The notes under the pieces are model-generated. The model saw nothing but the letters and a program-made list of their open reading frames with translations, did not search any database and was not told where the DNA came from. Positions 1-64,000 of a stretch of DNA of 64,000 nucleotides are shown here, piece by piece; within the stretch, counting starts at the first letter, position 1, and every line of letters starts with the position of its first letter. Origin of the DNA: Candidatus Thorarchaeota archaeon. GTDB lineage: Archaea; Asgardarchaeota; Thorarchaeia; Thorarchaeales; Thorarchaeaceae. The position numbers and the translations under genes are program-made. The stretch is taken from NCBI GenBank assembly GCA_019057475.1, contig DXJO01000052.1, positions 1 through 64,000 of the forward strand, in the 5' to 3' direction.

Positions 1-40
1 CCTATCTATCGGTATCCTAGGGATAGGAGCAAGGGCAAAG

Positions 41-319
41 CCGTTGCCCGAAGCTTGCACAATCCTGGACATCAATGTCCTTGACTGATGTTCGGTTCCT
101 GATTCATTGAGGTCTGCTCTGCAGATCCTACTGAATCTGCGACTAGTCTCACGTCCTCTCCACAGGCGTTTTCTGTCTCCGTCCAACTGGCGGCGACCGA
201 ATTTCATGCACGCTCTATCAATCAGCATCGAACGTCCATACCACTCAATCCTGAGCAGTATGTTATAACCACCACGTAATTTCCAAGATTGTATAAATTC
301 TTGGCAGCTGTTGCATACC
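41..319 (-). mobile_element. Non-autonomous IS607/TnpB-derived element (omegaRNA-like scaffold), copy 1
   Basis: About 30 differences in ~280 nt versus 63263-63541 by manual alignment. The minus strand starts GGTATGCAACAG and ends GGGCAACGG, and encodes the TnpB-tail-like peptide VAASWTETENACGEDVRL...QTSMNQEP. Confidence 0.7.
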
Positions 320-343
320 TTGGATTCTCCATTTCATCCAGGG

Positions 344-817
344 CTATTCTCTGCATTTCATGCAGGTGCCGTAGAGTTCGAATCGCTTTCCGAGCGTCTT
401 GAAGCCTGTTCTCTCTTCAACTGCTCGCACTATGTCGTCCAGTTCCTCCCAACCATAGTCTTCAACCCGTCCGCAGTTCTTGCAGATCATGTGAATGTGC
501 GGCCCCGTATCAGGATCATAACGGGTAGACTCATCCCTGAAGCCCATCTCGGTAGCAAGTCCAATTTCCGCGAAGAGCCGCAGAGTCTTGTAGACGGTCG
601 CTAGGCTAATGGTGGGGTCTCTCTTTGCCACATACTCGTGAACCTTTGCAACCGTTGGATGCGACCCAGCTTCCCATAGAGCATCGCATATAGCAATCCT
701 CTGAGGTGTGGCACGGTATCCCTTGGTTCTCAAGGCTTCTGCGGTATCAGGTCTGGAGGCTAGCATGGTATGAAGAGGTTCAAACTCACAACTAATAAGC
801 TTATTCTTTGTTACCAA
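344..817 (-). CDS. Fur/PerR family transcriptional regulator
   Basis: RATPQR, ISLATVYKTL, HIHMICKNCG and C-terminal CxxC; divergent from peroxiredoxin. The true start may lie slightly downstream. Confidence 0.92.
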   Translation of the reverse strand: MVTKNKLISCEFEPLHTMLASRPDTAEALRTKGYRATPQRIAICDALWEAGSHPTVAKVHEYVAKRDPTISLATVYKTLRLFAEIGLATEMGFRDESTRYDPDTGPHIHMICKNCGRVEDYGWEELDDIVRAVEERTGFKTLGKRFELYGTCMKCRE

Positions 818-840
818 ATAGACTCTGTAGATAATAAAAC

Positions 841-859
841 TTAAATAATAATCATTATC
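841..859. promoter_or_regulatory. Fur/Per box-like operator in the fur-peroxiredoxin divergent promoter
   Basis: TTAAATAATAATCATTATC matches 15/19 of the Fur box GATAATGATAATCATTATC, with palindromic core ATAAT-C-ATTAT. Confidence 0.6.
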
Positions 860-913
860 GTTTACTGGTATATCAATCGTGAATTATGATGAACGATTTG
901 GAGTTGTAAAACA

Positions 914-1561
914 ATGGAAGTACAAGAAGAAAGACGAATGCTCCTGATTGGAGAGGAAGTACCGGATTTCGAGGCAGTCACGACCGATGGCTCAATCAAG
1001 TTCAGTGAGTGGGCAAAGGGAAGTTGGGTCATTTTGTTCTCACATCCCGCTGACTTCACTCCGGTCTGCACAACCGAATTCATGGCATTTGCAGATATCT
1101 ATCCGGACCTTCAGAAGAAAAATGTGAAGCTTATTGGTCTGAGCATTGATAGTGTCTACTCACACATAGCGTGGCTGAGAGCGATCAAGGAGAAGCTCGG
1201 AAAGGAAATTCCGTTTCCAATCATTGAAGACCTGAGCATGAATGTTGCGCATAAATATGGGATGATTCATCCGGCTCAGAGCGGCACGGCAGCTGTTCGA
1301 GCAGTATTCTTCATCGATCCCGAATTCAAACTGAGGGGACTAGTCTACTATCCGCTCAGCAACGGACGCAACATGGATGAGATGCTTCGCATCATAGATG
1401 CATTCCAGACATCCGATGAGCATGGAGTAGCAACACCTGCAAACTGGAGGCCTGGCGATGATGTGATTGTACCTCCCCCCAAGACCAAGAAAGAAGCAGA
1501 GAAGCGATTGAAAGAGGGCTTCGACTGCGCAGATTGGTTCTTCTGCAAAAAGAAGCTATAG
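914..1561 (+). CDS. Peroxiredoxin (Prx6/archaeal TDXH type)
   Basis: [21 protein letters not shown]-terminal CxDWFFC. Confidence 0.96.
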
Positions 1562-1649
1562 TCACAAACAAGGAGAGCGGGCGTCATCCTGCTCTTCCTA
1601 TCTCTTTTTCTAGGCAACAGCTATTACAGCATCACCGTCCTATGACTCT

Positions 1650-2750
1650 GTGGGGAACAATGTATTGGCTAACTCTGCGCTAGTGAACTTGCCCGAGAAG
1701 GTACGCGACCGCGATGTTTTCCATGACAGAACGGGTTATGTCTACGTCACACTGGGACATCTCCAGCCCTACAACAGGATTCTCTCCATTCTGAAGTACG
1801 TACCTGACCCTAATGGCAGATGGCAAGCTGACAACACAAGATACCGACGTCTTTTTCGTGGTGGAGTAGGCTCTGCAGTTGAGGGCATGAATCAAGTACC
1901 ATCCGAATACTTAGTGAGAGACCCCCATCTCGGAGCGACACTCCTAGAAGTGCCAATGAATCATGTGACGAAGTACTTTAGCCCAGAGAAGCGCCTAAAT
2001 GAGATTCTCAGTCATGGCGCCAACGATGCACTTGAAGAGAGTGCAAAGAGGATGTCCGAGGTACTTCATGACGTTCTGGGAATCCCCTTCAATCGTCTGG
2101 GAGTAACCGGAAGCATCGCATGGAACGCACACGACACTGCATTTTCCGATGTCAACATGAACATCTATGGCCTTGAGATGTCAAACCGTCTTCAGGAGGG
2201 CTATGATTCCGTTGCAGAGCAGAATGGACATGTACGTCTGAGAGTCCTCTCAGAATGGAAACGAACGATGTCAAACATTCTCGCCAGGATTCCATTGTAT
2301 CCGGTTGATGATCTGCGGACTCTCTTCAGTAGGAAAAAGGAGCTGTACTACGGTGAGCAATACATCGGAGTGACTCCAGTACTTCTTCCTAATGAGGCAC
2401 CTATCAAATACGGTAGTGAGTCGTATGAGTCACTGAAACCCACGCAAGTCACAATTGAGATGGACATCCAGAAAGACGATTATGGCATCTTTATACCTGC
2501 GATTTACGAGGGAACTTCCTCTCCATTAGCTCAAATTGATGGAGAGCGTGTAACACGAATCATGATCTACGATGGTTCCTTCAGAGGGTTGTTTCGGGAA
2601 GGTGACCGAGTTGAGGTCGTGGGATCCTTGCAGAAGGTTGCCCCTACACGCCTTGGACCGAATGGCGGCAAAGGCATCGAATTCTATCAGATAATGGTGG
2701 GCACAAAGCAAGGCGTGGGGACGGACCGCATCAGAATAATCGAATCCTAG
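1650..2750 (+). CDS. Predicted archaeal nucleotidyltransferase-fold protein
   Basis: GVTGS...SDVN motif, LKYVP motif and OB-like C-terminus typical of this archaeal family. Confidence 0.65.
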   Translation: MGNNVLANSALVNLPEKVRDRDVFHDRTGYVYVTLGHLQPYNRILSILKYVPDPNGRWQADNTRYRRLFRGGVGSAVEGMNQVPSEYLVRDPHLGATLLEVPMNHVTKYFSPEKRLNEILSHGANDALEESAKRMSEVLHDVLGIPFNRLGVTGSIAWNAHDTAFSDVNMNIYGLEMSNRLQEGYDSVAEQNGHVRLRVLSEWKRTMSNILARIPLYPVDDLRTLFSRKKELYYGEQYIGVTPVLLPNEAPIKYGSESYESLKPTQVTIEMDIQKDDYGIFIPAIYEGTSSPLAQIDGERVTRIMIYDGSFRGLFREGDRVEVVGSLQKVAPTRLGPNGGKGIEFYQIMVGTKQGVGTDRIRIIES

Positions 2751-2801
2751 TACTCCATCAAGCTATCAAAACTATCTTAGGCAACTCATCCTGACTCAGA
2801 T

Positions 2802-3866
2802 ATGATGTCACGAGAGCTGCCCTTCATCAAGATTCCTGCAAGAAAAGGAGAGAAAGTCAGGAAACTGCTTCAAGAAGTGCAATTACTAGCAAAAGATTAC
2901 AAGATACTAGCTGAGGGCGTGACACTCCTCATTCCGCTACAACCGGATACCAAAATCGAAAAGATACGTGCACTCCTAGAGGAAGATAGCATTGAGATAG
3001 GGACTAGATTGTTCGAGCCCGCTATTGAGGGACCAAGAACCTTGGCTGAGGCACTTGAGGGAGTCCTAAGTTCGAAAGAGATTGGTTTCCTTCCACGGGC
3101 TTACGATATCATTGGCGATATTGCTGTTCTTGAGATACCGGAGGAGATTGAGGCACATTCCATCCATATTGGGAATGCCTTCCGGTCGGTCCATAGTAAT
3201 TTCTCAACTGTCCTAGCTAAGAGGGGAGCGATCACCGGGGCGACTAGAGTGCGGGAGTACAGACTGCTAGCCGGAGTAGACAAGACTAGGACAGTTCATA
3301 CCGAGTATGGCTGCAAGATTGCAGTTGACCTCGCGAACGCCTACTTCAGTCCAAGACTCCTAGAAGAACACAACCGGGTATCGGACCAGGTAGATGTGGG
3401 CGAAGTCGTTGTCGACATGTTCACTGGCGTTGGTCCATTTGCGTTACATATAGCACGCAAACAGAATGCGCGTGTGGTTGCTATTGACATCAACCCCTTG
3501 GCAATAGAGCTCCTTCATGAGAGCATGGCAATGAACAAGCTAGTAGGCACAATTGAACCAGTTGTCGCGGATGCGCACAAGTATGCTCCTGCGAATTTCG
3601 ACCATGATGTGGACCGTGTGATAATGAATCACCCCTCAGGGGCTTTCGAGTTCATCGCGGATGCATGCCAATCTCTCAGAGAGGGCGGAATAATGCACTA
3701 TTATGATTTCGGAGCCGGCGAGAACCCTGAGGATGAGATTGTGAGCAAGGTTTCAAGGCTCGTAAGGGCGGCAGGTAAGGGCACTCCTGAGGTTCTTCAC
3801 GTTCGACGAGTAAGAGACAGTGCCCCGTATGAATACCAGATGGTAGTTGATCTGGTCATCTCTTAG
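2802..3866 (+). CDS. trm5: tRNA (guanine37-N1)-methyltransferase, Trm5/Tyw2 family
   Basis: YDIIGDIA, YFSPRL, DMFTGVGPF, IDINP, VIMNHP. Confidence 0.9.
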   Translation: MMSRELPFIKIPARKGEKVRKLLQEVQLLAKDYKILAEGVTLLIPLQPDTKIEKIRALLEEDSIEIGTRLFEPAIEGPRTLAEALEGVLSSKEIGFLPRAYDIIGDIAVLEIPEEIEAHSIHIGNAFRSVHSNFSTVLAKRGAITGATRVREYRLLAGVDKTRTVHTEYGCKIAVDLANAYFSPRLLEEHNRVSDQVDVGEVVVDMFTGVGPFALHIARKQNARVVAIDINPLAIELLHESMAMNKLVGTIEPVVADAHKYAPANFDHDVDRVIMNHPSGAFEFIADACQSLREGGIMHYYDFGAGENPEDEIVSKVSRLVRAAGKGTPEVLHVRRVRDSAPYEYQMVVDLVIS

Positions 3867-4281
3867 CATAGCTCAATTGACATTTGATGACAATGTCAGG
3901 GATTCTCAGCTTCTGAACGAACTTCCGGTCTAGATCAGAAGCTACCCTATCAGCACCTACCATGACAGTGCGACCACACTCAAATGAGCTCGTTCTTGCA
4001 ACCATGCTTATCGAGTTCGAGTATGTTAGTCCCGGACTTCCTCTGCCTATAATTCTCTCAACTAGATCATCTACTGACATGGTGAGCTGTATCTGTGATC
4101 TCGTGGACTTGGCCAGTGTTTTAATTTCGTCATCAAGGTCGCGAAGGGTTTGAGTGGTTCGAACTCCAATGATGCACATTCCTTGCGATGTGAGTTCCTT
4201 CTCAGTCGTAATCTCCAGTGTAGTCTTGTGTTCACCGATTACGTTTGGGTGGCCGTAGGCATGGAAGTCTACAGTATGCAT
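3856..4281 (-). CDS. DUF371 family protein
   Basis: GHPNV...HKTTLEIT...LT..GxCIIGV. Confidence 0.85.
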   Translation of the reverse strand: MHTVDFHAYGHPNVIGEHKTTLEITTEKELTSQGMCIIGVRTTQTLRDLDDEIKTLAKSTRSQIQLTMSVDDLVERIIGRGSPGLTYSNSISMVARTSSFECGRTVMVGADRVASDLDRKFVQKLRIPDIVIKCQLSYAKR

Positions 4282-4339
4282 GGGTTTGGATTTTCTCTCA
4301 ATGCTTTTATCTTTCCGATGCTTAGTTTCCGTGATTAGG

Positions 4340-5017
4340 ATGTCTAAAGCTCAAGCTCTTGAAGCAAAAGAAAGATTGATTCAGCGGCTCAAGGTCAGAG
4401 GATATCTGAAGACCAGCGCAGTAGAACGAGCTGTTAGAGCCGTACCGCGCGAAGAGTTTGTTCTTCCCGAAGCACGAAAAGAGGCCTACAGGGACACACC
4501 TCTCTCGATTGGGTTGGGACAGACAATCTCAGCGCCTCACATGTGCGTGATAATGTGTGAAGATCTCAACCTAATGCATGGTCACAAGCTCTTGGAAGTG
4601 GGGGGTGGTTCAGGCTATCATGCCGCGCTGTGCGCAGAGCTGGTAGCAGAGAAAGACAAGCCAGACCCCGGTCATGTGTACACAATTGAGATAGTCAAGG
4701 GTTTGATTGAGTACGCCAGGAAGAATCTCGAACGGACTGGATACGCAAAGCATGTGACTTTGATTCATGGTGATGGGGGTGTAGGGCTTCCAGAGCACGC
4801 TCCTTTTGACAGGATTCTTGTCGCGGCAGCTGCACCGAAAGTTCCTCCTCCACTCATTGAACAACTAGCGCCAGAGGGACTTATGCTAATCCCAGTAGGC
4901 TCAAGAGGCTTCTTTCAAGAGCTGATGATGGTGCAGAAAGACGCTAATGGGAATGTCACCATGAAACGATGGGGCGGAGTTGCCTTTGTGCCGCTGACAG
5001 GCAAGCATGGCCATTAG
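4340..5017 (+). CDS. pcm: Protein-L-isoaspartate O-methyltransferase
   Basis: VPREEFV, GQTISAPHM, LEVGGGSGY, APFDRI, FVPL; start taken at MSKAQ. Confidence 0.95.
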   Translation: MSKAQALEAKERLIQRLKVRGYLKTSAVERAVRAVPREEFVLPEARKEAYRDTPLSIGLGQTISAPHMCVIMCEDLNLMHGHKLLEVGGGSGYHAALCAELVAEKDKPDPGHVYTIEIVKGLIEYARKNLERTGYAKHVTLIHGDGGVGLPEHAPFDRILVAAAAPKVPPPLIEQLAPEGLMLIPVGSRGFFQELMMVQKDANGNVTMKRWGGVAFVPLTGKHGH

Positions 5018-5018
5018 A

Positions 5019-5699
5019 CTAGGTGACCAAATGAAGTGGTACAACAGTCAGAGTCACATTGTCTCCCCGGCGAAGATGAAGCTTCTTCCTCAGGTTGATT
5101 GGAGCTATCACTTCTATGATGTTTTGACTGTGATGTGTTCGTTGAGCAATCACAAGAGCTCCCTCAACAGCCTGGTTGACTTTGATCCTGTAGCAGATTA
5201 CGTCTCCGAATGTTCGGCTTTCATGACTGAAACCTTTCACAATGAGCGGGGTGGTCTGTTTCATTCTACTGATAGCCTTATTTGACTCCTCGTCCGTCAC
5301 TCGTACGTTTAGTGTCCCAGAGTACGGTACAAAGCCCAATGCCTCTTGAATTCGCGAGGCGTACATATCTACATAGTATGCCCCTTCACCAAGACCATCA
5401 ACCACCTGCCCCTCTATTATGATTTCGTCCTCAGGAGGTGCAAATGCAACTTCCAATCCGTGAAAAACTCTAACGAGTTCCTTTCGCCCCTTCTCAGTCA
5501 GATGAATGACCATGCCGTTGGCGGTGTGTGATCTACCCACAAACCCCTGCTCGAAACAGAACAAGATTCTTCGTGACGCAGTTTGCTGACTCACATTCAG
5601 GGTTTCACCCAACTCACGAGTAGTAAGATTGACTCCTCGATGTATTGCTCCCTTCTTGGCGAGCGCAAATAGGGTGAACCAGATGTCAGGTGAGTTCAT
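5019..5699 (-). CDS. ribK: HTH-fused CTP-dependent riboflavin kinase
   Basis: SQQTASR HTH, GLGEGAYY, PYSGTLN, EVIAP. Confidence 0.92.
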   Translation of the reverse strand: MNSPDIWFTLFALAKKGAIHRGVNLTTRELGETLNVSQQTASRRILFCFEQGFVGRSHTANGMVIHLTEKGRKELVRVFHGLEVAFAPPEDEIIIEGQVVDGLGEGAYYVDMYASRIQEALGFVPYSGTLNVRVTDEESNKAISRMKQTTPLIVKGFSHESRTFGDVICYRIKVNQAVEGALVIAQRTHHSQNIIEVIAPINLRKKLHLRRGDNVTLTVVPLHLVT

Positions 5700-6355
5700 T
5701 TCTCCGATACACTTCCCTTGTTCCTTATGATTGACTTCGATATGACATGCGCCTCACGAAGCGGACTGGGGTAACCATCTGGGCTTGACACCTGAACGAT
5801 TCTTATAGCTGTTGCTAAGCTCACCCTATGCCCAATGGACACATAGACAGGCTTCTTCCTTGTACCCAGCCACATTGCCACGCCGAGAATTTCCTCCCCC
5901 TTAGTCACCCAAGCTGAGTTTTCTCTGCGAATGCCCACTTCTCCCAAGAGCAAGCTCTTGGCCACTCCAATGGTCTGTCTATCGGCAGTTACGCCCACGT
6001 ACGATGCAAGACCTATCTTTCGTGGGTGCAAGATTCCGTTGGCATCAATCAGGATCGGTCCTGTTTCATCAAGCTTGTCTATGAGATCAAGCACAACTGG
6101 GCCCTCCCGCATGTGCAAGAAACTCGGAATGTAGGGTGTCATACAATCCGAAGTAGTACTTACAACTTGAACTGTTTCTTGATTGGAGATATCAATCACA
6201 ACCGCACAGCCTGCTGCAATGGAATCCGAATAGGAAACGTCGATTCCTGTAATCAGTGATTCTCCGAATGGCGGGTCATCATAGACAACCACCATCTTGG
6301 CAAGTGCAACCTGTTCCTCTCCTGCCTTGGCCAGCAGCCCATCTAGGTTATTCAT
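5696..6355 (-). CDS. nfi: Endonuclease V
   Basis: GIDVSY, PYIPSFL..RE, IDANGILHPR, IGVAKS, PVYVSIGH. Confidence 0.93.
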   Translation of the reverse strand: MNNLDGLLAKAGEEQVALAKMVVVYDDPPFGESLITGIDVSYSDSIAAGCAVVIDISNQETVQVVSTTSDCMTPYIPSFLHMREGPVVLDLIDKLDETGPILIDANGILHPRKIGLASYVGVTADRQTIGVAKSLLLGEVGIRRENSAWVTKGEEILGVAMWLGTRKKPVYVSIGHRVSLATAIRIVQVSSPDGYPSPLREAHVISKSIIRNKGSVSEK

Positions 6356-6990
6356 TCCTTACTACCTTTGATTCGTTTCTCGAATCTCTTCAACTCGCTT
6401 ACAAGCTTATTCTGTCGGACAGCAGACGTGATATCGCCTCTAGTGCGTTCTATCAGTGAGCGTGCAACATCACATTTCCTCCTCAAATCCGGAATCAATG
6501 CATTTGGGAAATCAAGTGAATGAAGTTCGTCGAAAATCTCTTCCATAACACCAAGTAGACCCTCTGCCCGTGTCACATCATCGGCACGCAGAGAGTCGAG
6601 ACATGCTCTTCTAAGCTCGCCTACCGTATCAGCCAGTCCAGTTAGGTACGCCCTAATCGGAATCTCATACGGTTGGGGCGGAGTGAATTTGCCATCCTTG
6701 AGTAAGGAGAAGACATTAGCCGCCTCTGCCAATTCCTGATATGCAGTGTCTAGGGCTCTCGACCTTGACATGTAGGCACTACCCGATAGGTTCTTGACAG
6801 CTTCACGGATGACGCTATGCGCCTGACTCAGGGATTCTATTGCCTTTTCATACTGTCCTCTATGAGATGCCTTTATTGATTGACTGCACAATCTCACTGC
6901 GTTTCGAGCTTGCGGCAGGACTTTCTCCCGCACATCATCATCAGCTTCAATCTCTTCTCTAAGAGGTTTCAAAATGTCTGCTAGACTCAT
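6352..6990 (-). CDS. Translin/TRAX family protein
   Basis: QELAEA, YLTGLADTVGELRR, LRRKCDVAR; start taken at MSLAD. Confidence 0.88.
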   Translation of the reverse strand: MSLADILKPLREEIEADDDVREKVLPQARNAVRLCSQSIKASHRGQYEKAIESLSQAHSVIREAVKNLSGSAYMSRSRALDTAYQELAEAANVFSLLKDGKFTPPQPYEIPIRAYLTGLADTVGELRRACLDSLRADDVTRAEGLLGVMEEIFDELHSLDFPNALIPDLRRKCDVARSLIERTRGDITSAVRQNKLVSELKRFEKRIKGSKE

Positions 6991-7006
6991 ATGACTCGCC
7001 GCCAAT

Positions 7007-7981
7007 CTAGAGTTGAATCTTCTTAACTTGTTTGCTCCGTGAGAGCAGTACCACTCTGCTCTCGTTCTGCTCGTCAACCAGATAATAGCCTGTCAGTGAT
7101 GCCAGTTTCTGCGAAAACGCTCGAATTTCCCTATGCGAGGGTGAATTCTGTTTGTCTAATCGCCCCCTCGAGGAACCGAGGTACATGTAGGCCTTAACCT
7201 CGACGAAATCCGGTTCGCCTTTGAGAATCAATGCCGAATAAGACCGCGCATCATGCATGTTACGACCAGCTACCATTGTCAACCTATTCACACTTCGACA
7301 AGACAGAGATTGAAGTAACTCCTGACTCTCGATCAAACGCTCCCAGGCTCCCTTGATTGACGGTTTGCATAGCATTGCATGTGTCTTCTCGTCTGGCGCA
7401 GCGATTGTGACATAAAGCTGAGTAGGAAGTGACATGTCCGCCAACACACCTGGACGGGTTCCATTTGTTACAATGAACGAAGTCATCCCCCTTCGATTAG
7501 CCTCATCAACCAGCTCGCTTAGGAACGGGTATAGAGTTGGCTCCCCCGCGAGCGATATGGCGATGTGCTTGGGGTTTCTTGCCTCAATATACTTCTCTCT
7601 GGAAACGCTGGCTCCTGCCTCTGGGTTGAACCCTCCCAGTGACCTGAGATTCGCCATGATTGTGGCATCAAGCAGCTCATCCGGTCGCATTACATCCTCT
7701 TTTGAAACATGAACCTGGTCCCATCCAATGCCAAGATCGAAGGGCGTTACACGCCAGCAGAACTCACAGTTCTGCGTGCACTTGTCTACAACTGGAGTCA
7801 TCTGTAGACATCTGTGCGATTCGATTCCGTAGAATCTCTCTTTGTAGCAACTATTTCCGTGGAGAAGGCTATTCTTCTGCCATTGACATGCCTTGTATGC
7901 CCCTCTCTGACCGAGAAGATGATATCCCTGCTGTTTCAGCTTCTTGCGCAACTCGTCAGGCATGTTCGAACTCAATGTCAC
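7007..7981 (-). CDS. taw1: 4-demethylwyosine synthase (radical SAM)
   Basis: CYKERFYGIESHRCLQMTP, CTQNCEFCWR, AISLAGEPTLYP. Confidence 0.95.
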   Translation of the reverse strand: MTLSSNMPDELRKKLKQQGYHLLGQRGAYKACQWQKNSLLHGNSCYKERFYGIESHRCLQMTPVVDKCTQNCEFCWRVTPFDLGIGWDQVHVSKEDVMRPDELLDATIMANLRSLGGFNPEAGASVSREKYIEARNPKHIAISLAGEPTLYPFLSELVDEANRRGMTSFIVTNGTRPGVLADMSLPTQLYVTIAAPDEKTHAMLCKPSIKGAWERLIESQELLQSLSCRSVNRLTMVAGRNMHDARSYSALILKGEPDFVEVKAYMYLGSSRGRLDKQNSPSHREIRAFSQKLASLTGYYLVDEQNESRVVLLSRSKQVKKIQL

Positions 7982-8053
7982 AATCGCGATGGGACTTCTG
8001 TGTTCTCTTATCAGCGTTTGGCAGCATTAGCGGATTGATGCGGTGACCACATC

Positions 8054-9319
8054 TTATCTGTCAACTGCAGCCAGCTTCTCAGCCAAGCTCTCTTGATTGC
8101 CCCATGCGCCAGTCAACACCTTACGTCTTGATAGATCTCCCAGAACTCTGCGAGTTTCATCATCTAGTCGACCTGGTGGCATATTCTCGAAACTACTTCC
8201 GGGCAAAGGCATGAACACATGCCCATGCAATCTGGCACCCATATCTACAAGATCATGACAGAGCTTGATGCTTGCATCCACGTCTTCTTTCGCTTCTTCT
8301 GGGAGCCCAAAAATCATGTCTACATGAGGTATGAAACCACAATCCAGCGCAATCCTGACTGCGTCTAGCCCCTCAGCGACGGTGTGCTGCCTGTTTGCGG
8401 TCTTGAGAACCTTATCACTCCCAGATTGCAGGCCTATCTGCAGGGTCTTGTTTGCCACGTAGTGCCGTAATAGCTCGAGAATTTCCTTGCTCACGAATTC
8501 TGGTCTCACCTCTGATGGGAAGGAGCCAAAGAAGACTTCATCAAGGCCTTCAATGGAGGTACTCTCTTTCAGAAGGTGTTCCAGCTTTTCGGGGACCACG
8601 TCGCGGCCCCGTCCTCCATAACAAAGCGCATTTGGTGACAGGAACCATGTGCGCCGAAAGCCTCTCTTTTCCACCACCGTGCGGAGCCACTTCGTGATAG
8701 ACTCCACAGACCTATGTCTAACTCTACCTCCTGTCAGAAACGGCGTACAACAGAATTTGCAGGCATATGGACACCCACGGGTGATCTCTATTGGGCCCAC
8801 GACATTCATGTCCAATGCAAATGGCGGATAGTCATCTAGCTGTATTCGAGGCAAGTCGCGTGGCCTAGGATAGTTCTCAGAGTGCTCTGAAACCACTCCT
8901 GCTATTGTATCAGCATCTTGGTCATTCATGAGGCGCCATAAGAGCTCGGGAAATATCTGCTCACCTTCACCAACTACCACATAGTCAAAACCTGCATCCA
9001 AGAGCTCCCCTGGCCGCGCGCTTGCGTGGGCTCCCCCAGCTATAAGCGTCGCACCACTACCAAGTATCTTCCGAGTCCTTTTCACCTCATGATAGACTCT
9101 CTCAGTTTGGGTCGACATCACTGAGTGGGCAATAATGAGCCGTCCCTGAGCAGCCGTCTTCTCCAGCATACTCTCAGTGAGCTCTAGTGGAGCAACCACG
9201 TGCAGATCTACGAGTCGTGAGTCCGTTTCAACAGCACCAAGAAGAGCTGCAAGACTGTATCTAGATGAGGAATGTACTGAAAAAATAAGTATGTGTGAGT
9301 CCACTTGGTACACACGCAC
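8054..9319 (-). CDS. B12-binding radical SAM protein (TIGR04013-like)
   Basis: AGGAHAS, VVGEGE, EITRGCPYACKFC, FPSEVRPE. Confidence 0.88.
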   Translation of the reverse strand: MRVYQVDSHILIFSVHSSSRYSLAALLGAVETDSRLVDLHVVAPLELTESMLEKTAAQGRLIIAHSVMSTQTERVYHEVKRTRKILGSGATLIAGGAHASARPGELLDAGFDYVVVGEGEQIFPELLWRLMNDQDADTIAGVVSEHSENYPRPRDLPRIQLDDYPPFALDMNVVGPIEITRGCPYACKFCCTPFLTGGRVRHRSVESITKWLRTVVEKRGFRRTWFLSPNALCYGGRGRDVVPEKLEHLLKESTSIEGLDEVFFGSFPSEVRPEFVSKEILELLRHYVANKTLQIGLQSGSDKVLKTANRQHTVAEGLDAVRIALDCGFIPHVDMIFGLPEEAKEDVDASIKLCHDLVDMGARLHGHVFMPLPGSSFENMPPGRLDDETRRVLGDLSRRKVLTGAWGNQESLAEKLAAVDR

Positions 9320-9912
9320 TAATTCTCTACAATTCGTTCAGAAACCCCGTCCTTGGTCACAGCCATGACTTGGATGGGTCCTCCTGACTGCACGTCTCGT
9401 GCGATACCTGCTTTCACGGCGCGGATGGCAATCTCCTCGGCTTCCTTCACAGTTAGGCCGGCCTTGAACTCATTCTCAAGCACACCGTAGGCAGTGCGTA
9501 GGCCCGTACCTGCGGCGGTGTATTCGTCAGGAATTAGAGAACCTCCCATGTCGAGTGTGTAAAGGGCTGGTCCATCTGCATCAAGTCCGACAATCACAGT
9601 CTGGACATATAGAGGCATCATTCGTCGTGAATAGAGAGTATTTGCAACCATCTTTGACAGAACCTTGACGCCAATCTTCTTCTTCTGGTTCAGTTCGTAG
9701 AGCTTGATTTGAGCCTGCAAGCGATTCACGAGCATTTGATAATCAGAGGTTAGGCCCGCGGAGGCTAGCACTATCGTATCCGTGAGCTTGAACGCTTTTA
9801 CGCCCTTCTCAGTTAGGACCATTGTACCCCAGCTTATCATCGAGTCTGTTGCTACAACGGCTCCGTCACTGCACTTGATACCGACAATAGTTGCGCCTGT
9901 TGGAAGTGACAT
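9319..9912 (-). CDS. psmB: Proteasome beta subunit (catalytic Thr1 replaced by Ala)
   Basis: TGATIVGIKCSDGAVVATD, AGLTSD, AAGTG, ARDVQSGG. Confidence 0.93.
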   Translation of the reverse strand: MSLPTGATIVGIKCSDGAVVATDSMISWGTMVLTEKGVKAFKLTDTIVLASAGLTSDYQMLVNRLQAQIKLYELNQKKKIGVKVLSKMVANTLYSRRMMPLYVQTVIVGLDADGPALYTLDMGGSLIPDEYTAAGTGLRTAYGVLENEFKAGLTVKEAEEIAIRAVKAGIARDVQSGGPIQVMAVTKDGVSERIVEN

Positions 9913-10228
9913 TCATTTTTTCCTCCATGGGGTCCTCTTTGGTTCGTTTGGTCATGCCGGTTGTTTTTAAAACATTACCCATACCTGACATTCAATGAGT
10001 GAACTCACTGCAGAAAATATCTCTATTCCACTCTTCTCATGATTGCTGTCCCATTGATTCGACGAATCGAAGTGCATCGGTGAGCTAGGATCCCCAACGA
10101 ACCTCCTAGTTGGGGGATGAGGAAGCTTTACATCTGCACTCAAGTTCAGGAAATCTTGAAGCAATTAGCTGACATGTTTGTGAAGTGCTCGATTAGTAGA
10201 ATACTGATACCAAGGAAGTAATCCATCA

Positions 10229-11299
10229 ATGCGCCGAATGAATCCTTTTGCAAACATTCCGACCATCATGACTGCAGAGGAGCTTATTGCGTTTGCGCAT
10301 AGCAAATCGACTCGCGCGAGCATGAAGAGTTCGCACAGGCTAAAGAAAGTTGAGAGGACGCGAATCAGAGAGATTACGCGCCTTCAGGAATTCGTGAAAC
10401 ACGTGAAAGCGAAGCTCCGAATAACAGTGGAGGAATTCCCGTCCTTGGAACGTATGCATCCATTCTACCTGGAACTGACAGACGTTCTCGTCGGAACTGA
10501 CAAGCTCAAGCAATCCTTGGGGGCGGTGTATAATTGCATCAGCCTCATCGACGACATAGCCAGCAAGCATCTTGAGGCACTCAAACTGGCTAATGATTTC
10601 AAACAGCTGAAGCGATCACGTAGCGCCGCGAAGGGGCGAATATCGTCAATCTTGAGAGCTACAGCAAAGAACTTGGACTTCATCATCGAGGCCAAGATGG
10701 TCATGTCCCGTCTTCCCGGTATAAGTCCCAACTCGCCCACCATTGTCTGTGCAGGTTTCCCAAATGTTGGCAAGTCCACCCTTGTCAAGGCTGTTTCCAC
10801 GGCAACGCCCGAGATTGCATACTATCCATTCACAACACGTGAAGTCATCGTGGGCCACCTAACTATTGAGAATCATAGTGTTCAGATTGTTGATACGCCG
10901 GGAATCCTCGATCGCCCGATGGCTGAAAGGAACGAAATCGAGAGGTCGGCCATTGCAGCTCTAAAGTATCTGGCTCACGTCATCATCTTCATGGTTGATC
11001 CATCTGAGGCCTGCGGCTGGAGCATCGATGAGCAGGTAAATCTATACAACGAGGTCCGCAGAATGTTCCCCCTCAATCCATTGTTGGTGGTCTTCAACAA
11101 GGTAGACATCACTCCTCCAGAGCACTTGAAGGCAGCAAGAATCAAGTTGCAGCCGAGTCATGAGATTATCGCCAGCGAGGGAGTGGGCATCGACGAATTG
11201 ATGGTTGACGCAGTTGAGGCGGTTGACCTGACTTCTCTTCAGGAGTCAGTGGATGCGTACATTTCATCTCTCTCCAGAGGAAAGCCCAATTCCTTCTGA
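10229..11299 (+). CDS. NOG1 family GTPase
   Basis: HPFY, GFPNVGKS, YPFTT, DTPG, NKVD. Confidence 0.93.
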   Translation: MRRMNPFANIPTIMTAEELIAFAHSKSTRASMKSSHRLKKVERTRIREITRLQEFVKHVKAKLRITVEEFPSLERMHPFYLELTDVLVGTDKLKQSLGAVYNCISLIDDIASKHLEALKLANDFKQLKRSRSAAKGRISSILRATAKNLDFIIEAKMVMSRLPGISPNSPTIVCAGFPNVGKSTLVKAVSTATPEIAYYPFTTREVIVGHLTIENHSVQIVDTPGILDRPMAERNEIERSAIAALKYLAHVIIFMVDPSEACGWSIDEQVNLYNEVRRMFPLNPLLVVFNKVDITPPEHLKAARIKLQPSHEIIASEGVGIDELMVDAVEAVDLTSLQESVDAYISSLSRGKPNSF

Positions 11300-12343
11300 G
11301 GTCAGGATTCCTGGTGCTCCGATTTTCCCCTCAAGTGTCATCTTGAGACCAAGGATGCGTTCTGCTACCCGGATGTTTGTTTCTAGGTGCGATGTTAGTT
11401 TAGTCACACCGATTCTACTCCTGCCCGATGCTATAGCAAGATATGGCACAAGCATGTCACTCAGATGCGAGTCGATAGCCATCTCTGTTGAAAGTTCACT
11501 CAGGAGATGTTGAGCGGATTCTGCGCCGACAAGCTCTGCTCTCTTTCCTCTCTCTCCAAGCCTGTCAGCCCCAAGCCGGATACCATCGCGAGACTCGGCC
11601 CAGATAACAATGCCACTTCCCGGGCCCAGATGCGGGTCCTTGTTCTTTGGATAGCTCTCGCGAACCATGTGTTCTGTTTCTATGTCGTGTTCAGCTAGGA
11701 TGCTCTCCGCAGATGAAGCCTGTCTCTCCGCAACATGTGAGGGCAGCCTGACACAATGAGAGATGCCATTCACGTACTGCAGCTCGCCAAACTGCACCAA
11801 ATCGAGTGGTTGAATCGTTTTCACAGGGATTATTTCGCACGAAACATTGCCTCCACCTCTGGGGTAGTGGCCGCGTCGATGCTGGACGATTTCTACACGA
11901 GGTCCCATTTGATACAGGACATTGACAAACAGATTGCGCATGTAATCGATTGGTGGACTCCAAGCAACATCAGTACCTCCTCTGAAATTGAAACTTACTG
12001 GGTCTGGCGATAGCACCGCAGGCGGAAGCACGGCTTGAAGGATTAGGGATATGGAACCGGCTGTTCCTACGTCGTAGCTAAACTCACCACTCTGTCTTGT
12101 TCTTGGGATAAACTCGATTTCTGTGCTTCCCACTTCCAAGCCCTTGACAGAAGCGTCGACAAGCTGGGCTGTGAGCTTTATTCCTGCCATGTGCTGTCTT
12201 CTAAGTCCCGGATTACGCCGCCCTGCCCGGATATTTGTGATTTTTACTGGTTTCATAGTTATCGCAGACAATGAAATCGAGGTCCGCAGTATTTGTCCAC
12301 CGCCCTCACCATAGGAACCATCAATCTCAATCATCGCAACCAT
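11264..12343 (-). CDS. rtcA: RNA 3'-terminal phosphate cyclase
   Basis: DGSYGEGGGQILRT, GGTDV, HYPRGGG, TSHLETN. Confidence 0.96.
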   Translation of the reverse strand: MVAMIEIDGSYGEGGGQILRTSISLSAITMKPVKITNIRAGRRNPGLRRQHMAGIKLTAQLVDASVKGLEVGSTEIEFIPRTRQSGEFSYDVGTAGSISLILQAVLPPAVLSPDPVSFNFRGGTDVAWSPPIDYMRNLFVNVLYQMGPRVEIVQHRRGHYPRGGGNVSCEIIPVKTIQPLDLVQFGELQYVNGISHCVRLPSHVAERQASSAESILAEHDIETEHMVRESYPKNKDPHLGPGSGIVIWAESRDGIRLGADRLGERGKRAELVGAESAQHLLSELSTEMAIDSHLSDMLVPYLAIASGRSRIGVTKLTSHLETNIRVAERILGLKMTLEGKIGAPGILTSEGIGLSSGER

Positions 12344-12468
12344 CTTGGTGGTAGATGTAGGGTCGCTGTTAAGAAACGCTGCGTTTCAATTCAAAGGTCA
12401 TTTCTCAGTCGGCTTTCTCGAACACTCAAGGCTTATCTGGGATGCCATTCCACCCCATCACGATTACG

Positions 12469-12990
12469 ATGCGGTCAGTGTTCATAGGACGCTTCCAGCC
12501 AGTTCACAAGGGACACATTCACACGATTAAGCAGATTCTGGAGCGAGGCGAAGACCTGACGATTGTCATTGGAAGCTCCCAGTACGCTTACACACCTGAC
12601 AATCCCTTCACTGGTGGTGAGCGAGTTATGTTTCTTAAGCGCGCCATAATGGATGAGGGTTTACCGCCAGAGCGCATTGACATAATCCCCCTTCCTGACA
12701 TCAACATTCACCCGATCTGGGTAGCACACCTCAAGAGTTTCGTACCTTACTTCGAAAAGGCGTACACCCATAATCCACTTGTCAGAGAGCTTCTAAAGGA
12801 TGCAGGCATTAGGGTGGACGAAACAGAGCTCTTGGAGCGGGATACGTTCAGTGCACGACATATTCGGGACCTTCTCCGATGGGGTGGCGAGTGGGAGCCA
12901 TTGGTGCCAAAGGGCGTGGCCCAACTGATCAAGAAGCACAGCCTTGACAAGCGGGTCAAAGATATCGGTGAAGTGAAAATTAAACGATAG
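12469..12990 (+). CDS. Nicotinamide-nucleotide adenylyltransferase
   Basis: FIGRFQPVHKGH, NPFTGGER. Confidence 0.93.
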   Translation: MRSVFIGRFQPVHKGHIHTIKQILERGEDLTIVIGSSQYAYTPDNPFTGGERVMFLKRAIMDEGLPPERIDIIPLPDINIHPIWVAHLKSFVPYFEKAYTHNPLVRELLKDAGIRVDETELLERDTFSARHIRDLLRWGGEWEPLVPKGVAQLIKKHSLDKRVKDIGEVKIKR

Positions 12991-13150
12991 AAACTCGCTA
13001 CACTCAAGGTACACTTTAAATAACAAGCACAGCCAAAACTCCTTTGGTGAACGATTAATGCTAGGTGAATGTGTTCCGCATTACCAATAGTCTTGTTCTT
13101 CATCCTAGTCAATACTCTATAGTTCAATTCAATGACAAGAAGTTGATATC

Positions 13151-14635
13151 ATGAGCGGATTGGATGAGCAAAAAAAGAGCAAGCAGGTCATCTTCAACAT
13201 AAGCAAGAGGAATGATTTTCCAGAATGGTACAGTGAGATTGTCAAGGTGGCTGAGCTCGCTGACGTCAGATACGGGGTGAAGGGATTCACACCATTCTTG
13301 CCTTGGAGCACTATGACGATGAACCTCATGTTCGATCTTCTTGAGGAGGTCCTCCAGCGCAAGAAGCACCTGCCCATGCTATTTCCGACAGTGATACCAG
13401 AGAGCAGTCTCACAAAGGAGGCAGACCATGTTGAGGGCTTCACGCCCCAAGTGTTCTGGATCAAGGAGTTTGGTGATGGTCAAGAGCTGGAAGAGCGTCT
13501 GGCTCTCAGGCCAACGAGTGAAACCGCCATATATCCAATGTATTCCCTGTGGATACGCAGTTGGAGAGACCTACCTCTGAAACGCTACCAGCGATGCTCA
13601 GTGTTCCGCTCTGAGGTCAAGAGCACTCGGCCCTTCCTTAGAGGAAGGGAGTTCCTATGGATTGAGTCTCACAATGTGTTTGCTACTCATGACGAGGTGC
13701 TAGCACAAGTAATGGAAGATTTGGAAACTACAAAAGAAGTAGTTACAGAAGACTACGGTCTCCCTGTTCTGATCTTCAAGCGTACACAGTGGGACAAGTT
13801 TCCCGGCGGACTCAACACTTATGCAGCAGATACCCTGATGCCTGATGGAAAGGTAATCCAGTTGCCCTCCACACACGACCTTGGCGACAACTTCGCAAAG
13901 GCATTTGATATCAAGTATCTGGATGAAAACAATGAAACTGTCCACCCATTTCAGACGTGTTATGGTCCTGCAATTTCACGAATCTTTGGTGCTATGATCT
14001 CGATACACGGTGACGACAAGGGGCTACGGCTCCCCTTTAGGATTGCTCCCTACCAAGTGGTCATTGTTCCAATCTTCAGAGGGAATGATGCAGATGAGGT
14101 GATGGAGTACTGCCGTGGCATAGAGAGCAAGCTGCGCAAATCAAGCATCCGAGTCCATCTTGACGATTGTGATGCTACTCCTGGCTGGAAGTTTAACTAC
14201 TGGGAGATGAAGGGGGCACCCATTCGTCTTGAGGCTGGCCCTCGTGATATGAAGAAGCAACAGGTTGTGCTCTTCCGCAGAGACCTCCTAGAGCGCGAAC
14301 CCGTTGAACTAGATGGACTGGTTAAGAGGGTGCGTAACCTTGGCAAGGAAATCGACAAGAATCTACGTGCCATGGCCGAAGCCAAATTCGAGGACCTCAT
14401 CGTGGATGCAGATACCATGGGCGGAATCTCTGACGCTTTGGATCAGGGGAAGATTGCCCGAATACCCTTCTGTACCACCGAGATGGAGGGCCTTGCCTGT
14501 GACGAGGAAATCAAAGACAAGACCGGCGGCGAGATCAGAGGTACGAGGATGGACGTTGAGGAACAACCAGAGGGCGTCTGTATCGTTTGCGGTAAACCTG
14601 CCAAAGAAATCGTGTACGTGGCCCGATCGTATTAG
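13151..14635 (+). CDS. proS: Prolyl-tRNA synthetase (archaeal/eukaryotic type)
   Basis: LRPTSET, RPFLRGREFLW, WEMKGAPIR, C-terminal ARSY. Confidence 0.97.
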   Translation: MSGLDEQKKSKQVIFNISKRNDFPEWYSEIVKVAELADVRYGVKGFTPFLPWSTMTMNLMFDLLEEVLQRKKHLPMLFPTVIPESSLTKEADHVEGFTPQVFWIKEFGDGQELEERLALRPTSETAIYPMYSLWIRSWRDLPLKRYQRCSVFRSEVKSTRPFLRGREFLWIESHNVFATHDEVLAQVMEDLETTKEVVTEDYGLPVLIFKRTQWDKFPGGLNTYAADTLMPDGKVIQLPSTHDLGDNFAKAFDIKYLDENNETVHPFQTCYGPAISRIFGAMISIHGDDKGLRLPFRIAPYQVVIVPIFRGNDADEVMEYCRGIESKLRKSSIRVHLDDCDATPGWKFNYWEMKGAPIRLEAGPRDMKKQQVVLFRRDLLEREPVELDGLVKRVRNLGKEIDKNLRAMAEAKFEDLIVDADTMGGISDALDQGKIARIPFCTTEMEGLACDEEIKDKTGGEIRGTRMDVEEQPEGVCIVCGKPAKEIVYVARSY

Positions 14636-14651
14636 TCAACACAAAGTCAAG

Positions 14652-14682
14652 GCCCCGGGATTCGGGGCTCTACTCTCTTTTT
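14652..14682 (+). terminator. Hairpin plus pyrimidine tract after proS
   Basis: GCCCCG-GGATT-CGGGGC followed by TCTACTCTCTTTTT. Confidence 0.45.
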
Positions 14683-14760
14683 CCTCCAACCGACGAGGTC
14701 CCCATCCGTATTGTCTTAAGCAACGAGATGCAACTAACAATCCCTTGGGAGTTGAAACTT

Positions 14761-15750
14761 GTGAAGGTGCTTATTCCCTACGAAGATGCAGAGATTGTAA
14801 ACACGATTAAGAGCGTACTTGGAGATGAAGCTGAGGTCGTGGTGTCGTCAAGGGATCCTGAGGCTATGATTAAGGCCGGGGGGGATGCTGTGGCGGTGGC
14901 CTCTGGCCGTGTCCCAGGCGAATACATCCGTGCGGCGTCGAATCTACGGATGATTCAAGCTTTTGGTGCTGGAATCGACAAAATCGACCATGAAGCAGTC
15001 AGAGAGCATGAAGACATAGTTGTATGCAATTCTCATGCAAATGCAGCCGAGGTGTCCGAGTACACGATTATGCTTCTCCTAGCAGCCGCAAAGAACATCA
15101 TTGTGAGTGATCGAGAACTTCGAAAGGGTGACTGGTCTCGTGGATGGGGTGGTTCCAGACCTAACATAGAGATTCGAGGGAAAATTTGTCTGCTCGTTGG
15201 GTTAGGGAATGTCGCGTCTGCGATTGCGAAACGATTGAAGCCGTTTGGGCTGCAACTCCATGCAGTGACTCGCACTGGGAGTGGTATCAAAACAGACTTG
15301 GTCGACAAGATATCTTCAATTAGAAATCTAGAGAGCGCAGTTCGAGACGCAGATTTCATCATCCTTGCTCTTCCGCTTACCAAGGATTCTCGGGGTCTGG
15401 TTGATGACCGTTTCCTATCATGGATGAAACCATCATCTATACTGGTCAATATCTCTCGTGGTCCAATCGTGGACGAGGCGGCTCTTTACGCAGCTCTTGC
15501 AGAAGGTAGGATTGGTGGAGCAGCCCTAGATGTCTGGTGGGAGTATCCCCGCAAGAGGAAGGGCACAATCAAACCACCCTCCAACGACTTTGCATTCCAC
15601 GAGCTCGACAATGTTGTGGTGTCGCCTCATAGGGCAGCGTATTCCGAGGGCATAATGAATGAACAGATCCGTTTTGTTGGCGAGAACATCCTACGCTTCA
15701 TTCGGGGAGAGAAACCTTGGAATGTGGTTGACATGAACCTGGGTTACTAA
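14761..15750 (+). CDS. D-2-hydroxyacid dehydrogenase family protein
   Basis: GAGIDKID, GLGNVA, VNISRG, AALDVW, SPHRA; GTG start assumed. Confidence 0.9.
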   Translation: MKVLIPYEDAEIVNTIKSVLGDEAEVVVSSRDPEAMIKAGGDAVAVASGRVPGEYIRAASNLRMIQAFGAGIDKIDHEAVREHEDIVVCNSHANAAEVSEYTIMLLLAAAKNIIVSDRELRKGDWSRGWGGSRPNIEIRGKICLLVGLGNVASAIAKRLKPFGLQLHAVTRTGSGIKTDLVDKISSIRNLESAVRDADFIILALPLTKDSRGLVDDRFLSWMKPSSILVNISRGPIVDEAALYAALAEGRIGGAALDVWWEYPRKRKGTIKPPSNDFAFHELDNVVVSPHRAAYSEGIMNEQIRFVGENILRFIRGEKPWNVVDMNLGY

Positions 15751-15867
15751 TTCGTTTAGCGCCAGAGTCTGCCCGGATATTTCCTCAGCTCAATTTTGTA
15801 CGAGGTTTTGAATGTATGTCAGGAATGAATACTCAAGGCGGTATGCACGAAGGAGGTATTTTTCCAG

Positions 15868-18159
15868 ATGGTCAATCGAGAACTACACGACTCATGGCAC
15901 ACGAGAGTCAACGCTTTAAAGGGGCCACCATTGACGACAGAATACAGCTATAACACAGGAGAAGTGAGCTTGAGCATAGATAGTCTATCAACCATTCCGG
16001 GAGTAGGCGAGAAGGTCAGGAAGGCTCTCACAGACCATTTTGGTAGTGAAGCAATCGCTCTCAAGGTCATTCTAGACTCACGTGTAGACCTTGTGGCGGC
16101 TGTGCCAGGAATTGGCTCAAGACAAGCAGTGAATATCGTGAAAGGTGCCTTTGAGGCTGAGTTCGGCGTGAGTGCAAACACGATTCTTCGCAGTGCTGAT
16201 ATGCGCAAGATATTCGATCAGGTGCTCGGAATAATCCGTGGATACGCTAAGACGAGCTATGGCAAGGACAAGCTACTCCTCTATTTTCCGCTGCCTCCAG
16301 AAAAAATCGATGTTATTCGTGAGCGGCAAGAGTATTTTGCAGATGCTGCAGAGATTGCTCGCAATCTCACTCAAGAGTCGATCGATTCGCTCGGAACTCT
16401 CCTAGGCAATGTGCGTGGCCTGTACAGAAGAATAAAACCTAGGAGGCTTGAGGGCAGGGTCATTATCACGAACGACGACAAGGTTTTTGATGCACTGATA
16501 AACGAGCGAGTAGACAGATGGTGCCCGGTCTATGTTCTATCCGAGGGCGAGAGTGGAGCAGACTATGCCAAAGGCTACGACTTGGTGCTCTTCATATCAC
16601 CATTCGGCGTACTCGATGACTCATTGGACATGTTTGACAATGTTGAGATGCTTGGCAAGGACTGGACCGTTGACAAACTCCTGCCCGAAAGAACAGTCAG
16701 TTTCTATTCAAGAAACTACAAAGTCATCGATGCTGCATGCAAACTTGCTGAAACTTTCAATACTCTTCCAGACAACGAATCCATGAAGAGGTTCAGGGAC
16801 AGTCTTGATTTCGAGGATCTCTCCAAGGTGAGCGAGATTCTGGAGAACCTTCAGGAGGATGGAGGTATTACTGAGGGGATGGACTCCGAACTGGATAGAT
16901 TCAGAAAGGCAGTCAAGACCTTCCCGACTGCTGTTGCTGAAATAGAGTCATGGCTGAATGAAGAGATTAGGACAAGAATCACGAAGAGCGAGATCAAGCT
17001 TGGTGGTCAACAAATTATCAATATACTGCAGTCTGCAGATATGGAAGGAGCAGAGGGAAGTGCTCTGCGGAATATGCTGCCCGCAGAGATCATCGAAACA
17101 TTCACGGCAAGCGTGCAAGAAGCCGAGGACAGGCTTGTTCAGATGCTTGGGCTTAGCATAAAAGAGGCCGATTGGACTACAGGAGTAGTCAGCGAGGAAA
17201 TCGCACTTCCGGTGAAGATGGTTCCAACTCAGATTAACACCCTTGAGGATCGGCTCAGACGAATCTATGCAGACAAGCAATTCGTCATCATCAAGAAAAT
17301 TGCGTCGCAGCTTGATGAGCTCAAAGAAACAGTGACCAATGCTGTGCAGACTTTGCTTGAGTTTGATTTGTTCCTAGCAGTTGGATCGTTTGCTAAGGAC
17401 TATAACCTCCAAACTCCAGATCTATCATTGGACTACGAGGGCGTTGGCATCCAAGGGGCCAGTAATGTATTCCTTGTTGAGAGTATGCTGAAGGGCAGAC
17501 ATGGCAAAGTGCAGCCAATTGATTACACCATAGGAAAGACGCCTTTCCAACCGGCTGGAACCCACGGCGAAAATTGTGTCATTCTCTCAGGAGCCAATAG
17601 CGGTGGCAAGACCACGACAATACAGACGCTTGCTCAAATCGTGGCGATGGCACAGACCGGCTTTCCCGTGCCAGCGAGGGAAGCTAATATTCGTGTATTT
17701 GAGGAACTCTACTTCTTCTACAAGAGTCGCGGCGTAGTCAATGCGGGCGCTTTTGAAACGACACTGAAACAGTTCGCAGAGATCGTTGTGTCTACCAAGT
17801 CGAAGATAGTTCTTTTCGATGAAATTGAAGCAATAACAGAACCCGGAAGCGCTGCCAATGTCATTGCCGGCTTGGTTGAGATATTGCAGAGCGACCCAAA
17901 GAGCTGCACAGTTATCTGTAGCCATATGGCAAAGGAAGTCCGGGAATCTACAAACGTGCCCATGAGGATTGATGGCATTGAGGCGAAGGGCCTCGATGAG
18001 AACTTGGAACTCATTGTTGATAGGACGCCCCGCTTTGGTCATCTTGCCAGGAGCACCCCGGAACTCATAGTCGAACGGCTCACAAAGATGGCCAAGGGGA
18101 AGAAACAAGAGGTCTACGCGAAGATATTAGAGAATTTAACGCGAGAACGGTCCAATTAG
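15868..18159 (+). CDS. Archaeal MutS-like protein (HhH repeats plus MutS ATPase domain)
   Basis: IPGVG/VPGIG HhH motifs, SGANSGGKTT, AGAFE, LFDEIEAITEPG; true start is probably near 15964. Confidence 0.85.
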   Translation: MVNRELHDSWHTRVNALKGPPLTTEYSYNTGEVSLSIDSLSTIPGVGEKVRKALTDHFGSEAIALKVILDSRVDLVAAVPGIGSRQAVNIVKGAFEAEFGVSANTILRSADMRKIFDQVLGIIRGYAKTSYGKDKLLLYFPLPPEKIDVIRERQEYFADAAEIARNLTQESIDSLGTLLGNVRGLYRRIKPRRLEGRVIITNDDKVFDALINERVDRWCPVYVLSEGESGADYAKGYDLVLFISPFGVLDDSLDMFDNVEMLGKDWTVDKLLPERTVSFYSRNYKVIDAACKLAETFNTLPDNESMKRFRDSLDFEDLSKVSEILENLQEDGGITEGMDSELDRFRKAVKTFPTAVAEIESWLNEEIRTRITKSEIKLGGQQIINILQSADMEGAEGSALRNMLPAEIIETFTASVQEAEDRLVQMLGLSIKEADWTTGVVSEEIALPVKMVPTQINTLEDRLRRIYADKQFVIIKKIASQLDELKETVTNAVQTLLEFDLFLAVGSFAKDYNLQTPDLSLDYEGVGIQGASNVFLVESMLKGRHGKVQPIDYTIGKTPFQPAGTHGENCVILSGANSGGKTTTIQTLAQIVAMAQTGFPVPAREANIRVFEELYFFYKSRGVVNAGAFETTLKQFAEIVVSTKSKIVLFDEIEAITEPGSAANVIAGLVEILQSDPKSCTVICSHMAKEVRESTNVPMRIDGIEAKGLDENLELIVDRTPRFGHLARSTPELIVERLTKMAKGKKQEVYAKILENLTRERSN

Positions 18160-18160
18160 G

Positions 18161-18772
18161 TTGCAAATGATGGAAACCGTGAAGGTTGGGATAAAAACGC
18201 AGAAAGTTCTGGTCTTTGGCGACACACATATGCCGACTCGAACGGACTCGATACCCGCCAGCTTCTATGAGCAAATAAAACAGACACAGTACAATTTAGC
18301 ACTAGTGACTGGTGACCTAGTACGCGAGCAGGCAATGAGAGCAGCCCTTCCTCCCCTGCCTAAGTGCTACATCGTCAAAGGCAATATGGACTACGGCCAC
18401 GACTACAGATTCCACGAGCAACTGCAAATCGAGGGCCTGAACGTTCTCCTGCTTCATGGCACGCAACTACGGCCAAGGGGTGGCATCAAACAATTTCATG
18501 AAATACTCTGCCGCGTAGGCGCAGACATCGGCATTCATGGCCATACTCACAAGCCCACGATTGACCTCTATGAGGGCAAGCTGATGATTAACCCCGGCAC
18601 AATCTCAGGTGCCACAGGCGGCTGGAGGGGACGTGATGATGCCAGTTTTGTCGAACTTGAGATATCCAGCAGCGATGTGAGAGTGATTCTCTACAACACC
18701 GATTGGCACTTGGTGAAGAAATCGGAGCTGCTATTCCACAAGAGGAATGGCGACATGTTTCGTTCAGAGTAA
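18161..18772 (+). CDS. YfcE/Vps29-like metallophosphoesterase
   Basis: GDTHMP, TGD, VKGNMD, HG, GHTH, INPG. Confidence 0.88.
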   Translation: MQMMETVKVGIKTQKVLVFGDTHMPTRTDSIPASFYEQIKQTQYNLALVTGDLVREQAMRAALPPLPKCYIVKGNMDYGHDYRFHEQLQIEGLNVLLLHGTQLRPRGGIKQFHEILCRVGADIGIHGHTHKPTIDLYEGKLMINPGTISGATGGWRGRDDASFVELEISSSDVRVILYNTDWHLVKKSELLFHKRNGDMFRSE

Positions 18773-18793
18773 CGGACAACGATCCATACGATT

Positions 18794-19459
18794 TCAAGCT
18801 GCAGGTCCCCACGGGTCAGGACTGAGAAGCTGCACATAGACTTTCACCAGTATCCGCGTGGCTTCTACACTTGCTCTCCGCATTGTAGCATCATCGAGTT
18901 GGGTTGAACCGCCACCTTTCTTCGAGAACATACTCCGGAGCCTACTCATGATTGCGCCTCCCGAGTCGCTAGGTCTGGATATGGCAGCAGTCTTAATCTC
19001 CTCTTCTGGGTCAATGTCCCGCATGAACTTCAGCTCAGAGAAGAACTCAGACAGTGTTCGTTTGACTGCCTTCTTTGGGGGTGTATCCTCCGGTAGGACT
19101 GAGGCCAAATCTAGGGTTTGTTTTCTGAGACGACGCGATATAATGGACTGAACGGTTTCAGCGAACAATCTATTGGTTCCTGAGGCAATGCCTATTCCGA
19201 TCATGAGCATGCGTATCCTGTCAAGGTATAGTCCTGCATCGCTTCCCTTGATTTCCTTGTGGCTCATGGACGCTCGCCAGTCGTCATAGACTTCTCTGAC
19301 CTTGCGAATATCCTCTTCATGTTCACCCAGCTTGCTCAGTTCCTCTGGTGGAATGATTGGGCACCAGAGCATGGGAATCAAATCGCTGTCAGTATCTTGC
19401 GGCGACATAGTCGTTTGTAGGACATCCTCTGTATTATTCCTTAGCTGTATCACTACCAC
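18794..19459 (-). CDS. Hypothetical helical protein
   Basis: Long ORF filling the gap; no motif recognised. Confidence 0.6.
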   Translation of the reverse strand: MVVIQLRNNTEDVLQTTMSPQDTDSDLIPMLWCPIIPPEELSKLGEHEEDIRKVREVYDDWRASMSHKEIKGSDAGLYLDRIRMLMIGIGIASGTNRLFAETVQSIISRRLRKQTLDLASVLPEDTPPKKAVKRTLSEFFSELKFMRDIDPEEEIKTAAISRPSDSGGAIMSRLRSMFSKKGGGSTQLDDATMRRASVEATRILVKVYVQLLSPDPWGPAA

Positions 19460-19552
19460 AGCTCGAATTGCTGGAAAATCCAGTATTGCAGGACCAAACT
19501 AATGGCTCTGCGCAGGCAGTCTCTTTCAAATAGGGAGCGGGGATAAACCGGA

Positions 19553-19849
19553 GTGCCGGTTGTGATTCCTATGCCGAAGTACAATGTGAAGATAGAAGTA
19601 ATTGACATTCTTGGTGAAGGAAAATGCTCCATGGATCAGAAGATTGGAGATGTCTACAGATATCCTGAAGACAGGGGCAAGATGTGCCCGACTTCGTTCT
19701 GCATCATGTGGCCAATGATACTGGTCATGCTATCAGGAGGGAACTTCGACGGTTTTGAAGATGATGGGAATAGTACGACGGTAGGCTGTAGTGACTATAG
19801 CCATCAAGTGGTATACAAAATCACCCGGAATGCGATACCAGATTCGTAG
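19553..19849 (+). CDS. TIGR04076-like small Cys protein
   Basis: GKC...GD...GKMCP...GCSD...VVYKI. Confidence 0.7.
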   Translation: MPVVIPMPKYNVKIEVIDILGEGKCSMDQKIGDVYRYPEDRGKMCPTSFCIMWPMILVMLSGGNFDGFEDDGNSTTVGCSDYSHQVVYKITRNAIPDS

Positions 19850-19861
19850 CAGAAGGAGGAG

Positions 19862-19995
19862 CGCCGCCGGGAGGGCTCGAACCTTTAGCCGTCCGTCACG
19901 AAGTGTAACGAACTCCGACCAACAACTGTCTAACGGCAGAGAACAAATCTCTTACCGATAACAGGCTGTCGCTCTACCAACTGAGCCACGGCGGC
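19862..19995 (-). tRNA. tRNA-Asn(GTT) with two introns (37/38: 19928-19958; 50/51: 19885-19914)
   Basis: GCCGCCG/CGGCGGC acceptor stem, D arm, ACAGC-CTGTTA|A-GTTGT anticodon arm. Removing intron 2 restores the T stem GGAGG-TTCGAGC-CCTCC. BHB-like junctions; CCA not encoded. Confidence 0.9.
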
Positions 19996-20062
19996 ACATG
20001 TTGTGGTCGCCTCCTCCTTGTGGTGGTAATATTAAGATTGCTGTCCCACGCCCTTCGACGAT

Positions 20063-20824
20063 TCACCCAAACACGTTATCCAGAATCATCATGAGTATGA
20101 ATCCTGCCATGAGTCCGATTGTCGCAACTCGCGCAAAGCCGCCAGAATGGCTTTCAGGCACTATCTCATCACTCACTACGAATATCATTGCGCCAGCAGC
20201 GAAGGCTAGGCCATAGGGGAGCAAGAACTGTGCGAATGTGACAACAGAAACTCCGAGAAGGCCTCCGATTGGCTCGACAAGGCCAGTGAGCAGTGCAATA
20301 CCCCCAGCCTTCCACTTTGAATATCCTTCTCTAACAAGTGGAGCAGCTACTGCAAGCCCCTCCGGGATGTTCTGAAGCCCGATTGCTATAGCGATTGCGA
20401 TCCCTGTGCCCATGTCTTCTGCTCCAAATGCAACACCAACTGCAAGCCCCTCAGGGAAGTTGTGGATTGTTATTGCGATAACAAAAAGCCAGATACGTGA
20501 CATCGCAGAGGGAGGGCCCTCAGGTCCCGTTTCGAAGTGCTCATGTGGAATGAACTTATCCGCGACATGAACGAAGAAACCACCAAGTGCAAAGCCTAGG
20601 GCAACAACCCAGACCCCTCCTAGTGGATGTGCCAGTGCCGGTACGAGTAAGCTGAATGCAGAGGCTGCAAGCATCACTCCCGCAGCAAATCCAAGCATGA
20701 TGTCCAGAGTCCTTCGACTAGGCTTGCCACCTATTAGAACTGGAATTGCACCCAGTCCTGTTGCGGCGCCTGCTAGAAGACTTGCTAATACTCCCATTGT
20801 GACGACGTCGGATATCAGCTGCAT
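20063..20824 (-). CDS. ZIP family metal transporter (GufA-like)
   Basis: GFAAGVML, PHEH, HNFPEG, QNIPEG, EIVPESH. Confidence 0.94.
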   Translation of the reverse strand: MQLISDVVTMGVLASLLAGAATGLGAIPVLIGGKPSRRTLDIMLGFAAGVMLAASAFSLLVPALAHPLGGVWVVALGFALGGFFVHVADKFIPHEHFETGPEGPPSAMSRIWLFVIAITIHNFPEGLAVGVAFGAEDMGTGIAIAIAIGLQNIPEGLAVAAPLVREGYSKWKAGGIALLTGLVEPIGGLLGVSVVTFAQFLLPYGLAFAAGAMIFVVSDEIVPESHSGGFARVATIGLMAGFILMMILDNVFG

Positions 20825-20908
20825 CTGAACTGCTCCTATGTAGATGTAGAGTGGTGTGAATGTGGTATAAGACCCTTGCTAAAGGAGATAGAAGAATGTG
20901 GGCATCTA

Positions 20909-23023
20909 TTATGGTATTCGCCCTCGTCTTTCTGCAATGGTGAGTACCCCAATAAAACCGATGACTGTCCCTACCATTGAACATACAAAGATGAAAACGA
21001 CTTCTGCAACTAGGTCTCTTGAGATTATAGTGTCATTGGGCAATGGAGTTGTTTCTACCACTTCTGCAATCTCCCAGATTCCGTAGAATCCTCCAGCCCT
21101 ATATATCATACCAGAAGTGAAGTTGACTAGCAAGTCCCCTGGCTCTTGGTACACAGCAGAATGATACCTGCCGGTGAAGGCCGTTGGAACTGCAATATTC
21201 AAGATAGGAGTTATGGACCCATCGACACATACTCTATACTTCATGACATACGAAGCATTGGCTGTATATAGTAAATCATCCTCCACACACATAACATCTG
21301 CGAGAAGAGTTGTCTTCGCAATAAGCTCAGGTGGCGGCATATCTGACCAATCTAGGAACAGTCTGAACACAGACAACTCCTGACCATCCAATACAAACAG
21401 GCTATCATTGCTTACTCTTAGCATAATGAGGTCTGTAGAGAAGTCCATGTTGAACGAAGCCCACTTCAATGTGCTGAGGTTAATTAAGAGCAGGTCGCTT
21501 GTACTCGCGGCGCAGTATAGATCTCCATTGCATTCATGATGCGAGAACCAAGAACTAGAAGCGCCATCGATTTTCAATACTAGCTCTTTCTCGAGGGAAA
21601 CAACCGACTCATTTCCAGAATCAACAATCTTCCATCTCCACAGAGTCGCTGAACGCCTACCCCCGCGAACTCTATAGATAGAGTCGCCATAAGCCTGATA
21701 TTCAGAACCTGGGTGAGTCAGTTCGTAATTGCCATGAACTGGAGGAAGGTTCAATCGTTCCTGTACAGGCTCGTAGAATGGCATCGGTTCGAACCCCTCA
21801 AAAAAGAAGGCATGCGAATCAACTACTTTGATGTCCTCAATGTACCCAACTACAGGTATGGCTGAGTGAACCACTGGATAGCCCCAAGTGTGAGCCATTG
21901 TCACAATGGGGTCTCTCACAGACGGAGCAAATGCTAGGTCCGAAATGTAACCACGGAAGCAGAGATTCTGAACTAGATTGGGGGCCAATGTGTCTATACT
22001 CCAGATGTCGACGAAATTTGAACCCATTCCTGCGATTGCGAGATCAGTATTGAAAATTCTCCTGTACGAGAGAAATCCAGAATAGCGGTCCTCATCAAAG
22101 ACCCTTACTATTGAGATATCGTGTGAATCCGTTGTGTTCAATACGATAAAACCGCTGACACATTCCGGATTGTTCAGACAAGTTGTACGGAGATACAGAT
22201 ACTTGGAATTCCAAGACACGCAAGAACCCGCCATGCCGTGTTGGAGGAATGCCCTCCTTTGAGAGCCAGTACCATCCAGCACCTCCGACAGGTCGGTTAT
22301 CTCGAAGTGAAGCTCCAGGAAATCATCCCAACCCCACCACGCGAGAAGTGGTCCATTAAGCTTGAACCAGTTCGGGAAGGGGTACAATGAAACCCACCTT
22401 ATGACATACGGATTATACGGGTTGGAGAGATTCCATACGTTGAAGCTCCAGTTGAAGTTGGTAATGACATAGCAGGAATCAACAGAGAAGTCGCTCCCGA
22501 GAAGCTCATTGGCCGGCACAAGGTTCTCGTTTGCAATTGCGACAATCTGGATGTTTCCAGTTTCCTCGTTCTTCACGCAGATGAATCCATCGCCAAACTC
22601 AGGTTGGGTCCATGCAGTACCGTTCGTGAAGTGGTCCAAGAGTTCAAGAGAACCGGTTTCATCGATTCGAAGTAGAATTAAGCCCTGTGACTGGCAAGTC
22701 CCCACCAATAGTCCGTCTTCGGAAGCTACCAGCTCAACGATGAAGGCAGGCAGCTGAAACCCTCTGACTTGGTCAGTGCCCCTAGTTCTCACTTCAATCA
22801 CGTTGCCGAGAGCCAGTAGAACCCAGTCGTCCAACAGAACCACGCTAGACGGTTGCCCCGCAACACGATCTATAACCTCTAACTTTGATTCATCGATATC
22901 GTTCTGTGGCGTGAATGTGTCCCCGCTTTGGATGATAGAGGCAGCTGAGAGCATTCCAAACATGGAGAAGACAAGCATGGTTGCGACTAGGAATGCAACC
23001 ACTTCTAGCCGCAGCTGCCTCAT
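20909..23023 (-). CDS. Surface protein with signal peptide, beta-rich (propeller-like) body and C-terminal TM anchor
   Basis: Hydrophobic N- and C-termini, LVIVD-like segments (WNLSNPYNP), multiple NxS/T sequons. Confidence 0.7.
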   Translation of the reverse strand: MRQLRLEVVAFLVATMLVFSMFGMLSAASIIQSGDTFTPQNDIDESKLEVIDRVAGQPSSVVLLDDWVLLALGNVIEVRTRGTDQVRGFQLPAFIVELVASEDGLLVGTCQSQGLILLRIDETGSLELLDHFTNGTAWTQPEFGDGFICVKNEETGNIQIVAIANENLVPANELLGSDFSVDSCYVITNFNWSFNVWNLSNPYNPYVIRWVSLYPFPNWFKLNGPLLAWWGWDDFLELHFEITDLSEVLDGTGSQRRAFLQHGMAGSCVSWNSKYLYLRTTCLNNPECVSGFIVLNTTDSHDISIVRVFDEDRYSGFLSYRRIFNTDLAIAGMGSNFVDIWSIDTLAPNLVQNLCFRGYISDLAFAPSVRDPIVTMAHTWGYPVVHSAIPVVGYIEDIKVVDSHAFFFEGFEPMPFYEPVQERLNLPPVHGNYELTHPGSEYQAYGDSIYRVRGGRRSATLWRWKIVDSGNESVVSLEKELVLKIDGASSSWFSHHECNGDLYCAASTSDLLLINLSTLKWASFNMDFSTDLIMLRVSNDSLFVLDGQELSVFRLFLDWSDMPPPELIAKTTLLADVMCVEDDLLYTANASYVMKYRVCVDGSITPILNIAVPTAFTGRYHSAVYQEPGDLLVNFTSGMIYRAGGFYGIWEIAEVVETTPLPNDTIISRDLVAEVVFIFVCSMVGTVIGFIGVLTIAERRGRIP

Positions 23024-23130
23024 CGCAGATAATCACATCCTAACGCAATATGGAATGGGGGATTATGGAACCTTCGATAATAGCATTCTTGTGTGCATAT
23101 TCAAATCCGAAAAGACTTCTGCCTAAACGA

Positions 23131-24231
23131 TAGTGAGCCCGGCGAGATTTGAAAGCTTCTCAACACCTCAATCAATGATGGCCTAAGCCATGGACCTACT
23201 TCTAAGATACTCTATTAACTCTTCAACAAGTTCAAATATTCCAGAGGGGATTTTGTCCTTTGAGATTCTTCAACAACTTGACTATTTTGGATATCCCGGT
23301 CTTGTTTCATTTCCTCTCGACGAAACAGGCCATTTGTATTCCTCTTTTTGAAAGTCAGTTGGAGTATGACAATTATGACACAGAGTAGTAAGTAACTGAT
23401 CTGGATAGTCACTTGGGTCATTTCCCTCATAAATCCAGTCCGCTAGTTTCTTCACATGGTGGACTCCCATTAGGGGAACCTCATCTCTGTGGAATCCACA
23501 ACCTTGACAAGTATGATTGTTTCTCTTTTGAATCTCTTTCGATTTTCTCCTCCATTCTCCAGTGTTTCTATAGGCTGCAGCCAAATCTATTGCTTTTTGG
23601 TACCAACCGGGATTCTTTGGATTTGATGCAAAGTCACGCCATGTTTTACCATCCTTGGTCTGAGGTTCATCTTTTCGCCCAATTCCTCTCTTAGTGTCTG
23701 AAATTTTCTTCCTTGTTTGCGCTGAAATCTCATGTCCTTTGAGTCTTTGACTGTGAAATGCTGCTTGACATCGTTTGCCACAGAAAGCATATTCACTCTT
23801 TTTCTTGCGCCCAGTTCTTACCGGAAAATGGTCATCACAGTTACCACACTTATACCACAACAGTGAGGATTTATTTCGTCCTCCCCTAAAATTGCGAATA
23901 GGAGGGAGTGGAATCACCTTGACTGGACCTGTTGGTGCCCGTTTGGGAAGAATGATAGGTACTGCTCTCTTCTTCTCCTTTTTGCAAATGATTCTCCTTT
24001 TCCTGTCTTTTGGTGGATATTTGTCATAGTAAGGATTCTCACTGCTAGATCCTCCTGACAAGGGTCAATCCTCCAGCTTCGGAAACCCCTTACTCCACTC
24101 CTGCATCTCGTTTCTCCTGCAAGGTTTCTTTTCTCACATTTAGTTGAATTTGTTATCTTTTGTACTCCTACAACTAATAAAAGTGCGAAAAGACAGAAGG
24201 GATTCTTATGGTGGGCCCGGGGCGATTTGAA
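23131..24231. mobile_element. Small tRNA-integrated islet carrying an HNH gene
   Basis: 23131-23153 repeats the tRNA 3' end (24209-24231) at 19/23 in the same orientation; the interior is visibly AT-richer. Confidence 0.6.
23282..24061 (-). CDS. HNH endonuclease with zinc-binding and NUMOD3-like motifs
   Basis: CGNC...FCGKRC, HEISAQTRKKISDTKRG, CQGCG...VHH...TLCHNCH. Confidence 0.8.
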   Translation of the reverse strand: MSGGSSSENPYYDKYPPKDRKRRIICKKEKKRAVPIILPKRAPTGPVKVIPLPPIRNFRGGRNKSSLLWYKCGNCDDHFPVRTGRKKKSEYAFCGKRCQAAFHSQRLKGHEISAQTRKKISDTKRGIGRKDEPQTKDGKTWRDFASNPKNPGWYQKAIDLAAAYRNTGEWRRKSKEIQKRNNHTCQGCGFHRDEVPLMGVHHVKKLADWIYEGNDPSDYPDQLLTTLCHNCHTPTDFQKEEYKWPVSSRGNETRPGYPK

Positions 24232-24315
24232 CGCCCGACCGCTCCCCTGCCCAATGGAAGTCATTGGACATACAGGTTATGAGCCTGGTGCTCTACCAAG
24301 CTGAGCTACGGGCCC
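24209..24315 (-). tRNA. tRNA(CAT), probably tRNA-Ile2, with a 30-nt non-canonical intron (~24242-24271)
   Basis: GGGCCCG acceptor stem typical of Ile, CCAGG-CTCATAA-CCTG, inserted hairpin, GGGCG-TTCAAAT-CGCCC, encoded CCA. Confidence 0.88.
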
Positions 24316-24465
24316 TTGCCGCAAGGCCTGTGCAATTCCTTTGGGATATTAACATTGCGAAATCTGGATGACTGCATACTACTATGGTTGGTAGGTATGT
24401 AGCCCGGAACCCTTTGAAATAGATATTCGACTTAGTGGATTGCAAGTGAACTTCTACCTTAGGTT

Positions 24466-25188
24466 GTGCATGGCTTGAACCGAAAGCAGTTAGCAGTGCG
24501 ATTCTCCTCTACAATTGCCACAATTGGGTTGTATCTCCCAATACTTGCAGGCATAGTCACTCCCATGCTGTGGTTACTCCCAGCATGGTATACTGCATGG
24601 AATGTTGTAGGTTTCATTTTCCCTTTCTCAGATATCTGGGGAGGACTGTGGCTGCCATTTTCGGGAGAATCGCCATTTCCGTCAGTTCTATCTCTGCCAA
24701 TCTGGTTGATTGAGGTGACACTTTTCCTAGGAGGGCTTGGCATATCTGTCTGGGCGTTGAGGGAACTGGTAGTGAAGCATGTTGAGGGATGTGGTCTTGT
24801 TACAACTGGTCCATATAGATGGACTCGACATCCACAGCATCTTGGGATTATTCTCTTCCTACTACCAACTGCACTCTTTAACCCTACACACTCCTCCTAT
24901 CTGTCAGGGATTAGACCAGGAAACATACTCTCCTGGTCGTTGATTTCTTTCTTGCTTCTCATTGTGGCGGATTGGGAAGAAATCCGCCTGAAAACAGTGT
25001 ACGGACAGGAATTCGAAGATTACATATCGCGTACAGCCTTCATTCTTCCTGGCTTGAAACTTCCTTCCAAACTTAGGGATGTTAAGAACAAACTAATACT
25101 GTACGTTGTACTCTTTGCTATATACTGGATGTTGATGACGCTAGTGCTGATTGCATTCACACAAGTTCAACTCGAGTGGACTCTCTAG
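24466..25188 (+). CDS. ICMT/PEMT family membrane methyltransferase
   Basis: LVTTGPYRWTRHPQH, EE..L..YG..F..Y. Confidence 0.8.
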   Translation: MHGLNRKQLAVRFSSTIATIGLYLPILAGIVTPMLWLLPAWYTAWNVVGFIFPFSDIWGGLWLPFSGESPFPSVLSLPIWLIEVTLFLGGLGISVWALRELVVKHVEGCGLVTTGPYRWTRHPQHLGIILFLLPTALFNPTHSSYLSGIRPGNILSWSLISFLLLIVADWEEIRLKTVYGQEFEDYISRTAFILPGLKLPSKLRDVKNKLILYVVLFAIYWMLMTLVLIAFTQVQLEWTL

Positions 25189-25416
25189 AGAGCAATCTCA
25201 CAGTTGAGTATGAAGCAGAAGGTATGCGATTGACCAACAGGTCGTGAGGACTTACGTCCCATACTGTCATGATTGCTGAACATCCATTCCTCTGTTGACT
25301 CTGGCGCCACATGAACAGACTGAACCTAGTAAAACCCACACGAAGTCGACGCTGTATTCCTCCGACCTTAAATGATACAATCGTAACAACGAGGAAAGTC
25401 GCTTGGGGCATAAAGG

Positions 25417-25836
25417 ATGATACTACTGTTCACCTCTCCGCAATGTGCTTGGTGTGATGTCGTCAAGGACATGGTGGAAACCGAATGTGACAGTATTGGG
25501 GAAACCACTAGACTACACGAAATCGACGTAGAGAGGCATACGCATATCGCAGAAACATATGGCGTATTGACGGTACCGACTCTCGTATCCGGGTCCCACT
25601 CGCTATCCGGTGTCCCTTGCTCTGATGATCTTCGTTCGTTCCTGTTTCAGTCCATTGCTGGCAGACCTCTGAACGAGGATGAGGATGCAAGATCAGTTTT
25701 GAGGTCCGCCAGACACAAGAAACATCAATCCAACGGACGCAGACCACAGGTTAAGGCTAATTCGTTTCTGCGCGAGAAGGGGCGTGATAAAGAACGCACC
25801 TGCACCGAGCCATCTGAGATGTCTTGTCGACACTGA
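25417..25836 (+). CDS. Thioredoxin family protein
   Basis: FTSPQCAWC, YGVLTVPT. Confidence 0.8.
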   Translation: MILLFTSPQCAWCDVVKDMVETECDSIGETTRLHEIDVERHTHIAETYGVLTVPTLVSGSHSLSGVPCSDDLRSFLFQSIAGRPLNEDEDARSVLRSARHKKHQSNGRRPQVKANSFLREKGRDKERTCTEPSEMSCRH

Positions 25837-25892
25837 GAAGCGCTCCGCGGCATAATCTTAATAACTGCTCTGCAGGCTGCACGCCTTACGAC

Positions 25893-25970
25893 GCCCCGGT
25901 AGTGTAGTCCGGCCCAGCATCTAGGCCTTTCGAGTCTATGACCCGGGTTCAAATCCCGGCCGGGGCACCA
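25893..25970 (+). tRNA. tRNA-Glu(TTC)
   Basis: GCCCCGG acceptor stem, TAGGC-CTTTCGA-GTCTA, CCGGG-TTCAAAT-CCCGG, encoded CCA. Confidence 0.96.
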
Positions 25971-25982
25971 TGTACTTCTTGA

Positions 25983-26864
25983 CTATGCAAAAGTCAGTCT
26001 CATATTGAAGTTGGAAGCGTCGTATGAGTGCGTTAATGCTCCTGAGGACACAATGTCGACTCCGCTCTGTGCATAGTCTTTCACATTGCTCTCATCTATT
26101 CCCCCAGATGCCTCTAGGATCACTTTTTCTCGCCAGCCCTTCTTGGTCAGTGCATTGTTCACCTTCGCGATATCCTCGGGTTTGAAATTGTCCAGCAAAA
26201 CTATGTCAGCCCCTGCCTCAACAGCCTCCATAGCTTCCTTGAGATTTCTCACCTCACAAGAGATTTTCTTGCTGAATGATACTGCACCTCTTGCTGCTAT
26301 GACGGCTTTTCTCACTCCTCCTACTGCCGCGATGTGGTTATTCTTTATCAACACCATGTCATCGAGCGCATACCGGTGAGGATCGCCTCCACCAACTTGG
26401 ACGGCCCGTTTCTCGAAGTATCGAAAACCAGGAGTGGTCTTTCTTGTTGCAGCAACGATCAAGGCGGGATTTCCTTCTCTCGCAGTTTCCACCATTCGGT
26501 GCACTTTGGTGGCAATTCCGCTCATTCGCATGATTATGTTTAGGCAGACCCTTTCGACAGTGAGCAGTGTCCCAGCAGGTCCTTTCAGGCGGATGACAGG
26601 CTCGTCTGGTCCCACCCATTTACCCTCATCAGCAAGCACCTCGCAGGCGAGTCCAGTAATTTCAGCTATTGCATCAATCTCAATCGCGCCAGCCAAGATA
26701 GCTTTACTTCTTGCGAATATCGTGCCCGTTCCAAGTGTCATTGGCTGACCTATGGCCTTCGTGGTCAGGTCGCCAGATCTGATATCCTCCTCAAGGTATT
26801 CCTTCAGCGCTTTCATTACTGCTGGCGATGGTCTGTTCATCATATTCACACTCGCTGTTAGCAT
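25983..26864 (-). CDS. nadC: Quinolinate phosphoribosyltransferase
   Basis: MSGIAT, ATRKTTPG, HRYAL, VLLDN, EASGGI. Confidence 0.96.
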   Translation of the reverse strand: MLTASVNMMNRPSPAVMKALKEYLEEDIRSGDLTTKAIGQPMTLGTGTIFARSKAILAGAIEIDAIAEITGLACEVLADEGKWVGPDEPVIRLKGPAGTLLTVERVCLNIIMRMSGIATKVHRMVETAREGNPALIVAATRKTTPGFRYFEKRAVQVGGGDPHRYALDDMVLIKNNHIAAVGGVRKAVIAARGAVSFSKKISCEVRNLKEAMEAVEAGADIVLLDNFKPEDIAKVNNALTKKGWREKVILEASGGIDESNVKDYAQSGVDIVSSGALTHSYDASNFNMRLTFA

Positions 26865-27487
26865 CTTGGGTGACTGGGGTTTCTAATCACGGTTCCGTGT
26901 GGTGATTCTTCTCCGAAAATCTCTGCCTGGAATGACATGAACTCGGTTTGCGAGTCTTTCCACGCGTCAACAAGTAGCCCTGCCTTGTTGCATGTGTGCT
27001 TCAGATACTCCTCTACGCTCCACCCCCAATCGACCGGGACTTGCGGGAGCAGAAGTCCGCGCCACATACCTCTAGATGCTATGAGGCCGTCGCGCCCGAC
27101 CTCCACCAACTCTAGGAGTTTCATTGGATCATCATACTCAATTTTCACAGGAGGCGTCAGAACGCTGAGCTCAACTAGAATCACGTCCAGCTCCTTCGGT
27201 TCAACTGGGGTGAAGCGTGGGTCGCGTGTAGCGGAATCGACAGCGGAGTCTATCGTGGCACCGATTAAAGGCTGGGTCGGATATGGCTGGCCGATGCATC
27301 CTCTTAGAGAAACACTATCTCCTTTGATGGAGTTAAGGGTCACAAAGACCCCGGATTCTTTCCACAGGTGCTCAGGAGCGTCCTGGGGAGGTTGTGCTTT
27401 CCTCTGATGCAGTACAATCTCATCCACAGTCTGTCTTGCCAGTTCGACTAGGAGTTTGCCATCATCATCAGAGTAAACATGGGTCAT
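26858..27487 (-). CDS. AMMECR1 domain protein
   Basis: GVFVTL, LRGCIG, DPRF, GLLLPQV. Confidence 0.93.
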   Translation of the reverse strand: MTHVYSDDDGKLLVELARQTVDEIVLHQRKAQPPQDAPEHLWKESGVFVTLNSIKGDSVSLRGCIGQPYPTQPLIGATIDSAVDSATRDPRFTPVEPKELDVILVELSVLTPPVKIEYDDPMKLLELVEVGRDGLIASRGMWRGLLLPQVPVDWGWSVEEYLKHTCNKAGLLVDAWKDSQTEFMSFQAEIFGEESPHGTVIRNPSHPRC

Positions 27488-27525
27488 ACAGCATCAACTC
27501 AGGTATCCCCATCCTCTAAACGCGG

Positions 27526-28842
27526 TTATGTCTTTCGCACAGGAACCCTTCCTGCAACTCCGGGGCCGATGAGAAACTGACCGTAGTTATAGACCAGATC
27601 GCCTCCAACAAACGTCATGACCGGTGTGGCCCGGACCTGTCGCCCTTCAAATGGAGTGACTTTGGCCTTTGAATGGAAGAAAGCACCACAAATTACCGAT
27701 TCCTCTTTCTTGACGATGCAAATGTCCGCGTCATAGCCTTTGGCGAGGACTCCCTTAGAGCCAAGCTTGAGTATATGGGCTGGTGCCGAACAACAACACC
27801 TCAAATACTCAACCCATGAAAGTCGCCCCTCTAGGACTTCTGTCAACATGAGGGGTACAGTTGTTTCTAGCCCGGGTATCCCTGATGATGCTTCGAGAAA
27901 CGTGGCTCTTTTCTCCTGTTCCGTGTGAGGTGCATGATCAGAGGCAACACAGTCAATCACACATTGATGGAGGGCTTTCTGCAATGCCTTGTTATCATGA
28001 GGTGACCTAAGAGGTGGTAGCATCTTGGCTGCGCCGTCAGTGTGTGTAAAATCACCTCCTGCTAGAAACAGATGATGAGGTGCAACTTCGGCCGTCAGGA
28101 GGTCCTCAGCCCTATGCTTTTCTATTGTTCTCACGGATGACGCACAGCTAACGTGACAAATGTGCAATCTGCCGCCAACTTCTGACTGTGCAGCCAGGAA
28201 CTGCTGAATCGAATCCCCCTCACTCTCGCAGGTGTGCTGCTTCAGGAATGCATCAAGGGTTTTTGATGAGGAACGTTTTCCACCAGTTTCAGGATGTAGT
28301 AAGAGCGGGATACCATGTTCTTCTGACAGCTTCAAGCAGGCATGTATTCGTTTTTGATTGTATGAAATGCCCTTGATTATTGGCGAATGTGGGTACACTT
28401 TGAACCCCAGAATGTCGGGCACTATCTGCCCATCGAAGTCTGATGATTTCCTTGGTATTCCGGAATAGAAGCCCACGTTAACAAATCGCTTCTCTTTTGC
28501 TCTATCCACTTTCTCTTCTAGGCTATCACGATCAAGTGTAGGAGGGTTGGAATTGGGCATGTCAACTACCGTAGTCACACCGCCTGCAGCGGCAGCTCTC
28601 GTGCCTGTTGCGAAGTCCTCCTTGTCAGAATTATCTAGGTCTCTTAGATGAACGTGGATGTCAATTGCACCAGGAAGGATATAGAGGTCTTCACAGTCTA
28701 TCACTTGCTGGGCTGGTGGTTCACTCCCCGGACTATAAATCCCCTCAATTTCGCCAAGATACAGAGCAACAGCTTTTCGCGCTGGCTCCCCCTCGACAAT
28801 AACCAGACCATTCTTCAGGAGGTAGTCCACAGTCATACGCAA
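27526..28842 (-). CDS. pyrC: Dihydroorotase family amidohydrolase
   Basis: DIHVHLR, AGGVTTVVDMPN, PHHL, SDHAPH. Confidence 0.85.
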   Translation of the reverse strand: MRMTVDYLLKNGLVIVEGEPARKAVALYLGEIEGIYSPGSEPPAQQVIDCEDLYILPGAIDIHVHLRDLDNSDKEDFATGTRAAAAGGVTTVVDMPNSNPPTLDRDSLEEKVDRAKEKRFVNVGFYSGIPRKSSDFDGQIVPDILGFKVYPHSPIIKGISYNQKRIHACLKLSEEHGIPLLLHPETGGKRSSSKTLDAFLKQHTCESEGDSIQQFLAAQSEVGGRLHICHVSCASSVRTIEKHRAEDLLTAEVAPHHLFLAGGDFTHTDGAAKMLPPLRSPHDNKALQKALHQCVIDCVASDHAPHTEQEKRATFLEASSGIPGLETTVPLMLTEVLEGRLSWVEYLRCCCSAPAHILKLGSKGVLAKGYDADICIVKKEESVICGAFFHSKAKVTPFEGRQVRATPVMTFVGGDLVYNYGQFLIGPGVAGRVPVRKT

Positions 28843-28883
28843 TCAACGCCATCCCGGCTGCGTTATGACGCTGTGAGAATACC

Positions 28884-29717
28884 TTATTCAGTCTTCTCAG
28901 TGACCTTGAATTTGTTAGCCACAAAACGAGTGAAATCTGTGGCGCCGATAATCCCCATCAATCTGTTCCCTGAGCCAACAACAGGCAATGTGTTGAGATT
29001 CGCGTCAAGCATGAGTGTTACTGCTTCCTCCAACGAAGCTTCCGGAGAGGTTAGAGGTGGCTGTCTTATCATTGCGTCAACAACACGTATCTGCCTCACT
29101 TGGCTCTTACGATATTTATCGGGCACTTCCACACTAAAGCGAGCCATTGCCTTAGCCACGGCTCTCTCTGTAAGGAGTCCCAATACACGACCGCTGTCAG
29201 TGACAGGAATACCTGAGTGACCTCGAGTAAGCATCTCCATTCTTGCCTTAATCAGCCGCTCAACAGGGTTGACGACTAGGAGTTCTTCCGTTGTCATCAA
29301 ATCTTCCACTTTCACCTTTTTGAACTTCTTCACGAGCTCTGACAGGTCCTTCTTTGTTATGACGCCCACGAGCTTGCCTTCGTTGTCAAGAACAGGACAT
29401 CCGCTCATGCCCTTGTCTATCATAAGTTTGGCGACATCAGTCACGTCATCGTCAGGAGCCACGGTGATCACCGTGTCAGTCATCGCACTGGACACGTGAA
29501 GTCTTCCGATGGAAACCGCCACTACCTTGCTGACTCCCAGTCTATCTGCAATATCTGCATAGGTTAGAATCCCCTTCAGTTTTCCATTCTCGACAACAAT
29601 AAGGCGGTCTACCTTCTTCTTATCGAGTAGGTCTATTGCGTACGACAATCTCTGGTCTTTGTCAATCGTGACAGGTTTGGTCATTATTTGGCTTACCTTC
29701 ATCGCATGAATCTCCAA
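28884..29717 (-). CDS. CBS domain protein (four CBS)
   Basis: Repeated CBS motifs. Confidence 0.9.
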   Translation of the reverse strand: MEIHAMKVSQIMTKPVTIDKDQRLSYAIDLLDKKKVDRLIVVENGKLKGILTYADIADRLGVSKVVAVSIGRLHVSSAMTDTVITVAPDDDVTDVAKLMIDKGMSGCPVLDNEGKLVGVITKKDLSELVKKFKKVKVEDLMTTEELLVVNPVERLIKARMEMLTRGHSGIPVTDSGRVLGLLTERAVAKAMARFSVEVPDKYRKSQVRQIRVVDAMIRQPPLTSPEASLEEAVTLMLDANLNTLPVVGSGNRLMGIIGATDFTRFVANKFKVTEKTE

Positions 29718-29766
29718 CTTTTATGATGAGTTAATATCTGATGCAAATCAAGGAATAGTTCCTCTA

Positions 29767-30330
29767 CTACCTGCGACACTCCTCACAGATATACTCGCCG
29801 TCTGCCAGCGCCAAGTCGATGGAGTACTCTCCACACACATCGCAGACGCCTCCATAGGCGATGAGCTCGTCTTCCTCTTCTACTACTGCGGATCCTTGCT
29901 CGTTTTTGAGACGTAATGATTCCACCATGATGTCGATGAGCTCCGGAGACCAGCGCAGAATGTCTCTGGAAGTGATTATTCCGGCCAGTGAGTCATTCTT
30001 CAGGATTGCCACTCGTCGGATTCCAGCGCGTGTCATCACACGCATTGCTTCTGTGAGGGCCGTGTCAGGAGTGATATGAACTAGAGGTGAGCTCATGACC
30101 TCCTTGGCATTCGTTGTCTTTGGGTCCTTTTGTTCAGCAATGACCCGAGTGACTATGTCGGTTTCAGTTATGATGCCTACGGCACGTTCTTTATCCACAA
30201 TGATTATTGATCCGATGTCCATGCTGGCCATTGACTTTGCAACCTCAAGAACCGTGGCATCGGGTGACATTGTAATGACGTTCACAGACATGATTTCCCT
30301 GACAGGCATCATTGGTGTCGGTTCGGACAT
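29767..30330 (-). CDS. CBS pair plus C-terminal zinc ribbon
   Basis: GIITETD, CDVCG...CEEC. Confidence 0.9.
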   Translation of the reverse strand: MSEPTPMMPVREIMSVNVITMSPDATVLEVAKSMASMDIGSIIIVDKERAVGIITETDIVTRVIAEQKDPKTTNAKEVMSSPLVHITPDTALTEAMRVMTRAGIRRVAILKNDSLAGIITSRDILRWSPELIDIMVESLRLKNEQGSAVVEEEDELIAYGGVCDVCGEYSIDLALADGEYICEECRR

Positions 30331-30467
30331 TGGAATGACCTCAATTGGGCAGAAGGTTGGTTTGCCACTCTGGATGTATGTGGCTTGGAGTGCCTCTCCG
30401 GCGCACTTCTTTGGAGTGTGTTATTAAATGTGTCTGTGTTCAAGGCTGCAGAATCCACGGTGAATCC

Positions 30468-32489
30468 CTACTTTCGGGTGACTATTTCACCTTCTCCCGC
30501 AGGCAGAACCCGCATCATGTCCTCCTGCGGTATCTGTTCAATAGTGCGTTTCATCTCTTCAGGTACAATTCCAGCAAGATGCTTGAGAATCTTCTTCACC
30601 AGCTGCCCCTTCTTTGTCTTTCCTGGCGCTACTCGAACGAAGAACTCTGTATTCGCCTCTACTGCTGATGGCGGCCCGGAGATGGGGATTACATCCTCTT
30701 CCTCGAATATCACTCCCACTGCGAGTTCCACAGGTACTCTTCGAACGTAATTCTTTGAGCCATAGAGCATAACTCCGCCAGCTGGGAGATACTCTCCGGA
30801 GGGTGGTGAGAAGCTCACTTGTTCCGGGTTCACCCAGAATGCATCCCCACCTGAGAGGCCATCCTGCCAGGCTCTTGAGAAAGTCACAGAGAATTGTGCC
30901 GCCTCTTTGATGGTCTGATCCCCTGGCGCAGTGTCCGGGACTTTGATCACTACATAAGGTGCACCGTGAATCGCTGCATGAAGGAATACATCATTGGCAC
31001 CCATCTGTCGTTTTGCCAAGTGTTCGTTGCTTTTTGCGTCACGACCCCCCAGGACGAGAAAACCCTCCGACGAAGTAAACCACCTGAACTTCTCATACCA
31101 GTGTTTCTTCCGAATCTTCACCTTGATTCTCTGGCTTGCAGGTTTGATGTCGGTGGCCACGAGATCGTCAAGTCGTGCTCGAGTCTTAGATATTTGTTTC
31201 TCAGCCCCTTTGGCCTTTGAGAGTGCTTTCTTTGCTTGATTGTAAGCGAGAGCTGCATTATCCTGTGCATTTTGTCTGATATCTAAGACAACCTTAGTAC
31301 CGTCCAGACATACAATAATCTGACCTCGAGATGGAATGATTTTCTCAATTAGTAGCGCTGATGGATTACCCTGCTTCCTACCATCTTCAATCCTCTGGAC
31401 AATTTCATCCCACGAGAAACCTCCGGCACGAGCCCCTGAAACGGTGTCAAGCACATCCTGCATGGTCTGGAAATGATTGTATATCAGCTCTCCCGTTGCC
31501 TTTAGTGTTTCAGACTTAGTTACCAGTGCTTCAATGCTCTCATGCTGTTTATCGATTATCTTCTGTAGCCTCTGACGCTCCCTTGACATGGCGTCTTGCT
31601 GAGCATCCAGCTCTTCCGTTGACTCTGGTACTCCGAAGAACTCATCGATGGCCTGGCTGAATGTGTCAAATGTTTCAACGTTTTCTTCGCCGTATACTTC
31701 AAATTCGAAGGGAAGAAACGCAATAGACTCTGGCTCTTCTTCCTCTTCATCAGGTTCAGCATATACAACCCGCGGCTCTTTCACTCCCTCTTTGAGTTTC
31801 TCAGTGAAACGTTGGAGACCCGAGTTCATGTCTTTGAGTGCTTGAGAATCGAGTTCGGATACCTTGGTCGTTGGCATTACACCTGCTAGGGCACATATCT
31901 CCTCACAGCTCAGAGAGTTCAGATTCAGCCTGCTTGCTAAAGTTCTGACTACGTTGGCCTTCGACTCGGATAAGATGCTCTCCAAGGAATTCTCCTCAAG
32001 GGCAAAAACATCAACTCCTCTTGGGGGTGGAAACTCGTATTTCGCCTTCGGAATCACATTGCGGTCTCGCATCCTTCGATAACGACGCGCAACGAAGATG
32101 ATGTCCTCGGGATCCAGTAGCAATAGGTTTCCGTTCCCGAATAGCTCAGCAACCAGCTTGTAGGAGCTCTCCTCGTCGCCCACCTCAATCACAACAATTC
32201 GATCCAGTTCGTGCTGGCTGATTGAGATAATTCTCTTCTCGCGCAGGTACTTCCTGAGGACACTACAGAATTTAGACGGTATCCTGGGTGCCACTCGCCT
32301 GTATTCCGTGATGTGGAAACGGCGTCCTGGCTCAATTAGGAGCTGGCTTGTTCCACCTCCTGGTTGATAGAGCTTAAGGACGAAGACATCGCCATACTGG
32401 TAGATATTCTTGATGAAAGACCCAGCTGAAGACGCTCCCACTTCCTGCAGGATGAGTCGTATGTCGATGTTACTCATTGCTTCCTTCAT
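30468..32489 (-). CDS. rqcH: Ribosome rescue protein RqcH (NFACT/NEMF family)
   Basis: ELFGNGN, WYEKFRWF, GGRDAKSNE, PSGEYL. Confidence 0.93.
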   Translation of the reverse strand: MKEAMSNIDIRLILQEVGASSAGSFIKNIYQYGDVFVLKLYQPGGGTSQLLIEPGRRFHITEYRRVAPRIPSKFCSVLRKYLREKRIISISQHELDRIVVIEVGDEESSYKLVAELFGNGNLLLLDPEDIIFVARRYRRMRDRNVIPKAKYEFPPPRGVDVFALEENSLESILSESKANVVRTLASRLNLNSLSCEEICALAGVMPTTKVSELDSQALKDMNSGLQRFTEKLKEGVKEPRVVYAEPDEEEEEPESIAFLPFEFEVYGEENVETFDTFSQAIDEFFGVPESTEELDAQQDAMSRERQRLQKIIDKQHESIEALVTKSETLKATGELIYNHFQTMQDVLDTVSGARAGGFSWDEIVQRIEDGRKQGNPSALLIEKIIPSRGQIIVCLDGTKVVLDIRQNAQDNAALAYNQAKKALSKAKGAEKQISKTRARLDDLVATDIKPASQRIKVKIRKKHWYEKFRWFTSSEGFLVLGGRDAKSNEHLAKRQMGANDVFLHAAIHGAPYVVIKVPDTAPGDQTIKEAAQFSVTFSRAWQDGLSGGDAFWVNPEQVSFSPPSGEYLPAGGVMLYGSKNYVRRVPVELAVGVIFEEEDVIPISGPPSAVEANTEFFVRVAPGKTKKGQLVKKILKHLAGIVPEEMKRTIEQIPQEDMMRVLPAGEGEIVTRK

Positions 32490-32564
32490 TATGGCTTCTC
32501 CAACTGAACGATATTGTTATAACGTAGTCGATTAACGGGCCACTAACTGGTCCGGTGATAGATT

Positions 32565-32891
32565 ATGGAGCTGGGTTTTCTGCAGAGCTTCTTCAAACAA
32601 GTATATGGTCGATGGGAGCGGGTTCCCAACGATCAGAACTACTATGTCAAGATATCTTTCGCAATCATGACCGCCATAATCTGCGGCGTCGGTGGCAGCT
32701 TCTTCGCCGGAATTCGCGGTCTCATGTTTGGTCTTCTTGTTTATGTGGTGACCCTCTATGTACTGGTCTACCTCATAGAAATTGATGTTAAAGCACTAGG
32801 GGGCCGCCAGAAGCTGATAACGAACGCCCTTCCGTCCTACCTGCTACTCTGGGTGCTGTTCTGGACCCTTCTCTATGCGTTTACACTGTAG
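32565..32891 (+). CDS. EMC6/RAB5IF(OPTI)-like 3-TM protein
   Basis: Three TM segments with ID..xGG and terminal LLWVLFWTLLY pattern resembling the Rab5ip family. Confidence 0.7.
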   Translation: MELGFLQSFFKQVYGRWERVPNDQNYYVKISFAIMTAIICGVGGSFFAGIRGLMFGLLVYVVTLYVLVYLIEIDVKALGGRQKLITNALPSYLLLWVLFWTLLYAFTL

Positions 32892-32932
32892 TCACGGTCA
32901 TGTGGCCATGTCTGCCCATCCAAGGCTGAGAT

Positions 32933-33457
32933 CTAGCCGACGAACAGAATCTGTGAGATGAAGGGCATCATCTGAACGACCATGTATCCAACAAGAAGCA
33001 GGGGTATGAGCGGGATTACTCTTTCTTCTGAGTTAGTTCTACCTGAGCGCCGACGAATCTGCCAGTAGAGATACCCCACGAATACCATCACAAGAATTTC
33101 AATTGCACCTATCATGACGCCCTCGTAGATTTGATTCTCCCAGTGGGCGTAGACCACTCCAGGGCTTGTTAGGGCGAGTACTAAAAGGGCCTTCACATCC
33201 GCACCACCAAGAGCACCCAGTCTGAATAGCACGTAGGACAGGGCCAGGACAAATGAGAGTGTCGAGAGGTACAGAACGGGAAGACTGAAGATCTGCCCAG
33301 TCAGGATTGACACTACACACCCGACTAGTCCCCCCGCAGAAAGAACACCATTGGACACCTTTCTATCCCTAACATCAAGAAAGCTGAACACTACAAGGAG
33401 TATCATCGCAGTAGCAAAGGAAATGGTAGGAACCATGAGTAGAGTGTCTAGCTGCAT
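32933..33457 (-). CDS. A24 family prepilin/prearchaellin peptidase
   Basis: SFLDVRDR, LGGADVK, IPLIP. Confidence 0.85.
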   Translation of the reverse strand: MQLDTLLMVPTISFATAMILLVVFSFLDVRDRKVSNGVLSAGGLVGCVVSILTGQIFSLPVLYLSTLSFVLALSYVLFRLGALGGADVKALLVLALTSPGVVYAHWENQIYEGVMIGAIEILVMVFVGYLYWQIRRRSGRTNSEERVIPLIPLLLVGYMVVQMMPFISQILFVG

Positions 33458-33608
33458 TCTGTTGCAATCACCTGTTGTACAAGTCTTGAATACTCACCGT
33501 TTCTTATAGTCCTCACTCATGTTTCATCGGAGTTCATAGTAACATAGATTAAGCCGCATATGGGGTCGCATATTCATCCCGCTGTAAAACCATTGTTCAG
33601 AAGCTGAT

Positions 33609-34499
33609 ATGATGAATGACCCAAGTCAAGTTATCCACGATACAACAGTCCGTCTTTTGAGAAAGGCAGCAACTGTGTTGCCTAAGGAGATTGAAGAAGC
33701 ACTGAAAGCGGCTCATGCGCGTGAAACCGATGAAACCGCGAAAACTCAGTTTTCCGCCATTCTGACGAATATCGAACTGGCAGCCACTGGCGTGCCCATG
33801 TGTCAGGATACAGGCATCATGATATTCTATGTTGAGGTCGGTGATAAGTTCCCATTCCTTGGAGAGATCAAAGAATCTCTTGCGAAGGCAACTCGAAAAG
33901 CCACTGCTGACACTCCGCTCCGGCCAAATGCAGTTAATCCGATTGTTGGCGGGAACTCAGGCGATAACACTGGGAAGAAGATACCATGGATAAACTGGGA
34001 GATTGTATCTGGTGATTCATTGGAGATCACTGTATTCCCAAAGGGTGGTGGCAGCGAGAATGTCTGCATACTTGGCATGTTGAAACCTGGTGTCGGGCTA
34101 ACTGGTGTCAAGAAGCTTGTGGTTGACAACGCAATCTCATACATGGGTAAGGCATGCGCACCCAACATAATCGGAGTGGGAATTGGCGGTGGCTCTGATA
34201 TCGCCCTCAAGATTGCAAAACAGCAGTTGCTCCGGCCGCTCAATGACAAGCATCCAGAGCCCGAGGTGGCAAAGATCGAAGCTGAGATCATGGAGGCCGT
34301 CAACGCTACCGGAATCGGACCCATGGGTCTTGGCGGCAAGACAACTGTCCTCGGTGTCAAAGTAGACTATGCAATGAGGCATCCGGCTAGTCTCCCCGTT
34401 GGGGTGGCCATACAATGTTGGGCCGCACGAAAGAGCACTGCAATCATATCAAAGGATCTTGACGTGAAATACTTGACGCATCCAATGGAGGGTAAGTGA
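33609..34499 (+). CDS. Fe-S fumarate hydratase class I, alpha subunit
   Basis: PMCQDTG, PKGGGSEN, GIGPMGLGG. Confidence 0.93.
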   Translation: MMNDPSQVIHDTTVRLLRKAATVLPKEIEEALKAAHARETDETAKTQFSAILTNIELAATGVPMCQDTGIMIFYVEVGDKFPFLGEIKESLAKATRKATADTPLRPNAVNPIVGGNSGDNTGKKIPWINWEIVSGDSLEITVFPKGGGSENVCILGMLKPGVGLTGVKKLVVDNAISYMGKACAPNIIGVGIGGGSDIALKIAKQQLLRPLNDKHPEPEVAKIEAEIMEAVNATGIGPMGLGGKTTVLGVKVDYAMRHPASLPVGVAIQCWAARKSTAIISKDLDVKYLTHPMEGK

Positions 34500-34500
34500 A

Positions 34501-35109
34501 ATGACTGAATATCATCTAACGACACCAATCTCTGAAGAAGACGCCCGAAAGTTGAAGGTTGGAGATATTGTCTACGTCACCGGAGAACACGTCTATACTG
34601 CCAGGGATGAGGCACATGAGCGAGCTCTGGAGATGTACGAGAAGGGCGAGAAACCGCCCGTGGACTTTGAGGGCAGCGTTGTATACCACGTCGGTCCGGT
34701 GGCATGGCAGAAGGACGGCAAGTGGGAAATAGTTTCTGCAGGTCCCACCACAAGCATCAGGATGGAGCTCTTTGAAGATGAGTTCTTGCGGAAGTACAAG
34801 GCCAGAATCATAATCGGCAAGGGGGGAATGGGCGCCAAGACACTCGATGCATTGAAGGAGGTCGGCGCTGTCTATTGCAGCTTCACAGGAGGTTGCGGCG
34901 CACTCGCTGCCAAGGGTCTCAAGGAGGTTCGCGCATACCTCTGGGATGACTTAGGAATGCCTGAAGCATTGTGGGTTATTACTGCAGAAGAATTCGGTCC
35001 CCTACTTGTGACGATGGACTCACATAGCAAGAGTCTTCATGACGATATGGATGAAAAGGTCGCGGCTCGAAAGGCTGATGTCTACGCAAAAATTGGCATT
35101 AAAGAGTAA
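34501..35109 (+). CDS. Fe-S fumarate hydratase class I, beta subunit
   Basis: TARDEAH, GPTTSIRM, GKGGM, LGMPEA. Confidence 0.93.
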   Translation: MTEYHLTTPISEEDARKLKVGDIVYVTGEHVYTARDEAHERALEMYEKGEKPPVDFEGSVVYHVGPVAWQKDGKWEIVSAGPTTSIRMELFEDEFLRKYKARIIIGKGGMGAKTLDALKEVGAVYCSFTGGCGALAAKGLKEVRAYLWDDLGMPEALWVITAEEFGPLLVTMDSHSKSLHDDMDEKVAARKADVYAKIGIKE

Positions 35110-35296
35110 TTCTTCAAGGAATGGCTATTGCGAGAAATTAAATGGCAGAGGTCAGAGTTCTGATAGCTCAGGCCACTGGCCGCTCCATGGTTCCGCCGAG
35201 GAGCAACCCGACTCAACCCCAACAGTAAGTCTTAAACGAGGGCCTGTTCCCGCCCTCGGGAAGGAACGGAGAGAAATCTCCATCGGAGGACTTCAG

Positions 35297-36994
35297 TTGG
35301 ACGAACTGCCCTACAAGACGATTCTTTGTGACGTTCTCGTTGTCGGCGCTGGCGGAGCAGGATGCCGGGCTGCAATCGAGGCATCCAGGCTCAACCTGGA
35401 CGTGATAATGCTGAGCAAGGAGCTCATCGGCAAAGCCCACACATCCATGGCTGAAGGCGGCTACAATGTTTCGCTGGGAAATGTGGACCCCGACGATGAT
35501 CCTGAAACCCACTTCAAAGACACAATCGTGGGAGGCAACTACCTAAACAATCAGGAACTCGCAGAGATTCTGGTCAATGATGCCTCACAGAGAGCCTTCG
35601 ACCTTGAGGAGATGGGTGCGCTCTTTGATCGCACTCCCGAGGGTAAGATCGCCCAGAGAGTTTTCGGCAAGCAGAGTTGGCGAAGAACGGCATATGCTTC
35701 TGATAGAACCGGTTCCGAGATAATGATTACCCTAGTAGAGGGAATCAGAAAAGAATCCGTTCGTGTCTTTGATGAGATATTCGCAACGCGATTGCTGGTT
35801 CACGATGGTCGCATAGCAGGGGTCACTGCAATCGACCTGAAGTACGGTGACTATCTTGTCTTTCGCGCTCAGGCAGTGGTGATGGCCACAGGCGGCGCAG
35901 GCCGAATCTTCACAGTCACCAGTAACGCACAACTGGATGTTGGTGATGGATATGCCATGGCTTTCGAAGCCGGATGCGATATTATTGACATGGAGATGAT
36001 TCAGTTCCATCCAACCGGGATGGTAGCCCCTGAATCAGCCAAGGGACGGCTGGTAACCGAAGCAGTCAGGGGTGAGGGTGGAATCCTGCTCAACAACAAA
36101 GGCGAGCGTTTCATGAACAACTACTACCCGGAAGTCATGGAGCTTGCAGGGCGTGACCAAGTTGCACGATCCATCATGACTGAGGTACTCGCAGGCAGAG
36201 GCTCTCCAGATGGAGGAGTCTACCTGAGCATCTCTCATCTTCCAAAGCGCATTGTCGAGTTCCGACTTGAGAGCATGATTGAGCAGTTTGAGGATGCTGG
36301 GGTTGACATTAGAGACGAGCCCATGCAGGTATCTCCAACTGCACATCACTTCATGGGTGGACTCAAGATTGACACCAATGCCCAGACAACGATTCCTGGT
36401 CTCTTTTCCGCTGGTGAGTGCACTGGCGGAATCCACGGCGGAAACAGACTCGGCGGCAATGCTCTGGCAGGCACACAGGTCTTTGGAGCGCTTGCAGGTG
36501 GAAACGCTGCGCGCTTCGCCAAGGAGCATGAGCGCACAGGCGTAGATCGCAAGGAGATTCAGAAGGAGTTCAACCGTCTTGAGGCGATGCTCAAGCGCAA
36601 GGAAGGAATCTCCCCCTCGGTGGCACGAAAAGAGCTCACTGACCTGATGTGGTCAAAGGTCCAAATCTTTCGCAAGGAAGAAGATATGGCCTATGCAGTA
36701 AAGGAACTGAAGCGGATTGAGAAGGAAGTTGTTCCCAACATCAAGGTTGACATGCCAATCAAGCGCTTCAATCCTGGCTGGCACCAAGCAATCGAGTTTG
36801 AACACATGGTCACCACTGCAAGAATGGTTGCTGAGGCGGCATTCATGAGAAAGGGCAGCAGGGGTGCACACTATCGAGTTGATGGTGACCCCAATGATGA
36901 TGGTTATTACAACATCGTGATTCGCAAGGGTCCGAAAGGCAAGATGAAGCTGCAGAAGGAAGACCTAGTGATCACAAAGATTGCACCACCTTGA
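35297..36994 (+). CDS. tfrA: Thiol:fumarate reductase flavoprotein subunit
   Basis: GAGGAG, AHTSMAEGG, QFHPT, HGGNRLGGNAL; TTG start after GGAGGA. Confidence 0.88.
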   Translation: MDELPYKTILCDVLVVGAGGAGCRAAIEASRLNLDVIMLSKELIGKAHTSMAEGGYNVSLGNVDPDDDPETHFKDTIVGGNYLNNQELAEILVNDASQRAFDLEEMGALFDRTPEGKIAQRVFGKQSWRRTAYASDRTGSEIMITLVEGIRKESVRVFDEIFATRLLVHDGRIAGVTAIDLKYGDYLVFRAQAVVMATGGAGRIFTVTSNAQLDVGDGYAMAFEAGCDIIDMEMIQFHPTGMVAPESAKGRLVTEAVRGEGGILLNNKGERFMNNYYPEVMELAGRDQVARSIMTEVLAGRGSPDGGVYLSISHLPKRIVEFRLESMIEQFEDAGVDIRDEPMQVSPTAHHFMGGLKIDTNAQTTIPGLFSAGECTGGIHGGNRLGGNALAGTQVFGALAGGNAARFAKEHERTGVDRKEIQKEFNRLEAMLKRKEGISPSVARKELTDLMWSKVQIFRKEEDMAYAVKELKRIEKEVVPNIKVDMPIKRFNPGWHQAIEFEHMVTTARMVAEAAFMRKGSRGAHYRVDGDPNDDGYYNIVIRKGPKGKMKLQKEDLVITKIAPP

Positions 36995-38610
36995 TGGAGA
37001 TGAAAGCGATGACAAAGAAATTCAAAGCTAGCATTGAGAGATACAACCCCGACACTGATGATGCACCATACTTCGAAGACTTCGAGGTGGAGTACGAGCC
37101 TGGAATGACAGTGTTGGACGCATTACTCTATGTACAGGACAAGTATGATTCTAGCCTTGCCTTCCGCTGGGAGTGCAGAGGTGGCCAGTGTGGATCCTGC
37201 GCAGTCAGGGTGAACACTATCGCTAGGATTGCATGCCGGACCAAGGTAGACCCCGATGCGGATCTAATCCTGCAGCCCATGCAGAAGATGCCCGTCATCA
37301 AGGATCTTGTTGTAGACATGACCCAGACGGAGGCCCGGATTAGACGAATCCGTCCATACGTTGCTCGTGATAAGCCACCGGAGAGACCCGAGATAATTCA
37401 TTCTCAAGATATCGAGATACTACGTGAGATTCGCAAGTGCATCGAGTGCAGTGCATGCCTCTCCAACTGCCCCATCGTGCATGAAACCTGGGACTATCCG
37501 GGCCCAATGATTATTCGCCAGCTGGCCCGACTGGAACTCGATCCCCGCGATGTTGAGGACCGAGTTGCGATGGCGATGGATGAGGCCGTGTACAGCTGTA
37601 CTACTTGCAAACTATGTGAGGACATTTGTCCGAAAAGCATCAAGATTCCGAAGTTAGCTGTTGAGCTGCTCAGAGCCAAGGCTGTGGAAGCAGGTTACCC
37701 ACTGTTGGAGGGCCAACGGATATTCGTGGACTCGATGAAAGAAACTGGTCGTTCAGTGCCTGAGAAAAAAACACCGCTTCTCAAGAATCTTGAGACTGAG
37801 GAATTCCTCGTTGAGAATCCAGTTGGCAGAGTTGCCTTCTTCACGGGATGCCTGATTGACTACAGGATGCAGAGTACTGGCAAGGCACTGATTGAAGTGC
37901 TGAACCGCAACAATGTGGATGTGATAGTCCCGAAGGAGCAATGGTGCTGTGCAAGTCCTGCCTTCAGAACGGGCGACATGGAAACAGCAACAATGTGCAC
38001 AGAACGAGTCACCAAGATATTCGAGGATGCAATGGACAAGTACGACCTTGATACTGTGATCATTGCCTGTGCGGGTTGCGGTAAGACTCTACAGGAGGAC
38101 CACAGACCACTGATTGAAGAGATGCGCGGCACACCACCAAGGTTCAAGGTCTACGACATGGCCGAGTATCTGGTCGACGTAGTCGGGATGGACCGAATTG
38201 TGAAGCCTACAGGCAAGCTCGATCTCAAGGTCACCTACCACGAGCCTTGTCACCTCGGTAGGGGTCAATCAGTTGTGGATCAGCCAATCGAGCTTCTCAA
38301 ATTAATTCCGGGGGTTGAGTACATCGACGACCCGTACAAGAATCGGTGCTGCGGTGCCGGCGGCGGTTTGCGTGCTGGCCAGCGCGAACTCTCAATGAAG
38401 ATTGCCAAGACCAAGAAGGAGTACATAGAGGCAACTGGTGCTGATGTGGTCACTACTGAGTGTCCGTTCTGCACAATACAAATCAAGGATATCCTGAAGG
38501 GAACAGACATACCTTGCTTGTACATGCCTGATTTGCTGCTAGAGTCCTACAAGAAGGGCGACGAGAAGAAGGCTGAAGGAAAGACGGCTAAGGCAAAGGC
38601 TGAGGCATAG
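36991..38610 (+). CDS. tfrB: Thiol:fumarate reductase Fe-S subunit (SdhB-like plus HdrD-like CCG domains)
   Basis: CRGGQCGSC, two CxxCxxCxxxCP clusters, WCC, YHEPCH, CCGAGGG, CPFC. Confidence 0.88.
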   Translation: MMEMKAMTKKFKASIERYNPDTDDAPYFEDFEVEYEPGMTVLDALLYVQDKYDSSLAFRWECRGGQCGSCAVRVNTIARIACRTKVDPDADLILQPMQKMPVIKDLVVDMTQTEARIRRIRPYVARDKPPERPEIIHSQDIEILREIRKCIECSACLSNCPIVHETWDYPGPMIIRQLARLELDPRDVEDRVAMAMDEAVYSCTTCKLCEDICPKSIKIPKLAVELLRAKAVEAGYPLLEGQRIFVDSMKETGRSVPEKKTPLLKNLETEEFLVENPVGRVAFFTGCLIDYRMQSTGKALIEVLNRNNVDVIVPKEQWCCASPAFRTGDMETATMCTERVTKIFEDAMDKYDLDTVIIACAGCGKTLQEDHRPLIEEMRGTPPRFKVYDMAEYLVDVVGMDRIVKPTGKLDLKVTYHEPCHLGRGQSVVDQPIELLKLIPGVEYIDDPYKNRCCGAGGGLRAGQRELSMKIAKTKKEYIEATGADVVTTECPFCTIQIKDILKGTDIPCLYMPDLLLESYKKGDEKKAEGKTAKAKAEA

Positions 38611-38988
38611 TTACCTCACAGCGCCCCACTTTTCGCCCCACGTCCTTATCTCGTCCATAATCGGCTTCAAGGCCAACCCCTTCTCAGTCAGGGAGTATTC
38701 GACACGTGGCGGTATCTCTGCAAAAGCCTCTCTTTTGAGAATGCCTTCGCGACATAATTCATTGAGGCGGTCTGTAACTGTCTTTGGACTGCCTCCTATC
38801 TCCTTGACAACTTTGTTGAACCTTGCAACAGGATTGTGTACAAAGAACCTGATCATGTTCAGCGTGTATTTCTTGCCTATGAGCGACAGAATTCTTCTGT
38901 AGAAACAGTCGTCTGTACAAGGCATAGGTTGTCCGTGTGGGCATAACTCAATCTTCTGGTTTTCGACCCTTTCATTCGTCATCGTCAC
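38611..38988 (-). CDS. HxlR family transcriptional regulator
   Basis: IGKKY, EIPPRVEYSLTEKG. Confidence 0.92.
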   Translation of the reverse strand: MTMTNERVENQKIELCPHGQPMPCTDDCFYRRILSLIGKKYTLNMIRFFVHNPVARFNKVVKEIGGSPKTVTDRLNELCREGILKREAFAEIPPRVEYSLTEKGLALKPIMDEIRTWGEKWGAVR

Positions 38989-39013
38989 AACCTCAATACA
39001 TTACTTCATTGCA

Positions 39014-40012
39014 GTGAAGTTACTTCATTACTTCATACTTTCTCCTTTAAATACTTCACTTCTTCCCATAGTGCAGTACTTTCTGATAAATTCTCTGGTG
39101 GACTTTATGATTAGAAGTAAGAAACCATACGCCTTCTACATACTCGTTGGTGCTCTTGGCGTGATTGTGATGGCAGCACTCTACTGTGTGGGTAGTGTGT
39201 GCATAGATGGGCTGTCATTCGAAACGGGACTGGGAATTCTCACGATAGCGGTTGGCGCGCTGGCGTTGAGAGAACGCGGATCTGAGAGAGGAATTATTCA
39301 TCGCCTGTGTATCTTGGTGCCTCTGGGTGCAATCATTCTGTTTCCGGTGGGACAAATCATTCACTCGGGGGTTGAAGCCTTTCTGACTATTGGACTTGCT
39401 CCGCTTGCAGTCTTGACACTCTTTGCAGTTCCTCAAGTCGCTCTAGGCATAATCTTGGTTAGGAATAATGAATTCGTGTCTGGAGAAGACAGGCCGGTAC
39501 CGGGCTCCATGTTCAGGATGATGTCAATCTTTCTCAGGGTTCGTGAACCATTCAAGAAGCCTATGCAGCGGCTGCAAAAGGTTGGACTGCAGGAGGGACA
39601 GACAGTCCTAGACTATGGGTGCGGGATAGGGAGCTATGCCATTCCTGCCTCAAAGATTGTGGGGGCGAGCGGCAAGGTCTACGCTCTAGATATTCACCCA
39701 ATGGCAGTTGAACGAGTCAAGAAGAGGGCTGAGAAGATTGGTCTCTCGAATGTTCACACGATTCTCTCGAACATTGATACAAGTCTGCCAGACAATAGTG
39801 TAGATGTTATCTTGCTCTATGATGTTCTCCAAATAATCAAGAACAGAGATGGCTTGCTACAGGAGTTCCACAGAGTGCTCAAGCCGTCAGGATTCGTTTC
39901 AGTCGACTCGGACCACCTGCGACCTGAAGAAGTTCAGGATGTCTTTGCCAGTACAGGCCTGTTCTCGCAGGTTGATTGTGAGAATGGACTGCTCAAGTTC
40001 ATGAAACTATGA
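39014..40012 (+). CDS. Membrane-anchored class I SAM methyltransferase
   Basis: N-terminal TM helices, VLDYGCGIG, RVLKPSG; start probably at 39107. Confidence 0.8.
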   Translation: MKLLHYFILSPLNTSLLPIVQYFLINSLVDFMIRSKKPYAFYILVGALGVIVMAALYCVGSVCIDGLSFETGLGILTIAVGALALRERGSERGIIHRLCILVPLGAIILFPVGQIIHSGVEAFLTIGLAPLAVLTLFAVPQVALGIILVRNNEFVSGEDRPVPGSMFRMMSIFLRVREPFKKPMQRLQKVGLQEGQTVLDYGCGIGSYAIPASKIVGASGKVYALDIHPMAVERVKKRAEKIGLSNVHTILSNIDTSLPDNSVDVILLYDVLQIIKNRDGLLQEFHRVLKPSGFVSVDSDHLRPEEVQDVFASTGLFSQVDCENGLLKFMKL

Positions 40013-40538
40013 ATGACTCGTTGCAGACGCTGCAGGTGATTGTTTCTCCCTTGACTGCAATGCGTTTCATCTCTGTCCTGCAATAGGGGCATGAGGCAAT
40101 GGTCTTTGGAGCCGGTCCTGTGCCCGTGCCAAGCATGAAGTCGCCCGAGTCGTGGTCGATGCGGCCTGATAATTCACGGCCGTCTAGTAGGTCCTGAAGT
40201 ATGCGGGTGACATTGGCAGCTGACACACCAGAGTCCTGTGCGATGCGCTCTATGGGGAGTCTACGCATGTCTTGAACGACCTTTCTTACGGCAGTGACCG
40301 GGTCTGTCATGGTTTCCTTGCCGGCAATCATGGTTGGCGCTTCTGGAGCTGGTTTCAGAGTCGCTCTTGCAGTCGCAAGACCTGTCGGTTCACCACCTGC
40401 AAGCTCAAGTTTGGCTCTTAGATCCGCAACTCTTGTTTTGTAGTCGTCTTCTGATACAAGGCCACGCATGTAGTCGAGATCGAGGTCTTTGATGGCTGCT
40501 TCAATCTTCTTGGCGTCGTCATGTGGTGGTTCCGTCAT
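39999..40538 (-). CDS. SHOCT-like plus PCI-type winged helix plus zinc ribbon protein
   Basis: GLVSEDDY; IERIAQ...LQDLLDGRELSGRID; CPYC...CSVC. Confidence 0.7.
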   Translation of the reverse strand: MTEPPHDDAKKIEAAIKDLDLDYMRGLVSEDDYKTRVADLRAKLELAGGEPTGLATARATLKPAPEAPTMIAGKETMTDPVTAVRKVVQDMRRLPIERIAQDSGVSAANVTRILQDLLDGRELSGRIDHDSGDFMLGTGTGPAPKTIASCPYCRTEMKRIAVKGETITCSVCNESFIVS

Positions 40539-40707
40539 TTCAAGAGGTCTCCTAGTTCAATACTGCCAACCTGTCGTGCCATTTCAATATATGTCGAATG
40601 GAATCACTCGGATACGTTCAGGCGAAATTGATGAGATTCAGCGCACTCGAATGATCGCGGAGGGTAAATAGTATGGTCATCACATCAATATAATTGCATA
40701 CTAGGAG

Positions 40708-41898
40708 ATGCGCAGCACGCCAAATGCATTGCTTGTTCAGCCCAGATTTCCCACCCCCCGCAAGAGCAAGAACCACAAGGATGTCTTACCTATAGGGTTG
40801 CTGAAATTGGGGGCGTGGTACAAGAGCAGAGGATGGAAAGTTAGACTCGTTCATGGGAATGAATTATTGACAGACTTCGAACCGGACCATATACTGGTTA
40901 CATCCTTGTTCACATACTGGTCAGAGTATGTCGCAGAAGCAGCGCGATACTACCGATCATTGTTTCCACGTGCAAAATTGCTTGTAGGTGGCATCTATGC
41001 ATCTCTTCTGCCTGAGGACTGCAAAAGGCGAACTGGTGCAGATGAGGTGTTTGTTGGTGTGCATCCTGAGGCAGAAAAATTCGAGGCTGATTACAGTCTC
41101 CTTGATGAAGAACTGGACTATCAGATACTCCATGCGTCAAGAGGCTGCATAAGACGGTGCAAATTCTGTTTCACTTGGAAGCTCGAACCTGAGTACAAGG
41201 CGGTTTGTTCCCTTGATGATAGAATCCACAAGAACAAGGTGGTCCTTTATGATAACAACTTCCTTGCCAACCCGTGCATCAATCAACTCTTGGAGGAGCT
41301 TGCTGAAGTTCGTGTGAACCAAAGAGTAGTTCATTACGAATGTCAAAGTGGATTTGATGGACGCTTGCTGACTTCGAAACTCTCGTCGTTGTTGAAACGG
41401 GCGCGTTTCATCAATCCAAGGATTGCTTGGGACGGACGCTTTGCAGAGGTAAAGCGAATACATGAGCAGATCGAACTACTCATGGATGCTGGATACAGCT
41501 CGAAATCCATCTCAGTCTTCATGCTCTACAACTGGAACATCTCCTTTAACGAGATGGAACGGAAACGGCTGAAATGCTGGGAGTGGAAAGTCCAAATAAC
41601 GGACTGCCGCTTTCGGCCGATGCGTCAGCTCTATGATCGGTTTAATGCTAGGAAAAACCAGACAGTGCTTGACTATTTCATTCACGAAACGTGGACTGAT
41701 GAACAAGTGAAGCGATTTCGGAAGAATGTCCGGCGGCAGAATATCTGTATTCGACATGGCCTTAGGTTTCATTCTCCCATTCTTGAGCGGAAAGGTCTGC
41801 CGAAAGATGAGATCTCATATCTGAAGAATGCCCCCATCGATATGGTTAGATCTAGGTTAACTGATGCGTGGTTTCCAAGCGAAAGTCAAGCAATCTAA
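40708..41898 (+). CDS. B12-binding-domain radical SAM enzyme, paralog 1
   Basis: LPIGLLKLGAW, TSLFTY, GGIYASL, SRGCIRRCKFC, YDNNFL. Confidence 0.88.
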   Translation: MRSTPNALLVQPRFPTPRKSKNHKDVLPIGLLKLGAWYKSRGWKVRLVHGNELLTDFEPDHILVTSLFTYWSEYVAEAARYYRSLFPRAKLLVGGIYASLLPEDCKRRTGADEVFVGVHPEAEKFEADYSLLDEELDYQILHASRGCIRRCKFCFTWKLEPEYKAVCSLDDRIHKNKVVLYDNNFLANPCINQLLEELAEVRVNQRVVHYECQSGFDGRLLTSKLSSLLKRARFINPRIAWDGRFAEVKRIHEQIELLMDAGYSSKSISVFMLYNWNISFNEMERKRLKCWEWKVQITDCRFRPMRQLYDRFNARKNQTVLDYFIHETWTDEQVKRFRKNVRRQNICIRHGLRFHSPILERKGLPKDEISYLKNAPIDMVRSRLTDAWFPSESQAI

Positions 41899-41987
41899 CG
41901 GTTGCCTGCATGAATCAATTATGTGACACGATCGATACTCTTATCAAACTAAGCGAAATCCGCTTCGTGATAACTCGGTGAGGGAGA

Positions 41988-43367
41988 TTGAAAGGAGTAA
42001 CTCAAAGGCCCGTACGGCCCAAACGCACGAGTACTCGCATTCTCCTTGTCGAACCAGAATTCCCGTTGCCTACGAAAAGCAAGAATCACAGCAACTTCCT
42101 CCCGATAGGACTACTAAAGATAGGCGCTTGGCTTGAAGATAAGAGGTTTGAAGTTGAACTAGTGCGCGGCAATAAACCAGAAGATTCACTTGACTTCAAA
42201 CCTGATGAGGTTTGGATAACATCACTCTTCACTTACTGGTCCAAGTATGTGATTGACACAGCCAAACACTACAAATCATTCTCAAACAAGCCTCGCATTG
42301 TCATAGGTGGAATATACGCTAGCCTCATGGAAGAACACTGCAAGAAGCATACAGGTTGCAATGTAGTATTCAAGGGGGTGCATCCTATCGCAGAACAATA
42401 CTATCCCAAGTATCGCTTACTCGGAAACGACCTCAACTACCAGATTGTTCACGCATCAAGAGGCTGTATTCACAAGTGCAAGTTCTGTGGCGTTCACATC
42501 ATAGAATCAGGCGGATTAATGTCCGAAAGGAGCATTCTTCCACTGATTGCTAAACCCAAGAAAGGCAGTAAGAAAATCTGTGAGATTGATCTCAAATCCA
42601 ACGATTACGTCATCGAGAAGAAAAACTTGGTTTTTTATGACAATAACCTACTGGCAAATGAGAATATAGAATCTATTCTTGAGGAGTTAGTATTTCTGAA
42701 AAAGACACGAAAAATAGGGTGGTGTGAGTCTCAGAGCGGTTTTGATGGTCGAGTCATGCAGAAGAAGCCTCATCTGGCTCTGTTGCTCAAGACGGCTGGA
42801 TTCAAGAACCCAAGAGTTGCTTGGGATTGGGGGTTGAATCAGGGGGTGAGCATCAAGTTACAGATTGATTTACTCTTGGATGCCGGTTATACATCCAAGG
42901 AAATTTACGTTTTCATGCTTTACAACTGGAGCATATCTTTCGAGGAGATGGAACAGAAGAGGATGAAGTGCTACGAATGGAAGGTCCAGATTGCAGATTG
43001 CAGGTTTCGCCCACTAGACCAAGCTTATGATGAATATCGCCCTGGAAAACGGAACCAGATTGAAGGGTACTATGTCCACGAGAAGAAAGGGTGGACCGAT
43101 GATTTGGTAAAGCAATTCCGGAGGAATGTAAGGCGTCAAAATATATGCATAAGACATGGGTTTCCGTTCTATTCCAGACAATTCGAAACAAAGCAGGCCT
43201 TGAAAGAAGAAATACAGATGGTGAAATTGGCAGGAACACTTGAAGAGAAGAAAATGGTCATGAGAGTGTTGGGCTATGAATGCTGGGACCCGATGAACAT
43301 CACCTACCCTAAAACAAGTACAGCTGGGCTTGTATCCGCTCAAACTGAAGTTCAAGAACATGTGTGA
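41988..43367 (+). CDS. B12-binding-domain radical SAM enzyme, paralog 2
   Basis: LPIGLLKIGAW, TSLFTYW, GGIYASL, SRGCIHKCKFC, YDNNLL. Confidence 0.88.
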   Translation: MKGVTQRPVRPKRTSTRILLVEPEFPLPTKSKNHSNFLPIGLLKIGAWLEDKRFEVELVRGNKPEDSLDFKPDEVWITSLFTYWSKYVIDTAKHYKSFSNKPRIVIGGIYASLMEEHCKKHTGCNVVFKGVHPIAEQYYPKYRLLGNDLNYQIVHASRGCIHKCKFCGVHIIESGGLMSERSILPLIAKPKKGSKKICEIDLKSNDYVIEKKNLVFYDNNLLANENIESILEELVFLKKTRKIGWCESQSGFDGRVMQKKPHLALLLKTAGFKNPRVAWDWGLNQGVSIKLQIDLLLDAGYTSKEIYVFMLYNWSISFEEMEQKRMKCYEWKVQIADCRFRPLDQAYDEYRPGKRNQIEGYYVHEKKGWTDDLVKQFRRNVRRQNICIRHGFPFYSRQFETKQALKEEIQMVKLAGTLEEKKMVMRVLGYECWDPMNITYPKTSTAGLVSAQTEVQEHV

Positions 43368-43370
43368 CCT

Positions 43371-44534
43371 CTACTCGGATCCTCCGGGTCTGCTTCTCCT
43401 TGGTGCAACCTTGATCATTAAGGATCTCTCTTCAAAGTCGTCGACAAAGACTGCCTCTCCCGTTCTGGCAATCTTCTCAATAAACACTTTCAATTCACTC
43501 CCCATGTAATCTTTCGTAAGCGCATTAAGGGCCGATTTATCGACCCGTGTTGTCATCGAATGTGATAGTATAACATCCCACTGGGAAAGAACCTCCATGT
43601 CCAGTGCTGATGGCTGTTGAGATGCTATCACCATGGATAGGCCTGGCTGGCGCCCTTCCTTTACCCATCTAATGATCCCTTCCTTTGCTAAAGACGATTT
43701 GCCAGAAGGTGCAAACTGATGAGCTTCGTCGATGAAAAGCCAGATTCTAGGCACATCTGAGGAAAGTTCCAGCTCTTCTCTTCTCCTCGCAATTGAACGT
43801 CTACTAAACAGGTCTCTCACGAGTGTGGAAACAAAAAGAGGGCGTCGTCCGTATCGGCCCGAGTGTATAACGCTCAGATCAAGAACGTTGATATGATCCA
43901 TCGAAAGAACGTCAAGAAGGCTTCGGTAAGTGCCTTCTGAGAACATACCCCATGTCTGAGCGATGTCGAGTTTGTTGGACAGTGCGTCTTTTGTGGTGCT
44001 TCCAGCCCTGCTGTCAGATCCGATTACGTCAATAAGATCTGGAATGAAGAAATTATTCCCCCACTTCTTCTTACATTTCAAATGGGCTTTTGTGATGGCA
44101 ATCCCCATGGGGTCGTTTACCCCGAAACCAAAGGTTTCACACCACCCCTCGGGAGAAACGTCACTAGGATTCAGCTCAAGTGACTTGAATTCCACGTCGC
44201 GCTTCTCCATTTCCTTGATTACGTCCTCCCCGCCATATCGTTCAACGGGGTTTCCTGGAACAAGCAAGCGAGTGGCAAACCCCCTGGCATTCATACCCCA
44301 ACTCCATAAGAGCTCATTCTGTGGCTCATTGGGTTGTGACATTGTGTGGAAGATTCCCATAGGATCCACGACCACTGCCAATGACTTACCTTGCAGCACC
44401 AACTCCTCAGCCAAGGTACCCATAGAATACGATTTCCCACTACCACGTTTTCCACAGACCACTATCACTCTACTCTTAGAGTCATCAATGTAGACATCCT
44501 CATCATTCTCAAGGTTTCTTCCAACGCGCAACAT
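43371..44534 (-). CDS. HerA/FtsK-like (DUF87) ATPase
   Basis: CGKRGSGKS, VVDPMG, FIDEAHQF, KEGRQPG, ASQQPS. Confidence 0.88.
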   Translation of the reverse strand: MLRVGRNLENDEDVYIDDSKSRVIVVCGKRGSGKSYSMGTLAEELVLQGKSLAVVVDPMGIFHTMSQPNEPQNELLWSWGMNARGFATRLLVPGNPVERYGGEDVIKEMEKRDVEFKSLELNPSDVSPEGWCETFGFGVNDPMGIAITKAHLKCKKKWGNNFFIPDLIDVIGSDSRAGSTTKDALSNKLDIAQTWGMFSEGTYRSLLDVLSMDHINVLDLSVIHSGRYGRRPLFVSTLVRDLFSRRSIARRREELELSSDVPRIWLFIDEAHQFAPSGKSSLAKEGIIRWVKEGRQPGLSMVIASQQPSALDMEVLSQWDVILSHSMTTRVDKSALNALTKDYMGSELKVFIEKIARTGEAVFVDDFEERSLMIKVAPRRSRPGGSE

Positions 44535-44535
44535 T

Positions 44536-45549
44536 TTATCTCACCTCTATTTCCAAGAAAGGCACAAATGACTCGTAGATCGAAACACCTCCATGAACAC
44601 CCCATTCGTTCTTCCTAAGCTTTCTGAACACGAATGGGTATTTGAGAAGCGAGTGACTGCGGCCATTCCTCTCCCATACAATGAATCTTGATCCGAAATG
44701 GCATCCTACCAAATGACGCATTCTGCTAGCTCTGCCATAATTGAATACTTCAAAGTCTGATTTGGTTCCTACAGGTGGTCGCCACCAGATCCCATGGTCG
44801 GAAGTCAAGAAGAGGTTGTAGGATAAACCTCGCCCATTGAACTCTCTAATCAACTTGGATAAGAACACTCCAAATATCTGCCTGACTATTGTGTCTACTT
44901 GAGGTCGCCCATGATACCGATGAGAGAGCTGGTCATAACCCTCTAGCAGAATCTGGATGTAGCAGTTGTCCAACTCGTGGTGGGATAGTATCTGTAGAAC
45001 CTCATCGAATTCATCGATCTGATGCATATCTCTGGGTGCGAAACCATAGAAGATACTATTTGCCAATTCGTCATGACCTTTGCGACCCCAGTGCGAAAAA
45101 CCCAATCTTCTCTGATAGCCCTTCGCGTAGAGTTCGAGGGCGATTTTCCCATTCTGTGTTATATTCCTAAAACCATTTGGGGTCGTTGTCGGACCCGGAA
45201 CCAGACATGGCCTGACTTCTGGTATGCCAATGCAGTCGTAGTATGAGAGGCCGTCAACCAAAACGAGTACAACCACATCTGCACGTGACTTGCTGACTAT
45301 GTGATTCTTCACATCAAGCTGCGTGAACATTTGCTCACAGAGCTCGAAGTAACGTTCGCATAAGCTGGAGTTCAATCGGTTGTTGAACCAGTCTGGGTCA
45401 AACCTGACTGACGGAAAGAGGCGTTTCCAGTGCCCTGCGGGCTCTGTTATCAACATCCTTCGACCGTGAAGCCGCGACAATGGGTCGTCAAGCACCCCTT
45501 TGAGATCGACATCACCTCGAACAAGAATGGAGTTCTCTAGGTAGAGCAA
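44536..45549 (-). CDS. PglZ-like alkaline-phosphatase-superfamily protein
   Basis: LVLVDGLSY, PTTT, DQLSH, LTSDHG, HGGVS..E..VP. Confidence 0.8.
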   Translation of the reverse strand: MLYLENSILVRGDVDLKGVLDDPLSRLHGRRMLITEPAGHWKRLFPSVRFDPDWFNNRLNSSLCERYFELCEQMFTQLDVKNHIVSKSRADVVVLVLVDGLSYYDCIGIPEVRPCLVPGPTTTPNGFRNITQNGKIALELYAKGYQRRLGFSHWGRKGHDELANSIFYGFAPRDMHQIDEFDEVLQILSHHELDNCYIQILLEGYDQLSHRYHGRPQVDTIVRQIFGVFLSKLIREFNGRGLSYNLFLTSDHGIWWRPPVGTKSDFEVFNYGRASRMRHLVGCHFGSRFIVWERNGRSHSLLKYPFVFRKLRKNEWGVHGGVSIYESFVPFLEIEVR

Positions 45550-45611
45550 GAGGAGATCATTATCAGTGATAATTGGCAGATCGTTTGGGAATGTATCCTG
45601 AATCGTTCGAG

Positions 45612-48600
45612 CTACCTCCTCCTTGATATCAAAAGCCCAATCAGATTCTTCTTGAATAATGAAAGCACATTCCTCATGAATTCGTCCCAGCTGAATTCAT
45701 CGCCCTTTTCTTCCATCTCAGAAATAACTAGTTCACTGATGTCTATCTTGCTGACATCTCTGATCTTGTCCAGAAGTCGTTTCTCTGGTCTTGTTGCCGT
45801 GCCTGCCTCAACTAGATGCGCATACCCCTTTTTCGCATCCCCTATCGCTCGTGTCGCATTGTTCACTGATTCAGAAAGCTTAGTCACCATCTCGTCATTT
45901 CTAAAGATGAGCTTTTTCATACTGTCAGAAGTATTATCCAACAAGTCAGCCGCAACAGCAATACGATTGAGTTGATCAGAGCAATCTTTCCCAAGCACAA
46001 TCGCCGCGAATCTAAGATCGGTTCTGATTTTTTCCACGTCAGTCACAAGCTCACACACATAGTGTTCCATTTTCTCACGTGCTTCCACTTGCATGTTCTC
46101 AAGGGACTCAGCTGGTCCTTGATGGTCGTACATGGATCGCAATTTGTGGTGTGGCACACCGACATCCGAGAGGATTTGTTCTATCCTTGCCTTGTGTTTA
46201 TGAAACTCCTCTCTGCGACCGAATTCGTGTTTCTTTACTTCCTTCTCGATTTCCTCGAGCTTCATCATGTATATCTCGTAGTCCGAGAGCATGGAAAGCT
46301 TCATCGATCTCATTGCTCCCACGATATCTTGATTGAGCTCATCGAGGCGGAGCTTAAATCGGTCTTCTTGATGAACATTTTCCAAGTTAATGGCTGCTTT
46401 CTGCACTTCGTTGGCATTATTCATCAATGTCAGCCAGGAATCGAATTCCTGCGCATGTCTATCAAACTCATTCATTCTTGTATGTGTTTTCGATTCTTCT
46501 ATCTCGCCATGCTCAAGCAGTATGCTGATTCTATCTTGAACACTGTCTACCTCTTCAATTTCCTCAATTTCAGTTTTCAGGCGTTTCTTCTCCTTCTTCG
46601 CACCAATGACTATCTTGTGGAACTCGGTAAGCAGTATCTGCCTGCATGACTCTAGTTCACCAACCCAGCTCACGGTTCCCTTGACTTCGGAGTTTAGATA
46701 CCGTGGCATAATCCTGCTCATGAGACTCTCCATTGTTGAGTCATCTGACTCCAACTTTCCGAGAATCTTGGTTGTGGCCACGATAAGCTTCTCTTTTAGC
46801 TTGTCCTCAACCGCTCTTAACTCATCCTCGATTGAGTCAGTTTCAGAGATTGTGGAGGCGACTTCAATGTTCAGCTTCAGAGGAAGATCAGGGATTTCAG
46901 ATATCGCAGAACTCTCTATCACTGATTTGGACTCCGACAAGTGCCCCTCTAGGCTAGTCCGCCACAAGAGAAGCGCGTTCTTTCTTTCATCTACATTCTC
47001 GATGACGCGCTCCAGAATCTCATCTACCTTCAGCACCATCCCTCGGGCACAAAGAAGTTCAATAGCCGCATTGACTTCGCGTTTGATGTAGCCTCTCGAT
47101 TTACTCTCTTTCCAGACATCAATGACTCTTACATACGGAATTTCAAATCCCTTTTTCGAGCGCTTTTCCCCTTTCTCTAGTAGATTCAGAATCAAGTCCT
47201 CTAGGGGGTGCCTTCTCAATGTTATGACTAGGCAATCCGGCTCATCTGATTCAGCATACTCTAATAGACCTGCCATCGTATCAAGCCGGTTGCTCTGTGA
47301 TTGCCATTTCTTGGCCGCCACTATTATTCCCATCTCATCTTTTGTGATTGTGAATTCTCTACCACCTTTCTTCGCAGACGGGCGCACTCTTGAATCTTTA
47401 AGCAGATTGGTATACAGAGAGAGGGTTCGCTCCCATTGACTATTCATAATCATGGTATCATACTTGGGGTAAAGCATTGAACAAAGATCGTTTACGATTT
47501 CCTTTAGCGTGGAATCGCCGAAGATCGTAAGTCGCAATGATTTGGGCGTTTCGATTGACTCGCTGAAAAGGTGTGCTAACACCAAATCACCAAGACTTCG
47601 CAAGAAATATTCAACCCTTCCGACTTCGCTCTTTGGAATAAGTTCAACATTGTCACCCAGTGCATACATCATCCCAAGCACGAAGAGAACATCAATCTTC
47701 GTTTCCGGATACAAGCGAACAATCGGGATTGGTACTTCATATCCTAGAATCTTCTGCGGATTGAGTCTAATTCGGACACGATTTTTCTCAACGACAATGC
47801 TGCCATGGCTTGTGCTGGCCATTGTAAGGTCAAGAAGAATATCAACCACGATGCCTTCGAAGCTTTCCTCAATTAAGTCGTCTTCGTCGGCAGTCACAGT
47901 GATAAGTGCTTGACGAAATGGGTACCTTTCGCTAAACGCGCCCTCTTGAATGGTGCGGAATCCTCCCGAGTCTAGGTGCTCTGTTTCGATGGAACGCCAA
48001 GCGTTGGATATTTGCGCTCCTTTAGCTTCAGGAAATAGCCGAGGGATAATCCATGTTGAAAAAGATTGGAGGGCGTGACAAATCTGTTCATCAGTCCGAG
48101 CATAGACTCGCATGAAGTTCCTGAGCATCCGATCGTACGAAGGCTGGATTGCAGTATCATCAGTTGCAAACGCAGTTAATGTGAAGCCCTCGGAAAGCTC
48201 CACTATCATCTCCCCATAGAATTTGATCCTCACTTCTTCAAACGTCTTCTTGAATCCGTATTTCTCGATTGTTTGACCATTGCAGCCGTACATGGGATAT
48301 GCCGCAAGAAGTTTAATGAGACCTCCTCGATCTGCCTTTCCTTGAACCGCATCAAGTTGAAGCATATTACGAGTAGCCGAAACAAGCTGGGAATTCTTTG
48401 CAGAAATGAGATATCCATTAAGGAAATCATCGATCAGATCAATGGGTGTGTAGATCTTTTGCTTTTGAATGTAATTCTCAGCTACCCGTTTGAATGCCTC
48501 GATGACCCCTCTTGGACCTGCTCCTAATCCTCTTTTAAAACAGATCTGGGCAATGCTATCAAGAGTTTCAGACTCGACAACCTGCATCGCTGGAAATGAG

Positions 48601-49466
48601 AATATATCCGAGTACTTAGACCATAACTGGGTCGGGAACTGTCGGCTGTAGATATCTTCACACTGTACATAGATCTTGCGCGCCTTCATCCTATCGACTA
48701 TATCTGAACGCTGATCCAACAACAAAGTTAGTGTAGTCATTGGTATTCCAAAGACGATGCCATACATGCCCTTGCGGGAAATCAATCCATTGGCCAAGGC
48801 ATACAGATCTTCGTAGAATCGTGGCAAGCTCTCATAGCTATCCACAGTCCTCTGGAGTTCGTCTGTGAAGACTACCAGACCTGAATACCCTCCCTCCAAA
48901 GCTATGTTAGTCACCTCATCCATGAATCTGAGAATATCCGCGGGAGTTACGGATGTCAAGCGTGCAATCTCAGCTTTAGTGAGGTTTTCGAGAAGTTTCT
49001 GAGCATTCGCATCTATTTTCCTAGCAATTGATTCCAAGCTCTTATTCCTGATTTTCCCATATAGGGCGTCGAGCCTCTTCTTGAGTGCTGGTTTTCGACT
49101 GAACTCAAATCGACACCATCCATATATTCCGTCCACGAGTTCACCCGTACTCATCCAGGAGAAGGGAGGCACAGCAAGTATTCCCTCCCCCCTACAGCCC
49201 GCCCAGAGATGCACTAAGAAACTGGTCTTGCCATATCCGTAGTCACCAATGACTGCACCCACTGCAGCGCTCTTGTTTTGAGTAACCCATTTTACAAGAT
49301 TGTTGAAAACGGCATCGGATTCTCCGATTTCTATGTGAGTTGCATTGTGGACCTCATATATCCTCTTCACATCCGCTGGGATCTTTCTTAGCTGCTCGGC
49401 TTCAAACGTAGCAATGATCGTTTCCTTATCCCTGATTACCTTCAAGTTATCCAAAAAATTATTCAT
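45612..49466 (-). CDS. Large BrxC/BrxD-like P-loop ATPase with C-terminal coiled coil
   Basis: GDYGYGKT, VVFTDELQ, GPRG; long helical C-terminal half. Confidence 0.75.
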   Translation of the reverse strand: MNNFLDNLKVIRDKETIIATFEAEQLRKIPADVKRIYEVHNATHIEIGESDAVFNNLVKWVTQNKSAAVGAVIGDYGYGKTSFLVHLWAGCRGEGILAVPPFSWMSTGELVDGIYGWCRFEFSRKPALKKRLDALYGKIRNKSLESIARKIDANAQKLLENLTKAEIARLTSVTPADILRFMDEVTNIALEGGYSGLVVFTDELQRTVDSYESLPRFYEDLYALANGLISRKGMYGIVFGIPMTTLTLLLDQRSDIVDRMKARKIYVQCEDIYSRQFPTQLWSKYSDIFSFPAMQVVESETLDSIAQICFKRGLGAGPRGVIEAFKRVAENYIQKQKIYTPIDLIDDFLNGYLISAKNSQLVSATRNMLQLDAVQGKADRGGLIKLLAAYPMYGCNGQTIEKYGFKKTFEEVRIKFYGEMIVELSEGFTLTAFATDDTAIQPSYDRMLRNFMRVYARTDEQICHALQSFSTWIIPRLFPEAKGAQISNAWRSIETEHLDSGGFRTIQEGAFSERYPFRQALITVTADEDDLIEESFEGIVVDILLDLTMASTSHGSIVVEKNRVRIRLNPQKILGYEVPIPIVRLYPETKIDVLFVLGMMYALGDNVELIPKSEVGRVEYFLRSLGDLVLAHLFSESIETPKSLRLTIFGDSTLKEIVNDLCSMLYPKYDTMIMNSQWERTLSLYTNLLKDSRVRPSAKKGGREFTITKDEMGIIVAAKKWQSQSNRLDTMAGLLEYAESDEPDCLVITLRRHPLEDLILNLLEKGEKRSKKGFEIPYVRVIDVWKESKSRGYIKREVNAAIELLCARGMVLKVDEILERVIENVDERKNALLLWRTSLEGHLSESKSVIESSAISEIPDLPLKLNIEVASTISETDSIEDELRAVEDKLKEKLIVATTKILGKLESDDSTMESLMSRIMPRYLNSEVKGTVSWVGELESCRQILLTEFHKIVIGAKKEKKRLKTEIEEIEEVDSVQDRISILLEHGEIEESKTHTRMNEFDRHAQEFDSWLTLMNNANEVQKAAINLENVHQEDRFKLRLDELNQDIVGAMRSMKLSMLSDYEIYMMKLEEIEKEVKKHEFGRREEFHKHKARIEQILSDVGVPHHKLRSMYDHQGPAESLENMQVEAREKMEHYVCELVTDVEKIRTDLRFAAIVLGKDCSDQLNRIAVAADLLDNTSDSMKKLIFRNDEMVTKLSESVNNATRAIGDAKKGYAHLVEAGTATRPEKRLLDKIRDVSKIDISELVISEMEEKGDEFSWDEFMRNVLSLFKKNLIGLLISRRR

Positions 49467-49963
49467 TGTATCACCTCACAAGCTCTCACTAATTCCCATA
49501 GAGTATCATACTTCCTCTCGGGCACGAATAAATCGATCTTGAACAGATTGGAGCGTGCAATTGCAACGTCTTCTTGCGTAAGCTCAAGTTGGATCGCCCA
49601 CACATCATCTTCAACTCTCTTATCGCTAAGAGCAACAATCTGTTCAATTCCCTGAATTCTCATTTGGTTCAATATCCTCCTTGTGAACTCCCGCGAGTAC
49701 TCAAAGTCATCCAGAATTGCAGCCTCGGCGCCAATAGGCACACCCTTGAACGACTTGTAATAGCCACAGTTCCATGACCGAGCAAGAAGCCAACCCAAGA
49801 ATGTCTTGCCAACGCCGAAGTCCCCGTACACATTCAAGATAGCACCCCGACCGGGGCCTCTAGCATCTTGAACTTGCTTCAGTGTGCTCCGCTGGGAATC
49901 GGTCAACCAGTCTTCATTGAAGTGTTCTTTTATGAGGTCAATTGCACGGGTGAAAGCACTCAT
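49463..49963 (-). CDS. Small P-loop protein (BrxF-like)
   Basis: GDFGVGKT, AAILDD; ATG overlaps the upstream TAA. Confidence 0.7.
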   Translation of the reverse strand: MSAFTRAIDLIKEHFNEDWLTDSQRSTLKQVQDARGPGRGAILNVYGDFGVGKTFLGWLLARSWNCGYYKSFKGVPIGAEAAILDDFEYSREFTRRILNQMRIQGIEQIVALSDKRVEDDVWAIQLELTQEDVAIARSNLFKIDLFVPERKYDTLWELVRACEVIQ

Positions 49964-50826
49964 TATCCCTCGCCTCCCGGATTGTCCATTGTATAGGCCT
50001 TGTCTAGGAAAACGGACCTGCCCCACTGACTAGATTGCAATCGCACATTGAAATCCATGTCTAGGACAAGGGTGAGTATGTCGTCAAATACATCCAAAGA
50101 AACTAACCCCGTCCGACAGATTTCATCTATGCTATCATCAGTCAGTAAGAGCGGAGAACCCAGCTTGAGGTTCTTTCTTCCATATAACAGATTGATGCTA
50201 AGTGTGAGTAGTTCAGGTGAACAGAAGCGACGCCCTCGAGTTGTGGTTGTGCGACCAGCAATCACTTCTAGAAACGGGGGGGTTAGCTGCCCGACCCAAT
50301 TCTTAACCCCATCAATAGCGTAATGGCTCAAGGAAATTTCCTCAGCTCCCTCAAATGATTCTTCGGCGTTGAACAGGACCTGATCGATTATGTTCTTCTT
50401 GATTATCGGTCTTGGCCGCTGTTTCCAGAGCACATCACATATCTGCTGGTAAGTCCAAGAGAACGCCCTCTCCAGGCCGCCCTCTAGTTCGTAGGCTGTA
50501 TAATGGAGGAAATGAAGTGCCTCAGCAAATAGGCTCTGCTTGAATCTAGAGAGGTACCTTACTCTCTTGCCTTCAAGGGTCAGCTCATGCAAGAATGAAC
50601 TGGAGTTTCGAATCTCTGAGATCAACCCTAGGGCTTTCATCGTTTTCAAGTTTTTCCTCAAATAGTTTCTTTGCTGTACAGTTCTGAGTGTGGGCCAAAG
50701 CTGATTGCCGATCTGAGACCAGATTTCCGTGGTGTCAAGAAGACATTCTTCATCAAGGAGCTGGAGTATTGCCTTCACAGCAGCTGGTTTGACATTTTGT
50801 TCAATGTGCAGCTTGGGACTAGGCAA
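49963..50826 (-). CDS. Multi winged-helix protein (BrxA-like)
   Basis: MKALGLI...HELTLEG wHTH signature; TTG start after GGGGG. Confidence 0.6.
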   Translation of the reverse strand: MPSPKLHIEQNVKPAAVKAILQLLDEECLLDTTEIWSQIGNQLWPTLRTVQQRNYLRKNLKTMKALGLISEIRNSSSFLHELTLEGKRVRYLSRFKQSLFAEALHFLHYTAYELEGGLERAFSWTYQQICDVLWKQRPRPIIKKNIIDQVLFNAEESFEGAEEISLSHYAIDGVKNWVGQLTPPFLEVIAGRTTTTRGRRFCSPELLTLSINLLYGRKNLKLGSPLLLTDDSIDEICRTGLVSLDVFDDILTLVLDMDFNVRLQSSQWGRSVFLDKAYTMDNPGGEG

Positions 50827-51057
50827 TGTGATTCCCCCGGCCAAATGGTTTCTAATGTGGTAACAACTAGCGAAACCATCAAAGGCCACGCAGTCCTAGA
50901 GGGAATGCTCCGATCTAATAAGCATTGAGTGGACTTCTATCACATGATTTTGGAATCACGCATCTCTGTGTCATTCAGAAAGCTTCAAAGCACAATATAA
51001 TGGGCAGGATGGCTTTTCCGAGTTTCGTCGCTTCAATCAGTGACATTGTTAGGTGTA

Positions 51058-52317
51058 TCACAGAACCATCCTTACTGCCTTTAAGGGATGCATTCTCAGC
51101 ATTCTCTTGACCATTCGATTCCGTGACTGCTTGCTCGACTTCAATCCCATGATCATGTCGAACGTATAATCATTCATCACATCGTCATCATGCGCCATCT
51201 GGCAGACCAGCTCCATGCTCTTGATAGAGTGAAACATCATTCCCGCAAGAAACTTGGCCACCCCGAGGTCTTTGCCAAATGCATCCCGACATCTCCGATG
51301 ATAGGTCCTCGTACTCACGCCGCTAATACCAGACAGCATCTCCTTGGTGACCTCAGCAGCAATCTTACCTGACTCTATTGAGTAGTAGATACCCTCCCCG
51401 GTCACAGGAGATACGCAACCCGCAGCATCCCCAATCAACATGATTTTCTTGGAACACGTGTTCTCAATAAATCCACTCAACGGTACTCTAGCGGCCGTGA
51501 CCTCAGAGAGGTCGCACTTCACACCGTTTCTTTTCTCAAAGTCCGACACGAACGTCTTCCAGACACCTTTCAGGTCCTTCAGCTCACTAATCAGGGCGCC
51601 AAACCCAAGGCTGATCTCCTCTTTCTTGGCGAACGCCCAGCCATATCCATGGGGGAGCGCTCCGAAGTGGATCTCGGTCAATATCCGGTTATTTGGCCCT
51701 CCAAAGATACGCTCTATGTCCGAGGGGTCCATTGGTACGGAGGCCTCCATGCATAGCACAACCTCATCATCCTGCCAACGCGGCTTTATCCCTGTCTTCC
51801 TTGCTATTGTGCTGTTGACACCATCCGCCCCGGCCAAGAAACCGCCTCTGTACGATCCATCATCAGTAGTCACGATTACTCCGTCGGACTCCTCACTGAC
51901 ATCAACCACCTTAACACCTTGCAGGACCTCTGCACCAGCCTCCTCCGCTTTCTTAATTAGAAGATAGTCAAAGTCTTCGCGGCGAACTGTGAATCCGGTG
52001 GTTTCCTCTCTGGTATTTTCCACCACCAACCCCGAGGGCGAAAAGAGGCGAAGGCCACATTGCTCTCTCTCAACGACCGATGAGAAGTCAAAGTCAAGCT
52101 GGTCTCTCACCCTTAACGTAACATAGCCTGCACAGGCTTTCCTGCGGGGATGGTGTGCCTTCTCAAGCAATAAGACATCCAAACCCAGCTGAACAGCTTT
52201 CCGGGCACAAGTGGCACCGGCAGGTCCACCGCCAACAACAATCAGGTCATGGGTCACTCTACTCATCTCTCCTATGTTAGAGTTGACTGCGCACACGGAC
52301 TTTTGTTTCTGTTGCAT
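51058..52317 (-). CDS. Geranylgeranyl reductase family flavoprotein
   Basis: VGGGPAG, RRKACAG, GADG, GYGWAF, GDAAG, GEGI; true start probably ~52266. Confidence 0.9.
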   Translation of the reverse strand: MQQKQKSVCAVNSNIGEMSRVTHDLIVVGGGPAGATCARKAVQLGLDVLLLEKAHHPRRKACAGYVTLRVRDQLDFDFSSVVEREQCGLRLFSPSGLVVENTREETTGFTVRREDFDYLLIKKAEEAGAEVLQGVKVVDVSEESDGVIVTTDDGSYRGGFLAGADGVNSTIARKTGIKPRWQDDEVVLCMEASVPMDPSDIERIFGGPNNRILTEIHFGALPHGYGWAFAKKEEISLGFGALISELKDLKGVWKTFVSDFEKRNGVKCDLSEVTAARVPLSGFIENTCSKKIMLIGDAAGCVSPVTGEGIYYSIESGKIAAEVTKEMLSGISGVSTRTYHRRCRDAFGKDLGVAKFLAGMMFHSIKSMELVCQMAHDDDVMNDYTFDMIMGLKSSKQSRNRMVKRMLRMHPLKAVRMVL

Positions 52318-52491
52318 CTAAGCGAGAACGCATATGCCAAAACGGACAAGTTTCAAGGCTTTAAAGGGTCCATAAAGCCTCAAATAGTGCAAAACGCCCT
52401 CATAATACCCAAAAACATCGATTTAACGCATTCTGTAGAATGTTCGTTATATAAACAATATTCGCGGTCAACATTAGGTGAACACAATTTG

Positions 52492-53658
52492 ATGAACAGA
52501 AGAAACCTGTTACTGGGTGCATTTCTTGCATTGTTCTTGATTGCGCCCACAGTGCTTCAAGTAAGCGCGCAAAATCCTACCGGTCCCGGCATGATGCCAG
52601 ATCCTGGGATGATGCCAGACCATTACCGAGATGAAGGGAACGTCTGGATCAGCACGGACATAATCACGATTATGGCCAACGAAGAGATTCCCCTATTCCA
52701 TTTCTGGTACTCGGCAGATGAGAACGGCACCAATGCGAAGTTTATGATGTCCTACACAATGCTGGTGGAGTTTGAGGACGAGAATGGCGATGACGCGTTC
52801 CAGTCAAATGAAACTCTCTACGCAGCACCTCTTGCAGCATACGAATGGTCTGTGCAGACGGGCAGTGTGACAAATGACGATGGCTTGGTCACTGAGGTCT
52901 GGCTGAAGTACACCAAGGGCGGAGTGCGAGACGGTGGAATGCATCCCGAATCGATGCTGGATGAAATGCCAGATATGGCCGATGTTCAGAGATTCGCGGA
53001 TGTGACCTTACAAATTTGGGCTCACATATACCTCTTCGACTATGAGGGTAATGTCACCGATGATCATGGTGTAAAGGCAAACTTCACCGTGGCAGGAGGC
53101 TCCGAACTGAAGATGGACATCTCCATTGGTAACTTCCCCTTCAGCAGCGAGAGCACAAGTATGGCTATTCAGACGCTGATGCGTGAGAATGTGGCCTCAG
53201 GCCCGCAGCACACTCACCGACACAGGGTCGAAACCCGCGAGAGCGTCCGGAACACGACCCTCGATTCCGACATGAACTGGAACACTGAGGGTGGCAATGA
53301 GTCAAGGTTTGAAAACATGGTGGGCGACAATACCCAACAGGTCGACTTTGTCGACGCCGAAACCGGTATGACACAGGGCTTCTTCAGCTGGCTCGACAAG
53401 GCCCTAATAACTTGGCCCGGCGGTGAAACTGAAGCGGTGAACGTGACAGCCTCATACATACCGACTGGAACTGGAGTTGCGGTTTACTTGGCTTATCCCA
53501 ACTTTGACGATGGATTGCTGCTACATGATCCATCCATTGGTCTAATCGAGGGAGCAGCACCATCCGTTGGACTAACTCCTACAGAAACGCTTGTTCTATC
53601 AGGCGTTGGAGCAGTCGTCGTGATTGCAATCGTAGTGGTCCTTATCCGACGAAGGTAG
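52492..53658 (+). CDS. Secreted acidic protein with C-terminal TM anchor
   Basis: Signal peptide MNRRNLLL, HDPSIG, TM followed by RRR. Confidence 0.75.
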   Translation: MNRRNLLLGAFLALFLIAPTVLQVSAQNPTGPGMMPDPGMMPDHYRDEGNVWISTDIITIMANEEIPLFHFWYSADENGTNAKFMMSYTMLVEFEDENGDDAFQSNETLYAAPLAAYEWSVQTGSVTNDDGLVTEVWLKYTKGGVRDGGMHPESMLDEMPDMADVQRFADVTLQIWAHIYLFDYEGNVTDDHGVKANFTVAGGSELKMDISIGNFPFSSESTSMAIQTLMRENVASGPQHTHRHRVETRESVRNTTLDSDMNWNTEGGNESRFENMVGDNTQQVDFVDAETGMTQGFFSWLDKALITWPGGETEAVNVTASYIPTGTGVAVYLAYPNFDDGLLLHDPSIGLIEGAAPSVGLTPTETLVLSGVGAVVVIAIVVVLIRRR

Positions 53659-53779
53659 TGGATACATTCCACTACCATCCACTTTTTTACTGATTGAAAC
53701 CTGTGAATCTAGCTGCAAAAGACCATGAGAACCGACTAAGAATGAAACAGCGCAACCGTACGGAAGCTGGTGACCACAG

Positions 53780-54772
53780 ATGAAGCGGACATTATTCCTA
53801 TTGATGACATGCATCCTATTCCTGCTTCCTAGTGGGCCGGCTGCAGCTCGGACTCAATTAGCACAAACAAATGACATAGTTCTCAGCCCTATCGACATTG
53901 TCGCTGAAATGCACGCTAATGGTTCCACAACAATCACAGTCGACGCAATAGTGAACAATAAGGGGGACACGGCTGTTTCATCACTTGAGTGCCGCGTTGA
54001 CTCCATGAGCGTTGAACTCATTAAAATGGAGATTGATGGTGAACTGGCAGATGGCTTGGTGACACCTCAGGATCGGTTCTCTTTGGTTTCATCCATATTT
54101 CCAAGTCCTCTTGCCGCAAATGAATCACTGCTATTTCACATGGAGCTTAGAGCCGCTGACCTGCAATCAGAACTCTTGGTAGGGAATGATGGCATTAGCC
54201 TTCAAGGTGATTTCATTTTCTACGTGCGTCCTCTAACCGTCCTCAACAACCTCACATTCACAGCCATCCTGCCCCCCTTCACTATGCTGTCGCAGGAGTC
54301 CGTTGTTCCACTCTTTCCAAGCCCTGAATTGAACTTCACGAATGGGCAATCGCTAGCTTTCATCTGGGAAATACAATCGCTTCAACCGGGTCAGGAAAAG
54401 GTCTTCATTGTCAAGTATCAGGTTCCAAGCGCCCAGATAGATTCACCCACGTTCTCAGCCTTGAATGCCATTCTTCTTGCACTGTTGGGTGTGGCCTTTG
54501 GGGTTGTTCTGACGATCGGAGGTCCCAAATTGCTCGCAAGAGCCAAGCGTATGGGTGAGGTTCGGTTCGTGGGAGTGACCAGCGAAGAAGAGGAGGTTAT
54601 AGAGATAATTCGTAGAAAGGGCGGCTCGTGTTCTCAGAAGGATCTCTACAACGGTCTCAACCTGTCTCAGGCAAAGGTTAGCATTATGCTCAACAATCTG
54701 GAGGAAAGAGGAGTAGTGCGGCGATTTCGTGAGGGCAGGGAGAACATGGTCCATCTGATTGAAAAGCTCTAA
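53780..54772 (+). CDS. Membrane protein with extracellular domain and cytoplasmic wHTH (COG2512-like)
   Basis: Signal peptide, TM, QKDL...SQAKVS...LEERGVVRR.GREN. Confidence 0.8.
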   Translation: MKRTLFLLMTCILFLLPSGPAAARTQLAQTNDIVLSPIDIVAEMHANGSTTITVDAIVNNKGDTAVSSLECRVDSMSVELIKMEIDGELADGLVTPQDRFSLVSSIFPSPLAANESLLFHMELRAADLQSELLVGNDGISLQGDFIFYVRPLTVLNNLTFTAILPPFTMLSQESVVPLFPSPELNFTNGQSLAFIWEIQSLQPGQEKVFIVKYQVPSAQIDSPTFSALNAILLALLGVAFGVVLTIGGPKLLARAKRMGEVRFVGVTSEEEEVIEIIRRKGGSCSQKDLYNGLNLSQAKVSIMLNNLEERGVVRRFREGRENMVHLIEKL

Positions 54773-54791
54773 CCACACATCTAGGTATTCA

Positions 54792-55403
54792 TCACCCATC
54801 TAGGCGTCTACCTTCAGGCAGTTCATCCAGCAAGAAACCCGCAATTTCAGCCTTTTTGACTGCCTTCTGAGCCTTGCGGCCGCCGATGTTCACCAGCGCC
54901 CTAGCAAAAGATTGCCGAACAAATAGTGATTCATCATTGAGGGCATCTATAAGAGGTTGCACTGCTTTCTTGTCCCGACGTTCGCCCAGCTGTGCGGCGG
55001 CATATATTCGCACCATGTATCTTGAGTCTGCTAGACAACCAATCAAGTGAGATGTAGCTGAAGAACCGTCAATTCTACCAAGATGGCCAATAGCGCCCAG
55101 ACGTACCTGCTCGTCATCACTCTGGAGCTCAAGCACCAGTTCATCAATCATAGTCGAGCGGTCCTTTGCAGTTCTCTTCCTCATTGTAGGTTTTCTCCTT
55201 GGTTTTACTGGGGATTTCACTGCTTTCTTCTTTGTCTTTGCAGGCTTCTTTTTGACCTTTGAACCCTTTTTCTCTGCAACTTTCTTCTTGGGGGCAGTCT
55301 TCTTTACGGGTTTCTTTTTCGATTTTACCCTCTTGGAGCCTACAGTCTTCTTCTTCGCCTTGGTTCCTTTGGCTTTGCTTGCTTTGGAAGAAGACTTTGG
55401 CAC
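54792..55403 (-). CDS. Lys-rich N-terminus fused to PBS-lyase HEAT repeats
   Basis: KKPVKKTAPKKK/KKPAKTKKK tail; VRIYAAAQLGE, AVQPLIDALND...VR. Confidence 0.8.
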   Translation of the reverse strand: MPKSSSKASKAKGTKAKKKTVGSKRVKSKKKPVKKTAPKKKVAEKKGSKVKKKPAKTKKKAVKSPVKPRRKPTMRKRTAKDRSTMIDELVLELQSDDEQVRLGAIGHLGRIDGSSATSHLIGCLADSRYMVRIYAAAQLGERRDKKAVQPLIDALNDESLFVRQSFARALVNIGGRKAQKAVKKAEIAGFLLDELPEGRRLDG

Positions 55404-55541
55404 CTACATCCCATCCCAAGACCGATACGGTACAACATCTAACATTCCCTAACTCTCCATATAAACAGTTTCGGCTTCCAATGCCGCAACAAAAACGCCT
55501 TAACCGGCTCCCACGTTGCCTGTTGAGAGGAATAACACAGC

Positions 55542-55937
55542 ATGCACGAGTTCTCTGCAGCCTGCTCAATTGTGGACACGGCAGTTGAGGCTGCAAAGAA
55601 GCACAATGCCATAAAAGTCACGGCAGTCAATGTGGAGATAGGGGAATTCACATTCCTAGTGCCAGAACAACTGGAGTTTAACTTCGAGATTGCAGGTCGG
55701 AACACCATACTTGAAGGAGCCAAACTCAATATCATGATGATCAAGGGTAGACTGCAATGTCATGATTGCGGAAACGAGGGTGAAGCTCAAAGTGATCCAG
55801 ATCTACCGCCGCAGATTGCGATGTTTGCTCCGATGAAATGTCCTAAGTGTGGAAGTAGCGCTACAGAAATCACCGGGGGAAAAGACTTTTTCATAACGAA
55901 CCTAGAGGCTGAGATTGCAGATGCTGCATCTGGTTAG
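55542..55937 (+). CDS. hypA: Hydrogenase nickel metallochaperone
   Basis: MHE start, CHDC, CPKCG. Confidence 0.95.
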   Translation: MHEFSAACSIVDTAVEAAKKHNAIKVTAVNVEIGEFTFLVPEQLEFNFEIAGRNTILEGAKLNIMMIKGRLQCHDCGNEGEAQSDPDLPPQIAMFAPMKCPKCGSSATEITGGKDFFITNLEAEIADAASG

Positions 55938-55982
55938 CATGCTTTCTGCAAGGCAGCAATTGCGAGAAGTGGAAACAATACT

Positions 55983-56360
55983 CTAGATTAGTACTGCATT
56001 CAATATGCCCTCTTGACCAGGCCGACTCGTTACTTTCGCTCGACCCTTTGAGGTTTTTATGATTGTGCCGCGCGTTATGACTTTGCGGCGCTGGTAGTCC
56101 ATGCTGGCCTTGTTCTCTTCGACATCCTCGATTACAGCACGGTAGGTGATGTTCTTTTCGGGATCCGTGACATTGACCTCTTGTATGCGTAAGGCTGGTT
56201 TCTTCTTGTGGCGCCCATGACTATCTACGATTCTTTGTTTTGGCTCTCCCATTACGGTTTCAGTTGGAGTGCGGCCTAGCTCGTACTTTCTTTTGCTCTT
56301 GAACCGCTTTTTTCGCGCTCCTGTTGATGTACGGCCTGAACCGCGATGCCAAACACCCAT
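55983..56360 (-). CDS. rps8e: 30S ribosomal protein S8e
   Basis: KRKYELGR, ITRGTII, VTSRPGQEG. Confidence 0.96.
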   Translation of the reverse strand: MGVWHRGSGRTSTGARKKRFKSKRKYELGRTPTETVMGEPKQRIVDSHGRHKKKPALRIQEVNVTDPEKNITYRAVIEDVEENKASMDYQRRKVITRGTIIKTSKGRAKVTSRPGQEGILNAVLI

Positions 56361-56512
56361 CTTGAACTACCTCTTGGTCGGGTCACTGACGCACTCTGCT
56401 GAGTCGTTTTAAATGTTGCTTAGTAGCCAAGCCGAGCAAGGCCAAGTACAAAGCATCTTCTTCATATATGCGGCTCTTTGTCATCAGTGCACTCCTAGCT
56501 GGAGGCATAAAG

Positions 56513-57526
56513 ATGGCAAGAATTGAGTCTGCGCACGGTGGCGGCGGGAAGATAATGCAGCGTCTTCTGGAAGAAATCATAATTCCCTCCTTTACACGAA
56601 GAAAGCTTGGGACAATCGGCCTTGACGAAATGGACGATGGGGCAACATTGCAGACAAATGGGGATGGACTCATTGTATGCACAGACGCACATACTGTGCA
56701 GCCATTCTTCTTCCCGGGTGGCAATCTAGGAACACTTACCGCCTGCGGCACCATCAATGATCTGTCAGTAATGGGGGCGAAGCCTCTTGCCATGACGAAC
56801 ACTGTGATAGTCGAAGAGGGCTTTGAGATTGACATGCTGCAGACGATTCTGCAATCAGTCAACAGCATCATTGAGCCTCTAGACGTAGCGATGATTGCCG
56901 GTGATACGAAGGTCATGCCCCGCGGGACACTCGATGGCATTGTGATGTCTACCACAGGCATTGGTACCGTCTACCTTAACGATCCCATTTCAGACAGTGG
57001 AGCGCAACCTGGCGATGATATAATCGCCACTGGGCCTGTTGGAAACCATGGAACGGTAATTCTGGCCCATAGAGAGGGGCTCAAGTTCGATACAGACCTT
57101 GTGAGTGATGTAGCTCCTCTCTGGATGCCCATACGTGACTGTCTTGATGTAGGTGGAGTTCATGCAATGAAGGACCCCACACGGGGAGGAACAGCTATTG
57201 CGTTGAATGAAATCGCTTCGAAGTCAGGAGCAGAAATCTCGATTGAGGAGAATCAGATTCCAATAAGACAAGCAGTCAGGTCGCTGTGTGACATTTTAGG
57301 GCTTGATCCTCTCCACATGAGTTGTGAGGGGGCAGCAATAATGGCAGTGGACTCTACAAAGACAGACGGTGTCCTCAAGGCACTTAGAAAACACAGGGCC
57401 ACAAAAGATGCCCAAATCATCGGACACGTCCGGGACGGAAAGCCAAGAGTCATCATGACAACCAGCATTGGCGGGACAAAGGTTGTGCAGGTCCCCTATG
57501 GTGAGCCGGTACCGCGCGTGTGCTAA
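56513..57526 (+). CDS. hypE: Hydrogenase maturation protein HypE
   Basis: HGGGG, GDTKV, KDPTRGG, C-terminal PRVC. Confidence 0.96.
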   Translation: MARIESAHGGGGKIMQRLLEEIIIPSFTRRKLGTIGLDEMDDGATLQTNGDGLIVCTDAHTVQPFFFPGGNLGTLTACGTINDLSVMGAKPLAMTNTVIVEEGFEIDMLQTILQSVNSIIEPLDVAMIAGDTKVMPRGTLDGIVMSTTGIGTVYLNDPISDSGAQPGDDIIATGPVGNHGTVILAHREGLKFDTDLVSDVAPLWMPIRDCLDVGGVHAMKDPTRGGTAIALNEIASKSGAEISIEENQIPIRQAVRSLCDILGLDPLHMSCEGAAIMAVDSTKTDGVLKALRKHRATKDAQIIGHVRDGKPRVIMTTSIGGTKVVQVPYGEPVPRVC

Positions 57527-58077
57527 ACCTTTCCTGGAATGGGCTGGCTCTCTGCCGCTTGCTGTGCATCCAGTATTCTTCGCATCTGGTGTTTTAGCTG
57601 TGCCTTGAGTCTGATTTTATCGGTGTCTAGTCCGAAGTAGTCTGAGAAGAGGGGAGTCGTGCTGAGTAACTTGCTCCTTCCCTGAGGAGCTGCCTCAACG
57701 AACTTCTTCTCCACCAGTTCATGTACATGATCATAGCAGTGTGTTCCTCTCTGTTCTATTAGCTTGGATTGAAGAATTGGTTGCCTCAGAGCAATGAACA
57801 CCAGCGTCTGCAATGTGCTGAATGCGAGCAGTCCGCCTGGGATGAGTTTTCCCACTCGGGGCGTTAGTTCTGGCCTTAACTGAAGTACGTATCTCTTTCT
57901 CGGAAGAAGGACCACCTCAAGAGCACCTTTGCGCTTATCGTATTCATACATGAGGTTCTCCAACAGCTTTGTGGTTGTGGATTCAGCCTTTCCAATGATT
58001 CCTGTAAGCTCCTCCAAGGTCAGTGGACGACCGGCAACGTACAGCGCTGCCTCAAGCGTTGCGAGGTCTTCATCCAA
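57523..58077 (-). CDS. scpB: SMC-Scp complex subunit ScpB
   Basis: LEAALYVAGRP, QPI, TTPLFSDYFGL. Confidence 0.92.
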   Translation of the reverse strand: MDEDLATLEAALYVAGRPLTLEELTGIIGKAESTTTKLLENLMYEYDKRKGALEVVLLPRKRYVLQLRPELTPRVGKLIPGGLLAFSTLQTLVFIALRQPILQSKLIEQRGTHCYDHVHELVEKKFVEAAPQGRSKLLSTTPLFSDYFGLDTDKIRLKAQLKHQMRRILDAQQAAESQPIPGKV

Positions 58078-58086
58078 TCAAATCAC

Positions 58087-58809
58087 CTACTTCCTGACCT
58101 CAGCATGGAGCTCCACCTCAGTGCCATCCGCTTCTGCCTTCTCTGGCAAGGGTAGTAGTTTGACAAGAATCACCGCATCATCATCCATCCAGATATCCAC
58201 GTACACCCGAGCATAGAGATGAAGCAGAGCGAAGAAAATTCGCACAATCTCCCTTCGTGTGCGATTTACGAGCACGTCTATGAATTTGATGGTTTCACCA
58301 ATCTCCATTATCATGCAGAGGTCTCCATACACCTCAGCCAAGCTCTCCTCAACGTAGGCACGTGACGCATCTAGCTCGAATTGAAGCGGACTAGTGTCAC
58401 CCCGATATCTTCGCCTAGCAGGTCGGGCACGTTGTCGCACGCCCTTGCTGAGCACACGGTCCATGGCGATAAGCAGTTCTTGCAGAGTGACTCGTCGGTT
58501 TGTTAACCTAAATGGCGGGCGAATCAGGGGGATGGCAAGCTTCTCTTCCTCCTCATCGACCTCTGGAGGCAAAATCCCATATTCAACGAGCTCTCTGGTC
58601 TTTCTCATGAATATGACTGATGCAGAGTAGAGTGCGTTGCCCGATATGCGAAAGTCAATGTCCCCGATGCGTTTCATCTCGTTGAGAAAACCACCAACAA
58701 GTTTTCCCACATTAACCTGCCAGGGGTCCACTTTGTCAAGCTGTAGTACATCGGTCAGTAGAATGTACGGCGGTGAAGCCCAGAATGGGGACTCTTCATT
58801 GCCACTCAT
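58087..58809 (-). CDS. scpA: Kleisin ScpA
   Basis: DPWQVN, DFRISG, FFALLHL. Confidence 0.9.
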   Translation of the reverse strand: MSGNEESPFWASPPYILLTDVLQLDKVDPWQVNVGKLVGGFLNEMKRIGDIDFRISGNALYSASVIFMRKTRELVEYGILPPEVDEEEEKLAIPLIRPPFRLTNRRVTLQELLIAMDRVLSKGVRQRARPARRRYRGDTSPLQFELDASRAYVEESLAEVYGDLCMIMEIGETIKFIDVLVNRTRREIVRIFFALLHLYARVYVDIWMDDDAVILVKLLPLPEKAEADGTEVELHAEVRK

Positions 58810-61800
58810 GCCATTGCCTCCACTTCCTCAAGGTCAACCGATACAACCCTTGAGATACCATCTTGGTTTGTCACGCCAATCAAGAGATCAGCCTTTCTGA
58901 CAGTCGTATCTCTGAGTGACACAACGATGAATTGTGATGACTTCGACATCTCCGATATCAACGAAGCAACGTTGTGTGCATTCACGTTGTCAAGAGCGGC
59001 ATCAATCTCATCGAAAACGTAGAAGCTTGAAGGACTGTACATCTGAATAGCAAAGATCAGTGCCAAACCGGTGAGCGTCTTTTCACCCCCGCTCATAGCA
59101 TCTAGTGTAACGAGATCTTTTCCTCTCGGCTTGGTCTTTACAGTGATTCCACCCATTAGTGGGTGTTCGGGGTTTTCAAGCATTAAATGGCCCTCGCCCC
59201 CTGGAGATAGCCTTGCGAACACCGTAGAGAAGTTATCAGCTATGTCATTGTATACTTGGAGGAACTTGCGAGTTTTCTCAGCTTCGATCTCTTCCATGAA
59301 CGAGAGTATCTCCTTGTGTTCCTCCTCTAAACGGGTCTTCTTGTCGACTATCTCGTCGTACTTCTCCCTCTCTGCATCGTAGTCTGTCAGGGACTTCAGG
59401 TTGACAGGTCCCATTGCTTCGAGTTCTCTCTCAAGCTCTCTGATCTTCTCATCCATCTCGTCAATCTCTCTGCGAGTGAGCTCTCGCATCTTCTCCCGCT
59501 TCTTCGTTTCCTCTTCTGCATCGGCCAAGTTCTCGAGCTCAGCCTTGAGGGCCACGAGGTCAATATCAAGGCGTGATTGCTCTGTTTGCAGTCGGTAGAC
59601 AGCCTTCTCATTAGAGGTCTGTCCCTCCCTTATTTCTTCATGTTGAAGACGAAAGTTTCTCAAGGTTTCCTTCATCTCTAGTTGACGAACTCTCTTGTCT
59701 TTGACAGCTTCGTTAATTTTATCCCTCTCGGACTTGAGCTCCTTGAACTCGTTCTCTCTCTCTGCAAGCTCCAACTCGACGCGTTTCACGCCATCATTCA
59801 ATCCTGGTAGTGCGTCTTTCAATGACTGAAGGGCCTTTTCCAGTTCAATAGCCTTAGGCCCGAGTCGTTCATCAATCGAAACGCGTAGCTTCGTCGCCTC
59901 GGTACTGATTGCTTCGCGCTTTCGCTTATTGTGTTCAAGGACCTCCTTCAAATCCTTAATCTCCTGATTGAGCTTCGCAGCATCAGATTTCACGAGGGCT
60001 TCATTGCACTCATCTCTCTGTGTTCGTACATGCTCACGCTGAGTCGTGATTTCATCATCCCTCTCTCGAAGCTCCTTGATCTGAGCCTCGAGCTCACCAA
60101 TCGTGAGGTTGATTACCTCTATTTTGTTTTTCAGTGACTCTACTCGTTCTTCTTTCCCCTCAAGGCTCTCTCTCTGGCCCTTGACCTCAATTCCCGCCCG
60201 ATAGCTACTTCTGGAGAGGTCTTCAATATTCTTCTCCAGTCCTATCTTCATCTCGTGCATTTCATCCTGTTGCTCTCTGAGATCGTTGTGAATCGCCTCG
60301 AGCCCCTTGAGCCGTTCTGCAACCTCAGGGCTAGTATCTACTATCTGGAGTGAAAGTCCAGTTGCCCTTCTCTGGTAATGGCCTCCCGTGACAAGCCCGG
60401 ACCTCTCCACTAAGTCACCATCGAGCGAAACAGCCCTCCACTGGCTGAAGCCCATGCGTTTAGCGGTTTCGAAATTTTCGGTGACCAGAGTGTCCGAGAA
60501 AACAAACTCGAATGCGGGTTTCATTTCGGGCTTGAAGGTAACCAAGTCAAGTGCAAATCCAATAACTCCTTTTTCCTTCGAGGCCTTTCCTGGTGCTCGC
60601 GTCCGTATTTTTGTAAGCGGAATGAATGACGCGCGGCCTATCCGATCTCTCTTCAAAACGTCTATGCATTGTGTAGCAACATTTTCATTCGCGACGACTA
60701 TGTGAGAGAGTCTGTTTCCTGCGGCGACCTCCAGTGCCACAGAGTAGTCGGGATTAATCGTGCCGAGCTCAGCCACAGTACCATGAATGCCATCAATAGT
60801 CCCTGAATCACGGAGCTCTAGGATTTTGGCAACAGCTCGCCTTCGCTTCAGGAATGTATCCTCTGCTTCCTTCAAAGCATCGTGACGGGCCTGTATTCTA
60901 ACTAGCTCCTCTCGTGTTGCAGCCAGTATCTTACCAGACTCAGCAACCTCCGCATCTAGAGCTACGAGGTGATTTGTTACTTGCTCGAGTTCTGCTCTCT
61001 TCAACTCCTCAGTTTTCTCTGCCTCTTGAAGCTCAGCTTCCTTTGCTGGCACGACTTGGTTTAGCTCGTGAAGTTCTTTTTCTGTTCTTGTCAGACCATC
61101 CTCCGCATCTCTGAGTTCCTCGTACGCAATACCGAGCTCTCTAGAGTCACTCTTGATGGTTGAGCGAATCTCAGAAACTCCTTCATCAAGCAATCGCATC
61201 TGATTGTTGAAATCTTGAAGTCGGAGTGTGTTCTCGTAATAGGAATCCTGTTCACTCTCAAGGCGTTCCTCCAGCTTTGAAATGGTTCCTGAAACCTGCT
61301 TGATTTCCTTATCGAGTTCGGTTAATTCGCCATCTCTTTCCTTCATCCGACTCTCTGAACCTTGCATCTCATTCTGGACTGAGCCGAGCTCTTCCTCAAG
61401 GGATTTACATTCCTCACCAGTCTTCTCAAACTCTTCTCTTTTTCTATCCATCTCGCCTTTTGCATGGTTAACCGCTGCCGAAACGATACCATACTGTTCT
61501 GAAACTCTGGATGAATCGCCACCGGTTATTTCGTCGATCAGAGTATCGATTTCCTCTATCTCGGCGTCAGTTTGCTCAAGACCCTGCTCTACTTCGATTA
61601 GATCTCTAGCGAGTTTTTCCGCCTCTTCTACCCGTTCAGCAAGGGTTTCGTTTATTGTCTGAGTTCTGCTTTTGCCCTTAATCATATTCCATGCAAGGCT
61701 ATCAACATGGATTTCCTGAATTCGCTTTCGGACTTCGCTATAACGCAGTGCGCCCGTTCTTTCTTCTTGCAGCTTCTCCAGTTGACGACGACGTTCCTGA

Positions 61801-62396
61801 AGCTGCATTTCCACCTTTCCAAGATTTGATTCGCTCTCGGTCAGTTTCTTCAGAGCTCTCTCTTTCTGTTCATCGTAGGCCGAGATTCCTGCAATCTCCT
61901 CTATCAGCTTACGACGGTCATTGGGGTTGACCTTGACCATTTGTGCGATTTCACCTTGCAGGACCAGATTGTATCCATTCGGGTCCACTCCGATGCCACC
62001 CAAGACGTCCAACACAGAGGCTCTCGTGACGGTCTTATCGTTGATTTTGCACACCGACTTGCCAGAGTCATCAAGCCGCCTCGCGACAACAACTTTGTCC
62101 GCGTCAACCTGTAGGCCCCTGTCTCGGTTATTGAAGTGAAGCTCCACTACTGCAGATTTGGCTTTTGCAGGCATGCCTGGCTTCGGAGGCGAGTAAAGAA
62201 GGTCCGAGAATACGGTTGCTCGGAGTGTCTTTGCACTCAGCTGTCCAAGAACAAAGAGAAGGGCATCAACAACGTTGGATTTCCCAGATCCGTTAGGACC
62301 AACGATACATGTGAACCCTCGTCTGAACTTGATGGTGACGTTGTCTCGACCGAATGACTTGAAGCCCTTGCATACAAGCTTTTCAATCCAGACCAA
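58806..62396 (-). CDS. smc: Chromosome segregation protein SMC
   Basis: GFKSF, GPNGSGKSN, hinge GRASFIPL, MSGGEK, DEIDAALD. Confidence 0.97.
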   Translation of the reverse strand: MVWIEKLVCKGFKSFGRDNVTIKFRRGFTCIVGPNGSGKSNVVDALLFVLGQLSAKTLRATVFSDLLYSPPKPGMPAKAKSAVVELHFNNRDRGLQVDADKVVVARRLDDSGKSVCKINDKTVTRASVLDVLGGIGVDPNGYNLVLQGEIAQMVKVNPNDRRKLIEEIAGISAYDEQKERALKKLTESESNLGKVEMQLQERRRQLEKLQEERTGALRYSEVRKRIQEIHVDSLAWNMIKGKSRTQTINETLAERVEEAEKLARDLIEVEQGLEQTDAEIEEIDTLIDEITGGDSSRVSEQYGIVSAAVNHAKGEMDRKREEFEKTGEECKSLEEELGSVQNEMQGSESRMKERDGELTELDKEIKQVSGTISKLEERLESEQDSYYENTLRLQDFNNQMRLLDEGVSEIRSTIKSDSRELGIAYEELRDAEDGLTRTEKELHELNQVVPAKEAELQEAEKTEELKRAELEQVTNHLVALDAEVAESGKILAATREELVRIQARHDALKEAEDTFLKRRRAVAKILELRDSGTIDGIHGTVAELGTINPDYSVALEVAAGNRLSHIVVANENVATQCIDVLKRDRIGRASFIPLTKIRTRAPGKASKEKGVIGFALDLVTFKPEMKPAFEFVFSDTLVTENFETAKRMGFSQWRAVSLDGDLVERSGLVTGGHYQRRATGLSLQIVDTSPEVAERLKGLEAIHNDLREQQDEMHEMKIGLEKNIEDLSRSSYRAGIEVKGQRESLEGKEERVESLKNKIEVINLTIGELEAQIKELRERDDEITTQREHVRTQRDECNEALVKSDAAKLNQEIKDLKEVLEHNKRKREAISTEATKLRVSIDERLGPKAIELEKALQSLKDALPGLNDGVKRVELELAERENEFKELKSERDKINEAVKDKRVRQLEMKETLRNFRLQHEEIREGQTSNEKAVYRLQTEQSRLDIDLVALKAELENLADAEEETKKREKMRELTRREIDEMDEKIRELERELEAMGPVNLKSLTDYDAEREKYDEIVDKKTRLEEEHKEILSFMEEIEAEKTRKFLQVYNDIADNFSTVFARLSPGGEGHLMLENPEHPLMGGITVKTKPRGKDLVTLDAMSGGEKTLTGLALIFAIQMYSPSSFYVFDEIDAALDNVNAHNVASLISEMSKSSQFIVVSLRDTTVRKADLLIGVTNQDGISRVVSVDLEEVEAMA

Positions 62397-62585
62397 GACA
62401 GATTCCCATCCAACAAATGCTGTATAGCTTAACCAACTACTATGGCGTGCCCATCATTGACAATCCGAGTGCCTTCTTTTGCGTAAGTAATACCCAGATG
62501 ATACCCAGATATGCTCTGTTGGGTGGCGTGTGTATTATGTCTACTCTACAAAAAGGTAACTCTAGGGAAGACATCACTCGTTCTC

Positions 62586-62948
62586 TTACTCAAGTATCGC
62601 TAGCAATGCGCGCCTAAGCGCCATCCGGATGAGTCCCATCGACTCTCTTGCAGATTCACCTGCCAATCCAGCGAGGACAATCTTGACGTCGCCAAGGATA
62701 AGAACGAAGCCCTTCTCGGATGCAATGCTGACCTCCTTGAGGCCGCCCTTGTCCAGACCGTTGGCCAACTGAGAGGAGTTAGAAGCTATCTGAACAACCA
62801 GTTTCGCAACATCTGTAAACTTGATATCTCCAGTTATGGTGTGACCAAACAAAACCTTCCCCTTTGCGTCACAGACTATCATGCCTTGGATGTCAGCGTT
62901 TGATGCCATCGTTTCCGAAACAATTCTCTCAAGTTTGGCTTTGTCCAT
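62586..62948 (-). CDS. Roadblock/LC7 domain protein
   Basis: IQGMIVCDAKG, EVSIASEKG, MGLIRM. Confidence 0.82.
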   Translation of the reverse strand: MDKAKLERIVSETMASNADIQGMIVCDAKGKVLFGHTITGDIKFTDVAKLVVQIASNSSQLANGLDKGGLKEVSIASEKGFVLILGDVKIVLAGLAGESARESMGLIRMALRRALLAILE

Positions 62949-63074
62949 GGTTGACCATACTCCATCAAGGCAATCAGGTGTTTGCCGATTTGTGCTGTCT
63001 TGAATCGTTTATATCTTCTGTGCTATCAGACTCTATCGTATTATTATTGCAGACAGTTCTCTCACTATGGTTAT

Positions 63075-63226
63075 GTTAAGTCCTGCACCTCAGCTGCAGC
63101 GGACGAGGTGTCAACTATGAACTTGGCACAGATGAAACGCAGCTCAAAGGACCTCTTTGAGGACGAGGAATAGGTCCTTAGCTGTGATGGGGGTTGCTGC
63201 TCCTCGTCACAAGCATCCCCCTTTTT
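63075..63226 (+). ncRNA. Candidate three-hairpin structured RNA with loop-loop complementarity
   Basis: Three consecutive stems; loop GACGAGGA is complementary to loop TCCTCGTC; ends in TTTTT. Confidence 0.4.
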
Positions 63227-63262
63227 CAGAACTCCAATCCGGTATTATACGGAGTCTTATTT

Positions 63263-63541
63263 CCGTTGCCCGAAACCTGTGCAATCCTAGACATCAATGT
63301 CCTTGACTCATGTTCGGTTCCTGATTCATTGAGGTCTGCTCTGCGGATCCTACTGGATCTGCGACAAGTCTCACGTCCTCTCCACAGGCGTTTTCTGTCT
63401 CCGTCCAACTGGCGGCGACCAAATTGCATGGAGGCCCTAGCAACCAGCATCGAACATCCACAATACTTAATCCTGAGCATATGTTATAACTACCTACAAA
63501 ATGTCCAAGATTGTACAGGTTCTTGGCAGCTGTTGCATACC
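63263..63541 (-). mobile_element. Non-autonomous IS607/TnpB-derived element (omegaRNA-like scaffold), copy 2
   Basis: Near-identical to 41-319 with the same GG-bounded ends and unrelated flanks. Confidence 0.7.
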
Positions 63542-63675
63542 CTCTCCGAGAGTCTAAATGAGTGTGCAATTGCGCAAAACGTCATCATAACGCAGAGCAC
63601 ATCATCACAACTCTCAAATAGCAAACTGCGGCGTAGAGAGTGCAAAAAGGACAACTCCAGCGAGGACTCCATAGT

Positions 63676-63966
63676 TTGATAACCCAAGAGAAACTTCAAG
63701 CGATTCTTTCCAAGCTGAAAGCACAAGAAGGGTTCAGAGGGGTGGTAGTGACAACAATGGAGGGTCTCCCGCTGAGCAGTGACTTGGATGCGGCAACAAC
63801 TGAAAATGTAGCTGCAATCATAACCTCTCTCGTCGGCAAGGCATTTGATGCCGTAAGTGAGATGAAAGAGGGGACACTATCATTCCTGACTCTCGATACG
63901 TCGCAGGGTCAAATTAACATCGCACCGAACGAAGAAGAGGGTTTGATATTAGTAGTCCTCAAGTAG
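63676..63966 (+). CDS. Roadblock/LC7 domain protein
   Basis: GFRGVVVTTMEGLPLSS, VAA, LTLDTSQG; TTG start assumed. Confidence 0.85.
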   Translation: MITQEKLQAILSKLKAQEGFRGVVVTTMEGLPLSSDLDAATTENVAAIITSLVGKAFDAVSEMKEGTLSFLTLDTSQGQINIAPNEEEGLILVVLK

Positions 63967-64000
63967 AAAGAAGTGAAAGAGGGTATTAGCATGACCGATG

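What the first reader, a model, noticed from the sequence alone, without database searches (positions are those of the whole stretch)
40708..50889. BREX-like operon lacking a DNA methyltransferase, paired instead with two B12-radical SAM enzymes: candidate new modification/defence system
Seen: five tightly coupled minus-strand genes (wHTH protein; small P-loop protein; 1284-aa ATPase plus coiled coil; protein with PglZ motifs DGL/TSDHG/HGG; HerA-like ATPase). Their last stop lies 3 bp from the stop of two tandem plus-strand B12-binding radical SAM genes, and the block interrupts ordinary genes. No N6/N4/C5 methyltransferase, PAPS reductase, TGT or obvious nuclease is recognisable in it. Known: PglZ plus a BrxC-type ATPase is the BREX core, which normally comes with a self-marking module (PglX methyltransferase, or PAPS reductase in type 4). 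Class B cobalamin radical SAM enzymes methylate unactivated carbon or phosphorus. Inference: the radical SAM pair may fill the modification slot and install an unusual DNA mark, with HerA as translocase.
Basis: partly seen in the sequence, partly recalled or inferred. Interest (0 to 1): 0.88.

Follow-up and report, generated by a model that had tools for sequence, protein, structure and literature searches.

The report
BREX-related cassette with radical-SAM partner
A mobile seven-gene island in a sediment archaeon carries a predicted but untested BREX-related anti-virus machine, and in this branch of the family the usual DNA-marking enzymes are replaced by an unstudied vitamin-B12-type radical SAM enzyme, which may put a new chemical mark on DNA.

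Summary
The seven genes are real and form one accessory island. A relative has the empty site, and a 10.4-kb contig from another study spans both operons. The five-gene core is not new: it is the BREX-related capture (BRC) system predicted by Rakesh & Krishnan (NAR 2026), described with TGT/GNAT and without experiments. The radical SAM (rSAM) link is not in that paper. The window lies in a HerA clade (100/100) where 10 of 12 PglZ-bearing loci (7 of 9 picked blind) have an rSAM of one family beside or inside the operon, with no TGT or SspD seen. Of 41 BRC loci with TGT/GNAT, SspCD or DndB-like genes, none has this rSAM. The rSAMs were recruited repeatedly (AU p=0.004) and are not BRC-specific: they also flank Pbe-like, DISARM-like, GHKL and ParB-SNF2 cassettes and occur in viruses. 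This scan noted the rSAM family before on other DNA, and BRC with TGT or Ssp; my searches of its notes showed no BRC with rSAM. Best reading: a swappable DNA-marking enzyme (about 40%). Cobalamin use, substrate and defence activity are untested. New variant of a known kind.

The parts
40708..41898 (+). rSAM1, 396 aa: N-terminal cobalamin-binding-type Rossmann domain plus radical SAM partial barrel (C147/C151/C154); basic (pI 9.4). Its sub-lineage includes a GHKL-linked copy (L059).
   Evidence: phrog_9298 E 8e-34; pLDDT 92; AprD4 Z 23.6, MgmA Z 22.3
41988..43367 (+). rSAM2, 459 aa: same family, 50% identical to rSAM1. Sister to rSAMs in same-family genomes, one of which faces a PbeA/PbeC/DndE-like cassette.
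   Evidence: 100/96; L218
43371..44534 (-). Stand-alone HerA/FtsK-type ATPase, 387 aa (Walker A GKRGSGKS, Walker B DEAH); predicted DNA translocase
   Evidence: DUF87 E 1e-9; PADLOC HerA E 4e-22
44536..45606 (-). Short PglZ (alkaline-phosphatase/NPP fold) with D99, T123, D206, H210, D251, H252, H319 (numbered from TTG 45549); predicted nicking effector. Probable start ACG 45606; first standard start TTG 45549.
   Evidence: (PorX E 1e-10, BREX PglZ 9zn5 E 9e-9)
45612..49466 (-). BrxC-like ATPase with long helical/coiled-coil C-terminus, 1284 aa (Walker A GDYGYGKT, Walker B VVFTDE)
   Evidence: BrxC E 1e-4; 9 of 23 family members hit PF10923, best E 1e-6
49463..49963 (-). Small STAND-like NTPase with intact Walker A (BrxB counterpart), 166 aa from ATG 49963
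49963..50889 (-). wHTH-type protein in the BrxA/DUF4007 position; start uncertain (50889, 50844 or 50826)
   Evidence: searches (weak HTH hits only, E 0.1-0.7; no Pfam hit), position in 40 loci
40540..51060 (.). Accessory island holding both operons, inserted between the PCI-domain gene and the geranylgeranyl-reductase-like gene; no flanking repeats or integrase found
   Evidence: empty site in G064; uniform low depth 40751-50758 in three other studies; loose ends at about 40526 and 51070; X6 contig 40744-51199

Best explanation
This is a BRC-type restriction machine whose modification slot is filled by a swappable radical SAM enzyme. Shown here: gene content, intact catalytic motifs, island status, and the branch-specific exchange of TGT/GNAT, SspCD, DndB-like and rSAM genes beside the same core. 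Inferred step 1 (by analogy with BREX and the BRC paper, about 85%): the wHTH protein, small NTPase and BrxC-like ATPase assemble on DNA, HerA pumps DNA, and PglZ nicks DNA that lacks a self mark. Inferred step 2 (about 75%): the rSAM is a working partner of the core, not a passenger. Inferred step 3 (about 55-60% if step 2 holds): its substrate is the host's DNA. A 5'-deoxyadenosyl radical removes a hydrogen from an unactivated carbon of a nucleotide, and a cobalamin in the N-terminal domain most likely supplies a methyl group; a non-methylating rearrangement is the alternative. The enzyme has no variable recognition domain, so site choice would come from partner clamps (wHTH/ATPase here, DndE-like, DpdB-like or GHKL elsewhere). 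In this genome an in-operon rSAM appears to have been replaced by two facing copies from other cassettes.
For: HerA tree: the window is in a 100/100 clade of 13 sampled loci; 10 carry a family rSAM and none shows TGT, GNAT or SspD. Picked blind by PglZ/HerA similarity or contig length: 7 of 9 PglZ-bearing loci. In six loci the rSAM is co-oriented: overlapping the HerA stop (L166), 12 bp after it (L214), just after it (L110, L177), or in front of the wHTH gene where TGT sits in other branches (L169 33 bp, L188 overlapping). Control: 0 of 41 BRC loci with TGT/GNAT (30), SspCD (9) or DndB-like only (2) have the family within the fetched flanks, many from the same phyla. The partner rSAMs come from at least three sub-families, and the five clade-A ones are not one clade (AU p=0.0036), so this is repeated recruitment. 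All 72 scorable metagenome loci of the family lie within two genes of a DNA-handling cassette: GHKL 33, Pbe-like 20, ParB-SNF2 10, DISARM-like 4, DpdB-fusion 4, BRC 1. Viral copies lie beside a C5 DNA methylase, an exonuclease and a nucleotide kinase. 97% of clade-A proteins have pI above 8.5. Both operons travel as one unit.
Against: No biochemistry exists for BRC or for this rSAM family. The slot comparison rests on one HerA clade against two or three, so loci are not independent. TGT in BRC is itself only predicted to modify DNA, and some TGT-like enzymes modify proteins. The two best fold matches act on a sugar without methylating (AprD4, classed as 'unrelated' to B12 enzymes in PMC12931638) and on a protein (MgmA). 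In the window the rSAMs are on the opposite strand. In L001/L172/L179 they belong to a separate DpdB-GHKL-rSAM operon. L181 has a complete core with no family rSAM and L182 has only a distant B12-type rSAM. Sub-family B proteins are not basic (pI 5.4-7.2). Several loci are cut on one side (L110, L182), so absence of TGT there is not fully shown. A later check of an earlier scan report on a related GHKL-rSAM cassette gave the DNA-mark reading 12/100 (e1-2377112).
Confidence: 0.4

Rival explanations
1. The rSAM is an independent defence-island gene or remnant of another cassette (Pbe-like, GHKL) that lands beside BRC cores because such islands attract each other; the core works without a self mark.
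For: The family sits beside many unrelated cassettes. The window's two copies come from different sub-lineages and face the operon. L181 has a core without it. The BRC paper finds TGT/GNAT only in a subset of loci.
Against: 0 of 41 control BRC loci have it against 10 of 12 in one clade. It overlaps core genes in two different positions and was not seen with TGT/SspCD. The seven genes stay together in a strain about 9% diverged.
Confidence: 0.2
2. The rSAM is an effector, not a marker. It makes an antiviral nucleotide derivative (as viperins or OxsB-like enzymes do) or uses radical chemistry on incoming modified DNA so that PglZ can cut it.
For: Very high conservation across archaea, bacteria and viruses with no recognition domain fits a small, constant substrate. 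OxsB, which acts on an adenine nucleotide (own knowledge), has the same two-domain fold (Z 15).
Against: It does not explain the exchange with TGT and SspCD, or its place in viral DNA-metabolism clusters next to a C5 methylase.
Confidence: 0.2
3. The rSAM methylates or otherwise modifies a protein of the defence complex and so arms or restrains it.
For: The second-best fold match, MgmA, is a cobalamin-dependent protein methylase (Z 22.3). GNAT and some TGT-like enzymes also modify proteins.
Against: The same conserved enzyme pairs with unrelated proteins (Pbe-like, DISARM-like, GHKL, ParB-SNF2, BRC) that share DNA as substrate but no common protein target. One of the alternative slot fillers, SspCD, is a known DNA phosphorothioation module.
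Confidence: 0.12

Closest known systems
BREX-Related Capture (BRC) system, Rakesh & Krishnan, Nucleic Acids Res 2026, PMC12839542 (bioRxiv 10.1101/2025.10.09.681413); computational, 45 taxa
   Same: Five-gene core: wHTH, active STAND NTPase, BrxC-like ATPase, short PglZ, HerA. The same PglZ family includes Halogeometricum limi, which the paper lists as BRC.
   Different: No TGT or GNAT; radical SAM genes instead. The word 'radical' does not occur in the paper or in the six supplement files held as text.
BREX types 1 and 4
   Same: PglZ with catalytic residues, BrxC-like ATPase, BrxA- and BrxB-like partners
   Different: No PglX methyltransferase, PAPS reductase or BrxL; has HerA; PglZ is about 356 aa, against 640-890 aa in BREX models and structures.
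Dpd (7-deazaguanine) and Ssp/Dnd (phosphorothioate) modification modules
   Same: Non-methylase self marks paired with ATPase clamps. DpdB/DndB-like genes sit next to this rSAM family in several loci and plasmids.
   Different: Different chemistry; none of these genes is in the window's block.
Cobalamin-dependent radical SAM enzymes (MgmA/QCMT 9CCB, TsrM, TokK, OxsB) and AprD4
   Same: Rossmann domain plus partial barrel, CxxxCxxC
   Different: Under 16% identity, no profile hit in the PDB, only about 400 aa. I found no report of one acting on DNA.
Phage M6 gp53 radical SAM isomerase (PMC8989533)
   Same: A radical SAM enzyme that installs a DNA modification
   Different: SPL-like, phage-encoded, reshapes a glycine already attached to 5-hmdU; no link to a host restriction core.

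Membership tests
BRC system | HerA/FtsK translocase in the operon (universal) | tested here: met
   DUF87 E 1e-9, PADLOC HerA E 4e-22, 1 bp after the PglZ stop; 43-52% identical to HerA of TGT-bearing loci
BRC system | Short PglZ of the BRC family | tested here: met
   Fold matches PorX and BREX PglZ; 30% identical, E 3e-40, to the H. limi protein, a species listed under BRC PglZ in the supplement
BRC system | BrxC-like (DUF6079) AAA+ ATPase of about 1300 aa | tested here: met
   PADLOC BrxC E 1e-4; 9 of 23 members hit PF10923; 23% identical over its length to the H. limi protein. The DUF6079 model itself gave no hit
BRC system | Small STAND NTPase with intact Walker A | tested here: met
   GDFGVGKT; G73 and K74 invariant in 26 members
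BRC system | DUF4007/BrxA-like tripartite HTH protein | tested here: inconclusive
   Homologous to the gene at the same place in BRC loci, but no Pfam hit in 32 members and only weak HTH hits in the PDB; not folded
BRC system | TGT and GNAT (present in a subset only, so not required) | tested here: not met
   No hit in the block; the BRC-type TGT profile finds nothing above 40 bits in the genome; two PF01702 matches lie on other contigs
BREX types 1-3, 5, 6 | PglX/PglXI adenine methyltransferase | tested here: not met
BREX type 4 | PAPS reductase (BrxP) and BrxL | tested here: not met
Cobalamin-dependent (class B) radical SAM | CxxxCxxC cluster motif in a partial barrel | tested here: met
   C147/C151/C154 invariant in 47 sequences; fold
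Cobalamin-dependent (class B) radical SAM | N-terminal cobalamin-binding Rossmann domain | tested here: met
   PF02310 E 2.5e-7 and 7.9e-6 (31 and 26 bits, just under the 32.1 cut-off); invariant S66, G94, G95, G117; fold matches corrinoid proteins at Z 10-12
Cobalamin-dependent (class B) radical SAM | Binds cobalamin and transfers a methyl group | not testable with these tools
   The top fold match AprD4 has the same layout and is a dehydratase
Restriction-modification-like defence | Protection against phage or plasmid and a self mark on DNA | not testable with these tools
   Needs experiments

The most novel reading that the evidence does not exclude
This rSAM family (1,767 clusters at 90% identity found by one search) is an undescribed class of DNA-modifying enzyme. 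It writes a cobalamin-dependent radical mark, such as a C-methyl on an unactivated carbon of the sugar or base, and serves as the interchangeable self-marking unit of BRC, Pbe-like, DISARM-like, GHKL and ParB-SNF2 restriction modules; viruses carry it to copy the mark.
Probability: 0.3. Interest if true: 0.9.

Novelty: new variant of a known kind. Interest (0 to 1): 0.64.

Why it matters
Known cellular self marks on DNA are base methylation, phosphorothioation and 7-deazaguanine exchange. Radical SAM enzymes shown to act on DNA are rare (spore photoproduct lyase, phage M6 gp53; PMC8989533), and I found no cobalamin-dependent one. BRC gives an unusually clean natural comparison: one core, four mutually exclusive partners, of which one is a known DNA-modification module (SspCD) and two resemble Dpd/Dnd parts (TGT, DndB-like). 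That makes the rSAM a directly testable candidate for a new DNA modification chemistry. It also bears on how BREX-like machines tell self from non-self without a methyltransferase. Compact co-oriented six-gene versions (L166, L214, L188) are good test constructs.

Tried and rejected
PADLOC gave no system call: only weak BrxC, BrxD and PglZ hits, and no Ssp, Pbe or Dnd hit worth keeping in the core. Pfam gave no DUF4007 or DUF6079 hit. The PDB profile search for the rSAM family found nothing, so the residue under the cobalt could not be aligned; I make no claim about it. PDB hits to the ATPase were coiled-coil noise. No direct or inverted repeats mark the island ends. The class I methyltransferase at 39014-40012 was considered as the missing modifier and rejected: it is a UbiE-type small-molecule enzyme and lies outside the low-depth island. 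Two GHKL genes elsewhere in the genome (C22, C32) sit in their own operons with genes that look like methylases by eye, so they were not taken as rSAM partners in trans. The PglZ family was not found in 60 relatives searched; the rSAM family was found at E below 1e-69 in 5 of them. No RNA holder was listed. Whether the ACG start of PglZ varies between strains could not be read from the cut table. L055 has a frameshifted core; joined with X it falls outside the rSAM clade on a long branch, so it was not counted. L110 and L214 were found or chosen through the rSAM and are left out of the blind count. My motif scan for DNA methylases near other cassettes missed known type I genes, so those counts are not used. 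Literature searches found no paper on this rSAM family in defence; one older paper I recalled on predicted DNA base modifications could not be fetched by the id I tried, so prior prediction there is not excluded. No complex prediction was run, as no binding claim is made.
Full report
Observation. The seven ORFs are present as described. Two plus-strand genes, 40708-41898 and 41988-43367, encode 50% identical proteins with a weak PF02310 hit, an intact CxxxCxxC and a strong hit to phrog_9298. Five minus-strand genes encode a wHTH-type protein, a 166-aa P-loop protein, a 1284-aa ATPase, a short PglZ and a HerA. They are tightly coupled, and the HerA and rSAM2 stops are 3 bp apart. No DNA methylase, PAPS reductase, TGT or GNAT is in the block. 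PglZ keeps its metal and nucleophile residues and folds like PorX and BREX PglZ. Its probable start is an ACG at 45606, where close homologues have ATG.

It is one island. In G064, of the same family, the two flanking genes are 127 bp apart with both sides syntenic. In three other studies contig depth over 40751-50758 is flat and several-fold below the flanks, across both operons alike. One 10,462-nt contig covers 40744-51199 at about 91% identity. The PglZ family was not found in 60 relatives. From gene content and the genome sizes of relatives the host is probably an Asgard archaeon (Thorarchaeia); this is my inference, not a tool result.

The core is known. Rakesh & Krishnan describe BRC systems: PglZ, a BrxC-like ATPase, an active STAND NTPase, a DUF4007-like HTH protein and HerA, with TGT and GNAT in a subset, in 45 taxa, on computational grounds (PMC12839542). 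My PglZ profile retrieved 58 genome loci with the same gene order, including Halogeometricum limi, which the paper's supplement lists as BRC. Neither the paper nor the supplement files held as text mention radical SAM enzymes.

The partner changes with the HerA branch. Of 40 genome loci where the region before the wHTH gene is visible, 27 have TGT (with GNAT), 9 have SspC-SspD, 2 have only a DndB-like gene, 1 has rSAMs and 1 is cut short. HerA relatives show a gap between 55-76% and 50-53% identity. The closer set forms a clade, 100/100 on the labelled tree. I fetched contexts across it. Ten of 12 PglZ-bearing loci carry a family rSAM: the window, L110, L166, L177 and L214 after HerA; L169 and L188 directly before the wHTH gene; L001, L172 and L179 as a facing DpdB-GHKL-rSAM-rSAM operon. 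L182 has a distant B12-type rSAM after HerA and L181 has none of the family. A PglZ-less variant (L184-L186, with BrxL in L185) has none. Leaving out the window and the two loci reached through the rSAM, the count is 7 of 9. None shows TGT, GNAT or SspD, and none of 41 loci with those genes or DndB-like genes shows the rSAM. This is one clade against a few, so it is not a statistical test. What adds weight is that the rSAMs come from at least three sub-families, the five clade-A ones are rejected as one clade (p-AU 0.0036), and they occupy three different positions.

The rSAM is wider than BRC. One search gave 1,767 clusters. Of 80 metagenome loci, all 72 that can be scored have a DNA-handling cassette within two genes: GHKL 33, PbeA/PbeC/DndE-like 20, ParB-SNF2 10, DISARM-like 4, DpdB-fusion 4, BRC 1. 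Eleven viral loci were found; six carry a C5 DNA methylase and six an exonuclease, within a DNA-metabolism cluster, and they fall into two groups of close relatives. A distant copy faces a NurA-HerA pair in Marinitoga camini virus 1, and another follows a DGQHR gene on a Mesorhizobium plasmid. In the window, rSAM2 is sister to copies in two same-family genomes, one facing a Pbe-like cassette in the same way, while rSAM1 belongs to another sub-lineage. So the pair was assembled from two sources.

Chemistry. The model (pLDDT 92) has a Rossmann domain and a partial barrel. The best matches are AprD4 (Z 23.6), MgmA (22.3), MiaB (19.5) and TsrM (17.7), all at 15% identity or less. The motif residues of the Rossmann domain, two extra cysteines (C300, C347) and three arginines (R338, R342, R349) are invariant in 47 sequences. 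Clade A is basic. The genome has other cobalamin-binding proteins. None of this shows cobalamin binding or a substrate. Known enzymes of this layout methylate carbon or phosphorus, contract rings or dehydrate (PMC12931638), and radical SAM enzymes shown to act on DNA are rare (PMC8989533).

Mechanism and odds. I read the core as a restriction machine in which HerA moves DNA past a PglZ nickase (inferred, about 85%), the rSAM as its working partner (about 75%), and host DNA as the rSAM's substrate (about 55-60% given that), roughly 40% overall. DNA is the one substrate shared by all the cassettes this enzyme joins, and one alternative filler of the slot is a known DNA-modification module. Rivals are a passenger gene (20%), an effector acting on nucleotides or invader DNA (20%) and a protein modifier (12%).

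Earlier notes of this scan. The rSAM family was reported with GHKL, ParB-SNF2, NurA-HerA and DISARM-like partners, and BRC with TGT or SspBCD. I confirmed those contexts in my own loci where stated. One later check gave the DNA-mark reading low odds for a related cassette, which kept my estimate down. I found no note joining BRC to the rSAM.

Verdict. Real, mobile and conserved. The core is an already predicted system; the rSAM-bearing branch is a new variant, and the rSAM family is the part worth testing. Interest 0.64.

Noticed in passing
L007, L017, L019, L022, L023, L030, L032-L034 (upstream of the wHTH gene): A separate BRC branch carries SspC and SspD (PADLOC E 0 and 7e-115) in the slot where others have TGT; PMC12839542 does not list this form in the passages read, and this scan noted it earlier (e1-900252).
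   Followed up: partly
L020, L025, L022: BRC loci with a DndB-like gene (about 428 aa) and a small partner gene next to the core; in L020 and L025 it is the only modifier-like gene.
   Followed up: partly
L184-L186: A variant of the window's HerA clade without PglZ: wHTH/STAND, ATPase and HerA directly joined, with BrxL and AbiE genes upstream in L185. About 22 HerA clusters belong to this sub-branch.
   Followed up: partly
L001:13742-18906, L172:12281-18327, L179:13195-19251: A conserved four-gene operon DpdB/DndB-like, GHKL ATPase, rSAM-like protein without CxxxCxxC, intact rSAM; an active/inactive rSAM pair (the DpdB-like gene is not seen in L001).
   Followed up: partly
window 45606 (- strand): PglZ appears to start at ACG where close homologues have ATG; a non-standard start, a silencing change in the effector, or an assembly error.
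   Followed up: partly
L011-L053 (for example L049:245-2812): Many Chloroflexota TGT-type BRC loci begin with a 700-1000 aa protein holding RNA polymerase alpha-CTD repeats, sigma-70 region 4 and HARE-HTH domains (17 loci).
   Followed up: no
G000 C22:21048-25655 and C32:444-4688: Two similar operons elsewhere in this genome: GHKL ATPase plus two 250-aa genes and a gene that looks like a DNA methylase by eye.
   Followed up: no
L220 (G038) and L221 (G058): Same-phylum genomes carry the rSAM after a Pbe-like cassette (G038) and after a ParB-SNF2 cassette that faces two genes of DISARM-like size (G058).
   Followed up: partly
window 39999-40538: A 179-aa protein with a CdvA-like coiled coil (weak), a PCI domain and a C-terminal zinc finger, found in 26 of 40 family genomes; the island sits at its 5' side.
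   Followed up: no
L224:4995-8821 (Marinitoga camini virus 1): A distant rSAM of this family (UF08_54, annotated hypothetical) faces a NurA-HerA pair, 35 bp between the stops.
   Followed up: partly
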